From positions 1 to 33,601 of the forward strand of contig JAKAFD010000001.1 of assembly GCA_021818075.1 (NCBI GenBank): 33,601 bases of DNA, written 5' to 3'. This DNA is from a bacterium (lineage in GTDB: Bacteria > Patescibacteriota > Patescibacteriia > Patescibacteriales > Patescibacteriaceae). How positions within the stretch are numbered: position 1 is the stretch's first letter; each line of letters starts with the position of its first letter. Below are positions 1 to 33,601 of the stretch, one piece after another. The notes beneath the pieces are model-generated. The model did no database searches and had not been told where the DNA came from. It saw only the letters and a program-made list of their open reading frames with translations. The position numbers were made by a program, and so were the translations under genes.

Positions 1-17
1 CTAATATTAATAATTAA

Positions 18-41
18 ACCGCTAATTTTAGCGGTTTTTTG
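18..41 (+). terminator. Intrinsic terminator of a gene lying upstream of the window
   Basis: Stem ACCGCTA/TAGCGGT (18-24/29-35), 4-nt loop, T-run to 40. Confidence 0.6.
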
Positions 42-48
42 TTATCCA

Positions 49-77
49 TTGACATTTAATATTAAATATGTTATTAT
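49..77 (+). promoter_or_regulatory. Sigma70-type promoter for the 134-822 gene pair
   Basis: TTGACA (49-54), 17-nt spacer, TATTAT (72-77), TG at 69-70. Confidence 0.5.
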
Positions 78-133
78 ATTAGCAATCTTAAATTAAAAAT
101 GTATTATTAAAAACTTAATAAAAAGGAGAGAAA

Positions 134-511
134 ATGGCAGATGAAAAACGCCTGGATTTAGGTTTGGTCGGTAATTGCATAAAAGTAATTATGACCAAGG
201 CTGATCCGGTTGAAGCAGAGCAAATGAAAATATGCTTAATTCAGATGTATAATTTGGAAGAAAACAAAGTAGTTTTCTGGACCAAATTTATGAATCTGTT
301 AGCCAGGGCTTATAAATCAACTACCGACCCGTCAGCTAAGTATTTATTGGGGGAAGCATACAAGTTGGCTGATACCAATGCTAAGGTTTTGAGATGGCAA
401 GAGTTAGGAAATTTCAAACAAGCTTATGCCGAGCAATCTAAAGCTAAGGGTCAGATATTTGATAAGCCGGATATCAACCCGAGCAAAAGGGACAGCGCAT
501 GCTGGAATTAA
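134..511 (+). CDS. Hypothetical protein, 125 aa, no recognisable motif
   Basis: ORF track; AGGAGAG Shine-Dalgarno at 124-130; follows a consensus-like promoter. Confidence 0.55.
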   Translation: MADEKRLDLGLVGNCIKVIMTKADPVEAEQMKICLIQMYNLEENKVVFWTKFMNLLARAYKSTTDPSAKYLLGEAYKLADTNAKVLRWQELGNFKQAYAEQSKAKGQIFDKPDINPSKRDSACWN

Positions 512-822
512 CCTTTTGTTTAAAACAGGTGATTGACGCAATGAACCCAAGAGAGCAGTTTGAGATTATTTCTTTGGGACACACCATTAAGCGCTGGCAC
601 CGGCATGGTCGCGATACCAGACGGGTGATAGTGGTGTTTTTACAATCGGCGTTAACGGCCGCCAAAAATTCGCCAGCCGAGTCCTTGCTAAGCCGGACTT
701 ACGAGCAGGTGAGTGAAGAGTCGTCAGCGGAATTTGCCGAAGCTATCGTCGGTTTAATGAATCAATATTGTTTGAGAAAATATTATTCCAGCAATATTGT
801 CATTAACCAAACTAGAGACTAA
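499..822 (+). CDS. Hypothetical protein, 107 aa, overlaps the previous ORF by 13 nt
   Basis: ORF track; AAAGGGA upstream of the ATG; followed by a terminator at 840-867. Confidence 0.5.
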   Translation: MLELTFCLKQVIDAMNPREQFEIISLGHTIKRWHRHGRDTRRVIVVFLQSALTAAKNSPAESLLSRTYEQVSEESSAEFAEAIVGLMNQYCLRKYYSSNIVINQTRD

Positions 823-839
823 TTGTAATTTTAAAAAAA

Positions 840-867
840 GGGAGTAGCAATACTCCTTTTTATTTTT
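840..867 (+). terminator. Intrinsic terminator, member of a repeated terminator-promoter junction
   Basis: GGAGTA-gcaa-TACTCC hairpin followed by a T-run; near-identical copies at 1645 and 2062. Confidence 0.7.
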
Positions 868-895
868 GACAAAAAATTTAATAGGGGATTATAAT
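866..895 (+). promoter_or_regulatory. Promoter of small-membrane-protein cassette 1
   Basis: TTGACA (866-871), 18-nt spacer containing ATAGGGGA, TATAAT (890-895). Confidence 0.55.
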
Positions 896-943
896 TAAAG
901 CAAAAGGTAAATAATTTTGTTCATTTAAATTTCCGGGTGACTT

Positions 944-1192
944 ATGCGAGAAGAAAAAGACCAACGCCAACAAAGAAAAACCCTGGTGTATTCACTGATA
1001 AGTTTACTCCTTGGCTACCTGTTAATCTGGGAAGGAGGCAGCTGGCTTTTCAGTAAAGGCGGCTTTATCTATGTAACGCCATACTTCGCTGTATTGACAG
1101 CTATTTTTGCCAATTTGGATTACGATAAGATAATAGTTACTGCGAAAAAAGTGGCGGGCAAGCTGTTCAGTTGGAATGAGATTAAAATTTAA
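944..1192 (+). CDS. Small 2-TM membrane protein, cassette 1 (82 aa)
   Basis: ORF track; two hydrophobic segments (LVYSLISLLLGYLLIW, YVTPYFAVLTAIFA); own promoter and terminator. Confidence 0.6.
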   Translation: MREEKDQRQQRKTLVYSLISLLLGYLLIWEGGSWLFSKGGFIYVTPYFAVLTAIFANLDYDKIIVTAKKVAGKLFSWNEIKI

Positions 1193-1195
1193 AAA

Positions 1196-1226
1196 AGAGG
1201 CGACATAAGTTGCCTCTTTTATCTTT
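1196..1226 (+). terminator. Intrinsic terminator after cassette 1
   Basis: AGAGGC...GCCTCT hairpin (1196-1217) followed by a T-rich run. Confidence 0.6.
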
Positions 1227-1255
1227 TTGACAAAAAAATAAATAGGGGATAGGAT
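1227..1255 (+). promoter_or_regulatory. Promoter of cassette 2
   Basis: TTGACA (1227-1232), 17-nt spacer ending ATAGGGGA, TAGGAT (1250-1255). Confidence 0.5.
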
Positions 1256-1299
1256 AAAGGCAAATAAAATATTATTGAACCTTTAAAACCGGGGGATTT

Positions 1300-1629
1300 A
1301 TGAAATATTATCTCATTGAGGACCAAAAACAGCAAAAGCGATTTTTTGTGTTTGAGGGAAGAAGTAGAGACATGGTTATTAGCGCCAAGCTGGTAATGAT
1401 TGCCAGTGTCATTATTTTTGCGGGGAGTATTATTGGTTGTTTCATAATACCATGGGGCGGTGTTAGAGAGTTTTTTATTGTCTATGGTGTATCACTTATA
1501 TTTGTTACGGCACTATTTTTCTATGGTATACATAGAAGCGTATTTCGAAAATTTTCTAAGGTCGGCACTCAAGAGATTATTGACAACAAAGAAATTATTA
1601 ATGGAACCCAAGAAATTAATAGCAATTAG
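1300..1629 (+). CDS. Small 2-TM membrane protein, cassette 2 (109 aa)
   Basis: ORF track; GGGGGA SD; two TM segments; C-terminal tail QEIIDNKEIINGTQEINSN is shared with cassette 3. Confidence 0.65.
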   Translation: MKYYLIEDQKQQKRFFVFEGRSRDMVISAKLVMIASVIIFAGSIIGCFIIPWGGVREFFIVYGVSLIFVTALFFYGIHRSVFRKFSKVGTQEIIDNKEIINGTQEINSN

Positions 1630-1644
1630 CGGTAAAAAATTAAC

Positions 1645-1674
1645 AGGGGAGTAGCAATGCTCCTCTTTTTATTT
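1645..1674 (+). terminator. Intrinsic terminator after cassette 2
   Basis: AGGGGAGTAGCAATGCTCCTCT hairpin plus T-run. Confidence 0.7.
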
Positions 1675-1703
1675 TTGACAAACCAGATAATAGGGGATAA
1701 GAT
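1675..1703 (+). promoter_or_regulatory. Promoter of cassette 3
   Basis: TTGACA (1675-1680), 17-nt spacer ending ATAGGGGA, TAAGAT (1698-1703). Confidence 0.5.
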
Positions 1704-1748
1704 AAAAGCAAATAAAATATTATTGAACCTTTAAAAATGGGGGCGGTT

Positions 1749-2048
1749 ATGAAGAGAGAAACATTAGGCGAGATCGCTGTAGCGGCTTGGTTTCTTGGCA
1801 TGCTTACAACTGCTGTTGGCGGGGCGATTATTTTAAGTTTTTTAGTGGGAGACAATAAGTCTTTGCCAGACACCATAGTTTTCCTATGGCCATTGGCAGT
1901 AGTTGCCGCAAGTTGTTTATGGTTTGTATTCAAATTTAAGAAAACCGTAACAAAGTTATCAAAAAGATTTTGCAAGGATGATGTTCAGAAAATTATTGAT
2001 AATAAAAAAATTATTATTAAAACTCAGGAACATATCAATGTCAATTAA
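1749..2048 (+). CDS. Small 2-TM membrane protein, cassette 3 (99 aa from ATG 1749; the ORF track starts at 1737)
   Basis: Alignment of the leader with cassette 2 puts the homologous ATG at 1749 behind GGGGGCGG; C-terminal tail VQKIIDNKKIIIKTQEHINVN. Confidence 0.6.
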   Translation: MKRETLGEIAVAAWFLGMLTTAVGGAIILSFLVGDNKSLPDTIVFLWPLAVVAASCLWFVFKFKKTVTKLSKRFCKDDVQKIIDNKKIIIKTQEHINVN

Positions 2049-2061
2049 CGGTAAAATTAAC

Positions 2062-2092
2062 AGGGGAGTAGTAATACTCCTCTTTTTATTTT
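2062..2092 (+). terminator. Intrinsic terminator after cassette 3
   Basis: AGGGGAGTAGTAATACTCCTCT hairpin plus T-run. Confidence 0.7.
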
Positions 2093-2204
2093 TTAAAAAT
2101 CGCCTCAGTGCCCCCTCACTACCCTATTACCGCGCCGCAGAGGAGAGGGGGAAAAGAAATATTGGCAGGTAATAGATGCGCTTAAGCGAGGAGAAAAAAT
2201 TTTT

Positions 2205-2236
2205 ATTAAAAAAACAAAAAAGAGGGTAGTGCCCTC
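2205..2236 (-). terminator. Possible weak minus-strand terminator
   Basis: GAGGG-5 nt-CCCTC hairpin (2222-2236) followed on the minus strand by TTTTTTGTTTTTTT. Confidence 0.35.
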
Positions 2237-2379
2237 AAGTGTAAAGAGAAAAAACAATGCGTCGCACAATATAACTTAAACGACACTAAGGCTCAAGGTA
2301 TTGGCATTCAGCTATTAAAATAAAAAAACCGAACTATTGCCTAATATAGCCCGATTTTCTCCCTTAATCGAACTTTACC

Positions 2380-2550
2380 CTACGGCCTAAGTCCTCCGAT
2401 AAGGTTCTTGATGCTCATACCGGCAATTTTTATCTCCGGCGTAAACAATAATCCGATTTTTATGCCCAGCAAAAAAAATCCTATTATGGTAACGCAAAAC
2501 ACCAAAAATGTGATAAAGAAGATTAACTTAAAGACTTTTTCTTGGTCCAT
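2380..2550 (-). CDS. Small membrane protein, 56 aa (below the ORF-track size cutoff)
   Basis: My translation: MDQEKVFKLIFFITFLVFCVTIIGFFLLGIKIGLLFTPEIKIAGMSIKNLIGGLRP; lies directly downstream of the FtsQ-like gene. Confidence 0.35.
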   Translation of the reverse strand: MDQEKVFKLIFFITFLVFCVTIIGFFLLGIKIGLLFTPEIKIAGMSIKNLIGGLRP

Positions 2551-2606
2551 ATTTTAGTTTAGCCTCTCCCCTTGGGGAGTCGGACATAGTTATGTGTCGC
2601 AAAATA

Positions 2607-3425
2607 TTATTGATAAAAAATTCTGTCGCCGTATCTTAAATCAATATATTGTTTGGAGTTGAAGACCTTGCCGTCGCTTAACTCCAGGCGCCGCAGAGTC
2701 TCGAGCTTCAGGAGCTGTTTGGTAACTGGGTCCTCGGTGTTGAATTTAATGACCGGGCCGTTTGTTATTTGAATTTTTACCGTATTCAGTTCATCATCAA
2801 TAAAAATCTCCCTGTCCGTTAAACCTTTAATTTGTTCGCTAAAAGCGCGATTAAGGTCATTAGCGAAGGTTAAGTACTTCTCTTCAATGTTAATTCGTCT
2901 CCCCTCTCGCCTGGCGCGGCCGCGGTTGTAAACCAGCGTGACATTCTCGGCCACTTCAATTTTTTCAAAAATAATATCGCCCTGATAATTAACATAATAA
3001 AAATGATTGTCTTCTTGCCAGATTAAGCCGTAGTTTTGTTCCTGGAAGCTAATCATCAGAGTGTGCGGCAGGCGGATTTTGATTTTTAAATTGCTTAAAT
3101 AATATTTATCATTAATGGCGGCCAGTAAGCTTTTTTTATCAAATAACAGCAGGTTATCGGCTGGCAGCAGCTTGCTTTGATGCGCCGTTTGCCAGGCCAT
3201 ATCAATTAAATCTTGGGTGGCAAAGTTTTTGGCATCGCTCGTCATAACTCTTTCTAACCGGAAACTGGAAGAAATAAACAGCCAATAACCCAGACCGCCA
3301 AAAATCACTAACCATAAAATGCCCCAGGCATAAAACTTTTTTGAGCGGCTCGGACGCTGTCTGCCGGTCCGGCTTTGGTGGTAGGCTTTTGTCCTAACAG
3401 CGTGCCTGGGGCGATATTGATACAT
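2607..3425 (-). CDS. ftsQ: FtsQ/DivIB-like cell division protein
   Basis: Basic N-terminus, one TM (AWGILWLVIFGGLGYWLFI), then a POTRA/FtsQ-like pattern (LSNLKIKIRLPHTLMISFQEQNYGLIWQEDNHFYYVNYQGDII). Confidence 0.55.
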   Translation of the reverse strand: MYQYRPRHAVRTKAYHQSRTGRQRPSRSKKFYAWGILWLVIFGGLGYWLFISSSFRLERVMTSDAKNFATQDLIDMAWQTAHQSKLLPADNLLLFDKKSLLAAINDKYYLSNLKIKIRLPHTLMISFQEQNYGLIWQEDNHFYYVNYQGDIIFEKIEVAENVTLVYNRGRARREGRRINIEEKYLTFANDLNRAFSEQIKGLTDREIFIDDELNTVKIQITNGPVIKFNTEDPVTKQLLKLETLRRLELSDGKVFNSKQYIDLRYGDRIFYQ

Positions 3426-3432
3426 AACCTCC

Positions 3433-4695
3433 TTATTTTATAACTTTAAAATCCAAATACTTTCTTAAAACTTTCGGCATCTTAATGCTGCCGTCGGCTT
3501 GCTGGTAATTTTCCAAAATCGCCACCAAGGCGCGCGCTGTGGCCACGCCGGTACCGTTTAGGGTATGGACCAGCGCCTTATCGCCCTTATCATCACTAAA
3601 ACGGATATTAAGGCCTCTAGCCTGGTAATCAGTGCAGTTAGAGCAAGAAGTCACCTCGGCCCAGTCGCCCAGCTGGCCATTTTTGTTGGGCTTGGCCGGC
3701 AGCCAGGCTTCCAAGTCAAAGGTCCGGCTGGCTGGATTGCCTAAATCGGCCGTGCCGTGGTCAATAACGCGGCAAGGAATTTTCAGGCCCTGCCAAATTT
3801 CTTCTTCAATTTTTAATAATTCATAATGATAAACTTCGCTGTCGGCCGGCCGGGCGAAAATAAACATTTCCACTTTATTAAATTGGTGTACGCGAAACAG
3901 TCCTTTGGAAAATTTGGAATAACTGCCGGCTTCAGTCCTGAAGCACGGCGTCAGAGCGGCATAACGCAGCGGTAAAGTTTTTCCGGCTAAGATTTCGTCG
4001 GCATGATAAGCGCCTAAAGTAATCTCGGCCGTGCCGATTAAACTTAAATTATCGTTGGCAATATTGTAAACTTGCGTAGATTCGCCGCGCGGATTAAAGC
4101 CCATCTCCTCAATCAGCTGGCTGGAAGCCAAATAAGGCGTAGCCAGTAATTGATAACCGTGTTTTTTAATAATATCTAAAGCATAGGCGGTTAAAGCTTG
4201 CTCCAGCTCCGCCAAACGGCCTTTTAAGTAATAAAATTTGGCGCCGGATACTTTGGCGGCGCGTTCCAAGTCAATCAAATCTAATTTTTGCGCCAATTCC
4301 AAATGGTCTTTAGGCGTAAAATTAAACTTGGTCGGCTGGCCGAATTGTTCCATCACTCGATTATCATCTTCATCGGCGCTGATTTTAACATCCGGGTGCG
4401 TTAAGTTGGGCACCGCCAAGAGCAAGGACTTCAAAGTCTCTTCCAAAGACCGCAACTCCCCTTCTTTGACCTGAATTTTGTCGCCCAACTCTTTCATTTT
4501 GGCAATTTCTTCATCGGTCGGTTTGCTTTTGGATTTCTGATTGCGCTCCCCTCTTAAGGCTTGAACCTCGGCCATCAACCGGCGTTTGTTGTCGTCCAAT
4601 TCCAATAATTTATCAATATCCACCCTCGCCTGCCGGTTGGCGCAGTTGGTTTTCACCTCCTCCTTGTGCTCGCGGATGAATTTAATATCCAGCAT
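3433..4695 (-). CDS. serS: Seryl-tRNA synthetase
   Basis: 420 aa; N-terminal coiled-coil arm; class II motifs FRTEAGS...FRVHQFNKVEMF and GTGVATARALVAILENYQ. Confidence 0.95.
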   Translation of the reverse strand: MLDIKFIREHKEEVKTNCANRQARVDIDKLLELDDNKRRLMAEVQALRGERNQKSKSKPTDEEIAKMKELGDKIQVKEGELRSLEETLKSLLLAVPNLTHPDVKISADEDDNRVMEQFGQPTKFNFTPKDHLELAQKLDLIDLERAAKVSGAKFYYLKGRLAELEQALTAYALDIIKKHGYQLLATPYLASSQLIEEMGFNPRGESTQVYNIANDNLSLIGTAEITLGAYHADEILAGKTLPLRYAALTPCFRTEAGSYSKFSKGLFRVHQFNKVEMFIFARPADSEVYHYELLKIEEEIWQGLKIPCRVIDHGTADLGNPASRTFDLEAWLPAKPNKNGQLGDWAEVTSCSNCTDYQARGLNIRFSDDKGDKALVHTLNGTGVATARALVAILENYQQADGSIKMPKVLRKYLDFKVIK

Positions 4696-4703
4696 ATATT
4701 AAT

Positions 4704-5324
4704 TTAAAATTTTAAATTTTCCAGAATATCATTTATTTTATCGCCAATTTCGGAGTCGTCTCCGCCACAATAAGATTCAATTATCAAAGTTTTATTTTTT
4801 CCGAAAATAATGGCATTTTTATATCCGCACATCCCACCTTCGGTAAAAATAATAGCCTGATTACCGTTAACCAAAGTCTCTTTTATAATTCTATATATAC
4901 CGGTATCTCCCAAGAGACTATTTCTAAATTGTTGGTAATCTTTCTTTCCGTAGGCAATAATATTCCAATAATAGCCGCCCCCTCCTTCGCGAATTTGGCT
5001 GTCTCGTTGTCCTAAATCAATTCTCCATAGCCCAGCCTCTTCGCTAAAAGAAATATAACCATTATCACCAATAATATTTTTTTCAGTTACAACCGGTTCC
5101 GGCCAGGTAGAAGGGTAAGTGAAAGAAACGCCCAATTTATTATTTTGAAAAGATTTTTGTCCGTCTTTTGCCGGAGTTGGCGTTTGAGAAGCTGTCGGCG
5201 CCGTTTGTAAATTAGAGGGTTTGTTTACTTGATTTTTCGAATAAAACAGTAAAAGCCCCCAAGCGACAACTGCTATAGCCAATAAACAGACAATGATGTA
5301 AATTACCACATTTCTCCTCTTCAT
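4704..5324 (-). CDS. Hypothetical membrane-anchored or secreted protein, 206 aa
   Basis: ORF track; N-terminal TM/signal anchor VVIYIIVCLLAIAVVAWGLLLF followed by a T/P/S/Q-rich linker. Confidence 0.6.
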   Translation of the reverse strand: MKRRNVVIYIIVCLLAIAVVAWGLLLFYSKNQVNKPSNLQTAPTASQTPTPAKDGQKSFQNNKLGVSFTYPSTWPEPVVTEKNIIGDNGYISFSEEAGLWRIDLGQRDSQIREGGGGYYWNIIAYGKKDYQQFRNSLLGDTGIYRIIKETLVNGNQAIIFTEGGMCGYKNAIIFGKNKTLIIESYCGGDDSEIGDKINDILENLKF

Positions 5325-5394
5325 AATTTTAAATAATTTCTTAAAATTTCTAAATTATTTCAATGTTGTTTGTTGTTTGCTATTTGTTGTTTGA

Positions 5395-7539
5395 TTAAAG
5401 TCCAATTTCCTTGGCGATGCTTTTTAAGGCTTTCAAACTTAAGTCCAAAAAGGCGGTTAAATTAATGTCAGCCAATTCGCACTCGGCAATTATCGCGCGG
5501 TCGCAGTTGGCGGCAAAGCCTTTGGTTTTGTATTTTTTCTCTAAGCTGGCCAATTCCACTTCGGCCAATTTTTTGTCCGGACGCACCAGCGTCGTGGCGA
5601 CAATTAAGCCGGTAACGGTTTCGGCCGCCGCCAGCAGATGCTCCAAATTACCGTTGCGTTTTTTATCAAAGTAGGCCGGGCACTGCGGCGAACCGTAAGC
5701 GTGGGAAATGATAGTATTAATTAAAAATTGGCTGGCGCCGGCATTCTTTAAAATCTCAATCGCTTTAACGCAGTGATGTTTGGGGTCGCTCTTAGTTAAT
5801 TCCCAGTCAATATCGTGCAACAGGCCGATTATTCCCCACTCCTCTTCATTTTGGCCGAAATGGCGGGCCAGCGCGCGCATTATCGCCTCGGTTTCCAAGG
5901 AGTGATATAAAGTATGGACATCGCGGATATTTTCCGCCACCAGCCGTTTGGCGTGTTTATAACTTATGCCAAGGCCACCGGAATCTTTTTTTTTATCTTC
6001 GTTTGGTTTTTCGCCCGGCGAAATTTCCACCACCGAGGCAACTTCCGTGGCCACCGGCGCCACGCCCGGCTGATAATCTTTCGGTTTCATCAGCGGAAAA
6101 ATCTGGCACTCGCGCGCCGATTTATTCATAAAAAAACTAAAAACGCGCTCGCTCATGCCATAACCGCAAGTCGGCGGCATGCCGTATTCCAAGGCTTCCA
6201 CAAAATCCTCGTCCTTGCTTTGCGCTTCCTCATCGCCGGCGTCTTTGAGTTTTTGCTGCTCTTCAAAGCGTTCCAATTGGTCAACCGGATCGTTTAATTC
6301 GCTGTAGCCGTTGCCCAGTTCCGAACCGGCAATAATCGGCTGAAAGCGCTGGGCCAAAGCCGGATTATTATCATCGCGCTTGGCTAAGGGCGACACGGTA
6401 ACCGGCACGCCGACCAAAAAGCCCGGTCCGCCGATTTGTTTGCGGCAATATTTCCAAAGATTATCAATAGCGCGGGTTAGATTAAAGCCTTTGCGGTCGT
6501 ACTCCACGCCCAATTCCTGCAATTTGGCTTCCATTTGCTCCTGACTGGCTTCCAAAATATCAATGTCGGTATATTTTAAGACTGTTTCCCGATAATCATA
6601 GCGCTCCCATGGTTTACCTAAATCAACTTCAAATTCGCCGATAGTAAATTTCAGGGTACCGAAAGTTTCTTCGGCCACGAATTTATACATTTCTTCCACT
6701 AAGGCCATACCCATCTCATAATCGGCATAGCCGTAATAAAACTCCATTTGCGTGTAGTCCTGCAAATGTTCGGCGTCCATACCTTCGTTTCTGAATTGCC
6801 GGCCGATTTCAAAAGTTTTTTCCAGTCCCGCCACCATCAGTTTTTTCTGCCACAATTCGCCCATGGAGATTCTTAAATAAACATCCATATCCAAAGCATT
6901 GTGATGTGTGATGAACGGTTTGGCGTCCGCGCCGCCGGCCGACACTTCCAGCGCCGGCGTTTCCACTTCAATAAAACCGCGAGTTTTCAAAAACGAGCGC
7001 ACCGCGTTCCAGAACTTGTCGCGCTTGATAATCATGTCTTTCACCTCCGGGTCCAGAATTATGTCCAAATATCTTTTGCGCAATCTTTCATCTTCGTTTT
7101 TTAAACCGAAATGCGCGTCGGGAATGCCGCGCAGAGTTTTGGTTAAAAGGCGCCAAGATTTGACCAGCAAACTTTTTTCGCCGGCCTGGGTAGTAAAACA
7201 AGTTCCCTCGGCTTCCAGGAAGTCGTTATTGTCAACTAATTTAGTAAAATTTTTATAAACCTCGTCGCCCAGTTCTTTTTTGTTTAAGACTAATTGCAAA
7301 CCGCCGCTCCAGTCTTCCAGGTCGGCAAAACTGATATTGCCGTGGTCGCGCAGACTGCGCAAGCGGCCGGCAATAATTATCTTATTTTGGGAAGCGCTAA
7401 GTTCCTCAAAATTTTGCAGCGCTTCGGCCACCATGGTGTCGCGATTAGTTTTGGCCGGGTAAGGATTAATGCCGGCGGCCTTAATTTGTTTTAACCGTTC
7501 CAGCCGGTCTTGCCGTTCGCTTTGTTTAGCTTTAATCAT
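5395..7539 (-). CDS. lysS: Lysyl-tRNA synthetase (class II) fused to a C-terminal HD-domain phosphohydrolase
   Basis: About 500 aa of LysRS (FEIGRQFRNEGMD, YGMPPTCGYGMSERV), a linker, then an HD module (HSLETEAIMRALA...GLLHDIDWE...ISHAYG). Confidence 0.9.
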   Translation of the reverse strand: MIKAKQSERQDRLERLKQIKAAGINPYPAKTNRDTMVAEALQNFEELSASQNKIIIAGRLRSLRDHGNISFADLEDWSGGLQLVLNKKELGDEVYKNFTKLVDNNDFLEAEGTCFTTQAGEKSLLVKSWRLLTKTLRGIPDAHFGLKNEDERLRKRYLDIILDPEVKDMIIKRDKFWNAVRSFLKTRGFIEVETPALEVSAGGADAKPFITHHNALDMDVYLRISMGELWQKKLMVAGLEKTFEIGRQFRNEGMDAEHLQDYTQMEFYYGYADYEMGMALVEEMYKFVAEETFGTLKFTIGEFEVDLGKPWERYDYRETVLKYTDIDILEASQEQMEAKLQELGVEYDRKGFNLTRAIDNLWKYCRKQIGGPGFLVGVPVTVSPLAKRDDNNPALAQRFQPIIAGSELGNGYSELNDPVDQLERFEEQQKLKDAGDEEAQSKDEDFVEALEYGMPPTCGYGMSERVFSFFMNKSARECQIFPLMKPKDYQPGVAPVATEVASVVEISPGEKPNEDKKKDSGGLGISYKHAKRLVAENIRDVHTLYHSLETEAIMRALARHFGQNEEEWGIIGLLHDIDWELTKSDPKHHCVKAIEILKNAGASQFLINTIISHAYGSPQCPAYFDKKRNGNLEHLLAAAETVTGLIVATTLVRPDKKLAEVELASLEKKYKTKGFAANCDRAIIAECELADINLTAFLDLSLKALKSIAKEIGL

Positions 7540-7674
7540 ACTAAAAAATTTCCCGCTCCCCGCGGATCAGTCTTATGTGAATTATGCCATTAATTTTAAT
7601 ATATCTCGCGGCTTAAGTCAAAATAAAAAAGCCCCCGCTAATAAGCAGGGGGCGTTAATTTTAAATGCAGCCGG

Positions 7675-8100
7675 TTATTGAGGAGCTGTAAATCTTTTTT
7701 TAAAAACTGCTCTTAATCTGCCCAACTCTGCCAACTCACACACCCTTTGTCTAAAAATTAAAGTTGATGACGGCAAGGGAATGACTTTTATGGCATAATT
7801 ATCAAGTTCGGTAAAATGATCATTATTGTCGATGTCAGCGACAACGGCGACTGGTATGCCTTGTAATTGTGCATTATCCTCTATCATTGAAATAATATCT
7901 TGGCGATGAGCGCAAAAAGATTGATAATCAAACAATAAACATTCCGGATGCAGCTTGCCATTATTTAGTTTTGCCACAGCGTCAGCGATATTGTCACTAT
8001 AATCAATGGTATGGCCTCTCCGTTTAACATTTTCCAGTAATAAATCAATCTCTTTATTGGTTCCGTTAACCAGCGCAAAAACACAAAAAGGACTCTCCAT
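7675..8100 (-). CDS. Hypothetical protein with a receiver (CheY)-like alpha/beta pattern; start moved to MESPF
   Basis: GAGGTG SD upstream of ATG 8100; beta-alpha alternation with LLFDYQ and IPVAVVAD, but the acidic pocket is not canonical. Confidence 0.35.
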   Translation of the reverse strand: MESPFCVFALVNGTNKEIDLLLENVKRRGHTIDYSDNIADAVAKLNNGKLHPECLLFDYQSFCAHRQDIISMIEDNAQLQGIPVAVVADIDNNDHFTELDNYAIKVIPLPSSTLIFRQRVCELAELGRLRAVFKKRFTAPQ

Positions 8101-8137
8101 TTTACACCTCAAATATTTTTTTAAACAACAATTTAAT

Positions 8138-8593
8138 TTATTCAATTTTCAAAATCTTGTACTCAACTTCGCCTTTGGGTGTTACCACTTTAACTTTTTC
8201 CCCTGCCTGCCGGTTTAAAAAGGCCTCGCCGATGGGCGACTCGTTGGAAATCTTGCCCACGAGCGGATCGGCTTCGTTAAAACTGACGATTTCAAATTGG
8301 CGTTCGCGGCCGTCCGACACCACGGTAATTTTTGAACCCATGCCAACAGCGCCGCTGCCCTTGCTTTCTACCACCTTTAAATTTTTAAGTAAGTTGAAAA
8401 TTTCGCCGATGCGGCCCTCGTTAAAAGCTTGTGCTTCTTTGGCATCGGCATACTCGGCGTTCTCGCTCAAGTCCCCGAGCTCCTTGGCCGCTTCAATTCG
8501 TTCGGCGATTTCCCGCCGCTTAACCGTAGATAAATTTTCCAGTTCTTCTTTGAGTTTATTATAACCCTCGGGCGAGATAATTTGGTCGGTCAT
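8138..8593 (-). CDS. greA: Transcription elongation factor GreA
   Basis: 151 aa; N-terminal coiled coil (DLSENAEYADAKEAQ), C-terminal FKBP-like domain ending in the SPIGEAFL pattern. Confidence 0.9.
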   Translation of the reverse strand: MTDQIISPEGYNKLKEELENLSTVKRREIAERIEAAKELGDLSENAEYADAKEAQAFNEGRIGEIFNLLKNLKVVESKGSGAVGMGSKITVVSDGRERQFEIVSFNEADPLVGKISNESPIGEAFLNRQAGEKVKVVTPKGEVEYKILKIE

Positions 8594-8659
8594 AAGATAT
8601 TCATTTTTAATAGAAAATAATTGTTTGGTACAATAACACAGTTTTTAAAAAATCGCAAC

Positions 8660-10135
8660 TTAACTTTTAGCCTTTAGCCAGCAGGCGGTAAGCATTACTA
8701 TCCCCAGTCCTAGCGGATGATTTAAATAGGGCGTAAAAACATTAACCACTATCAAGGCGGTAATAATCATAACCAAACCGATGCCGTTCGGCGAATTCAG
8801 GCGCCAGGCATCGCGGATTAAATTCAGCAAAAATAATAAATAAATTAAAGCGCCGACTAAACTTAATTTCAGCCATAAATCCAACCAGCCCCATTCAAAA
8901 GCATAAGTTTCGTAAAGACCGTCGGGGTGCGTGGCCAAAACGCGCGGGTCGCTGGATTTATAAATTACGGTTGTGCCAAAGCCGCGCCCCAAAACCGGCG
9001 ACTCGCCGATTTTTTGCCAGAGCTTGGGCAAGAGCGCCCAGCGCGACGACACTGCCGCCTCATTTAAATTACTTCTTTGGCTTAACATATTCCAAGCCCC
9101 GAAGCCGGGCAGTTTAACTAAGGTGGTCATAAGCAATAAGCTGGCGATAACGCTGGCCGCAAACAATCCGATAAACTTAAACCAAACGCGCCACGGCAGT
9201 TTGGTTTTTAATAAATAAATTATTAAGCTGGCCAGCGCCGCCGCCAGCCCCACCCAAAAACTGCGCGATTGAGTGATGATAATAACCGTCAGCCCGGCAG
9301 TTACCAGCCACCATTTTAACCAAATCCCCTGTTTGTTTTTAATCGCCGCTGCCATTAAAGGCATTAGCAAACAAACAGCCAATAAGACATAAATATGCGA
9401 CTGGAAAAAAATTCGTACAAAATCCGAGCTCATACTCGTCACCTCGCCCACGCCCGTCACGCGCAGCCAGCGATATAGCCCCAAGTTTTGCCAATCGGCA
9501 AGGTGCGAAAAAAATGCCAGTGCCGCCAAAGTTTCCACGCTAAGCCAAACGACCGCGGCCGCCAGCAGCCGCACTAAATCTTGCCAATTATTTTCCCTCT
9601 CCTTGCGAAGGAGAGGGTCAGGGTGAGGTCCACCTTTTCCAAACACTTGCGCCAAGGGAAAAATCAGTGCCAAATAAAACCAGCTGTTGGCGTCTAAAAC
9701 TATGTTGGCAAAATTATTATGATTAACATAGCCGACCACTAAACCCAGCGCGACAAAGGCAAACAAAAGATAAAAATATTTGCCGTAAGGCAGGGCCAGA
9801 ACCGGCTTTATTTTTTTGGTTTTGATGATTTTAATAATCGTCTGCGCCAGCCAAACCCACAAAATAATCAGCCACAAAGCCATGCGGATAGAAATATCAA
9901 CGCCTCTGACTTCCCAAGTAAATAAATGTCCGAACGAGCCGATAAACAATTCAGCGAACGCCAGCAGTAAGCCGTATTTTATGTCCACAACCGACAACAC
10001 CAGCGCCGCCGCGGCGATAACAAAAAAACCGATGGTGTTAACAACCGGCCAGACAAATCCAAAATAAGACGCAAGTTCAACGCCCAGAATTGCCGCCAAA
10101 ATCAGCCAAAACTTTTTATCAAAAATATTTTTCAT
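8660..10135 (-). CDS. O-antigen ligase/polymerase-like (Wzy_C-type) polytopic membrane protein
   Basis: 491 aa, about 10-12 hydrophobic helices, adjacent to GT2 and GT4 genes; family call is from architecture only. Confidence 0.5.
   Translation of the reverse strand: MKNIFDKKFWLILAAILGVELASYFGFVWPVVNTIGFFVIAAAALVLSVVDIKYGLLLAFAELFIGSFGHLFTWEVRGVDISIRMALWLIILWVWLAQTIIKIIKTKKIKPVLALPYGKYFYLLFAFVALGLVVGYVNHNNFANIVLDANSWFYLALIFPLAQVFGKGGPHPDPLLRKERENNWQDLVRLLAAAVVWLSVETLAALAFFSHLADWQNLGLYRWLRVTGVGEVTSMSSDFVRIFFQSHIYVLLAVCLLMPLMAAAIKNKQGIWLKWWLVTAGLTVIIITQSRSFWVGLAAALASLIIYLLKTKLPWRVWFKFIGLFAASVIASLLLMTTLVKLPGFGAWNMLSQRSNLNEAAVSSRWALLPKLWQKIGESPVLGRGFGTTVIYKSSDPRVLATHPDGLYETYAFEWGWLDLWLKLSLVGALIYLLFLLNLIRDAWRLNSPNGIGLVMIITALIVVNVFTPYLNHPLGLGIVMLTACWLKAKS
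9595..9628 (-). repeat. GC-rich hairpin repeat (family 2), in frame inside the membrane-protein CDS
   Basis: CCCTCTCC-ttgcgaa-GGAGAGGG plus TCAGGGTGAGG; its reverse complement matches 23526-23557; encodes PHPDPLLRKER. Confidence 0.75.
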
Positions 10136-10170
10136 ACTTTCCCCCCTCCTAATTTAGGAGAGGGAGACGA

Positions 10171-10920
10171 TTATAAATTATGTTTTTTCTTGATTACTTC
10201 CACAGCGGCGTTGTATTTTTTCACCGCCGGCAACCAAGGCAATAATTTATAAATAAAGCTCGGCAGCCAAGCACTCATCGTGCCACCGCCCGCGACGCGA
10301 AATAAAATCATATCAATCCACACTCCCTTTTTACCTTGCGCGAGCATGGTCAGCCACAAATCCCAATCCTGCAAGCGCTTAATTTTTTCGTCAAAGCCGG
10401 GCCAATCTTTGGTTCTAATTAACGAAGTCGTATGAATATACGGCATTTGTTTTAATTTGTCCGCGTCAAAAGGAAACAAGTGAAAAGTTTTCCAGCCGAA
10501 TTTGAAAGACGAATAAGCATAAGCGGCCTCCGGGTTTTCCTTGAGCGCATCAGTAAAATATTCCAGCGCTTGTTTATCCAAAACAATATCCGCGTCGCAA
10601 AACAGCAGATACTCCCCCGTCGCCTCGCGCGCGCCGCGATTGCGCGCCGCATTGGCCCCGCCGTTAGCTTGGGTAATAAATTTAAAATTCGCCAGTTCAA
10701 CTTTTTCCAGTTCCGGATTTTCCGAAGCCAGGCGCGATTCCGGCAAAGCCAGCACCGCCAACTGTTTGGTAAAATCCGCTATCACCTCTTTAAGGTTATC
10801 CCGCGAGCCGTCATTAACCACGATTATTTCATAATCGGTAAAAGTTTGATTTAAAATGCTCGCCAAACACTTGGCCAACTTCTCAGCTTGATTATAAACA
10901 GGAATAATTATAGAAATCAT
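10171..10920 (-). CDS. Family 2 glycosyltransferase (start moved to MISIIIPVYN)
   Basis: IIIPVYNQ...NQTFTDYEIIVVNDGSRDN and CDAD motifs; the first 11 codons of the track ORF translate a hairpin repeat. Confidence 0.85.
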   Translation of the reverse strand: MISIIIPVYNQAEKLAKCLASILNQTFTDYEIIVVNDGSRDNLKEVIADFTKQLAVLALPESRLASENPELEKVELANFKFITQANGGANAARNRGAREATGEYLLFCDADIVLDKQALEYFTDALKENPEAAYAYSSFKFGWKTFHLFPFDADKLKQMPYIHTTSLIRTKDWPGFDEKIKRLQDWDLWLTMLAQGKKGVWIDMILFRVAGGGTMSAWLPSFIYKLLPWLPAVKKYNAAVEVIKKKHNL

Positions 10921-10930
10921 ATTCTCTTTC

Positions 10931-10954
10931 GTCATGCCAGCGAAAGCTGGCATC
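10931..10954. repeat. Short GC-rich hairpin unit between GT4 and GT2
   Basis: GTCATGCCAGC-gaaa-GCTGGCATC, 8-bp stem with a GAAA loop; termini resemble family 1 (AGATGC...GCATGAC). Confidence 0.6.
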
Positions 10955-10955
10955 T

Positions 10956-12041
10956 TTAACTTTTTAGAAAATCGAAGATTTTCTTAGCCTGTCCTTCCCA
11001 ATTAAAATTTTCCAGGGCGCGCTGGCGACCGGCATCGCCCAAACGATTTCTCAAGGACGGATACTTGGCCAGCTTCACTATCGCTTCGGCGATTTGCTCG
11101 GGATTGGTCGGGTCAACCAAGAGGCCGTTGATGTTGTCGGCCACGGCGTCAGCCACTCCGCCGCTCGCTCCGGCGATGACCGGTTTGCCGGCTAAACCGG
11201 CTTCCAGATAAACAATACCAAAGCCCTCCATATCGGCGCCGATTTGGCACGCCGTCATAATAAAGATATCACAAAGCTTGTACCAATTCATCTTTTCCTC
11301 GTCCTCAACCCCGGTTAAAATATGGGTTTGGCGGCCAAGCCCTAAATTGCCTATTTTAGACCTTAAATTGGCCTCCTCCTCTCCTTGCCCAATAATGACA
11401 AAAGCGAGCTCTGGGAGGCTATTTTTGGCCAAATTTAGGGCCTCCAAGGCCATATCAGCCCCTTTGCGCTTAGTTAGCCGTCCAACGGTCAAAAGGACGG
11501 TTTTTCCGGCCAAATTATAGCGTCTTTTCAGGGCCTCAATTTTGGCCTCGTCATAGACAATAGTTCCGCCCTCAATACCCGGATTAACGCAGGCTACCCT
11601 GCCTAAATCAGCCGTGGCCACGATTTTTTTGGCTTGACTGGCGGTATAGGTATTAGCGCAGATAATCTTGTCGGCTTTGTTTAAAATAGCCTTAATCAGC
11701 CAGCGCTTGCGGGTTTGCGACCAGCCCAAGCTTAAATCATAGCCGTGCAGAAAGACGCAATATTTGAATTTATAAATAAAAGACAAGAGCCAGGCCACGG
11801 TGCCGAGCGGCAAAAGATGTCCGACCAAGACATAATTGTCGGGATTCTTTTTTAATTCAGATTTCAAAACCCCAACCGCCGGCCACCATTTCAACCATGT
11901 TCTTTTTTTATCAACCAGTTTCCCGTCATTATTATCAATCACCTTAATCGGTTCGCCGAAATTTTTAACCAAATTAAAATAATAATGGCCAACGCCACCC
12001 TTAAACGGCGGATATTCCAAAGTGAGCAATAGATACCTCAT
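10956..12041 (-). CDS. Family 4 (GT-B, Glycos_transf_1) glycosyltransferase
   Basis: 361 aa; EGFGIVYLEAGLAGKPVIAGASGGVADAV signature. Confidence 0.85.
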   Translation of the reverse strand: MRYLLLTLEYPPFKGGVGHYYFNLVKNFGEPIKVIDNNDGKLVDKKRTWLKWWPAVGVLKSELKKNPDNYVLVGHLLPLGTVAWLLSFIYKFKYCVFLHGYDLSLGWSQTRKRWLIKAILNKADKIICANTYTASQAKKIVATADLGRVACVNPGIEGGTIVYDEAKIEALKRRYNLAGKTVLLTVGRLTKRKGADMALEALNLAKNSLPELAFVIIGQGEEEANLRSKIGNLGLGRQTHILTGVEDEEKMNWYKLCDIFIMTACQIGADMEGFGIVYLEAGLAGKPVIAGASGGVADAVADNINGLLVDPTNPEQIAEAIVKLAKYPSLRNRLGDAGRQRALENFNWEGQAKKIFDFLKS

Positions 12042-12047
12042 AGTTCC

Positions 12048-12076
12048 TTGACAATTACCTTAAATAGTGTAATCTT
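12048..12076 (+). promoter_or_regulatory. Possible promoter for 12157-12504
   Basis: TTGACA (12048-12053), about 16 nt, TAATCT. Confidence 0.35.
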
Positions 12077-12156
12077 ATGCAAAAGTTCTTTTCAAACGAA
12101 TTCTAATTAATATTATATACATTTTCAACTATTTTTGTAATTTTATCGGGGGTATT

Positions 12157-12504
12157 ATGGCACGTGCTGAATTGGAATTTGAAGTATTGAAAGATGAGAC
12201 AGGCAGCATTAATGGTTTTAGTTTGTGCTCAAAAGCGCAAGCCGAAGCTGAATTTTTTTGTATGGATTTTCCAGATGCGGTAGCGGAAGGAAGAGCGACT
12301 ATAACACTTAATGAGGGCCAAATAATTTTTGACCACCCGAATTCCAAGTGGGGCCCCGGCAAATATGAGTTTGCTTTAAGCCCCGAGGAATATAAGGGTC
12401 TTGTTCTTGTTCTTCAAAATCCGGAAGACATTACCGTTGAAAGAATAATCGGATTTTCAATTGGATTCAAAGTAATACAAAAAGAATTTGCCACGGCATT
12501 TTAA
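12157..12504 (+). CDS. Hypothetical protein, 115 aa
   Basis: ORF track; CGGGGG SD; isolated plus-strand gene ending at a bidirectional terminator. Confidence 0.55.
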   Translation: MARAELEFEVLKDETGSINGFSLCSKAQAEAEFFCMDFPDAVAEGRATITLNEGQIIFDHPNSKWGPGKYEFALSPEEYKGLVLVLQNPEDITVERIIGFSIGFKVIQKEFATAF

Positions 12505-12526
12505 TTTTAATTGTTCTATTTCATAG

Positions 12527-12553
12527 CTCCAAGATTATTCTTGGAGTTTTTTA
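12527..12553. terminator. Bidirectional intrinsic terminator between convergent genes
   Basis: CTCCAAGA-ttat-TCTTGGAG followed by a T-run. Confidence 0.7.
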
Positions 12554-13144
12554 TTTAATAATCTTCACATCAGCCGGCAGACTTTTTTTGATAATCGCCA
12601 AATCCTGCTCGGCATAATTATTGCCGGACAAATTAAGCGTTTTCAGATTTTTCAAGTTGCCCAGTTCATAAGGCAGGCCGGTCAGTTGGTTGTTGGCCAA
12701 ATTAAGTACCTCTAATTTGGAGAGCTGGCCGACTTCGGCGGGCACGCCCGTCATTTGATTGTTGCTGGCATTCAAAACACGCAAATTGGCCAGTTTCCTG
12801 ATTTCGGCCTGCAACGCTCCGGTCAATTTATTATTGGACACATTTAATTCAGTCAAATTGGTCTGGTTAAAAACCGAATCTGGCACCTTACTTAAGTTTT
12901 GCCCGCTTAAATTTAAAACATTGCCGCCGGTCGGTTTGGCCGCCGGGCAGGCTTCAAATTCGCAGTTCGGGCCTTTGCGGCCGACTGCCGTGCCGTCAGG
13001 ACAAATCTTGGCTTCCAGCGTGCAGGCCGTTTGCTTGCCCGTGTCCGGCGTCGCTGGCGGCGCTTGCTTGGTAATTTGCATGTTACCGATGGTGCACCCG
13101 CCTAATAAAATCACAGCGGGAATGATTAAAAATATTTTTTTCAT
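12551..13144 (-). CDS. Leucine-rich-repeat lipoprotein
   Basis: Lipobox LLGGC; Cys-containing linker; at least 5 tandem repeats of about 23 aa (LxxLxLxxNxLTGxxP). Confidence 0.8.
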   Translation of the reverse strand: MKKIFLIIPAVILLGGCTIGNMQITKQAPPATPDTGKQTACTLEAKICPDGTAVGRKGPNCEFEACPAAKPTGGNVLNLSGQNLSKVPDSVFNQTNLTELNVSNNKLTGALQAEIRKLANLRVLNASNNQMTGVPAEVGQLSKLEVLNLANNQLTGLPYELGNLKNLKTLNLSGNNYAEQDLAIIKKSLPADVKIIK

Positions 13145-13165
13145 AAAATTAACTTAATTTAATTA

Positions 13166-13624
13166 TTAAAATTTTATAAAACTGGCAATGGTTAGAATAA
13201 CGCCCGCGCCCAAGAGACAGCCGGCCATTTTCCCTACGGCCGATTTTAGCATGGTTCTTTTTTCCGAAACATTTTGCAAGCGCAATTTTTCGGCCGCATA
13301 ACCCTCAAATAATCCGGCGATGCCGTCAGTGACGGCGTTGCCAGCGATGCCGCCGATAATAGCGCCGGCCACGCCGGCAAAACGAGCACCGAAAATGGCA
13401 AAAATAGCTAAAGAGCCATTATCCAAAACGCCAAAAAAGATATCCGGCAAAGTAGTTCTCAATTTTATCTTAAAAAATTTCAGGGACAGCAGGCAAATTA
13501 TGCCGATAATAATCATGGCCGGCCCCATCCAAGTGGCCTTATCAATAAAAAAGACGCTAACGCCCACTATTACAATACACAGTGCGACGATATTTATTAC
13601 TGACGGGATAAATTTTGGGCGCAT
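13166..13624 (-). CDS. Hypothetical polytopic membrane protein with a Gly-zipper segment
   Basis: ORF track; 4 hydrophobic segments; GVAGAIIGGIAGNAVTDGIAG. Confidence 0.55.
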   Translation of the reverse strand: MRPKFIPSVINIVALCIVIVGVSVFFIDKATWMGPAMIIIGIICLLSLKFFKIKLRTTLPDIFFGVLDNGSLAIFAIFGARFAGVAGAIIGGIAGNAVTDGIAGLFEGYAAEKLRLQNVSEKRTMLKSAVGKMAGCLLGAGVILTIASFIKF

Positions 13625-13643
13625 AGCTTTATTCTGATTAAGA

Positions 13644-13892
13644 TTAACGGGGTGAATTATTTTTTAATTTTTTAATAATATCAATCAGAGCCAAGACTCC
13701 GCCCACGGCCATCAAGCTGTAGCCCGCGGTGCGCATTTCGCCGAAGATAATGCCGGCAAAAATGAAAGCAAAGGCCAGCGCGGACAAGACGGTCATCTTT
13801 TCATTTGATTTTTTGCTTTTGCGCAAAATAATTACGGCGATAATTGCCAAAACAACAATGGCGATAGCGATGTAAAGTTTTGGTAAATTCAT
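13644..13892 (-). CDS. Small 2-3 TM membrane protein, 82 aa
   Basis: ORF track; its start overlaps the stop of the upstream gene by 4 nt. Confidence 0.5.
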   Translation of the reverse strand: MNLPKLYIAIAIVVLAIIAVIILRKSKKSNEKMTVLSALAFAFIFAGIIFGEMRTAGYSLMAVGGVLALIDIIKKLKNNSPR

Positions 13893-14380
13893 ATGTTTTT
13901 GTTAGGTTGTAATTGTTTTAACCGCTTGGCTTCGGGGTAAATCATAGACAGGATAATTAAATCATAAATCGTCACGAGGAGCAACGCCAAGGAGTGCGTG
14001 TGGGTAATGCGGTAAATCTGGTAGCTGATGAAAGCGGCCAGCACGATGCCGGCGATTTGATACAGGCGGTAATGTTTGCTAAGTAGCGCCAGCGCCAAGC
14101 TGATTTTGACCAAGCCGTGGATTAAGAGATAAATGGCGATGAAAGTCAGAGTTTCGGGCAGGACTTTTTGCGAAGCGCCAATCAGGTAGTTAGCGATAAA
14201 GTCCTCGGGGTCTTCAATTAGTTCGCGGCGAAACAAAAACGGCAGGGCCGTGGCAATGGGGTTTGTGGCGCTAAACAGCAAAAACGAACCGGAAGCCACA
14301 TCCAGCACGCCGTCCGCGCCCTTGATAATGACGCTGACGCGGAAAAATCTATGCCAAAATAGTTTAATTTTCTCTTTCAT
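13889..14380 (-). CDS. DUF2127-like membrane protein
   Basis: 163 aa; IIKGADGVLDVASG..., ELIEDPEDF and YLLIHGLVK patterns as I recall them from DUF2127. Confidence 0.45.
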   Translation of the reverse strand: MKEKIKLFWHRFFRVSVIIKGADGVLDVASGSFLLFSATNPIATALPFLFRRELIEDPEDFIANYLIGASQKVLPETLTFIAIYLLIHGLVKISLALALLSKHYRLYQIAGIVLAAFISYQIYRITHTHSLALLLVTIYDLIILSMIYPEAKRLKQLQPNKNI

Positions 14381-14388
14381 TTTATTTT

Positions 14389-14418
14389 TATCCTTAAATA
14401 CTCCAGTATTTAAGGATA
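14389..14418. promoter_or_regulatory. Perfect 14+14 bp palindrome upstream of the DUF2127-like gene
   Basis: TATCCTTAAATACT-cc-AGTATTTAAGGATA. Confidence 0.4.
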
Positions 14419-14486
14419 AGTAAAGTTTGACTTTTTTAGCGACTTGATATAAATTATAAAAACCTAAATAGTACTTTTGAATACAC

Positions 14487-14619
14487 TGTCCCTTAGCTCA
14501 GGTGGTCAGAGCACCAGGATGCGGAAGTCGTATGATAGTTTTTTAATACTAGTTAATGGAAAATTGTTGTTTTCCGCTTACGAACTTGGAGGTCGGGGGT
14601 CCGAATCCCTCAGGGGCAA
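14487..14619 (+). tRNA. tRNA-Arg-like gene (anticodon ACG or GCG) interrupted by a 59-nt insertion in the anticodon loop
   Basis: Hand-folded cloverleaf: acceptor TGTCCCT/AGGGGCA, D arm GCTC-AGGTGGTCA-GAGC, anticodon stem CCAGG/CTTGG separated by 66 nt, variable loop AGGTC, T arm GGGGG-TCCGAAT-CCCTC. Confidence 0.65.
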
Positions 14620-14630
14620 TCATTTTACAT

Positions 14631-14659
14631 GCCATCGTTAATCAACGATGGCTTTTTTA
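14631..14659. terminator. Intrinsic terminator after the tRNA; overlaps the 3' end of the HIT gene
   Basis: GCCATCGTT-aatc-AACGATGGC followed by TTTTTT. Confidence 0.7.
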
Positions 14660-15108
14660 TTCAAGAACCGTTTTAATTTTTGCGTGGCCCTCTCAACTTT
14701 CATTATATCACCTTTTGTTTTAAATTTTTTCTTGGCGTAATTTATAATTGGTCTGACTGATTCTATTTTCTTGCCAAATTTATTCATCCAGCCGTAGCGT
14801 GGTAATAAACAAATATGAAAATGGTGCTCGGTGTCCTCTCGGTGATATAAATAAATAACTTTAACGCCGAGCGCGCGTCGCATAGCCAGCCGCACGCGGC
14901 ATAAAAATTTTATAAAATCTTGCTGCTCGCGGTCGGTAAATTCAGTAAAACTTTGGATATGCCTTCTGGCGGAAATAATGACCAAACCGGGAATTAGCAC
15001 CAAACAATCTTGGTGGGCATCAAAATATCTTGATTTTGCCATTTCACCCGAAGTTATCTCCCCCGCCTCGCGCGCGCAAGCCAAGCAACTTTTTTTATTT
15101 TTAGTCAC
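14638..15108 (-). CDS. HIT-family nucleotide hydrolase/transferase-like protein
   Basis: N-terminal CLAC (as in the HIT C-x-x-C) and EHHFHICLLPR (H-x-H-x-C variant of the histidine triad). Confidence 0.55.
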   Translation of the reverse strand: MTKNKKSCLACAREAGEITSGEMAKSRYFDAHQDCLVLIPGLVIISARRHIQSFTEFTDREQQDFIKFLCRVRLAMRRALGVKVIYLYHREDTEHHFHICLLPRYGWMNKFGKKIESVRPIINYAKKKFKTKGDIMKVERATQKLKRFLNKKAIVD

Positions 15109-15117
15109 ACTTTTTAT

Positions 15118-15540
15118 TTACAAATTTTGAATATGGGCGCTTAAAAAGGTTTCCACGGCGTTCACTGTGTCTTTTTTAAGTTTGGGATTGCTTTCCGCCA
15201 CCCATTTAGCAAAGTTGTACAGTTCCTGATTGTCAACTTTCAGCCATTTTTTATTTTCATACAAAAAATAAAATAAGGTAACCATCGCAATACGTTTGTT
15301 GCCGTTTTGAAAAGGATGATTTTTTATCATCAAATAAAAAAGAATCGCGGCTTTTTTGATAAGCCCCGGATAAAGCTGTTTACCGTCAAAAGTTTGGAAG
15401 GGCTGGTCAATACATCTTTCTAGGGCATCGCCAAAACGCGTTCTGAAATCAGGAATCGGCTCGGACCAGCTCATAGTTTCTTGCGCCAAGCGGTGAGCTA
15501 CATATTCAACGCCCAAAATGTTGATTCTTTGAATTCTCAT
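15118..15540 (-). CDS. doc: Doc/Fic-family toxin (start moved to MRIQRINIL)
   Basis: HPFQNGNKRIA matches the Doc-type Fic motif H-x-F-x-[DN]-[AG]-N-K-R; its ATG lies 1 nt after the stop of the HTH gene. Confidence 0.75.
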   Translation of the reverse strand: MRIQRINILGVEYVAHRLAQETMSWSEPIPDFRTRFGDALERCIDQPFQTFDGKQLYPGLIKKAAILFYLMIKNHPFQNGNKRIAMVTLFYFLYENKKWLKVDNQELYNFAKWVAESNPKLKKDTVNAVETFLSAHIQNL

Positions 15541-15541
15541 A

Positions 15542-15820
15542 TTATTCTTTGCCCAAGAGACGCAGGGTCTCGCCGTATTCCTTAACGGTTTTTTTGACAG
15601 CCTTAGCAATATCCGTTTTTTGGTCGGCCGTTAAGGGTTGCGTAGCAGAACCGCCGACGATAGCTTCGGCATCCTGCGTGGCGATAACATAAGACCGGCC
15701 GATTTTTTCAGCCGGAATCTGCCCTTTTTGGATGCGCTTAAAAACAGCCACTCGGCTGATACCAAGTTTTTTAGCCATTTCAGCGGCGGAGATGTATAAT
15801 TTTTTTTGTTTATTTTCCAT
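15542..15820 (-). CDS. Helix-turn-helix (excisionase/MerR-like) DNA-binding protein, probable antitoxin
   Basis: LYISAAEMAKKLGISRVAVFKRIQKGQIPAEKIGRSYVI; immediately upstream of the Doc gene. Confidence 0.7.
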   Translation of the reverse strand: MENKQKKLYISAAEMAKKLGISRVAVFKRIQKGQIPAEKIGRSYVIATQDAEAIVGGSATQPLTADQKTDIAKAVKKTVKEYGETLRLLGKE

Positions 15821-15829
15821 AAAATTCTT

Positions 15830-15869
15830 GTTAACCCTATCATATCAATAAGGTTAACAATTGTTAACC
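15830..15869 (-). promoter_or_regulatory. Toxin-antitoxin promoter with palindromic operator
   Basis: Perfect 18-bp palindrome GGTTAACAATTGTTAACC (15852-15869) plus a third GGTTAAC half-site (15830-15837); minus-strand TTAACA-17 nt-TATGAT. Confidence 0.6.
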
Positions 15870-16243
15870 TATTTGTCAAGGGACTGCTTTTTCTTGATGC
15901 GATAGGTGCCGACGAGGAGGGGCAGGAGGAAGGTTATAATATAATACAAATAAACATCCAATTTGTAATAACCGTCAGCGGGCTTGAGGAGTTTGACCAG
16001 GAAAAAGTAGTCGCAGATAACGGCAATCAAGGTCCATGCGATAGCTAAGGTTAGGTAGCGTCTAAACGAACCAACGCTGATGCGTTTGAATAACACCCAA
16101 AGCGTGATAACAATGCCGATAGGCATAATCACCCACCCCAGCGCATTGGCCGGCACGAAGAAAAAAAGAATTATCCCCAGCCCGTAGCCAATGAGCCAAA
16201 GAACAATTCCCCACCCCACAGAATCCTTTAAAATTTGTTTCAT
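15869..16243 (-). CDS. Hypothetical 4-TM membrane protein, 124 aa
   Basis: ORF track; its start overlaps the GNAT stop by 4 nt. Confidence 0.6.
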   Translation of the reverse strand: MKQILKDSVGWGIVLWLIGYGLGIILFFFVPANALGWVIMPIGIVITLWVLFKRISVGSFRRYLTLAIAWTLIAVICDYFFLVKLLKPADGYYKLDVYLYYIITFLLPLLVGTYRIKKKQSLDK

Positions 16244-16752
16244 ATTTTTTTATCGCCCTTATTAAAAATCGCCATAAATAATAAATCATGAAATTTGCCC
16301 CCGGCTATGGTCTCGTCTTTCAATATGCCCTCTACTTTGAAACCTAATTTTTTATATAATTTTAGAGCTTGTTTGTTTTCTTTGTAGACGCCAAGATACA
16401 TTTTATGGAGCTTCAACTTTTTGAACCCATAATCTATGAGATATAACATTGCCAACTTCCCGAATCCACGACCCCGGTATTTATCCTCGCCAATGATGAT
16501 AAACAAGTCAGCATTGCGTCTTACCTGATCAATTTTTGTCAAACCCATGAAACCGACCGGCGTCTTATCATCACAGATAGTAAAAAATTTTTTGCTCTTA
16601 TCTTTTAAATAATTATCAAACCATTGGCGTTGTGCGCGGAGAGTGGTTTTCCGGCCAGACATATCGCCAATAAACCGATTAGCTTTGGGATTATTAAGCC
16701 AAGCTACACGGAAAGGAATATCTGTTTTGTTATGCTGCCTGATTTTTATCAT
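16240..16752 (-). CDS. GNAT-family N-acetyltransferase (RimJ/RimL-like); ATG at 16752, track start is a GTG at 16776
   Basis: RGRGFGKLAM acetyl-CoA motif A; ENKQALKLYKKLGFKVEG. Confidence 0.8.
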   Translation of the reverse strand: MIKIRQHNKTDIPFRVAWLNNPKANRFIGDMSGRKTTLRAQRQWFDNYLKDKSKKFFTICDDKTPVGFMGLTKIDQVRRNADLFIIIGEDKYRGRGFGKLAMLYLIDYGFKKLKLHKMYLGVYKENKQALKLYKKLGFKVEGILKDETIAGGKFHDLLFMAIFNKGDKKI

Positions 16753-16772
16753 AATTTTATTTTTGTAATTTA

Positions 16773-17324
16773 TCACACTTTAATATTTATACGAAACAGT
16801 TTAGTCGGCTTTGATGAAATTAAAGCAAACTTCAACCTAAGTTTGCCAACTTGTTTATTTGATATCGCTTTGCTTAAAACGGACATGTCAGTAGAATCGT
16901 TAACCGGTATCCATGTACTTACCTTTTGCTTCGCTCTAACTAATGTATCGATATCTGAAAGCTCACCAGTTATTCTTCCCTCAAACTTTACCTCATAGAT
17001 ATTGGTATTATGATCTTTAGCGCCATTTGGGTGCGGTAAAATAACTTTATCAAATTTAAAACCCAATGATTCAAGATACACCGCATTATTAGAAAGATTT
17101 TTAATTTCAATCACTATAATTTTTTTATATGTTGAGTCATTGGTGGTTATTGCCTTAACGTCTATGTAAACATTTTTTATTTTTTTTCTAGGCCACAAAT
17201 ACCATACAATCGATATTGAAGAAAAAACAAGCAAGACAATACTGATCATATCCCAAACTGCCCATATTGCCATGAATTGTAAAAGATTTCGCACAACAAG
17301 CATTATTGATTTTAAATCAGGCAT
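16773..17324 (-). CDS. Hypothetical membrane-anchored protein, 183 aa
   Basis: ORF track; N-terminal TM (ISIVLLVFSSISIVWYLW) followed by a beta-rich soluble region. Confidence 0.55.
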   Translation of the reverse strand: MPDLKSIMLVVRNLLQFMAIWAVWDMISIVLLVFSSISIVWYLWPRKKIKNVYIDVKAITTNDSTYKKIIVIEIKNLSNNAVYLESLGFKFDKVILPHPNGAKDHNTNIYEVKFEGRITGELSDIDTLVRAKQKVSTWIPVNDSTDMSVLSKAISNKQVGKLRLKFALISSKPTKLFRINIKV

Positions 17325-17356
17325 AAAGCGTCTTTTAAAAAATTTTTATTATTTTA

Positions 17357-17650
17357 TTATCCCCTCCACCACATTTTTATTGTATTAACGATAACTCGAA
17401 CAAATCCCACAATAATCAAGATAAAACCAAGTATAAGGCCTAATGCCACAATGAATCCACGCCCTTTTTGAAATATATTAAAAATCCCTACCGAAAATAA
17501 AACCCACCCCGTCGTAGTTATAGCTATCGCTATGATGAAGTTTTTTTTAAATTTTTTATCTATGTTTCTGCCACAGAATTTGCAGACCACTGCTTCTGCC
17601 TTAATTTGTTCGGCACAAAGTGGACATTTTTTTGTTTGTTCCTGAACCAT
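17357..17650 (-). CDS. Zinc-ribbon plus 2-TM membrane protein (98 aa from MVQEQ)
   Basis: CPLCAEQ...CKFCGR zinc ribbon followed by two hydrophobic helices. Confidence 0.6.
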   Translation of the reverse strand: MVQEQTKKCPLCAEQIKAEAVVCKFCGRNIDKKFKKNFIIAIAITTTGWVLFSVGIFNIFQKGRGFIVALGLILGFILIIVGFVRVIVNTIKMWWRG

Positions 17651-17654
17651 AAAA

Positions 17655-17825
17655 TTATTTTTTATAATTATATAGAATGTAGCCAATGAAAAGTAAAATG
17701 ATTATAAAAATCCAGTCTACAATTTGCCAGGTGGCAAATTTCCAATGAAAAGTAAGGCCTAGAAAAATAACTCCGGCCATAATCAGTAAAGTAGCGCCAT
17801 AACTCTTAAAATTTTCGTTTGGCAT
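17655..17825 (-). CDS. Small 2-TM membrane protein, 56 aa (below the ORF-track cutoff)
   Basis: My translation: MPNENFKSYGATLLIMAGVIFLGLTFHWKFATWQIVDWIFIIILLFIGYILYNYKK; 4-5 nt from both neighbours. Confidence 0.4.
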   Translation of the reverse strand: MPNENFKSYGATLLIMAGVIFLGLTFHWKFATWQIVDWIFIIILLFIGYILYNYKK

Positions 17826-17830
17826 AGTTT

Positions 17831-19048
17831 TTAGTTAACAATTTTTGTTAATCTTTTAGATACCCAACCAGAATTTTTTTTATTCAACTTAATTTTAATC
17901 CAATCCTTATTACTTAAATCTACTATCTCATATTTTATCCCCTTTTTTGCCGAACCGATAATTTTAGCTTTGGCGTTCGGATTGACCCGCACATTAGATG
18001 ACGTGGTGACGGTTAAAAATTTTGTCTTATTATCACTAACTTGAATTCCTAAAACTTGCGGCACTAAAACGCATGTAGCAGAAATTTCATCTAGTTTATA
18101 CCCCGAATTACATACGCAATCATTATTAACTAGGCTAGCATTGACGGGGCAGGTTATTTTTTCGCAATATAACCCACCAACAGAAATCCTAGAACCAACA
18201 TCGCATACGCAAGAATTACCAACAAGAGTTGCATTAAGCGGACAATCTATTTTTACACAAAAAGATTTAGTAGGGTCAGCTTTGTATCCCGTATTACAAG
18301 AGCAGGAGCCGGAAGAATTTTCCGATGAATTGACTGGACAAGTATTAATATTTTGGTTATAAGTTTGAAAAAAATAATCAATAGGATTTGAGTTATTTTT
18401 CTTGACACATGTGTCGCCGCTTAATTCATATCCATAATCACACTCGCATTTTTTTGTTGAGGAATTATAACTAGACCATAAACCCAGTAAATTTTGGCAG
18501 TAACTATTGCCATTAACGCATTTATCGTTATTTATAATATAACCATAATCACACTTGCAGGCATCTGATATTGAATCGTAACTAGAAAAAGACCCTAGCT
18601 GATCTCTGCAATATTCATCATCATCAATGCATTTGCCGCCCGACATTAAATAACCACTTCTGCACTCACATTTTCCACTTAAAGAATCGTAATCTGCTCC
18701 ATATCCATATCTTTTTTGGCATTCGGAATCTCCGGAAACACAAGACTCATTACCTAGAAAATCCGTTCCGACAACATAGCCACTCATGCACTTACATTGA
18801 CCAGATAGAGAATCATACAAAGACATAAATGGGCAGTCAGGAGTTGTAGGTATCGACGGTGTTGGAATATTTGGAATATATGATTTTGGGTTATGGCAAT
18901 GATATTCGCCATAAGAAAGTCCCCAACTTGGACAATTCGTTCTACAAGTATGACATCCCATACTATCAGTATTGCCAGGGTGTGCTGAAACAAAAAACGG
19001 AACACTTGCAAAAAATAGCGAGACCGCGACGACAAAGATTTTTTTCAT
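17831..19048 (-). CDS. Secreted Cys-rich modular protein: YHYH-like N-terminal motif, 7 Cys-repeat modules, C-terminal SH3b-like domain
   Basis: Signal peptide; GCHTCRTNCPSWGLSYGEYHCH; repeated C..YDS.SG.C.C..GY..; C-terminal VRVNPNAKAKIIGSAKKGIKYEIV...WIKI...GWV. Confidence 0.7.
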   Translation of the reverse strand: MKKIFVVAVSLFFASVPFFVSAHPGNTDSMGCHTCRTNCPSWGLSYGEYHCHNPKSYIPNIPTPSIPTTPDCPFMSLYDSLSGQCKCMSGYVVGTDFLGNESCVSGDSECQKRYGYGADYDSLSGKCECRSGYLMSGGKCIDDDEYCRDQLGSFSSYDSISDACKCDYGYIINNDKCVNGNSYCQNLLGLWSSYNSSTKKCECDYGYELSGDTCVKKNNSNPIDYFFQTYNQNINTCPVNSSENSSGSCSCNTGYKADPTKSFCVKIDCPLNATLVGNSCVCDVGSRISVGGLYCEKITCPVNASLVNNDCVCNSGYKLDEISATCVLVPQVLGIQVSDNKTKFLTVTTSSNVRVNPNAKAKIIGSAKKGIKYEIVDLSNKDWIKIKLNKKNSGWVSKRLTKIVN

Positions 19049-19063
19049 ATATTTAAGTTAATA

Positions 19064-19366
19064 TTAATAAGGGGCGTCAACCGTATCTACTGTTTGAAGT
19101 CTATATAAGGAATATTCCATATCCTCATAATTACTTCCCGCATAACTTTGAGCCTCTAAAATATTCTGATTAACTTCTTCAATGTTCCCATTCGCCTCTT
19201 CCAGCGCCGCTTCGTATTCATTTAATTTTTCGGTGCAAATATTATAATCACTCTCCCAGTCGTCAGCTTCATTAGACCATTCTTCCGCGGTTTTTCCATT
19301 ATACTCCCCTATAGAACAACCACTTAATAGGATTATAAACGGTAAAATGACTAATAATTTTTTCAT
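19064..19366 (-). CDS. Small acidic lipoprotein, 100 aa
   Basis: Lipobox LLSGC; E/D-rich helical remainder. Confidence 0.6.
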   Translation of the reverse strand: MKKLLVILPFIILLSGCSIGEYNGKTAEEWSNEADDWESDYNICTEKLNEYEAALEEANGNIEEVNQNILEAQSYAGSNYEDMEYSLYRLQTVDTVDAPY

Positions 19367-19369
19367 AAA

Positions 19370-19606
19370 TTAAAAACCGTACAAACTTTTACGGTTATTC
19401 CATTTGTATTGATCGGGGCCGGTTTTAAAATGACCCCCTATGTATTGACCGGTTGAGGGCTTAAAATATCCTCGCTGATATCTCAAAACCCCGCCAGTTT
19501 TATAATTTCTAACTCCATAGCTTCTGGCTTCGGCTTGTTTTGAGTTTAGAAAAAAGAACGAAAGGACGATTGCAAAAATCGTTGTTGTCAAAATAATTTT
19601 TTTCAT
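19370..19606 (-). CDS. Small secreted basic Gly/Tyr-rich protein, 78 aa
   Basis: Signal peptide ending AEA; Y/G/R/K-rich mature part. Confidence 0.55.
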   Translation of the reverse strand: MKKIILTTTIFAIVLSFFFLNSKQAEARSYGVRNYKTGGVLRYQRGYFKPSTGQYIGGHFKTGPDQYKWNNRKSLYGF

Positions 19607-19695
19607 ATTTTTAAATTTAAAATTTGCGCTAAAACATCAAGGCAATCGCCTTGGTATAAAGAAAAATTACCGTATTTGTAATATAAAGTTTTCAT
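19603..19695 (-). pseudogene. Possible 5' remnant of a DNA methyltransferase gene (30 codons)
   Basis: My translation: MKTLYYKYGNFSLYQGDCLDVLAQILNLKI; LYQGDCLDVL resembles the N-terminal (I/L)YxGDCLExL signature of N4/N6 DNA methylases; its stop overlaps the next ATG. Confidence 0.3.
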
Positions 19696-19699
19696 GTTA

Positions 19700-20296
19700 T
19701 TATTTTGGGTCTTTTAACCAATTATTTAATTCCGTATAAAAGTTCCAAGCTAATTGCATTCCTTGGTTAATTGTAGTCTCAGTAACTTCGGATGATCTTC
19801 CGTGTACCAACATGTTTCTTAACCAACGAATGGTTTTTATTTGATTTTCACCATTATCCGCTAATAAGCCCTTCTCTTTTAAAATTTTAACCAACTTTTC
19901 TTCATTGCCAGGTACTTGCTGTGAATTTGCTAAAATTACTGTAGCGGCAACTCGCAATAATCTTTCTATTTCGAAAGCAACTGATAGAAAATTACCAGTG
20001 GAATTATCCATCAATTGAATGATGTTTTTTTGTTGTTCAGCTTCTGCGACTTTTTCTTCGTTTGGTTTTGGGGCGTCGGCCGCAATACCCGGCTTACCTT
20101 TTAACTCTTCGAGATTTTTTATTTCTTTCTTTCCTCTTAATCCCCAGAAGTTAAATTCTTTTAAATCAGAAAACAATGCTATCAAGAGTACCATCAATGC
20201 AATTCCTAAAACATTGTTTGTTAAATCAGCGCCCCACCACTTGAATAATGCCGCCAATAAAATAAAAATAAGAACCAAAAAACCAAAGTTTTTCAT
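19700..20296 (-). CDS. Membrane-anchored protein (2 TM) with a C-terminal HEPN-like helical domain
   Basis: TM segments FGFLVLIFILLAALF and VLGIALMVLLIALF; K/E/A/P linker; RNMLVH (Rx4H) at 19802-19819 preceded by LLADNGENQIKTIRWL. Confidence 0.65.
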   Translation of the reverse strand: MKNFGFLVLIFILLAALFKWWGADLTNNVLGIALMVLLIALFSDLKEFNFWGLRGKKEIKNLEELKGKPGIAADAPKPNEEKVAEAEQQKNIIQLMDNSTGNFLSVAFEIERLLRVAATVILANSQQVPGNEEKLVKILKEKGLLADNGENQIKTIRWLRNMLVHGRSSEVTETTINQGMQLAWNFYTELNNWLKDPK

Positions 20297-20346
20297 ATAT
20301 TTATAGTATTATTAAAATCACCCCACGGTTTAAAACCTTAAAAACA

Positions 20347-21228
20347 TTACTCAGCACTAATTAAAAATTTAATTAATTTTTGGCTATATTCAAGAGCATC
20401 CTTTGCTTCGTTATCCGTTGCTGTTTTTCTGCCCTTATGAACAATACCATTCCTTATATTAATACTGCCTTTACACTTTTCAAAGATTTTTTCTTCAGGA
20501 AGTTCAGTGTCCCCCAAAAGTAGCTTCAAAGTAACTTTAATATTTCCCGTTAATCCGTAGTTTCTTATGTATTCATTTGCGTCGGAACTTGATACTTTTC
20601 TTAAATCACAAATTTTTCTAATAAAATCTGATGTAACCAACTCTAGGGCAGTAACACTTTCCAAAATTGAATGTCTATAGTCAGTTTGATACAAGTATTG
20701 CTGTGCATTTAGTATTAATTCGGTCCAAAAAGGAATATCTTTTTTATTTGCCAAATCCTCTTCTAATTGGTTACTGATTCTGTGGTTAAGCAATGGATCT
20801 ATTGGTTTAATACCTCCAGCAAGGCCTATAGACATACGGCCAGCGTTTCCTGTGAGCAAGTTAAAGCCAAACAAATCCTCCCTAATTAATGGTATAAGAT
20901 GGACTGAGTTTGGAGCATAGTATCTATATTTTTTTATTAATTTATTTATTAAGTCTAAAACAAAATTTTCCGACTCTGCAGTTTCTATTTCTTGGTCAAA
21001 AACTTTGTTGGTGTATATATCAACCTCGGAATATGCATCTATGCCCCAGCGGTCTCTTATTGTTTCTGTGTTTTTAGAAAAGCTGATTCTTCTGTTTGGG
21101 ACTGTCTCTTTTTTAGAAAATCTAATTTTTGTATCAAAACAATCTTTTAGTTCAAAAAAGCGCCCATCAATATTATATAGGCAATAGGGTAAAGCAGTCT
21201 TAATTGTTGTTTTATATGTTTTAACCAT
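20347..21228 (-). CDS. Two-domain protein: unknown N-terminal domain plus a C-terminal HEPN-like domain
   Basis: RNGIVH (Rx4H) at 20437-20454 within helical ...HSILESVTALELVTSDFIRK...SINIRNGIVHKG...AKDALEYSQKLIKFL. Confidence 0.65.
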   Translation of the reverse strand: MVKTYKTTIKTALPYCLYNIDGRFFELKDCFDTKIRFSKKETVPNRRISFSKNTETIRDRWGIDAYSEVDIYTNKVFDQEIETAESENFVLDLINKLIKKYRYYAPNSVHLIPLIREDLFGFNLLTGNAGRMSIGLAGGIKPIDPLLNHRISNQLEEDLANKKDIPFWTELILNAQQYLYQTDYRHSILESVTALELVTSDFIRKICDLRKVSSSDANEYIRNYGLTGNIKVTLKLLLGDTELPEEKIFEKCKGSINIRNGIVHKGRKTATDNEAKDALEYSQKLIKFLISAE

Positions 21229-21451
21229 TGGCTAAATTTTTTTGATCGGGGATCGGTGGCATTTTTGAAATGTTTTGTGCAGTTTCACCGAATTGTTTCT
21301 CAGTTTCAGCATCTATTTCTTCTTTGGTTGCCACCCCCTTTTCAATTAAAACATTTTCTAAAGCCTTCATTCTCGTGTCTCTTGATAGGTCAAAGGCAGC
21401 ATTTGGACCTATTTTAGGCGCGACGATACTAAGATATTCTTCAAATTTCAT
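21221..21451 (-). CDS. Small acidic helical protein, 76 aa, overlaps the HEPN gene start by 8 nt
   Basis: ORF track; overlap suggests translational coupling; no recognisable motif. Confidence 0.55.
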   Translation of the reverse strand: MKFEEYLSIVAPKIGPNAAFDLSRDTRMKALENVLIEKGVATKEEIDAETEKQFGETAQNISKMPPIPDQKNLANG

Positions 21452-21484
21452 ATTAGTTTATATTAGTTAATAAAATTGTTTACC

Positions 21485-22915
21485 TTATCGTTTAAATGAA
21501 ACTAAAATACTTTTCATGTCTTCTCTTTTAACCCCGCCGAGTCCGTATAAAGCGAGGGCGTAGATTAAGCCGCCGAGGGGGACGAGGAGGAAAAAGGACA
21601 GCTTGGCTTTGAGGAATAAAATCACGCCGGCCATGATGAGGGCAGATGAAAGGGCTTTGCCCAGGGTGGGCAGGACTTTTCGCCAGCGCCAGGCCGTAAT
21701 CTGGCGGCTGATGATTAAACTTAAGACAAACAATAAAACATTGGTGATTAAAACGGTCAGGGCGGCGCCGGTCGGGCCCCAGAGCGGGATTAACAAAAGA
21801 TTTAACAAGACGCTGGCCACGACCACGATAGCCATATTGCGGGTGTTGGTTCGCTGGCGGTCGCAGGCGTTCAAAAGCGAGCCCAAGGGGAAATGGATAA
21901 AGATAAAAAACAGCGAAATCATTATCAATTGCAAAGGCAAAATTGAATCATGAAAACCTTTGTTAAACAGCAAGACCACTTTGTCGGACAGGGCGATGAC
22001 GCCGGCCATAATCGGCAAGGAAATAATGGTGGAGTAATTAAGGGCGCGCTCAAAGGTAATTTTTAATTGCTCGCGATTGTCGCGCCAATACATGCTCAAG
22101 GCCGGATAAAGCGAGGCCACAAAGGCCATGGGCAGGAATTGCAGGGCGTTGACGATTTTAAAGGGCACCTGATAAATGCCGACCGCCCAGTCCCCCGCCA
22201 GCTTAAAGAGCAAGACCGAATCAAAATAAGTATAGAGGCGCTGTAAAATGGCGTAGAGCCCGAACGGCCAGGCCACCGCGAAAATTGTTTTTACGGCGAA
22301 CCAATTCCAAGTCGGCCGGAGTGATAATTTAAATTTGGCTTTGGCTAGGATAATGGTGTAGGCGAAATTGACAATGCTGGCCAAGGGCAAGCCGACCATC
22401 AGCCAGATAACGCTTTTGTCCAGGCTCATCATGGCCAGGGCGGAGATTAAGACGACGATTTGCACGCCGACCGAGCCGATGCTTTCATACTTCAGGTTGT
22501 GATGTCCGCGAAAATAAGAATAAAAAGAGGTGCTGAAAGAATCCAGCACCATGGAAATACTCGCCAAGTAAATTAAATTTTTCACCAAGTCGGAATTGCC
22601 CTGCGCCAAGATGATGGCCAAAATCCAAGTTAGGGCGGCCAGGGGCAGTTTGATGCCGAGAATTGATTGAAAAAATTTCTTGGGCTCCTCGTCGCGGCGC
22701 GCCACGGTGCGGGTCAGGACATTGGCCAGGCCTAGGTCAATGAACACCGAGCAAATGGTGGTAATGGAAATGGCAAAATAGAACTTACCCAAGTCCTCGG
22801 GCCCGAGGTAGCGGGCGTAGAGGGTGAAATAGGTAAAAGAGATGAGCTTTTGGATAATCAAAGCCAGGGTGAAATACGAAGTGTTTTTGGCGATATTGGC
22901 GATTTTGTTTGGCAT
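21485..22915 (-). CDS. Wzx-like polysaccharide/oligosaccharide flippase (MOP superfamily); start moved to MPNKIAN
   Basis: About 476 aa with about 12-14 TM helices; the first 61 codons of the track ORF run through a GC-rich repeat and a divergent promoter. Confidence 0.7.
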   Translation of the reverse strand: MPNKIANIAKNTSYFTLALIIQKLISFTYFTLYARYLGPEDLGKFYFAISITTICSVFIDLGLANVLTRTVARRDEEPKKFFQSILGIKLPLAALTWILAIILAQGNSDLVKNLIYLASISMVLDSFSTSFYSYFRGHHNLKYESIGSVGVQIVVLISALAMMSLDKSVIWLMVGLPLASIVNFAYTIILAKAKFKLSLRPTWNWFAVKTIFAVAWPFGLYAILQRLYTYFDSVLLFKLAGDWAVGIYQVPFKIVNALQFLPMAFVASLYPALSMYWRDNREQLKITFERALNYSTIISLPIMAGVIALSDKVVLLFNKGFHDSILPLQLIMISLFFIFIHFPLGSLLNACDRQRTNTRNMAIVVVASVLLNLLLIPLWGPTGAALTVLITNVLLFVLSLIISRQITAWRWRKVLPTLGKALSSALIMAGVILFLKAKLSFFLLVPLGGLIYALALYGLGGVKREDMKSILVSFKR

Positions 22916-22944
22916 GTTGTTTATATAATGCGAATGCCACGAAT

Positions 22945-22987
22945 AGAGATTGCCACGCCCCGACTGCCATCGGGGCTCGCAATGACA
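22945..22987 (+). repeat. GC-rich palindromic unit, family 1 (CAATGACA subtype)
   Basis: AGAGATTGCCACGCCCC...GGGGCTCGCAATGACA; near-identical ends to 23973-24015. Confidence 0.8.
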
Positions 22988-23061
22988 CGGGAATTTGGCT
23001 TTATTGTAGGCTGATTTTAAGGAAAAAGCAATCTTTACCTGTAGTGAGCGGAGTTGAACTA

Positions 23062-23090
23062 TTGATAAAAAACTAAATTTATGGTATGAA
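23062..23090 (+). promoter_or_regulatory. Possible promoter of 23132-23455, followed by the conserved cassette-type leader
   Basis: TTGATA-17 nt-TATGAA; downstream ACAAATAAATAATTTGTACCTTTAAAA aligns with the leaders at 1256-1299 and 1704-1748. Confidence 0.4.
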
Positions 23091-23131
23091 TAAAACAAAT
23101 AAATAATTTGTACCTTTAAAATGGAGGTTTT

Positions 23132-23455
23132 ATGAATAACTCTGTGTCTGACCAGGGGCTTTTAAACGCCGAGACAAACCTTAGACGCTATTTACTTTCA
23201 AATATTAAACTATTTAAATGGAGTATGTGGTTATTTGGTTTTGCGTTTGTGAACGGCTTGGTTGTTTTTTATCTTATTTTCTCTCAAATCTCAACACTGC
23301 TTTTTATTGTCATGGCTTTACTGTTTGTCGGTGCTTTTATAACCTCATTGGGCATATTTCGAAACGGAATTTCAATAACCAAGCATCGGTTAGTAAAATT
23401 AAACAAAGGTGAAATATCAGAACCGTTGGACGCATCAAAGACAGGCTTAAATTGA
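23132..23455 (+). CDS. Small 2-TM membrane protein, 107 aa (fourth gene carrying the cassette-type leader)
   Basis: ORF track; GGAGG SD; two long hydrophobic segments. Confidence 0.65.
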   Translation: MNNSVSDQGLLNAETNLRRYLLSNIKLFKWSMWLFGFAFVNGLVVFYLIFSQISTLLFIVMALLFVGAFITSLGIFRNGISITKHRLVKLNKGEISEPLDASKTGLN

Positions 23456-23467
23456 TAAACTTAAACC

Positions 23468-23495
23468 GAGGCGTTAAAAAACGCCTCTTTTTTTA
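23468..23495 (+). terminator. Intrinsic terminator
   Basis: GAGGCGTT-aaaa-AACGCCTC plus T-run. Confidence 0.8.
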
Positions 23496-23525
23496 TTGTC
23501 TGTGTAAAACGACAGAACAATAATC

Positions 23526-23557
23526 CCTCCCTGACCCTCCCCTTCGTAAGGGGAGGG
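23526..23557 (+). repeat. GC-rich hairpin repeat, family 2, intergenic copy
   Basis: CCTCCCTGACCCTCCCC-ttcgtaa-GGGGAGGG; matches the reverse complement of 9595-9628. Confidence 0.75.
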
Positions 23558-23570
23558 AAATAAAAGGGGC

Positions 23571-23598
23571 TTGACAGATTTGAAAAACAATGTATAAT
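23571..23598 (+). promoter_or_regulatory. Sigma70-type promoter for 23647-23862
   Basis: TTGACA (23571-23576), 16-nt spacer ending TG, TATAAT (23593-23598). Confidence 0.55.
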
Positions 23599-23646
23599 GA
23601 GGCGGCTGGTAATTTTTTGAACATTTTTAATTAACGGAGGTAATGA

Positions 23647-23862
23647 ATGAAGAAAGTTTCTAATAAGAAATTAAAAACGAATCTCAATGACCTGCCCGAG
23701 CGCGATCATACGGACGATAAGCCGTATTTTGACGACGGGGAAATGGAACACACCACTATACCAAATGAGCGGCCAGCAATTGTGCCACAACGATATTATG
23801 TAATGCATGATAAGCCGCCGCGATCAATGAATCATACGGTAAGCTGCCGCATTATTCATTAA
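23647..23862 (+). CDS. Hypothetical small hydrophilic protein, 71 aa
   Basis: ORF track; GGAGG SD; own promoter and terminator. Confidence 0.5.
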   Translation: MKKVSNKKLKTNLNDLPERDHTDDKPYFDDGEMEHTTIPNERPAIVPQRYYVMHDKPPRSMNHTVSCRIIH

Positions 23863-23878
23863 TGAAAATTTATTATAT

Positions 23879-23909
23879 AACGCCCGAGAAACTTGGGCGT
23901 TATTTTTTT
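23879..23909 (+). terminator. Intrinsic terminator
   Basis: AACGCCC-gagaaactt-GGGCGTT plus T-run. Confidence 0.75.
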
Positions 23910-23926
23910 CATGCTTGGCAGTAAAA

Positions 23927-23967
23927 AGAGATTCTATCACTCCGCTACGCTCTGTTCCAGAATGACA
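23927..23967 (+). repeat. GC-rich palindromic unit, family 1 (CCAGAATGACA subtype)
   Basis: AGAGATTCTATCACTCC...CTGTTCCAGAATGACA. Confidence 0.8.
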
Positions 23968-23972
23968 AAAAT

Positions 23973-24015
23973 AGAGATTGCCACGCCCCTCGCAAACTCA
24001 GGGCTCGCAATGACA
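23973..24015 (+). repeat. GC-rich palindromic unit, family 1 (CAATGACA subtype)
   Basis: AGAGATTGCCACGCCCCTCGCAAACTCAGGGCTCGCAATGACA. Confidence 0.8.
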
Positions 24016-24100
24016 AGGGAAAGTTGACAAATTTTTTACTTTATGATTTTATGGAAGCAGAAAGTGTTGTTCCTTTTTAAATTTACGAAGGGAGTGTGCA

Positions 24101-24397
24101 ATGATAACAAACAAAAAAGAACAACGGGAAGAAGCGCAAAGTGTTTTAAACGATGCCGAACAACAAATAACTTCTCTCCGCAAACGCTTCAAGCATTCGC
24201 GGCCGAAAACCAATGGCGGCACCCTGCGAAATCTGCTTAATACGGTGGAAGGCTTATTGAATCAGTTGATTGAACTGAAAACAACCAGACCCAGCGTATA
24301 CGAATTTCATCCTGATATCCGCGAACAAAGATTTTCAGCGGAAATCAGTTGCCGCTTATTTATTGCCGACATCGAAACAAAAATAGCCTCTTCATAA
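24101..24397 (+). CDS. Hypothetical helical protein, 98 aa
   Basis: ORF track; GGGAG SD; terminator downstream. Confidence 0.5.
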   Translation: MITNKKEQREEAQSVLNDAEQQITSLRKRFKHSRPKTNGGTLRNLLNTVEGLLNQLIELKTTRPSVYEFHPDIREQRFSAEISCRLFIADIETKIASS

Positions 24398-24423
24398 CAG
24401 TGCGGAAACAACTTCCGACATAA

Positions 24424-24454
24424 AGACCAGCGCCCCCAAGCTGGTCTTTTTTTA
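24424..24454 (+). terminator. Intrinsic terminator
   Basis: AGACCAGC-8 nt-GCTGGTCT plus TTTTTTT. Confidence 0.8.
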
Positions 24455-24531
24455 TTTTTGCCGCGTCTTGACTGATTTATATTTTCGTGATTATATAAGA
24501 CAAAAATTATAAACAATTCGGGAGTTAAACA

Positions 24532-25149
24532 TTGATTGGTCTTTTAAAAAAATGGTGGGCCATTAAAGATGACGAGGTTGATAAAGCCTGCCTCATTCTG
24601 GCGCACGGTTATGGCTTAACCAAAGATGACAAGTTACCGGAAAACGCCAAACGAGTTTTGGCTAAAACCCTTGAACTGGCTCGCAGATTTCCAGCCGCTA
24701 AAATTTTGTTCTATAACGCTAACTGTTATTGGCGACCGGAACAATTTGAAGCCCAGCTGAAAAAAGATTATCTGACTGCTTTGGGAGTTGAAGCTGATGA
24801 CCCGATTTGGGATAACATCATTGATAACGGCGTTAATTCAACGATTAACGAAGTGCTAATCGCTCTTAACACGGACGATTTAGCCGGTAAGGCAGTGGTG
24901 TCGCTTTGCGAACAAATACACATGCGACGCATAAGATTAATCTGGAAAAAAGAAACTCGCCGCTACCACCCGAAAGTTGACTTTAAGATTGTCGGCGTGC
25001 CGGGAGCCTGGACCAGCGAGATGCCTTCCTTTTTCTGCAAATCGGCCAGCCGCTGGTTATTGCTGAATATTATCTTCAGTGGCGCCTATGCCATCTTCGG
25101 CAATCTGATGAAAAATCTGTCGCACAAATTCTTTTTAAAACACGACTAA
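24532..25149 (+). CDS. YdcF/DUF218-like protein (TTG start in the ORF track)
   Basis: ILAHGYG...; NSTINEV; EQIHMRRIRLIWKK resembles the DUF218 pattern (G..T..E, VT...H..R); weak call. Confidence 0.4.
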   Translation: MIGLLKKWWAIKDDEVDKACLILAHGYGLTKDDKLPENAKRVLAKTLELARRFPAAKILFYNANCYWRPEQFEAQLKKDYLTALGVEADDPIWDNIIDNGVNSTINEVLIALNTDDLAGKAVVSLCEQIHMRRIRLIWKKETRRYHPKVDFKIVGVPGAWTSEMPSFFCKSASRWLLLNIIFSGAYAIFGNLMKNLSHKFFLKHD

Positions 25150-25180
25150 TAATAGCATGGAAAATTTCCGTGCTATTTTT

Positions 25181-27625
25181 TTATTGTAAGTAACCAAGAA
25201 AACGGCTTTTGGCCGAGGGGCGGCCCCAGCGGTCAAAATTAGAGTAAGTTAAATTTAAAGATTCGCGGGCGCGAGTTAGGGCGACATAAAATAGGCGCTT
25301 TTCTTCTTCCAAATTGTCGGTGTTGAAAAAGGGAAATTGGCCTTCATTTAAGCCAACCAGGAAAACATGGTCAAATTCCAGCCCTTTGACCTGATGGACG
25401 GTTAAAATAGGCACCTGACCGCCCTCCAGAGCCACGAAGTCAATGTTTTTGGCCAAAGCCGACAAGTTGACCAGGTCGCGCAAACTGTCCGCCGGGGGCT
25501 TGGCTAAATCGTCGCGCTGACCGAAAAATTTAACCAGCGATTCCAAGCCCGCCAAGCGTTTGGCCGCTTCCGGCTGCTTGGCATAATAATCTTGCAAACC
25601 GGATTCATTAATAATTTTTTCCAAAGCGTGCGCCGGCCGCTCTTTGGCAATTAAATATTGCCAGTTGGTTAATTGCGAGGCCAAACGAATAAATTTTTTG
25701 GAGTAGCGGGCAAATATTTTTTCTCGTTCGCTCTTGGTTAATTCCAGTTTAGCCGCGAGAATTGCCAAGAGATTAATGGTGGCGTCAACATCTTCGTCGG
25801 CGCTGTGCGTGGCGCCGGTTAAGTTAAACAGTTTGGCCAGAGAGCTTAATTTGTAGCTGCCGGTCGCCACCAAGCGTCGGGACAAATCCAAGGTATCGTA
25901 AAAATTTTTAAATTCTATTTCAATCTGCTGGCGCGCGCCGTTGGCTAAAATCATACCGATATCAAAACCGACATTGTGGCCGACGACCGCCGAGTCGCCG
26001 ATAAAATCTTTAAGCTCGGCCAAAGCCGCTTGCGGCGCCAAACCGTTGGCCTCTAAAAATTCGTCGGTCAGACGGTGCACAGCGGCCGAAGCGCCGACCG
26101 GTATGGTATTTTTTACATAGTGATGCAAATCCTTGCCCGGCTGGCCTTTAACCACTTCGCGAGCGTAAATTTGGATAATCTCGTCGCGGCCGATATTGGT
26201 GCCGGTCGTTTCCGTATCCAGCACCACTAAACGGCCGTTTTTATAATCATCAAGCAACTGGCCGAAGGGTTCATTGCGGCTGAAATTGGACAGATAAAAA
26301 AAGTCGCTGATTTTCAAAGCCGTAGCTTCGCCGCCGGCGCGAATGGCGGTCAGCGTCCCCTCGCCAAGTTCTTTGGGCGGCCGCAGGGCCACGCGATAGG
26401 CGCTGTCCAAATCAAAACGATTTAATAATAGCTTAAGGTGCGCCAGGGCGTCTTTGATTTCCTGACGGCGGAAAAAATTATAATGGTCCACGGTCAGGTG
26501 CGGCAGATTTTTGGCCGTAAAAATTTCCGAGGCCTGATTGATTAAAGAATGGGCGCGCGCCAGCACGGCGATGCTTGATTTAGGGTTAGTTTGTTTCAGC
26601 TCTTTAATCCGCTCCACTACCCAGTCAACTTCCTCGTTAAAATTATGAGCGTTAAAAATTTTTAAATTATCGGCTGAATCATCTATTGAAGCGCTTTCAA
26701 TGTTTTTGGTGCTGGCCTGCTTAAAACCGGCTAAAACTTTTTTAACCGCCGCCAACAGTTCGCGGCGGCTGCGATAATTTATGCTTAAAGACAATTCCGC
26801 CACCGGCGCAAAGTGCGTTTTGAATAATTTGGCGATAAAATGAGGCGCCGAACCGCGCCAGCCGTAAATCGTCTGGTCCAAGTCGCCGATCAGGGCGATG
26901 TTTTTGCTCGTCTTGGCCAGTTCTTTAATCACCAAGTATTCGGATAAATGCGTATCCTGAAATTCGTCCAGCTGGATAAATTTATAGCGCGCGGCCCATT
27001 TTTGTTTTAAAGCTTCGTTAAAATATAAAGCGTCCAAAGTCGCCAGCACCAGCTGATTAAAATCAACGGCGTTTTGTTCCAGCAGGGCTTTCTCATAGGC
27101 TTTGGCCACTGCCTCTTTCAAATCATCAACCGGCGGCTTATCCAGGATGCCGATTTTATGTTCAAATTGCTGAAAGCGAAAGTTGTATAAACTTTCCAGC
27201 AAGCCGCTGAATTCATTTTTGTGGCTGGCGTCGCTTAGATAAAGTTTGTCGGAAAATTGCGCGACAATTGATTTTAATATGGCCAGCTGTTCGTCTTCGT
27301 CCAAAATGGTAAAGTCGTTGGCCAAACCGACTTCCTTGGCCTCGCTTTTCAAAAAATAAGCGCACCAGCCGTGAAAGGTGCTGACGGTCAGCTCGTCAAA
27401 GGCTTCTTTATTGTTAACCGCCTGGCGGACGCGGCCGCGCATTTCCTCGGCGGCGCGATTGGTAAAAGTCAGGCATAAAATCTCGGCCGGCTTAATGCCC
27501 GAGGCCAAGGCCTTAATCACCCGCTCGGTTAAGACGGCGGTTTTGCCCGTGCCCACCGGCGCGTTAACCAAAAGCGCGCCGTCAAGCTTGTTGATTATGG
27601 TAAGTTGTTCAGAGTTAAAATCCAT
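25181..27625 (-). CDS. UvrD/PcrA-type SF1 helicase with an embedded DEDDh 3'-5' exonuclease domain
   Basis: NAPVGTGKTAV (Walker A), LDEFQDT, TVHQVKGLEFDHVFLVG, YVALTRARESL; internal VVLDTETTG, GHNVGFDIGML, HSADEDVDAT. Confidence 0.85.
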   Translation of the reverse strand: MDFNSEQLTIINKLDGALLVNAPVGTGKTAVLTERVIKALASGIKPAEILCLTFTNRAAEEMRGRVRQAVNNKEAFDELTVSTFHGWCAYFLKSEAKEVGLANDFTILDEDEQLAILKSIVAQFSDKLYLSDASHKNEFSGLLESLYNFRFQQFEHKIGILDKPPVDDLKEAVAKAYEKALLEQNAVDFNQLVLATLDALYFNEALKQKWAARYKFIQLDEFQDTHLSEYLVIKELAKTSKNIALIGDLDQTIYGWRGSAPHFIAKLFKTHFAPVAELSLSINYRSRRELLAAVKKVLAGFKQASTKNIESASIDDSADNLKIFNAHNFNEEVDWVVERIKELKQTNPKSSIAVLARAHSLINQASEIFTAKNLPHLTVDHYNFFRRQEIKDALAHLKLLLNRFDLDSAYRVALRPPKELGEGTLTAIRAGGEATALKISDFFYLSNFSRNEPFGQLLDDYKNGRLVVLDTETTGTNIGRDEIIQIYAREVVKGQPGKDLHHYVKNTIPVGASAAVHRLTDEFLEANGLAPQAALAELKDFIGDSAVVGHNVGFDIGMILANGARQQIEIEFKNFYDTLDLSRRLVATGSYKLSSLAKLFNLTGATHSADEDVDATINLLAILAAKLELTKSEREKIFARYSKKFIRLASQLTNWQYLIAKERPAHALEKIINESGLQDYYAKQPEAAKRLAGLESLVKFFGQRDDLAKPPADSLRDLVNLSALAKNIDFVALEGGQVPILTVHQVKGLEFDHVFLVGLNEGQFPFFNTDNLEEEKRLFYVALTRARESLNLTYSNFDRWGRPSAKSRFLGYLQ

Positions 27626-27631
27626 GATTTT

Positions 27632-27660
27632 ATGTTAGGTTAAGGAAGCTAAATAGTCAA
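27632..27660 (-). promoter_or_regulatory. Possible promoter giving a leaderless helicase mRNA
   Basis: Minus strand: TTGACT-17 nt-TAACAT, with the -10 ending 6 nt before the ATG at 27625; no SD is visible. Confidence 0.35.
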
Positions 27661-27689
27661 AAAAACAGGCCTGTTTATTTCGGGCCTGT
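27658..27689 (-). terminator. Intrinsic terminator after the 57-aa ORF
   Basis: ACAGGCC-11 nt-GGCCTGT followed on the minus strand by a T-run. Confidence 0.55.
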
Positions 27690-27706
27690 ATTAAAAAATA
27701 TGCAAA

Positions 27707-27880
27707 TTAAATCATCGGCAAACGCCTGTCCTCCTGCATTGCTTCTTCATCTGCCGGGGTGGGCTTTTTACCAAAAGGCTTATCTACTTCTTCCGGAAAG
27801 GGAAAGGTGCTATTAGGCTGGATGCCTAAATCATTACTGCTCGCGGCGGAGCTGCCTGTCTCTTGCGAATTATCGGACAT
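27707..27880 (-). CDS. Small acidic, probably disordered protein, 57 aa (below the ORF-track cutoff)
   Basis: My translation: MSDNSQETGSSAASSNDLGIQPNSTFPFPEEVDKPFGKKPTPADEEAMQEDRRLPMI; GAGG SD. Confidence 0.35.
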   Translation of the reverse strand: MSDNSQETGSSAASSNDLGIQPNSTFPFPEEVDKPFGKKPTPADEEAMQEDRRLPMI

Positions 27881-27927
27881 TATTGCCTCGCATTAAAATG
27901 TACAAACACTTAATTAAATTCAAAATA

Positions 27928-28161
27928 TTATTTATTGCTTAAATTGTCAATAGCCTCTGCCAATTGTCGGTCCTTGTCGGTAATTTTACCCTCGGAGTGC
28001 GTGGACAGTTCAAATTTAACCGTATTATATTCATTGGTCCAAGTCGGATGATGGTCCAATTGCTTGGCCAGCGCCGCCACTTGCCCCATAAACGCCCAAG
28101 CCTCGTCAAAGTCGCGGAAGGTAAAAGTCTTGGTTAATTTGTTATTTATTTCCTGCCACAT
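27928..28161 (-). CDS. phhB: Pterin-4a-carbinolamine dehydratase (PCD/DCoH family)
   Basis: 77 aa; FRDFDEAWAFMGQVAALAKQLDHHPTWTNEYNTVKFELSTH is the family signature. Confidence 0.8.
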   Translation of the reverse strand: MWQEINNKLTKTFTFRDFDEAWAFMGQVAALAKQLDHHPTWTNEYNTVKFELSTHSEGKITDKDRQLAEAIDNLSNK

Positions 28162-28169
28162 AGTAATAT

Positions 28170-28208
28170 TGTCATTCTGGAGCGTAACGAAGTGAAGCGA
28201 TAGAATCT
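28170..28208 (-). repeat. GC-rich palindromic unit, family 1, inverted orientation
   Basis: TGTCATTCTGGAGCG...GCGATAGAATCT is the reverse complement of the AGATTCTATCGC...CCAGAATGACA type. Confidence 0.8.
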
Positions 28209-28245
28209 AGATGCTATCGGTCGCTATGCTCCCTCCAGCATGACA
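28209..28245 (+). repeat. GC-rich palindromic unit, family 1 (CAGCATGACA variant), abutting the inverted unit
   Basis: AGATGCTATCGGTCGCTATGCTCCCTCCAGCATGACA. Confidence 0.75.
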
Positions 28246-28256
28246 TAGTGTAATTA

Positions 28257-28556
28257 TTAAAAAAAGTCATTAATTAAATCTCGCCACTTCGGATTTATTT
28301 TATTTATTAATTCTATCTTTTTTCTTCTTACTAAATTTTTAATTTGTTTCTCTCGAAAAATTGCCATACCAACATTACCGTAAACTTCATAGTAAACCAA
28401 TTTACAAATTTTATATTTAGCCGTAAAACTATTAGGCTTTAAACAATCTTTATGTTCGCTGTATCTTCTCGGTATTTTATTGGTAATGCCGGTATACAAA
28501 ACCGTGTTTGTTTTGTTGGTTTCAATGTAAACGTAATATTTTAATCCCCCTTGCAT
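28257..28556 (-). CDS. Stand-alone GIY-YIG nuclease-domain protein, 99 aa
   Basis: YYVYIETNKTNTVLYTGITN...RRYSEHK...E.KIK motifs. Confidence 0.85.
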   Translation of the reverse strand: MQGGLKYYVYIETNKTNTVLYTGITNKIPRRYSEHKDCLKPNSFTAKYKICKLVYYEVYGNVGMAIFREKQIKNLVRRKKIELINKINPKWRDLINDFF

Positions 28557-28596
28557 GAGTTAATTCTATTATGAATTTTGACAAATAGCAACGAAC

Positions 28597-28655
28597 GAGA
28601 GATCCTATCCCCCGGATCGAGTCCGGGGCTAAAGACTGGTCGCTCCAGGATGACA
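28597..28655 (+). repeat. GC-rich palindromic unit, family 1, long variant
   Basis: GAGAGATCCTATCCCCCGGATCGAGTCCGGGG...GGTCGCTCCAGGATGACA. Confidence 0.75.
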
Positions 28656-28782
28656 AAAAAAGAAAAAAGACCTGCAAGCAGATCTTTTTAAAATTAAGCG
28701 ACGGAAATTTTTAGGTATGCTTATACGTCGCAGCAAACGACACAGATAGACAAGAAGGAAAAGATTTCCGCCGCTCTTAGTT

Positions 28783-28989
28783 TTAATGTACCGCCACAGC
28801 CTCTTTGCCAATATTTTGTTTTTCCTCGTTAACAATTTCAACCGCATCCTCAAAGGATTGCGCCAAATAATTGTAACTAAAAGTTACGAATTTTTTCTTG
28901 GGTGCTAAAGGCGGTGGCTGCTTAACTCCCTTTATGGGGTTAAAGTCTTCTTCGGTTTCTCTTACCGGTGATTCGGAATCAGACATCAT
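28783..28989 (-). CDS. Hypothetical small protein, 68 aa
   Basis: ORF track; AGGAGG SD upstream of ATGATG; lies between two repeat units. Confidence 0.45.
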   Translation of the reverse strand: MMSDSESPVRETEEDFNPIKGVKQPPPLAPKKKFVTFSYNYLAQSFEDAVEIVNEEKQNIGKEAVAVH

Positions 28990-29033
28990 CGCCTCCTGAT
29001 AAATTTATAAAATTAACTAATTATCAAAGGGAA

Positions 29034-29072
29034 AGAGATTCTATCGCTCCCTGCGGTCGCTCCAGAATGACA
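29034..29072 (+). repeat. GC-rich palindromic unit, family 1
   Basis: AGAGATTCTATCGCTCCCTGCGGTCGCTCCAGAATGACA. Confidence 0.8.
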
Positions 29073-29094
29073 ATGAGGCAGGCGCGCTTAATTT

Positions 29095-29640
29095 TTAGCG
29101 TTTGCTCCACTGCGGCGCACGGCGAGCTTTCTTCAGACCTGGTTTCTTGCGTTCTTTGACGCGCGGGTCGCGAGTCAGCCAGCCTTTGGCTTTCAGAGAC
29201 GGTCTTAAACCTAAATCAAATTTAATCAAAGCTCTGGCAATGCCCAAACGAGCGGCCTCGGCCTGACCATTTTTACCGCCGCCTTTGGCCAAAACGGTAA
29301 AATCCATATCTTTAATGCCGGTTTGCTTGATGGGCTGTTCCACCGCTTTTTTCTGGTAAGAAGTATCAAAATATTTTTCAAAAGGCTGCCCGTTGACGGT
29401 AATCACGCCGCTGCCCTTAAGAAACATACGCACCGAAGCGGTGGCGTTTTTTCTTTTGCCAATTTGCGCAATATAAGTAAGAGCCACCGGCGCTTTCTTT
29501 ACCGGCGCTTTAACTTCTTTAATCGGCTTGGCAACCTTAACCGCTTTAACGGCTTTAACCGGCGCCTTAACCGCTTTAACGGTTTTGGCAACGGGTTTTT
29601 TTACAGTCTTGGCTTTGGTAGCAGTCTTTTTCTCTGGCAT
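29095..29640 (-). CDS. rpsI: Ribosomal protein S9 with an N-terminal K/A/V-rich extension of about 54 aa
   Basis: Core GKRKNATASVRM...GGGKNGQAEAARLGIARAL...KKARRAPQWSKR. Confidence 0.92.
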   Translation of the reverse strand: MPEKKTATKAKTVKKPVAKTVKAVKAPVKAVKAVKVAKPIKEVKAPVKKAPVALTYIAQIGKRKNATASVRMFLKGSGVITVNGQPFEKYFDTSYQKKAVEQPIKQTGIKDMDFTVLAKGGGKNGQAEAARLGIARALIKFDLGLRPSLKAKGWLTRDPRVKERKKPGLKKARRAPQWSKR

Positions 29641-29656
29641 AAACTTATTTACAAAC

Positions 29657-30016
29657 TTATTTGATAATTAAGCGTTTAAGCATATTAACGCGCAAACGGT
29701 TGGCTGGCAACATTTCTCGGACGGCGCGCTTTAAAACTTCGCCGGGATTAGCGGCATAAACTTGACCCATGGTTTTGGTTTTTAAACCGCCCGGATGACC
29801 GGAATAATGATGATAAACTTTTTGCTGGAGTTTTTTGCCGGTAAATTTCAGCTTATCAATATTGCTGACTTCCACAATGGCGCCGCTGTCAATATGCGGC
29901 TGCCATTCAGGCTGGTCTTTGCCGCGCAAGGCCAAAGCGATTTGCGTGGCTAAACGGCCGGTGGCCTGACCGGTGGCGTCAAATTTTTTAATTTTTCTTT
30001 CAATCTTCATTTTCAT
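29657..30016 (-). CDS. rplM: Ribosomal protein L13 (start moved to MKMKIERK; short form, 119 aa)
   Basis: DATGQATGRLATQIALALRGK...HHYSGHPGGLK; the L17 stop lies 4 nt upstream of this ATG. Confidence 0.88.
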   Translation of the reverse strand: MKMKIERKIKKFDATGQATGRLATQIALALRGKDQPEWQPHIDSGAIVEVSNIDKLKFTGKKLQQKVYHHYSGHPGGLKTKTMGQVYAANPGEVLKRAVREMLPANRLRVNMLKRLIIK

Positions 30017-30020
30017 AAAT

Positions 30021-30371
30021 TTACACCAATTCAATTTGCACAATATCCGCTCCGTCACCGACGCGGGCGCCTAATTTAACAATTCGGGTATAACCGCCTT
30101 GGCGATCTTTGTAGCGCGCGCCTAAAACTTCCATAGCTTTTTTGATAGCCAAAGGCTGAGGCAAGGCTTTAAGCAATTCGCGTCTGGCCGCCAGGTCACC
30201 GCTTTTGGCGGTCGTAATCATTTTCTCCACCAGCGGCTTAACCGCCTTAGCTTTAGCCGAGGTGGTTTTGACTTTTTCGTAAATAATAATACTGGCCGCC
30301 AGGTTTCTTAACATCATTTCCCGGGGAGCCTTGGCTCTGTCTAAGATTACATTTTTATTTCGGTGACGCAT
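30021..30371 (-). CDS. rplQ: Ribosomal protein L17
   Basis: MRHRNK...LDRAKAPREMMLRNLAASII..EKVKTT.AKAK..., GGYTRIVKLG.R.GDGA. Confidence 0.92.
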   Translation of the reverse strand: MRHRNKNVILDRAKAPREMMLRNLAASIIIYEKVKTTSAKAKAVKPLVEKMITTAKSGDLAARRELLKALPQPLAIKKAMEVLGARYKDRQGGYTRIVKLGARVGDGADIVQIELV

Positions 30372-30376
30372 AAAAT

Positions 30377-31189
30377 TTATTCTTCAGCTGTTTCGCTGGT
30401 CTTTTTACTCTTACTGTCTTTGGTTTTAACCTCTTTAACCGGGGCTTCCGTCTCTTGCTCCTCCACTTCAGCGGCCGCTTCTTCCACCACTTCTTTGTGG
30501 TTGCGTAAATCAACCAAAGAGTTGAACTGAGCCAATAAAATGGCGACTGACTTATCAAACACTTCTTCCGGGCTGATGGTGCCGTCAGTTTCAATATCCA
30601 AAGTTAGTTTATCCCAGTTGGTCATTTTACCGACGCGGGTGTTGGCCACATTAACGCCAACCGCTCTCACCGGCGAAAAGATGGAGTCAATTTCAATATA
30701 ACCGATTTCTTTCTTGCGATTTTCTCGATTTTCAATGGTTTCATAACCCATGCCGCGGCTGGCATAAATTTCCATATTCAGTTTGCCGGCCATATCGGTA
30801 ATATGGGCGATAGTCATATCTTTATTGACGATTTCCACATCGGCGTTGGCTTTGATGTCTTTGGCTTTGACTTCTTTCTCGCCGTGCGCTTCCAGTTCCA
30901 GCTTAACCACCTCATCGGTATGAATTTTTAAATTGAGCTGTTTTAAGTTTAAAATAATTTCCAACACATCTTCTTTGATGTTCGGCAAGGCCATAAATTC
31001 GTGGTCGGCACCTTCAATTTTCACGCCCACCACCGCTGTACCGGGAATAGACGATAAAAGCACCCTCCGTAAGGCGTTACCCAAAGTCGTGCCGTAGCCG
31101 GGAAACAACGGTTCAACCACAACCAATTTTTGATTCGGCAATTCGGCTGACTTAAATTCAATTTTTTTAGGCAAAGCAATATTGCTCAT
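30377..31189 (-). CDS. rpoA: RNA polymerase alpha subunit, N-terminal domain only, with an acidic low-complexity tail
   Basis: LEPLFPGYGTTLGNALRRVLLSSIPG; 270 aa; the last 45 aa are E/K/A/T-rich and show no helix-hairpin-helix CTD. Confidence 0.88.
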   Translation of the reverse strand: MSNIALPKKIEFKSAELPNQKLVVVEPLFPGYGTTLGNALRRVLLSSIPGTAVVGVKIEGADHEFMALPNIKEDVLEIILNLKQLNLKIHTDEVVKLELEAHGEKEVKAKDIKANADVEIVNKDMTIAHITDMAGKLNMEIYASRGMGYETIENRENRKKEIGYIEIDSIFSPVRAVGVNVANTRVGKMTNWDKLTLDIETDGTISPEEVFDKSVAILLAQFNSLVDLRNHKEVVEEAAAEVEEQETEAPVKEVKTKDSKSKKTSETAEE

Positions 31190-31227
31190 ATTGATGATAG
31201 CCCCAACGGGCCTTAGTTAGCTAAGGT

Positions 31228-31857
31228 TTATTTGGAATAGAATTCCACCACGGCGGAAATATTAATTGATTTATCAACATCGTCGGCTGACGGCGCGTGC
31301 AGCACCTTGCCTTCCATATCCTCGGCCTTAAAATACAACCATCCTGGTACTTCCACTCGCTTCAGTTTGTCGGCCAAATTAGTGAAGGTTTTCTTTTGGC
31401 GTTTGTTTTTCTTAATAGCGATAACATCGCCGGCGCGCACCTGATAAGAAGGAATATCAACCAATTTGTTGTTGACGGTAAACATGCCGTGGCCGACCAT
31501 CTGGCGCGCTTCGGCGCGCGACACGGCCAAGCCCAGGCGATAAATAACATTATCCAGTCTGGTTTCCAACATTTGCAGCAAGTGCTCACCGGCATCGCCT
31601 TTGCGGCCGGCGCGTTCAAACATCAGCCGGAATTGTTTTTCCCGCATACCGTACATCCGTTTGGCTTTCTGTTTTTCCGCCAACTGCTGGCTATACTGGC
31701 TGGCTTTGCCGCGCTGTTTCTTGGTGCCGTGCATACCGGCCGGATAATTGCGGGAAACCAAAGTACACTTAGGCGAATTGCATTTCTCGCCCTTGAGCAT
31801 TAATTTTTTGCCGGCCTTGCGGCACCAGCGGCATTTGGCATCAGATAAAGTTGACAT
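31228..31857 (-). CDS. rpsD: Ribosomal protein S4
   Basis: 209 aa; SQYSQQLAEKQKAKRMYG, LETRLDNVIYRLGLA.SR.EARQ.V.HG. Confidence 0.92.
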   Translation of the reverse strand: MSTLSDAKCRWCRKAGKKLMLKGEKCNSPKCTLVSRNYPAGMHGTKKQRGKASQYSQQLAEKQKAKRMYGMREKQFRLMFERAGRKGDAGEHLLQMLETRLDNVIYRLGLAVSRAEARQMVGHGMFTVNNKLVDIPSYQVRAGDVIAIKKNKRQKKTFTNLADKLKRVEVPGWLYFKAEDMEGKVLHAPSADDVDKSINISAVVEFYSK

Positions 31858-31861
31858 AAAT

Positions 31862-31967
31862 AAATGTAAAAACTAAAAGGTAAAAGGGTAAAACTTTGGT
31901 GTCGCTGCGCGACGAATTATTTTATTTTTTTTCATATTCTTTTTACATTTTACCTTTTACTTTTGAG
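31862..31967. promoter_or_regulatory. Symmetric intergenic element: 3x GTAAAA, a GC hairpin, 3x TTTTAC
   Basis: GTAAAA at 31866, 31880, 31888; GTCGC-tgc-GCGAC at 31901-31913; TTTTAC at 31941, 31948, 31955. Confidence 0.4.
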
Positions 31968-31971
31968 TTTA

Positions 31972-32517
31972 TTAAACCCGTCTCGGTTTCTTGCGGCGGC
32001 AGCCGTTATGAGGAATAGGGGTAATATCTTTAATAAAAGTGACATTTAAACCATTGGCGTTTAACGACCGGATAGCCGATTCGCGGCCGGTGCCCACGCC
32101 CTTAACAAACACGCTGACTTCGCCCAGACCGTACTCTTTGGCTTTCAAGACCGCCAATTTGGTAATAATGGTGGCGGCGTACGGCGTTGATTTCTTCGGG
32201 CCTTTGAAACCGGCCATGCCGGCCGAAGACCAGGACAAAACATTGCCGTCCAAATCGGTCAAAGTGACAATTGTGTTATTGTAAGTTGAATTGATAAAAG
32301 CTTTGCCGACCGATACCCGTTTATCAGCTTTCTTTTTCCGCTTGCCTTTCAGTTTCTTAACCGGTTTGGAGGCGGCTTTCTTTTCCAGCTTTTTTTTCAA
32401 TTCTTCCGGCAAATCATCAAGCGAATCATCCGCCGGTTTGGCGGCAGTCTCTGCCGACAGATTTAATTCTTCTTTAATGTCGGTGGCGATTTCCGGATTG
32501 TTGGTTTCATTTATCAT
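31972..32517 (-). CDS. rpsK: Ribosomal protein S11 with an N-terminal extension of about 60 aa
   Basis: Core [39 protein letters not shown]...[18 protein letters not shown]. Confidence 0.92.
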
Positions 32518-32526
32518 AATAAAATT

Positions 32527-32919
32527 CTATGTTTTTTGAGCGGCCATTTTCTTGCCGGAAGTGGCGGTGCGCCGGACATTGCCCCGCACGGTGCGATTAT
32601 TGGTTTTGGTGCGCTGACCGCGAACCGGCAGACCTTTGGCGTGCCGCAAACCGCGGTAAGCGCCGATATCCTTCATCCGTTTAATGTTGGCGGAAACATC
32701 GCGGCGTAAATCGCCTTCCACGCGATGCTGTTTTTCAATCAGAGTGCGCAAAGCGTTAACTTCCGTTTCCGGCAAATCTTTAACGCGGGTATTGGGATTA
32801 ACTTTCGCTTCGGCCAAAATTTTCTTGGCGGTCGTTAAACCGATGCCAAAAATATAGGTTAAGGCAACCTCGACTCTTTTTTCATTGGGTATAACAACAC
32901 CGGCGATTCTTACTGCCAT
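32527..32919 (-). CDS. rpsM: Ribosomal protein S13
   Basis: [24 protein letters not shown]...A..IL; [18 protein letters not shown]. Confidence 0.92.
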
Positions 32920-32923
32920 AAAT

Positions 32924-33037
32924 TTAACCTTGTCTTTGTTTATGCTTCGGTTCTTTGCAAATAACCCAAACCCGGCCTTTGCGGCGCAGGACCTTGCAAT
33001 CTTTGCAAATTTTCTTAACTGAAGCTCTGACTTTCAT
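32924..33037 (-). CDS. rpmJ: Ribosomal protein L36 (37 aa, below the ORF-track cutoff)
   Basis: My translation: [37 protein letters not shown]. Confidence 0.9.
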
Positions 33038-33093
33038 AATATTTTTAAAAATAAAAAACTTTAGGCTGGATATTTCAGACTGTGCTTTAACGC

Positions 33094-33336
33094 TTAGAGT
33101 CTGTAAGTTATCCGACCTTTGCTTAAATCGTAGGGGCTCATTTCAATCTTGACCTTATCACCGGGAGCCAGCCTGATTTTGTTCATTCGCATTCGGCCCG
33201 ACAAATAAGCCAGGATTTCGTGCTCATTTTCCAGACGGACTTTAAAAGAGGTTCCGGGCATGAGTTCAACGACTTCACCCGTGACCTCTATGAAATCCTT
33301 GGAGTTAGATTGTTGATTTGGTTCGCTTACTGCCAT
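33094..33336 (-). CDS. infA: Translation initiation factor IF-1
   Basis: 80 aa; [64 protein letters not shown]. Confidence 0.92.
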
Positions 33337-33406
33337 TAAAGGCTAAATTATCTTGTGTTTAACAAAAAATAATAAATTAAAACCAAGTTTAATTTATCAC
33401 TGCTTA

Positions 33407-33435
33407 ATTATATAGTTAATCTATAATAATGTCAA
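33407..33435 (-). promoter_or_regulatory. Consensus sigma70 promoter upstream of infA
   Basis: Minus strand: TTGACA (33435-33430), exactly 17 nt, TATAAT (33412-33407). Confidence 0.65.
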
Positions 33436-33494
33436 GCTATTTGGGCTAATCTTAGCTATTATTATTTTTAGTTTAAAATTAGCTAAAAAATAAA

Positions 33495-33528
33495 CAAAAA
33501 GAACCCTTTTAATTGTTATTATGGGTTC
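33495..33528 (-). terminator. Intrinsic terminator of the gene that runs off the right edge
   Basis: Minus strand: AGAACCC-16 nt-GGGTTCT followed by TTTTTGTTTATTTTTT. Confidence 0.55.
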
Positions 33529-33529
33529 T

Positions 33530-33601
33530 TTATAAAGAGGTTTTTACCTGCTTATCACCCGCTCCTAGGGTTTTGTCCAGTTCGGCAAAACTCTGAAGAG
33601 A
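33530..33601 (-). CDS. 3' end of an unidentified CDS truncated by the window edge
   Basis: Open frame ...SLQSFAELDKTLGAGDKQVKTSL-stop; by operon convention map or adk could sit here, but the fragment is not diagnostic. Confidence 0.3.
   Translation of the reverse strand, partial: SLQSFAELDKTLGAGDKQVKTSL

Follow-up and report, generated by a model that had tools for sequence, protein, structure and literature searches.

Natural class II tRNAs (Leu, Ser and bacterial Tyr) carry variable arms of about 11 to 21 nucleotides. The tRNA-like domain of tmRNA and the YrlA RNA do not decode through an anticodon; YrlA has a Ro-binding helix, and its ends lie within its long helix. The intervening sequences (IVS) of bacterial 23S and 16S rRNA are removed by RNase III without religation. 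Among interrupted tRNA genes, those of bacteria have so far been found to hold group I or group II ribozymes, the group I examples including cyanobacterial tRNALeu and tRNAfMet, Agrobacterium tRNAArg and Azoarcus tRNAIle (PMC4033280). In the archaeal order Thermoproteales, tRNA introns at non-canonical positions are described as able to 'transpose' (Fujishima et al. 2010, as cited in a passage of PMC10714607). The tRNAs of Lak megaphages, which are phages of Prevotella, contain 'enigmatic' short introns that are not group I and were found by eukaryote-mode prediction (PMC6784885).

The gene studied here shares features with each of these systems. It lies in a bacterial stretch of 33,601 nucleotides (the window), where the Rfam tRNA model (RF00005) aligns end to end with positions 14487-14619 of the forward strand at 41.3 bits (gathering score 29; E = 1.3e-5 for the whole window), placing 63 inserted nucleotides in the anticodon loop. 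The minimum free energy (MFE) fold of these 133 nucleotides, at -40.3 kcal/mol, is a cloverleaf with a long bulged hairpin within the anticodon arm. Both results agree with an earlier note on this DNA, made from the sequence alone, which had proposed a cloverleaf carrying a long insertion in the anticodon loop. That note had also suggested running ARAGORN, and the outcome depended on the mode: the default bacterial mode reported no tRNA and no tmRNA in the whole window, and the intron mode called a tRNAArg(ACG) with a 59-nucleotide intron at 31/32. A second tRNA was not found in the 33.6-kb window by ARAGORN or Rfam. Through synteny of the neighbouring proteins, we assembled a set of four distinct sequences of the gene, from the window and from the loci L005, L067 and L071; the latter three score 35.1 to 48.4 bits with RF00005. 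The features of the locus in the window are as follows.

14427..14455, + strand: promoter-like site TTGACT-17 nt-TAAATT, with an overlapping extended -10 TGATATAAA (from sequence)
14462..14486 (start approximate), + strand: presumed 5' leader, conserved as GUUCUUU.G.AAUA.AC (from the alignment of four variants)
14487..14619, + strand: tRNA-like RNA gene, 133 nt (from the Rfam tRNA match, the MFE fold and covariation over four variants)
14487-14493 / 14612-14618, + strand: acceptor stem of the tRNA-like gene
14496-14512, + strand: D arm of the tRNA-like gene
14514-14518 / 14585-14589, + strand: anticodon-like stem CCAGG / CTTGG, with 66 nt between the halves
14521..14577, + strand: hairpin H, 57 nt, with a homologous hairpin in L005, L067 and L071
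14521-14527 / 14571-14577, + strand: base helix P1 of H, GCGGAAG / UUUCCGC (from fold and comparison)
14528-14531, + strand: 5' bulge of H, UCGU, following P1
14532-14545 / 14557-14570, + strand: helix P2 of H, 14 bp including 6 G.U (from fold and comparison)
14546-14556, + strand: apical loop of H (from the fold)
14578..14594, + strand: block X, comprising UUACGAA, CUUGG (the 3' strand of the stem) and the variable loop AGGUC
14595-14611, + strand: T arm, loop TCCGAAT
14619, + strand: discriminator A, with no CCA encoded after the gene
14631..14658, + strand: intrinsic-terminator-like hairpin GCCATCGTTAATCAACGATGGC followed by a T run (from sequence and conservation)
14638..15108, - strand: divergent HIT-family (Ap4A-hydrolase-like) protein, the convergent neighbour (from the names of its homologues)

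The 'top half' and core of a tRNA are complete, with acceptor, D and T arms and the bases G18G19, T54, C56 and A58. The details read from the sequence in the earlier note all hold: the stem halves lie 66 nucleotides apart, with ATGCGGA after the 5' half and TTACGAA before the 3' half; GCGGAAG (14521-14527) pairs with TTTCCGC (14571-14577); pair 1-72 is U-A, the T loop has a C at position 55, and CCA is not encoded. The window gene thus has no contiguous 7-nucleotide anticodon loop. U55 is near-universal in the T loops of tRNAs, and A20 is an identity element typically used by bacterial ArgRS. The window gene has neither of these tRNAArg features: its T loop, UCCGAAU, carries the C55 that is typical of the window and L005 type, and its D loop, AGGUGGUCA, has U at position 20.

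The signals around the gene suggest that it is transcribed on its own. The promoter-like site lies about 30 nucleotides upstream of the tRNA-like 5' end and would act as a promoter, and in the alignment all four variants have a TATAAT-like -10 box at one common position. The leader is presumably removed by RNase P, given the tRNA-like fold that follows it. The terminator-like hairpin extends into the 3' end of the convergent HIT gene. All four variants keep it, even L005, which has no HIT gene; it reads CCATCGTTAAT.AACGATGG in L071, the window and L005, and CCATCGTTATAACGCGATGG in L067-L070. Three small metatranscriptomes of the source study contained neither coverage nor joints across the locus.

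The three relatives come from two kinds of context. In L004 and L005 (the latter from NCBI assembly GCA_021819805.1), a gene of the same architecture stands beside a DUF2127 protein of 87% identity; in L067-L070 and L071, the RNA gene stands beside HIT-family proteins of 81-83% identity. The -10 box, leader, cloverleaf, hairpin and terminator are common to all four variants, and the order of the parts is not. In the window and L005 (type B), the 5' strand of the anticodon-like stem is followed by AU, H, the block of loop, 3' stem strand and variable loop, and then the T arm. In L067 and L071 (type A), the 5' strand is followed by that same block, then H, four nucleotides and the T arm. Block X is therefore 3' of H in the former pair and 5' of H in the latter. 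This segmentation was verified by reassembling the pieces of each of the four variants into the real sequence, base by base. Both layouts are present in several independent assemblies. The window sequence itself comes from mine-drainage metagenomes, and two near-identical copies (about 95%, insert included) were found in sediment and groundwater metagenomes, with flanks unlike those of the window; all DNA runs carry the insert.

Hairpin H is about 57 to 61 nucleotides long in the four variants and follows one plan: a GCGGA(A)G / (U)UYCGC helix, a 5' bulge of four to six nucleotides, a second helix and a variable tip. In P1, one pair has changed on both sides from A-U to G-C among the variants and one from G-C to G.U; in P2, every change preserves pairing. 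The window's P2 has G.U at six of its 14 pairs, so this helix is specific to the RNA of the + strand. The upper part and tip are poorly conserved in L067. We considered an inversion of H between the two layouts and rejected it, the 3' strand and the 5'-side bulge aligning in direct orientation. The loops at the anticodon position differ in both sequence and length: UUACGAA in the window, UAUCGA (6 nt) in L005, UUGAA (5 nt) in L067 and CUAUUAA in L071, the last of which would give the anticodon AUU. The loop that the earlier note had regarded as textbook is therefore already altered in L005, the closest variant. Its suggestion of a tRNA expanded by an extra hairpin fits the comparison.

Measured against the known systems, the gene is like archaeal tRNA introns in having a short structured insert of about 60 nucleotides whose position differs, the anticodon arm and the variable/T region being among its sites. 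Archaeal introns, however, have a bulge-helix-bulge (BHB) motif or its relaxed BHL form, and their removal by EndA yields a functional tRNA, whereas here there is no BHB, the host is bacterial, and excision of H would give no usable tRNA in three of the four variants. As in the group I cases, a bacterial tRNA-type gene is interrupted in its anticodon loop, but group I introns are about 200 nucleotides or longer with a P1-P9 catalytic core, and this insert is a simple bulged hairpin of 57-59 nucleotides. The type A variants resemble class II tRNAs in having five arms with an extra helix before the T stem; unlike them, they have an arm of about 60 nucleotides, a class I-type D arm and defective anticodon loops, and in the window the arm sits in the anticodon loop. 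Like the tRNA-like domain and helix 2 of tmRNA, and like YrlA and Y RNA, the gene joins a tRNA mimic to a long irregular helix. Unlike tmRNA, it has no G3.U70 and no tag reading frame, and its RNA ends at the acceptor stem, where that of YrlA ends within the long helix; no tmRNA or Y-RNA-like family of Rfam matched the region, to which RF00005 alone aligned. The Lak inserts are likewise short, not group I and located in tRNA genes of a bacterial or phage setting, but copies with and without the insert fix their excision points and leave normal tRNAs (PMC6784885), which is not so here. Finally, as with rRNA IVS, an extended hairpin replaces the loop of a stable RNA and is patchy among close relatives; unlike IVS, which are known in rRNA and not in tRNA-shaped RNAs, cleavage in the anticodon loop would split the molecule. 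We would class the gene as a variant form of tRNA-like non-coding RNA from a narrow clade, and we found no description of this RNA in the literature on tRNA introns or tRNA-like RNAs of the Candidate Phyla Radiation (CPR).

The setting is bacterial, as the earlier note had supposed. The window encodes FtsQ, GreA, SerRS, a LysRS-HD fusion, RpoA, glycosyltransferases, a UvrD-type helicase and the ribosomal proteins S4, L17, L13 and S9, and homologues of the ORF adjoining the RNA gene bear names from metagenome-assembled genomes of Patescibacteria, Parcubacteria, Moraniibacteriota and Magasanikbacteria. The HIT neighbour has homologues named HIT or diadenosine tetraphosphate hydrolase and a weak match to PDB 1y23 (E = 1e-4); of the four variant contexts, only that of L005, where it has been lost, does not show it beside the tRNA-like gene. 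On the 5' side, the backbone is syntenic across the relatives: (DUF2127), a 152-aa protein (p152), an LRR protein, GT4, GT2 and Wzy. On the 3' side, the window has HIT, a Fic/Doc protein with an excisionase-type HTH, and GNAT; L004 has MazG-like and RhuM-Fic proteins; and L067 has HIT, an ABC transporter, DUF2726 and MmeI. The Fic protein of the window matches the candidate defence families PDC-S23 and PDC-S05. Since the 5' side is conserved and the 3' content differs among relatives, the tRNA-like gene stands at the border of a variable island, a location that the earlier note had already suspected. p152 is absent from the distant DUF2127 loci L006-L011, which themselves lack the RNA gene, an absence that hinted at a link. 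As a functional partner of the RNA it was considered and set aside, being a highly conserved membrane protein that is widespread across CPR phyla.

The divergence of the gene is unlike that of a tRNA, and its pattern is unlike that of unconstrained sequence. Core identity among the variants is 66-76% and that of H 58-86%, and divergence at the fourfold degenerate sites of the flanking DUF2127, HIT and p152 genes is 0.24-0.46. The RNA gene thus diverges about as fast as the fourfold degenerate sites of its neighbours, at an approximately neutral rate, where true tRNA orthologues at such distance would be almost identical. Nonetheless, 94% of the cloverleaf pair cells in the four variants hold standard pairs (58 of 63 in the three variants other than the window), and six of the 21 cloverleaf pairs have changed on both sides. 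By our estimate, about one pair in three should have been lost from an unconstrained cloverleaf at the observed divergence. The observed covariation score and percentage paired were not reached in any of 500 column shuffles, and in a control in which the partner was slid by one to three columns, pairing dropped to 28-56%, though these statistics are thin because they derive from only four distinct and closely related variants. Two of the compensated pairs, 28-44 and 32-40, belong to the anticodon-like stem and hold in both layouts; the 5' strand thus pairs with its partner with H in between as well as without it. For each of the four variants, the proposed fold lies close to the MFE (0-5.4 kcal/mol above it). 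Three variants have a mismatch at pair 1-72, and L005 has another at 2-71; these acceptor-end mismatches and C55 could equally indicate decay. On these substitutions the cloverleaf is apparently under selection for pairing, and the gene is probably more than a dead one.

The reading that we tentatively prefer, at a rough probability of 45%, is a small RNA gene that derives from a tRNA, is transcribed independently, does not decode and is confined to a narrow clade of Parcubacteria. Its own sigma-70-type promoter would drive the RNA and its own terminator would end it. The transcript would be matured in the manner of a tRNA, with RNase P cutting the 5' leader, the 3' trailer being trimmed and CCA possibly being added, and it would stay unspliced. 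Such an RNA could act through L-shaped tRNA mimicry together with the hairpin, binding a tRNA-recognising protein or another partner, and would deliver no amino acid at a codon. The location in a variable island of toxin-antitoxin or defence type, together with the fast sequence turnover, makes a role as decoy or regulator in a conflict system plausible, but this function is our conjecture. Counting against the preferred reading are the small number of variants, all closely related, the near-neutral rate, the terminal mismatches, C55, the weak tip of H in L067, and the failure of both neighbours as candidate partners, HIT being lost in L005 and p152 being widespread in the CPR. The two positions of H are the two tRNA sites that tolerate large insertions. 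If the preferred reading is true, these variants would form a small, previously undescribed family of tRNA-derived structured RNAs from the CPR. They would show in nature which sites of a tRNA tolerate large inserts, and how compensatory changes can maintain a tRNA fold whose sequence drifts almost neutrally. For annotation, the locus carries a warning: the covariance-model tRNA with its 'intron' of about 60 nucleotides and the ARAGORN call of Arg(ACG) are, on our reading, mis-annotations, exposed only by the comparison of syntenic variants.

A serious rival, which we nevertheless regard as less likely than the preferred reading, is a decaying and functionless redundant tRNA copy (perhaps once tRNAAsn or tRNAArg) at the island border, interrupted by a small palindrome, whose promoter, terminator and stems would not yet have eroded. 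Decay would fit the narrow distribution of the gene, which is absent from the more distant DUF2127 loci L006-L012 and from L072-L079, where the HIT homologues have 66% identity or less. It would fit as well the neutral divergence, the degenerate sequence and length of the anticodon loops, the mismatched terminal acceptor pairs in three variants, the C55 in the T loop, and a 3' side that faces variable island content. In addition, the L071 loop CUAUUAA is one G-to-A change from CUGUUAA, which we take to be the loop of E. coli tRNAAsn. Against it stand the 58 intact pair cells and six two-sided changes, where neutral divergence should have broken about a third of the pairs, and the retention of the -10 box, the terminator hairpin and the H helices in every variant. 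A near-identical gene also occurs in three unrelated habitats while its flanks differ, and the window holds no att-like copy of the gene's 3' end. Orthologues that lack the insertion, which the earlier note had named as evidence against its proposal, did not appear: relatives either keep the hairpin elsewhere or lack the whole gene.

The leading idea of the earlier note, a real tRNA from which H is excised after transcription, now seems improbable. H would be a short, protein-dependent and possibly mobile bacterial intron that has moved between 31/32 and the variable loop, cut by an RNase III-like or other endonuclease and rejoined by a ligase. Removal of 14519-14577 from the window gene does give a good tRNAArg(ACG), as ARAGORN in intron mode also has it, but this is so for the window alone. 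In L005 the result is a 6-nucleotide loop or the anticodon AUC (ARAGORN in intron mode calls 'Asp(ATC)'), in L071 it is the anticodon AUU with an 8-nucleotide variable loop, and L067 has a 5-nucleotide anticodon loop with or without H. If H is removed exactly, the anticodon loop is 9 or 8 nucleotides long in type B; in type A, the variable loop then has 7 or 8 nucleotides. Because the loops differ and the excision that suits the window fails in L005, L067 and L071, no single rule yields a normal tRNA, and anticodon identity would have to differ between close strains; to our knowledge, tRNA orthologues do not switch identity at so short a distance. The U at position 20, where A20 is typical for bacterial ArgRS, likewise disfavors a tRNAArg. 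The alternative anticodon GCG, which the earlier note had read from ATGCGGA, fares no better: an intron at 37/38 was considered, AUGCGGA being kept in L005, and was rejected, as GCGGAG belongs to the base helix that is conserved in H, which in L067 and L071 is not part of the anticodon arm.

The structure around the insert shows no BHB motif. The anticodon-like stem leads through an internal loop of 2 and 7 nucleotides to the 7-bp helix, the 4-nucleotide 5' bulge and the 14-bp helix, and manual checking found no 3-4-3 register in the window or L005, consistent with the view in the earlier note that this is not a canonical BHB. It had also judged the insert too short for group I, with which the length of 57-59 nucleotides agrees; Rfam ribozyme, group I and group II families gave no match to the region even at E <= 10. 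A Pfam scan of the ORFs of the window, 33.6 kb of the genome, detected neither EndA nor RtcB. In favor of splicing, H forms a near-continuous helix of about 21 bp, which we consider a plausible RNase III substrate, and a LigT/2H (2',5'-RNA-ligase-family) gene lies 3.7 kb away in L004 and L005 only; it is missing from the window. One hairpin at two positions recalls the transposition of Thermoproteales introns, as related in the passage of PMC10714607 mentioned above, and the Lak megaphage introns (PMC6784885) offer a precedent for short inserts. Altogether, an intron-containing tRNAArg is not supported by the comparison of the variants, and on present evidence the rule that bacterial tRNA introns are self-splicing ribozymes stands.

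We consider it very unlikely that H is instead a DNA-level element within a tRNA-like attachment site (a MITE or REP palindrome, or a site for recombination or protein binding) whose RNA fold is incidental. Such an element could be suggested by the inverted termini GCGGAA...TTCCGC, which are only 6-7 nucleotides long and imperfect, by the occurrence of H at two positions in one gene, by the perfect DNA palindrome ATTTTGAAAAT that L067 and L071 have in common in the apical part of H, and by a strain-variable palindrome upstream of the gene (14390-14417, about fourfold depth). However, six of the 14 P2 pairs are G.U, which are mismatches in DNA and on the opposite strand, every variant has its bulge on the 5' side, H occurs once in the window with no further copy in 152 kb of related loci, and our reading of the sequences found no target-site duplication at either position of H. 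Least credible of all is a short mobile intron-like element of bacteria, excised by protein (for instance by an RNase III-type cut and ligation) and relocating between insertion-tolerant sites, although it would explain the two positions of H in one orthologous gene and would give bacteria an equivalent of archaeal tRNA intron transposition that relies on another splicing chemistry.

Pattern scans of contig collections and a blastn search returned nothing relevant. A pattern of D arm, 46-76-nucleotide gap, TACGAA and T arm had no match in the genome contig collection, two irrelevant matches in metagenome contigs (tandem tRNAs in L002 and a mis-assembled duplicate in L003) and none in viral contigs; as it required an ACG loop and a form of D loop that are absent in the true relatives, these zeros are silent on the spread of the family. 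In viral contigs, the conserved 5' part of H and the 3' exon each gave no match, the ends of H gave 54 chance matches, none of them in a tRNA-like context, and the type A junction gave a single chance match in a GC-rich coding region; blastn of a phage collection matched nothing. Separately, the palindrome at 14390-14417, just upstream of the promoter-like site, varies between strains and shows about fourfold higher metagenome depth.

Immediately upstream of the tRNA-like gene, between its promoter and the start of the divergent DUF2127 gene, lies a palindrome with a perfect stem, ATCCTTAAATAC-TCCA-GTATTTAAGGAT (window 14390-14417). In the source metagenome, contigs break at this palindrome and depth there is about four times as high as in the flanks. 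A different palindrome, CATACCAACA...TGTTGGTATG, occupies the same place in L005, a related locus from GCA_021819805.1 that was found, like a second such locus (L004), beside a DUF2127 homologue. The element at 14390-14417 is possibly an operator, or else a small repeat that varies between strains.

Among the other neighbors of the tRNA-like gene in the window is an adjoining gene of the HIT family (Ap4A-hydrolase-like). Both related loci encode a 212-aa protein of the 2',5'-RNA-ligase/2H-phosphoesterase family (PF13563; L004 7593-8231, L005 4508-5146), flanked by the GT4 and GT2 glycosyltransferase genes and located 3.7 kb from the tRNA-like gene; the corresponding place in the window is without it. 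This protein may have a link to RNA end-joining. Also in the window (13166-13624, minus strand) is a gene for a 152-aa protein that had no match in Pfam or NCBIfam. Both its length of exactly 152 aa and an identity of 63-77% are kept across many CPR phyla, including Gracilibacteria, Peregrinibacteria, Falkowbacteria, Magasanikbacteria and Kuenenbacteria. Given its hydrophobic, glycine-rich composition and numerous invariant residues, it is likely to be a conserved membrane protein.

Window positions 17000-21300 have a low GC content (0.31-0.37, versus about 0.44 elsewhere) and probably belong to the variable island 3' of the tRNA-like gene. This stretch encodes an EGF-repeat/SH3 protein, a lipoprotein-like ORF and a protein with a HepT-like (HEPN) ribonuclease domain, along with some ORFs that had no match. 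Further along, a sequence of about 60 nucleotides, GAATGCCACGAATAGAGATTGCCACGCCCC...TCGGGGCTCGCAATGACACGGGAA, occurs twice (22932-22993 and 23960-24021), with about 90% identity and a spacing of 1028 nucleotides; one copy is intergenic and the other falls in the 5' part of a polysaccharide-synthesis gene.

A series of tRNA genes is present on a metagenome contig obtained by pattern scan (L002, 100-400, minus strand), where an intact tRNA-Arg(ACG) comes right after a truncated tRNA-like 5' half with the loop CTAATGA. This run is unrelated to the finding of the tRNA-like gene in the window.

Three more genes in the window encode the following proteins:

5395-7539, minus strand, 714-aa fusion of a class II lysyl-tRNA synthetase with an HD phosphohydrolase domain at the C-terminal end

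25181-27625, minus strand, UvrD/PcrA-type helicase, 814 aa

30377-31189, minus strand, RpoA, only 270 aa

The domain search gave no alpha-CTD match in the short RpoA, which is possibly a feature of the lineage. In the helicase, an RNase_T/DnaQ-like 3'-5' exonuclease domain is inserted at residues 467-620, inside the span of the UvrD_C match (residues 279-796).

Follow-up and report, generated by a model that had tools for sequence, protein, structure and literature searches.

Two of three consecutive minus-strand genes in the stretch of DNA analyzed here (33,601 nucleotides; hereafter the window) appear to form a mobile conflict cassette resembling toxin-antitoxin (TA) or abortive-infection (Abi) systems. 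In this interpretation, toward which we lean, a predicted HEPN RNase of 293 aa with a novel beta-rich N-terminal domain is paired with a small three-helix regulator of 76 aa, and the cassette lies beside an independent HepT-like protein of 198 aa with two transmembrane (TM) helices. The interpretation draws on gene linkage, the geometry of the junction, invariant motifs, a HEPN fold and neighborhoods containing conflict and mobile genes. HEPN RNases are recurrent effectors of TA, Abi and CRISPR-accessory systems, and an initial annotation of this locus had joined all three genes into a single such candidate.

The annotated gene boundaries were recovered exactly in the open reading frame list: the 76-aa gene occupies positions 21221..21451, the full 293-aa gene 20347-21228 and the 198-aa gene 19700..20296, all on the minus strand. 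The 76-aa gene ends 8 nt inside the 293-aa gene (21221..21228, minus strand; ATGGTTAA), its stop overlapping the next start within the junction sequence GCCAATGGTTAAAACA, where 8 nt are common to the ATG and the TAA, and this arrangement suggests translational coupling of the two genes. A gap of 50 nt separates the stop of the 293-aa gene from the start of the 198-aa gene; overlap and gap can both be read in the sequence as originally described. The AT-rich island that had been reported around these genes was also recovered, with a GC content of 0.31-0.37 across ~16.5-21.5 kb vs 0.41-0.50 on either side. In a terminator scan that used a consensus only (4 sites found vs 2.4 expected), the 50-nt gap contained no terminator-like site, and a terminator-like hairpin (CAAGGCGATTGCCTTG; 19638..19653, minus strand), followed by a T-rich tail, was located 47 nt beyond the stop codon of the 198-aa gene. 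Without a site of this kind between the 293-aa and 198-aa genes, a single transcript may span all three in this genome. Neither tandem repeats nor Rfam matches nor flanking inverted repeats of note were detected, and the idea of an AbiF/ToxIN-like RNA antitoxin or repeat element was rejected.

Both larger proteins carry an Rx4H motif where the annotation had placed it, about 30 aa from the C-terminus. RNGIVH (residues 259-264 of the 293-aa protein; 20437..20454, minus strand) ends 29 aa before the C-terminus, and RNMLVH (residues 160-165 of the 198-aa protein; 19802..19819, minus strand) ends 33 aa before it. In shuffled sequences, a bare Rx4H arose by chance with P = 0.20 (293-aa protein) and P = 0.03 (198-aa protein), and R[NDH]x3H in the final 50 residues with P = 0.005 and P = 0.001, respectively. 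Since the bare motif is weak evidence, its significance rests on conservation among homologs, the Pfam match and the fold match.

Across genomes, co-occurrence separated a genuine pair from a bystander among the three candidate genes. Of 28 loci, 25 have a homolog of the 76-aa gene immediately upstream of the 293-aa homolog, and in a twenty-sixth (L018) the tail of the 76-aa gene is visible at the contig edge. The junction overlaps (by 8-50 nt) or abuts (1-nt gap) in 15 of 16 distinct loci. The three-part system originally envisaged thus held for the pair and failed for the 198-aa gene, which is present in 0/28 loci encoding 293-aa homologs. The flanks of the pair are non-syntenic and different in each lineage; among their genes are N6_N4 methylases (one fused to Mrr_cat), an REase, RelB-YafQ, Fic, an IS200 transposase and a resolvase/recombinase with GIY-YIG. 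A pattern-limited search of 185,579 species-representative genomes found the close clade in only 2 loci, which fits a sporadic accessory gene, and both genes of the pair are frameshifted in L021, which fits a dispensable one. Named matches among the homologs, the few on which their taxonomy rests, belong to Roizmanbacteria, Falkowbacteria, Parcubacteria and Gottesmanbacteria.

The pair therefore has the layout of a TA system, with adjacent and co-oriented genes that overlap or abut, one of them small, whose linkage persists from genome to genome in variable mobile surroundings. It departs from type II TA systems, in which a toxin is always accompanied by its antitoxin and the latter has a DNA-binding or neutralizing fold. 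An intact 293-aa homolog with 57% identity (L008) and a subclade at 42-47% identity (L016, L036/37) lack the 76-aa gene, and archaeal relatives (~25% identity) stand alone beside the housekeeping genes PyrB/PyrI, NAC, PUA, Alba and TBP. The existence of these intact solo relatives indicates that the enzyme is not obligatorily neutralized by the 76-aa protein. PADLOC returned no match for the window's proteins. A viral origin of the pair was also considered and rejected: neither family was found in IMG/VR viral contigs, BFVD gave no match to the 293-aa model, and the PHROGs collection yielded a weak match to the 76-aa protein only (phrog_21408, function unknown).

The 76-aa protein (21221..21451), which had been described as acidic, is so only mildly (pI 4.9; 13 D+E vs 10 K+R). 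It is predicted to fold into a unit of three helices (3-14, 16-37 and 43-62; AF2 pLDDT 91) followed by a K/N/S-rich, variable C-terminal tail that is predicted to be disordered. Its 24 homologs show 58-84% identity. Foldseek gave no structural neighbor (best E 2.6), and no HTH, RHH or AbrB-type match was obtained, nor any DNA-binding or other recognizable antitoxin fold. Apart from the PHROGs match, the only sequence resemblance is a 25-residue helix motif found at the N-terminus of nitrile hydratase alpha. A relationship to nitrile hydratase was rejected because the likeness consists of this one helix, with E ~0.2 per distinct chain; the match at 2.6e-5 is to 4ob1, an artificial tandem construct. 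An NHLP-type peptide was rejected as well, since the NHLP model gives no match. The 76-aa protein exceeds the 293-aa enzyme in conservation in 14 of 14 matched loci (70.9% vs 55.8% identity), which is unusual for an antitoxin.

The C-terminal domain of the 293-aa protein (residues 144-293 plus stop codon; 20347..20799, minus strand) is a HEPN domain, as the annotation had proposed. In the AF2 model, which has a pLDDT of 81.6 overall and 87-96 over residues 160-290, this domain is all-helical. Its best Foldseek matches in the PDB are HEPN structures (1ufb, 2q00, 1o3u, 2hsb, 1wol, 6tug (Csm6), 5yep and 4nqf), with probability 0.9-1.0, TM(target) 0.5-0.65, E-values of only 0.05-0.5 and coverage of the C-domain alone; this model-based comparison provides modest evidence for the fold. 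Among close homologs R185, E190, E196, R259, N260 and H264 are invariant, with R259, N260 and H264 each kept in 52/52. Across 148 superfamily representatives the counts are 140/140 for R, 132/141 for N, 140/143 for H and 140/144 for E196, and R259 and H264 exceed all other positions of the protein in conservation, which marks them as an active-site signature. HEPN domains typically also conserve an acidic residue upstream in helix 1, usually as Ex3[KR]; E190/E196 supply it here, and the exact Ex3[KR] spacing is absent. Throughout the family, RNGIVH and its counterparts show the HEPN signature, Rx4-6H with a polar residue (N, D or H) directly after R (PMC3710099). Judged by its residues, the active site of the 293-aa protein appears to be catalytically intact.

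Profile searches against the HEPN clan, which the annotation had proposed as a check, gave a divided answer: the 198-aa protein passed PF01934, and the 293-aa protein had no Pfam, NCBIfam or PADLOC match at E<=1. Among 86 divergent relatives of the latter, HEPN_RiboL-PSP matched 11 (best E 5e-6), HEPN matched 5, and AbiV, Ymh, Swt1, Apea and Csx1/Csm6 models were also hit, each match that was inspected falling below the Pfam gathering score. Assignment of the 293-aa protein to the Apea-like, DUF4145, Swt1 or AbiD/F families was rejected, as the window protein has no such match and its distant relatives have only scattered, sub-threshold ones. The Apea-like architecture that had been considered possible fails in particular, since PF18739 (HEPN_Apea) does not match the 293-aa protein and matches only 1/86 distant relatives (E 0.005). 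Clustering at 50% identity gives at least 1,763 clusters for the superfamily, from bacteria and archaea, and the 293-aa protein belongs to a large HEPN lineage outside the curated libraries Pfam, NCBIfam and PADLOC.

The N-terminal domain (residues 1-143; 20800..21228, minus strand), in which no motif had been recognized, indeed has no Pfam, PADLOC, NCBIfam or PDB match and corresponds to no known family or fold. The AF2 model shows a beta-rich domain containing a single long helix (83-104); the domain is basic (pI 9.0). Its conserved polar residues are P14, D59, N95 and D118. Two loops are invariant: RDRWGIDA, where pLDDT is low, and AGG, which is likewise low-confidence in the monomer model.

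MNT AMPylation, blocking of the active site by RnlB and ligand activation of ApeA are informative cases of HEPN regulation. RnlB is encoded downstream of RnlA and is larger than 76 aa, whereas the 76-aa partner is encoded upstream, overlaps and is smaller. In other respects the pair resembles RnlA-RnlB and LsoA-LsoB: these are two-gene operons with a small dedicated protein partner, and their HEPN RNases have N-terminal alpha/beta domain(s) needed for function (PMC8266594), as the 293-aa protein also has an additional N-terminal domain. The essential residues of RnlA are R255, E258, R318 and H323 (PMC8266594), and the 293-aa counterparts of its helix-1 R/E pair and Rx4H are R185, E190/E196, R259 and H264. 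However, a profile search with the 293-aa protein against all PDB sequences gave 0 matches at E<=10, neither RnlA nor LsoA is among the Foldseek top 50 of the 293-aa model, the protein has one N-terminal domain where RnlA has two TBP-like domains, and partnerless relatives are common in its lineage. The 293-aa protein was therefore rejected as an RnlA/LsoA relative, there being no sequence match and no fold match in the top 50. Solo members of the superfamily resemble ApeA, AbiV, AbiD/F, AbiJ and RiboL-PSP-HEPN proteins in having a variable N-domain followed by a C-terminal HEPN domain with intact Rx4H, and distant relatives give sub-threshold HEPN_RiboL-PSP, AbiV, Apea and Swt1 matches. Unlike these single-protein Abi effectors, whose models it does not match, the 293-aa protein has an N-domain unrelated to any described, and its clade adds a dedicated small partner gene.

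From these features we infer a scheme in which the 293-aa protein would homodimerize through its HEPN domain. A composite site formed by R185/E190-E196/R259/H264 would arise on dimerization and cleave RNA without metal, and the N-terminal domain may gate or target this cleavage. The 76-aa protein would bind the enzyme stoichiometrically in this clade, most likely in an antitoxin-like manner that keeps it inactive. A trigger, for example infection or loss of the element, would free the enzyme, and the ensuing RNA cleavage would lead to growth arrest, such that the cassette may serve a defense or addiction role.

The 198-aa gene is an independent neighbor outside the conserved cassette, which it adjoins in this genome only. 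Its product has, as had been noted, two N-terminal TM helices (hydrophobic stretches ~4-22 and ~28-46), followed by an invariant juxtamembrane DLKEFNFWGL, a K/E/A/P linker and a HEPN domain (~106-198) predicted to face the cytoplasm. The Pfam model PF01934 (HepT-like) matches residues 110-166 with 27.6 bits, above the gathering cut-off of 23.5, confirming the HEPN assignment of this protein too, whereas the NCBIfam equivalog HepT_toxin gives 23.7 bits, far below its cut-off of 60. Conservation of the motif, which held fully for R259 and H264 of the 293-aa protein, held only in part here: with its 78 homologs included, R160 is kept in 76/79 members and H165 in only 52/79, an outcome that the annotation itself had listed as refuting and that applies to this protein alone. 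The Ex3R motif E111-R115 is invariant. The 198-aa homologs are found next to GroES/EL, methyltransferase, dCMP deaminase and MutL/S genes, or inside a type III R-M-like operon; the 76/293 pair is absent from six different contexts (L029-L031, L039-L041). The similarity to MNT-HepT (type VII TA) thus consists of the PF01934 match with RNxxxH and Ex3R. It differs in its TM anchor, in the loss of His from part of the family and in its lack of an MNT neighbor, which, as originally stated, is missing beside the gene in the window and is missing also from the six homologous contexts. HepT is AMPylated by MNT on the Tyr of Rx4HxY, and the 198-aa motif reads RNMLVHGR, with no Tyr at H+2.

Under the original proposal the three genes would be one system, a 293-aa/198-aa HEPN heterodimer acting as a membrane-tethered RNase with the 76-aa protein as neutralizer or sensor; this is hardly credible, and the co-occurrence data largely refute it. 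In its favor, this genome has the three genes side by side on one strand, with the terminator-like site after the third and none in the 50-nt gap, and the RNxxxH motifs of both larger proteins align in register. The arrangement is also found on contigs of several samples, although these all carry the same or near-identical sequence. Set against this are the 0/28 loci with a 198-aa homolog, the six 198-aa contexts without the pair and the loss of His in 27/79 of the 198-aa family. The two HEPN domains moreover appear to be only very distantly related (hhalign probability 11%), and RnlA, like other characterized HEPN RNases, acts as a homodimer (PMC8266594). That same loss of His in a third of the 198-aa family could be taken to mean that the HEPN-like domains are non-catalytic nucleotide- or protein-binding modules whose Rx4H likeness is functionally meaningless. 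HEPN domains are indeed often non-catalytic substrate-binding modules, but those that keep the motif have been argued to be RNases (PMC3710099), and the top conservation of R259 and H264 over 148 divergent representatives makes this view very improbable for the 293-aa protein.

Two further explanations retain the pair and its RNase but change its role. The 293-aa protein could be a housekeeping or stress enzyme of RNA processing or turnover, with the 76-aa protein as a subunit that provides structure or specificity and no toxin or defense function, and Las1 and Ire1 provide precedents for housekeeping HEPN RNases (PMC3710099). The solo archaeal relatives beside housekeeping genes, the solo intact copy in L008, the size of a superfamily that keeps its catalytic residues and the higher conservation of the 76-aa protein, as expected of an obligate subunit, are all consistent with it. 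We nevertheless regard it as rather unlikely, given the sporadic close clade (2 loci in the pattern-limited search), non-syntenic flanks in which R-M, TA, Fic, transposase and resolvase genes predominate, the AT-rich island around the window copy and the frameshifts of both genes in L021. Alternatively, the 76-aa protein may be a positive regulator, adaptor or trigger sensor, and not an inhibitor, of a self-inhibited HEPN enzyme. Solo relatives imply auto-inhibition, presumably by the N-terminal domain, the 76-aa protein is strongly constrained, and the invariant RDRWGIDA and AGG loops could bind a partner or ligand. A small overlapping upstream gene is, however, the antitoxin-first order classic of type II TA operons. 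ApeA, which is activated at a pocket distinct from its catalytic center (preprint 10.64898/2026.01.26.701840), offers a precedent for allosteric activation, but the 293-aa protein has no similarity to it (no PF18739 match), and we consider an activating role quite unlikely.

The conflict cassette that we favor brings to light a sizeable HEPN lineage with intact active-site residues and an unknown N-domain that escapes Pfam, NCBIfam and PADLOC, one clade of which has recruited a tightly conserved small partner without known fold relatives. To our knowledge, CPR bacteria are thinly represented in present defense-system catalogs, and a validated 76/293 module would therefore enrich a sparse picture of CPR conflict systems. 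For genome scans, the locus illustrates that two adjacent HEPN genes in one genome are not evidence of a system.

For membrane-associated HEPN proteins, stimulus-dependent RNA degradation at the membrane has been proposed, and three groups have been described: DUF4145 proteins, whose single TM helix has a WP signature; Abi2/Swt1 proteins, also with a single TM helix; and the HEPN-2TM-Zn ribbon group (PMC3710099). The 198-aa protein shares with them a cytoplasmic HEPN domain tethered to the inner membrane, but in none of the three does a DUF86/HepT-type HEPN domain follow a TM hairpin at the N-terminus. Taken jointly, and only tentatively, the 76/293 pair might be the founding example of an undescribed CPR HEPN conflict system, its conserved three-helix protein being the trigger sensor or regulator of a two-domain RNase with a new-fold N-domain, while the solo superfamily, with Rx4H essentially invariant, might be a large class of self-regulated RNases. 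The 2TM-HepT protein might then represent a fourth, undescribed membrane-tethered HEPN class, the function of which would reside in DLKEFNFWGL and not in catalysis; this element, rather than the catalytic His, is the most conserved in the 198-aa family.

The three consecutive minus-strand ORFs were found exactly where the initial annotation had placed them, encoding proteins of 76 aa (21221-21451), 293 aa (20347-21228) and 198 aa (19700-20296). The first and second share 8 nt (ATGGTTAA), and a gap of 50 nt separates the second from the third. The two RNxxxH motifs are also present as described: RNGIVH at residues 259-264 of the 293-aa protein (20437-20454), 29 residues before the C-terminus, and RNMLVH at residues 160-165 of the 198-aa protein (19802-19819), 33 residues before the C-terminus. 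The setting is AT-rich as reported, with a GC content of 0.31-0.37 across ~16.5-21.5 kb, compared to 0.41-0.50 around it. Given the composition of the 293-aa protein, a bare Rx4H motif is unremarkable by chance (P = 0.20), and R[NDH]x3H within the last 50 residues has chance probabilities of P = 0.005 for the 293-aa protein and P = 0.001 for the 198-aa protein; the weight of the observation comes from the homologue data.

Homologues exist for all three proteins, mostly among CPR bacteria (Roizmanbacteria, Falkowbacteria, Parcubacteria and Gottesmanbacteria). We collected 28 loci encoding homologues of the 293-aa protein, of which GTDB representatives supplied 2, JGI metagenomes 20 and assemblies 6. 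A homologue of the 76-aa gene lies directly upstream at 25 of these by tblastn, and the tail of another at a contig edge (L018) makes a 26th. At 15 of 16 distinct loci, the stop of the small gene overlaps the start of the HEPN gene by 8-50 nt or abuts it. The exception, metagenome contig L021, carries frameshifts in both genes (280-1290), a sign of either cassette decay or faulty assembly. In contrast to this linkage, the 198-aa homologue is encoded at none of the 28 loci, and in six contexts of 198-aa homologues both members of the pair are missing, as is any MNT nucleotidyltransferase; neighbours there include GroES/EL, dCMP deaminase, MutL/S and a SAM methyltransferase. Wherever all three genes occur together, the contig proved to be a copy of the window's own sequence (GCA_027348945.1 or a matching metagenome contig). 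An alignment of the two HEPN domains brings their motifs into register, but its hhalign probability is only 11%, indicating distant lineages rather than a diverged pair. These results do not support the three-part system proposed initially, in which two HEPN proteins would form a membrane-tethered heterodimer. No terminator-like site was detected within the 50-nt gap between the 293-aa and 198-aa genes, and one is present after the 198-aa gene; the three genes could be co-transcribed in this genome, as a local circumstance and not a conserved design.

The 293-aa protein has no match in Pfam, NCBIfam, PADLOC or PDB sequences. Nevertheless, three independent lines of evidence, namely motif conservation, fold and transitive homology, assign its C-terminal half to the HEPN superfamily, as the initial annotation had supposed. 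R259, N260 and H264 are invariant in all 52 close homologues, and R185 and E190 are invariant in the close family; across the wider superfamily, sampled by 148 representatives, the motif Arg is kept in 140/140 and the His in 140/143 non-gap residues, and E196 in 140/144. The AlphaFold2 model (mean pLDDT 81.6; 87-96 over residues 160-290) has an all-helical C-domain whose best PDB neighbours are HEPN proteins, namely 1ufb, 2q00, 1o3u, 2hsb, 1wol, Csm6 (6tug, 8jbb), the HepT toxin 5yep and 4nqf; these matches have probabilities of 0.9-1.0 and TM(target) scores of 0.5-0.65, with modest E-values. Divergent superfamily members match the Pfam models HEPN_RiboL-PSP (11/86) and HEPN (5/86), as well as Ymh, AbiV, Swt1 and Apea, and the PADLOC models for Csx1/Csm6 and AbiV, every inspected match to HEPN-type models falling below its gathering score. 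These motif, fold and homology features fit the published HEPN definition of Rx4-6H with a polar residue after the Arg and an upstream acidic residue (Anantharaman et al. 2013, PMC3710099). The conserved set also has the same pattern as the essential residues of RnlA, R255, E258, R318 and H323 (PMC8266594).

The N-terminal 143 residues are modelled as a beta-rich domain plus one long helix, for which sequence and structure searches returned no relatives; P14, D59, N95 and D118 are its polar residues conserved across the superfamily. The lineage comprises at least 1,763 clusters at 50% identity, 576 of these at E<=1e-10. Some distant relatives (P0170, P0183, P0174, P0197) carry additional modules, be it zinc ribbons, a SEC-C motif at the N-terminus or N-terminal extensions of ~325 aa, which points to modular evolution of the protein's sensor end.

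The 76-aa protein, previously described as acidic, is only mildly so (pI 4.9). It is predicted to form three helices followed by a disordered, variable tail (pLDDT 91), and no structural neighbours of this model were found. Its sole sequence resemblances are to a 25-residue helix at the N-terminus of both nitrile hydratase subunits, alpha and beta, and to phrog_21408, of unknown function, which share R-x-KALE-x-LLIEKG-x-x-T-x-EEID with its residues 25-58. In nitrile hydratase, this segment is part of the subunit-interface arm. We regarded these resemblances as a motif and not as grounds for assignment to either family.

The surroundings of the 76-aa and 293-aa genes change from one lineage to the next and contain many conflict and mobile genes, including N6_N4 DNA methylases (one of them in fusion with an Mrr-type REase), a RelB-YafQ module, a Fic protein, an IS200 transposase and a serine recombinase/resolvase with GIY-YIG. 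Occurrence of the clade is sporadic: a scan of 185,579 species representatives with two peptide patterns found 2 loci. No repeats or RNA elements were seen beside the cassette, and neither family was found in viral contigs. New HEPN families and partners turn up regularly; judged by comparative sequence analysis, this pair is a conserved cassette of a small protein and a HEPN protein, from an uncurated HEPN lineage that appears catalytically intact.

We consider, with moderate confidence, that the pair is best read as a mobile two-gene conflict module. HEPN RNases are established to build a composite Rx4H site by homodimerisation, as exemplified by RnlA (PMC8266594), and the 293-aa protein would likewise homodimerise through its HEPN domain to form such an RNase site. 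Its N-terminal domain would gate or target this activity, and the 76-aa protein, probably coupled to it in translation, would bind the enzyme and regulate it, inhibition in the manner of an antitoxin being most likely. Of this reading, gene linkage, junction geometry, the invariance of the catalytic residues, the fold and the gene neighbourhood were observed; RNase activity, dimerisation, the sign of regulation and the biological role are inferred. A simple toxin-antitoxin model, however, is opposed by several observations. Some intact relatives lack the small gene, namely one at 57% identity (L008), a subclade at 42-47% identity with small TM ORFs upstream, and archaeal relatives at ~25% identity beside PyrB/PyrI, NAC, Alba and TBP. 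Moreover, conservation of the 76-aa protein exceeds that of the enzyme at 14/14 matched loci (70.9% versus 55.8% identity), and the small protein has no DNA-binding fold. Because of these three points, two other explanations stay live: that the enzyme may inhibit itself and the 76-aa protein may serve as its activator or sensor, similar in logic to ApeA, or that the 293-aa protein may be a housekeeping RNA-processing enzyme with the 76-aa protein as its obligate subunit.

In the subclade at 42-47% identity, the place of the upstream 76-aa gene is taken by genes for small proteins predicted to lie in the membrane, of 116 aa (L016, 464-814) and 43 aa (L036, 2123-2254), which may represent an alternative partner.

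The HEPN assignment of the 198-aa protein was borne out by a Pfam match to PF01934 (HepT-like/DUF86) over residues 110-166, at 27.6 bits against a gathering score of 23.5; weaker matches were to DUF4145, RiboL-PSP-HEPN and CARF-HEPN models. The two expected N-terminal TM helices correspond to hydrophobic segments at ~4-22 and ~28-46. This TM hairpin is followed by an invariant juxtamembrane DLKEFNFWGL, a low-complexity linker and the HepT-type HEPN domain, which is predicted to be cytoplasmic from the lysine-rich segment after TM2 and the positive-inside rule. The protein is a stand-alone member of its own CPR-wide family of 78 clusters. E111, R112 and R115, which make up an Ex3R motif, hardly vary across the family, and neither does R160. 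Only 52/79 members retain the motif His, so catalysis is not a universally conserved property of this family, and conservation of both motif residues, complete among close homologues of the 293-aa protein, does not extend to it. Unlike canonical HepT toxins, the protein has no MNT neighbour and no Tyr after the His, and its score falls well short of the equivalog cut-off of NCBIfam HepT_toxin; we therefore rejected that identity. Three groups of membrane-associated HEPN proteins have been published (PMC3710099, section 15), but none of them has this architecture, which is an undescribed variant of membrane-anchored HEPN.

In Candidatus Gottesmanbacteria (L031, MFJR01000015.1, 1851-7334), a 223-aa 2TM-HepT homologue, P0093, is encoded between genes for a 716-aa N6_N4 methylase and an 892-aa ResIII/RE_endonuc protein, and the gene boundaries overlap, placing a membrane-anchored HEPN gene within a type III R-M-like operon.

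Small genes for secreted or membrane proteins, all on the minus strand, fill the AT-rich island (16500-21500). They encode a 183-aa TM protein (16773-17324), a 109-aa zinc-ribbon protein with 2TM (17357-17686), a 405-aa protein that combines EGF-like, Cys-rich repeats with SH3_3 (17831-19048) and a 100-aa lipoprotein (19064-19366), together with 78-aa and 56-aa ORFs; the start context TTAAATATATGAAAAA is common to several of them and to the 198-aa gene. Elsewhere in the window, genes for a small HTH_17 protein and a 132-aa Fic-domain protein (~15118-15820, minus strand), seen through the matching contig L032 (14477-15179), are possibly a Fic toxin-type pair. A tRNA-Arg(ACG) gene (14487-14619, plus strand) is split within its anticodon loop, where 59 nt are inserted at position 32/33, a non-canonical site; it scores 41.3 bits with Rfam and is detected by ARAGORN in intron mode but missed by default. 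Short non-group-I insertions are unusual in bacterial tRNAs.
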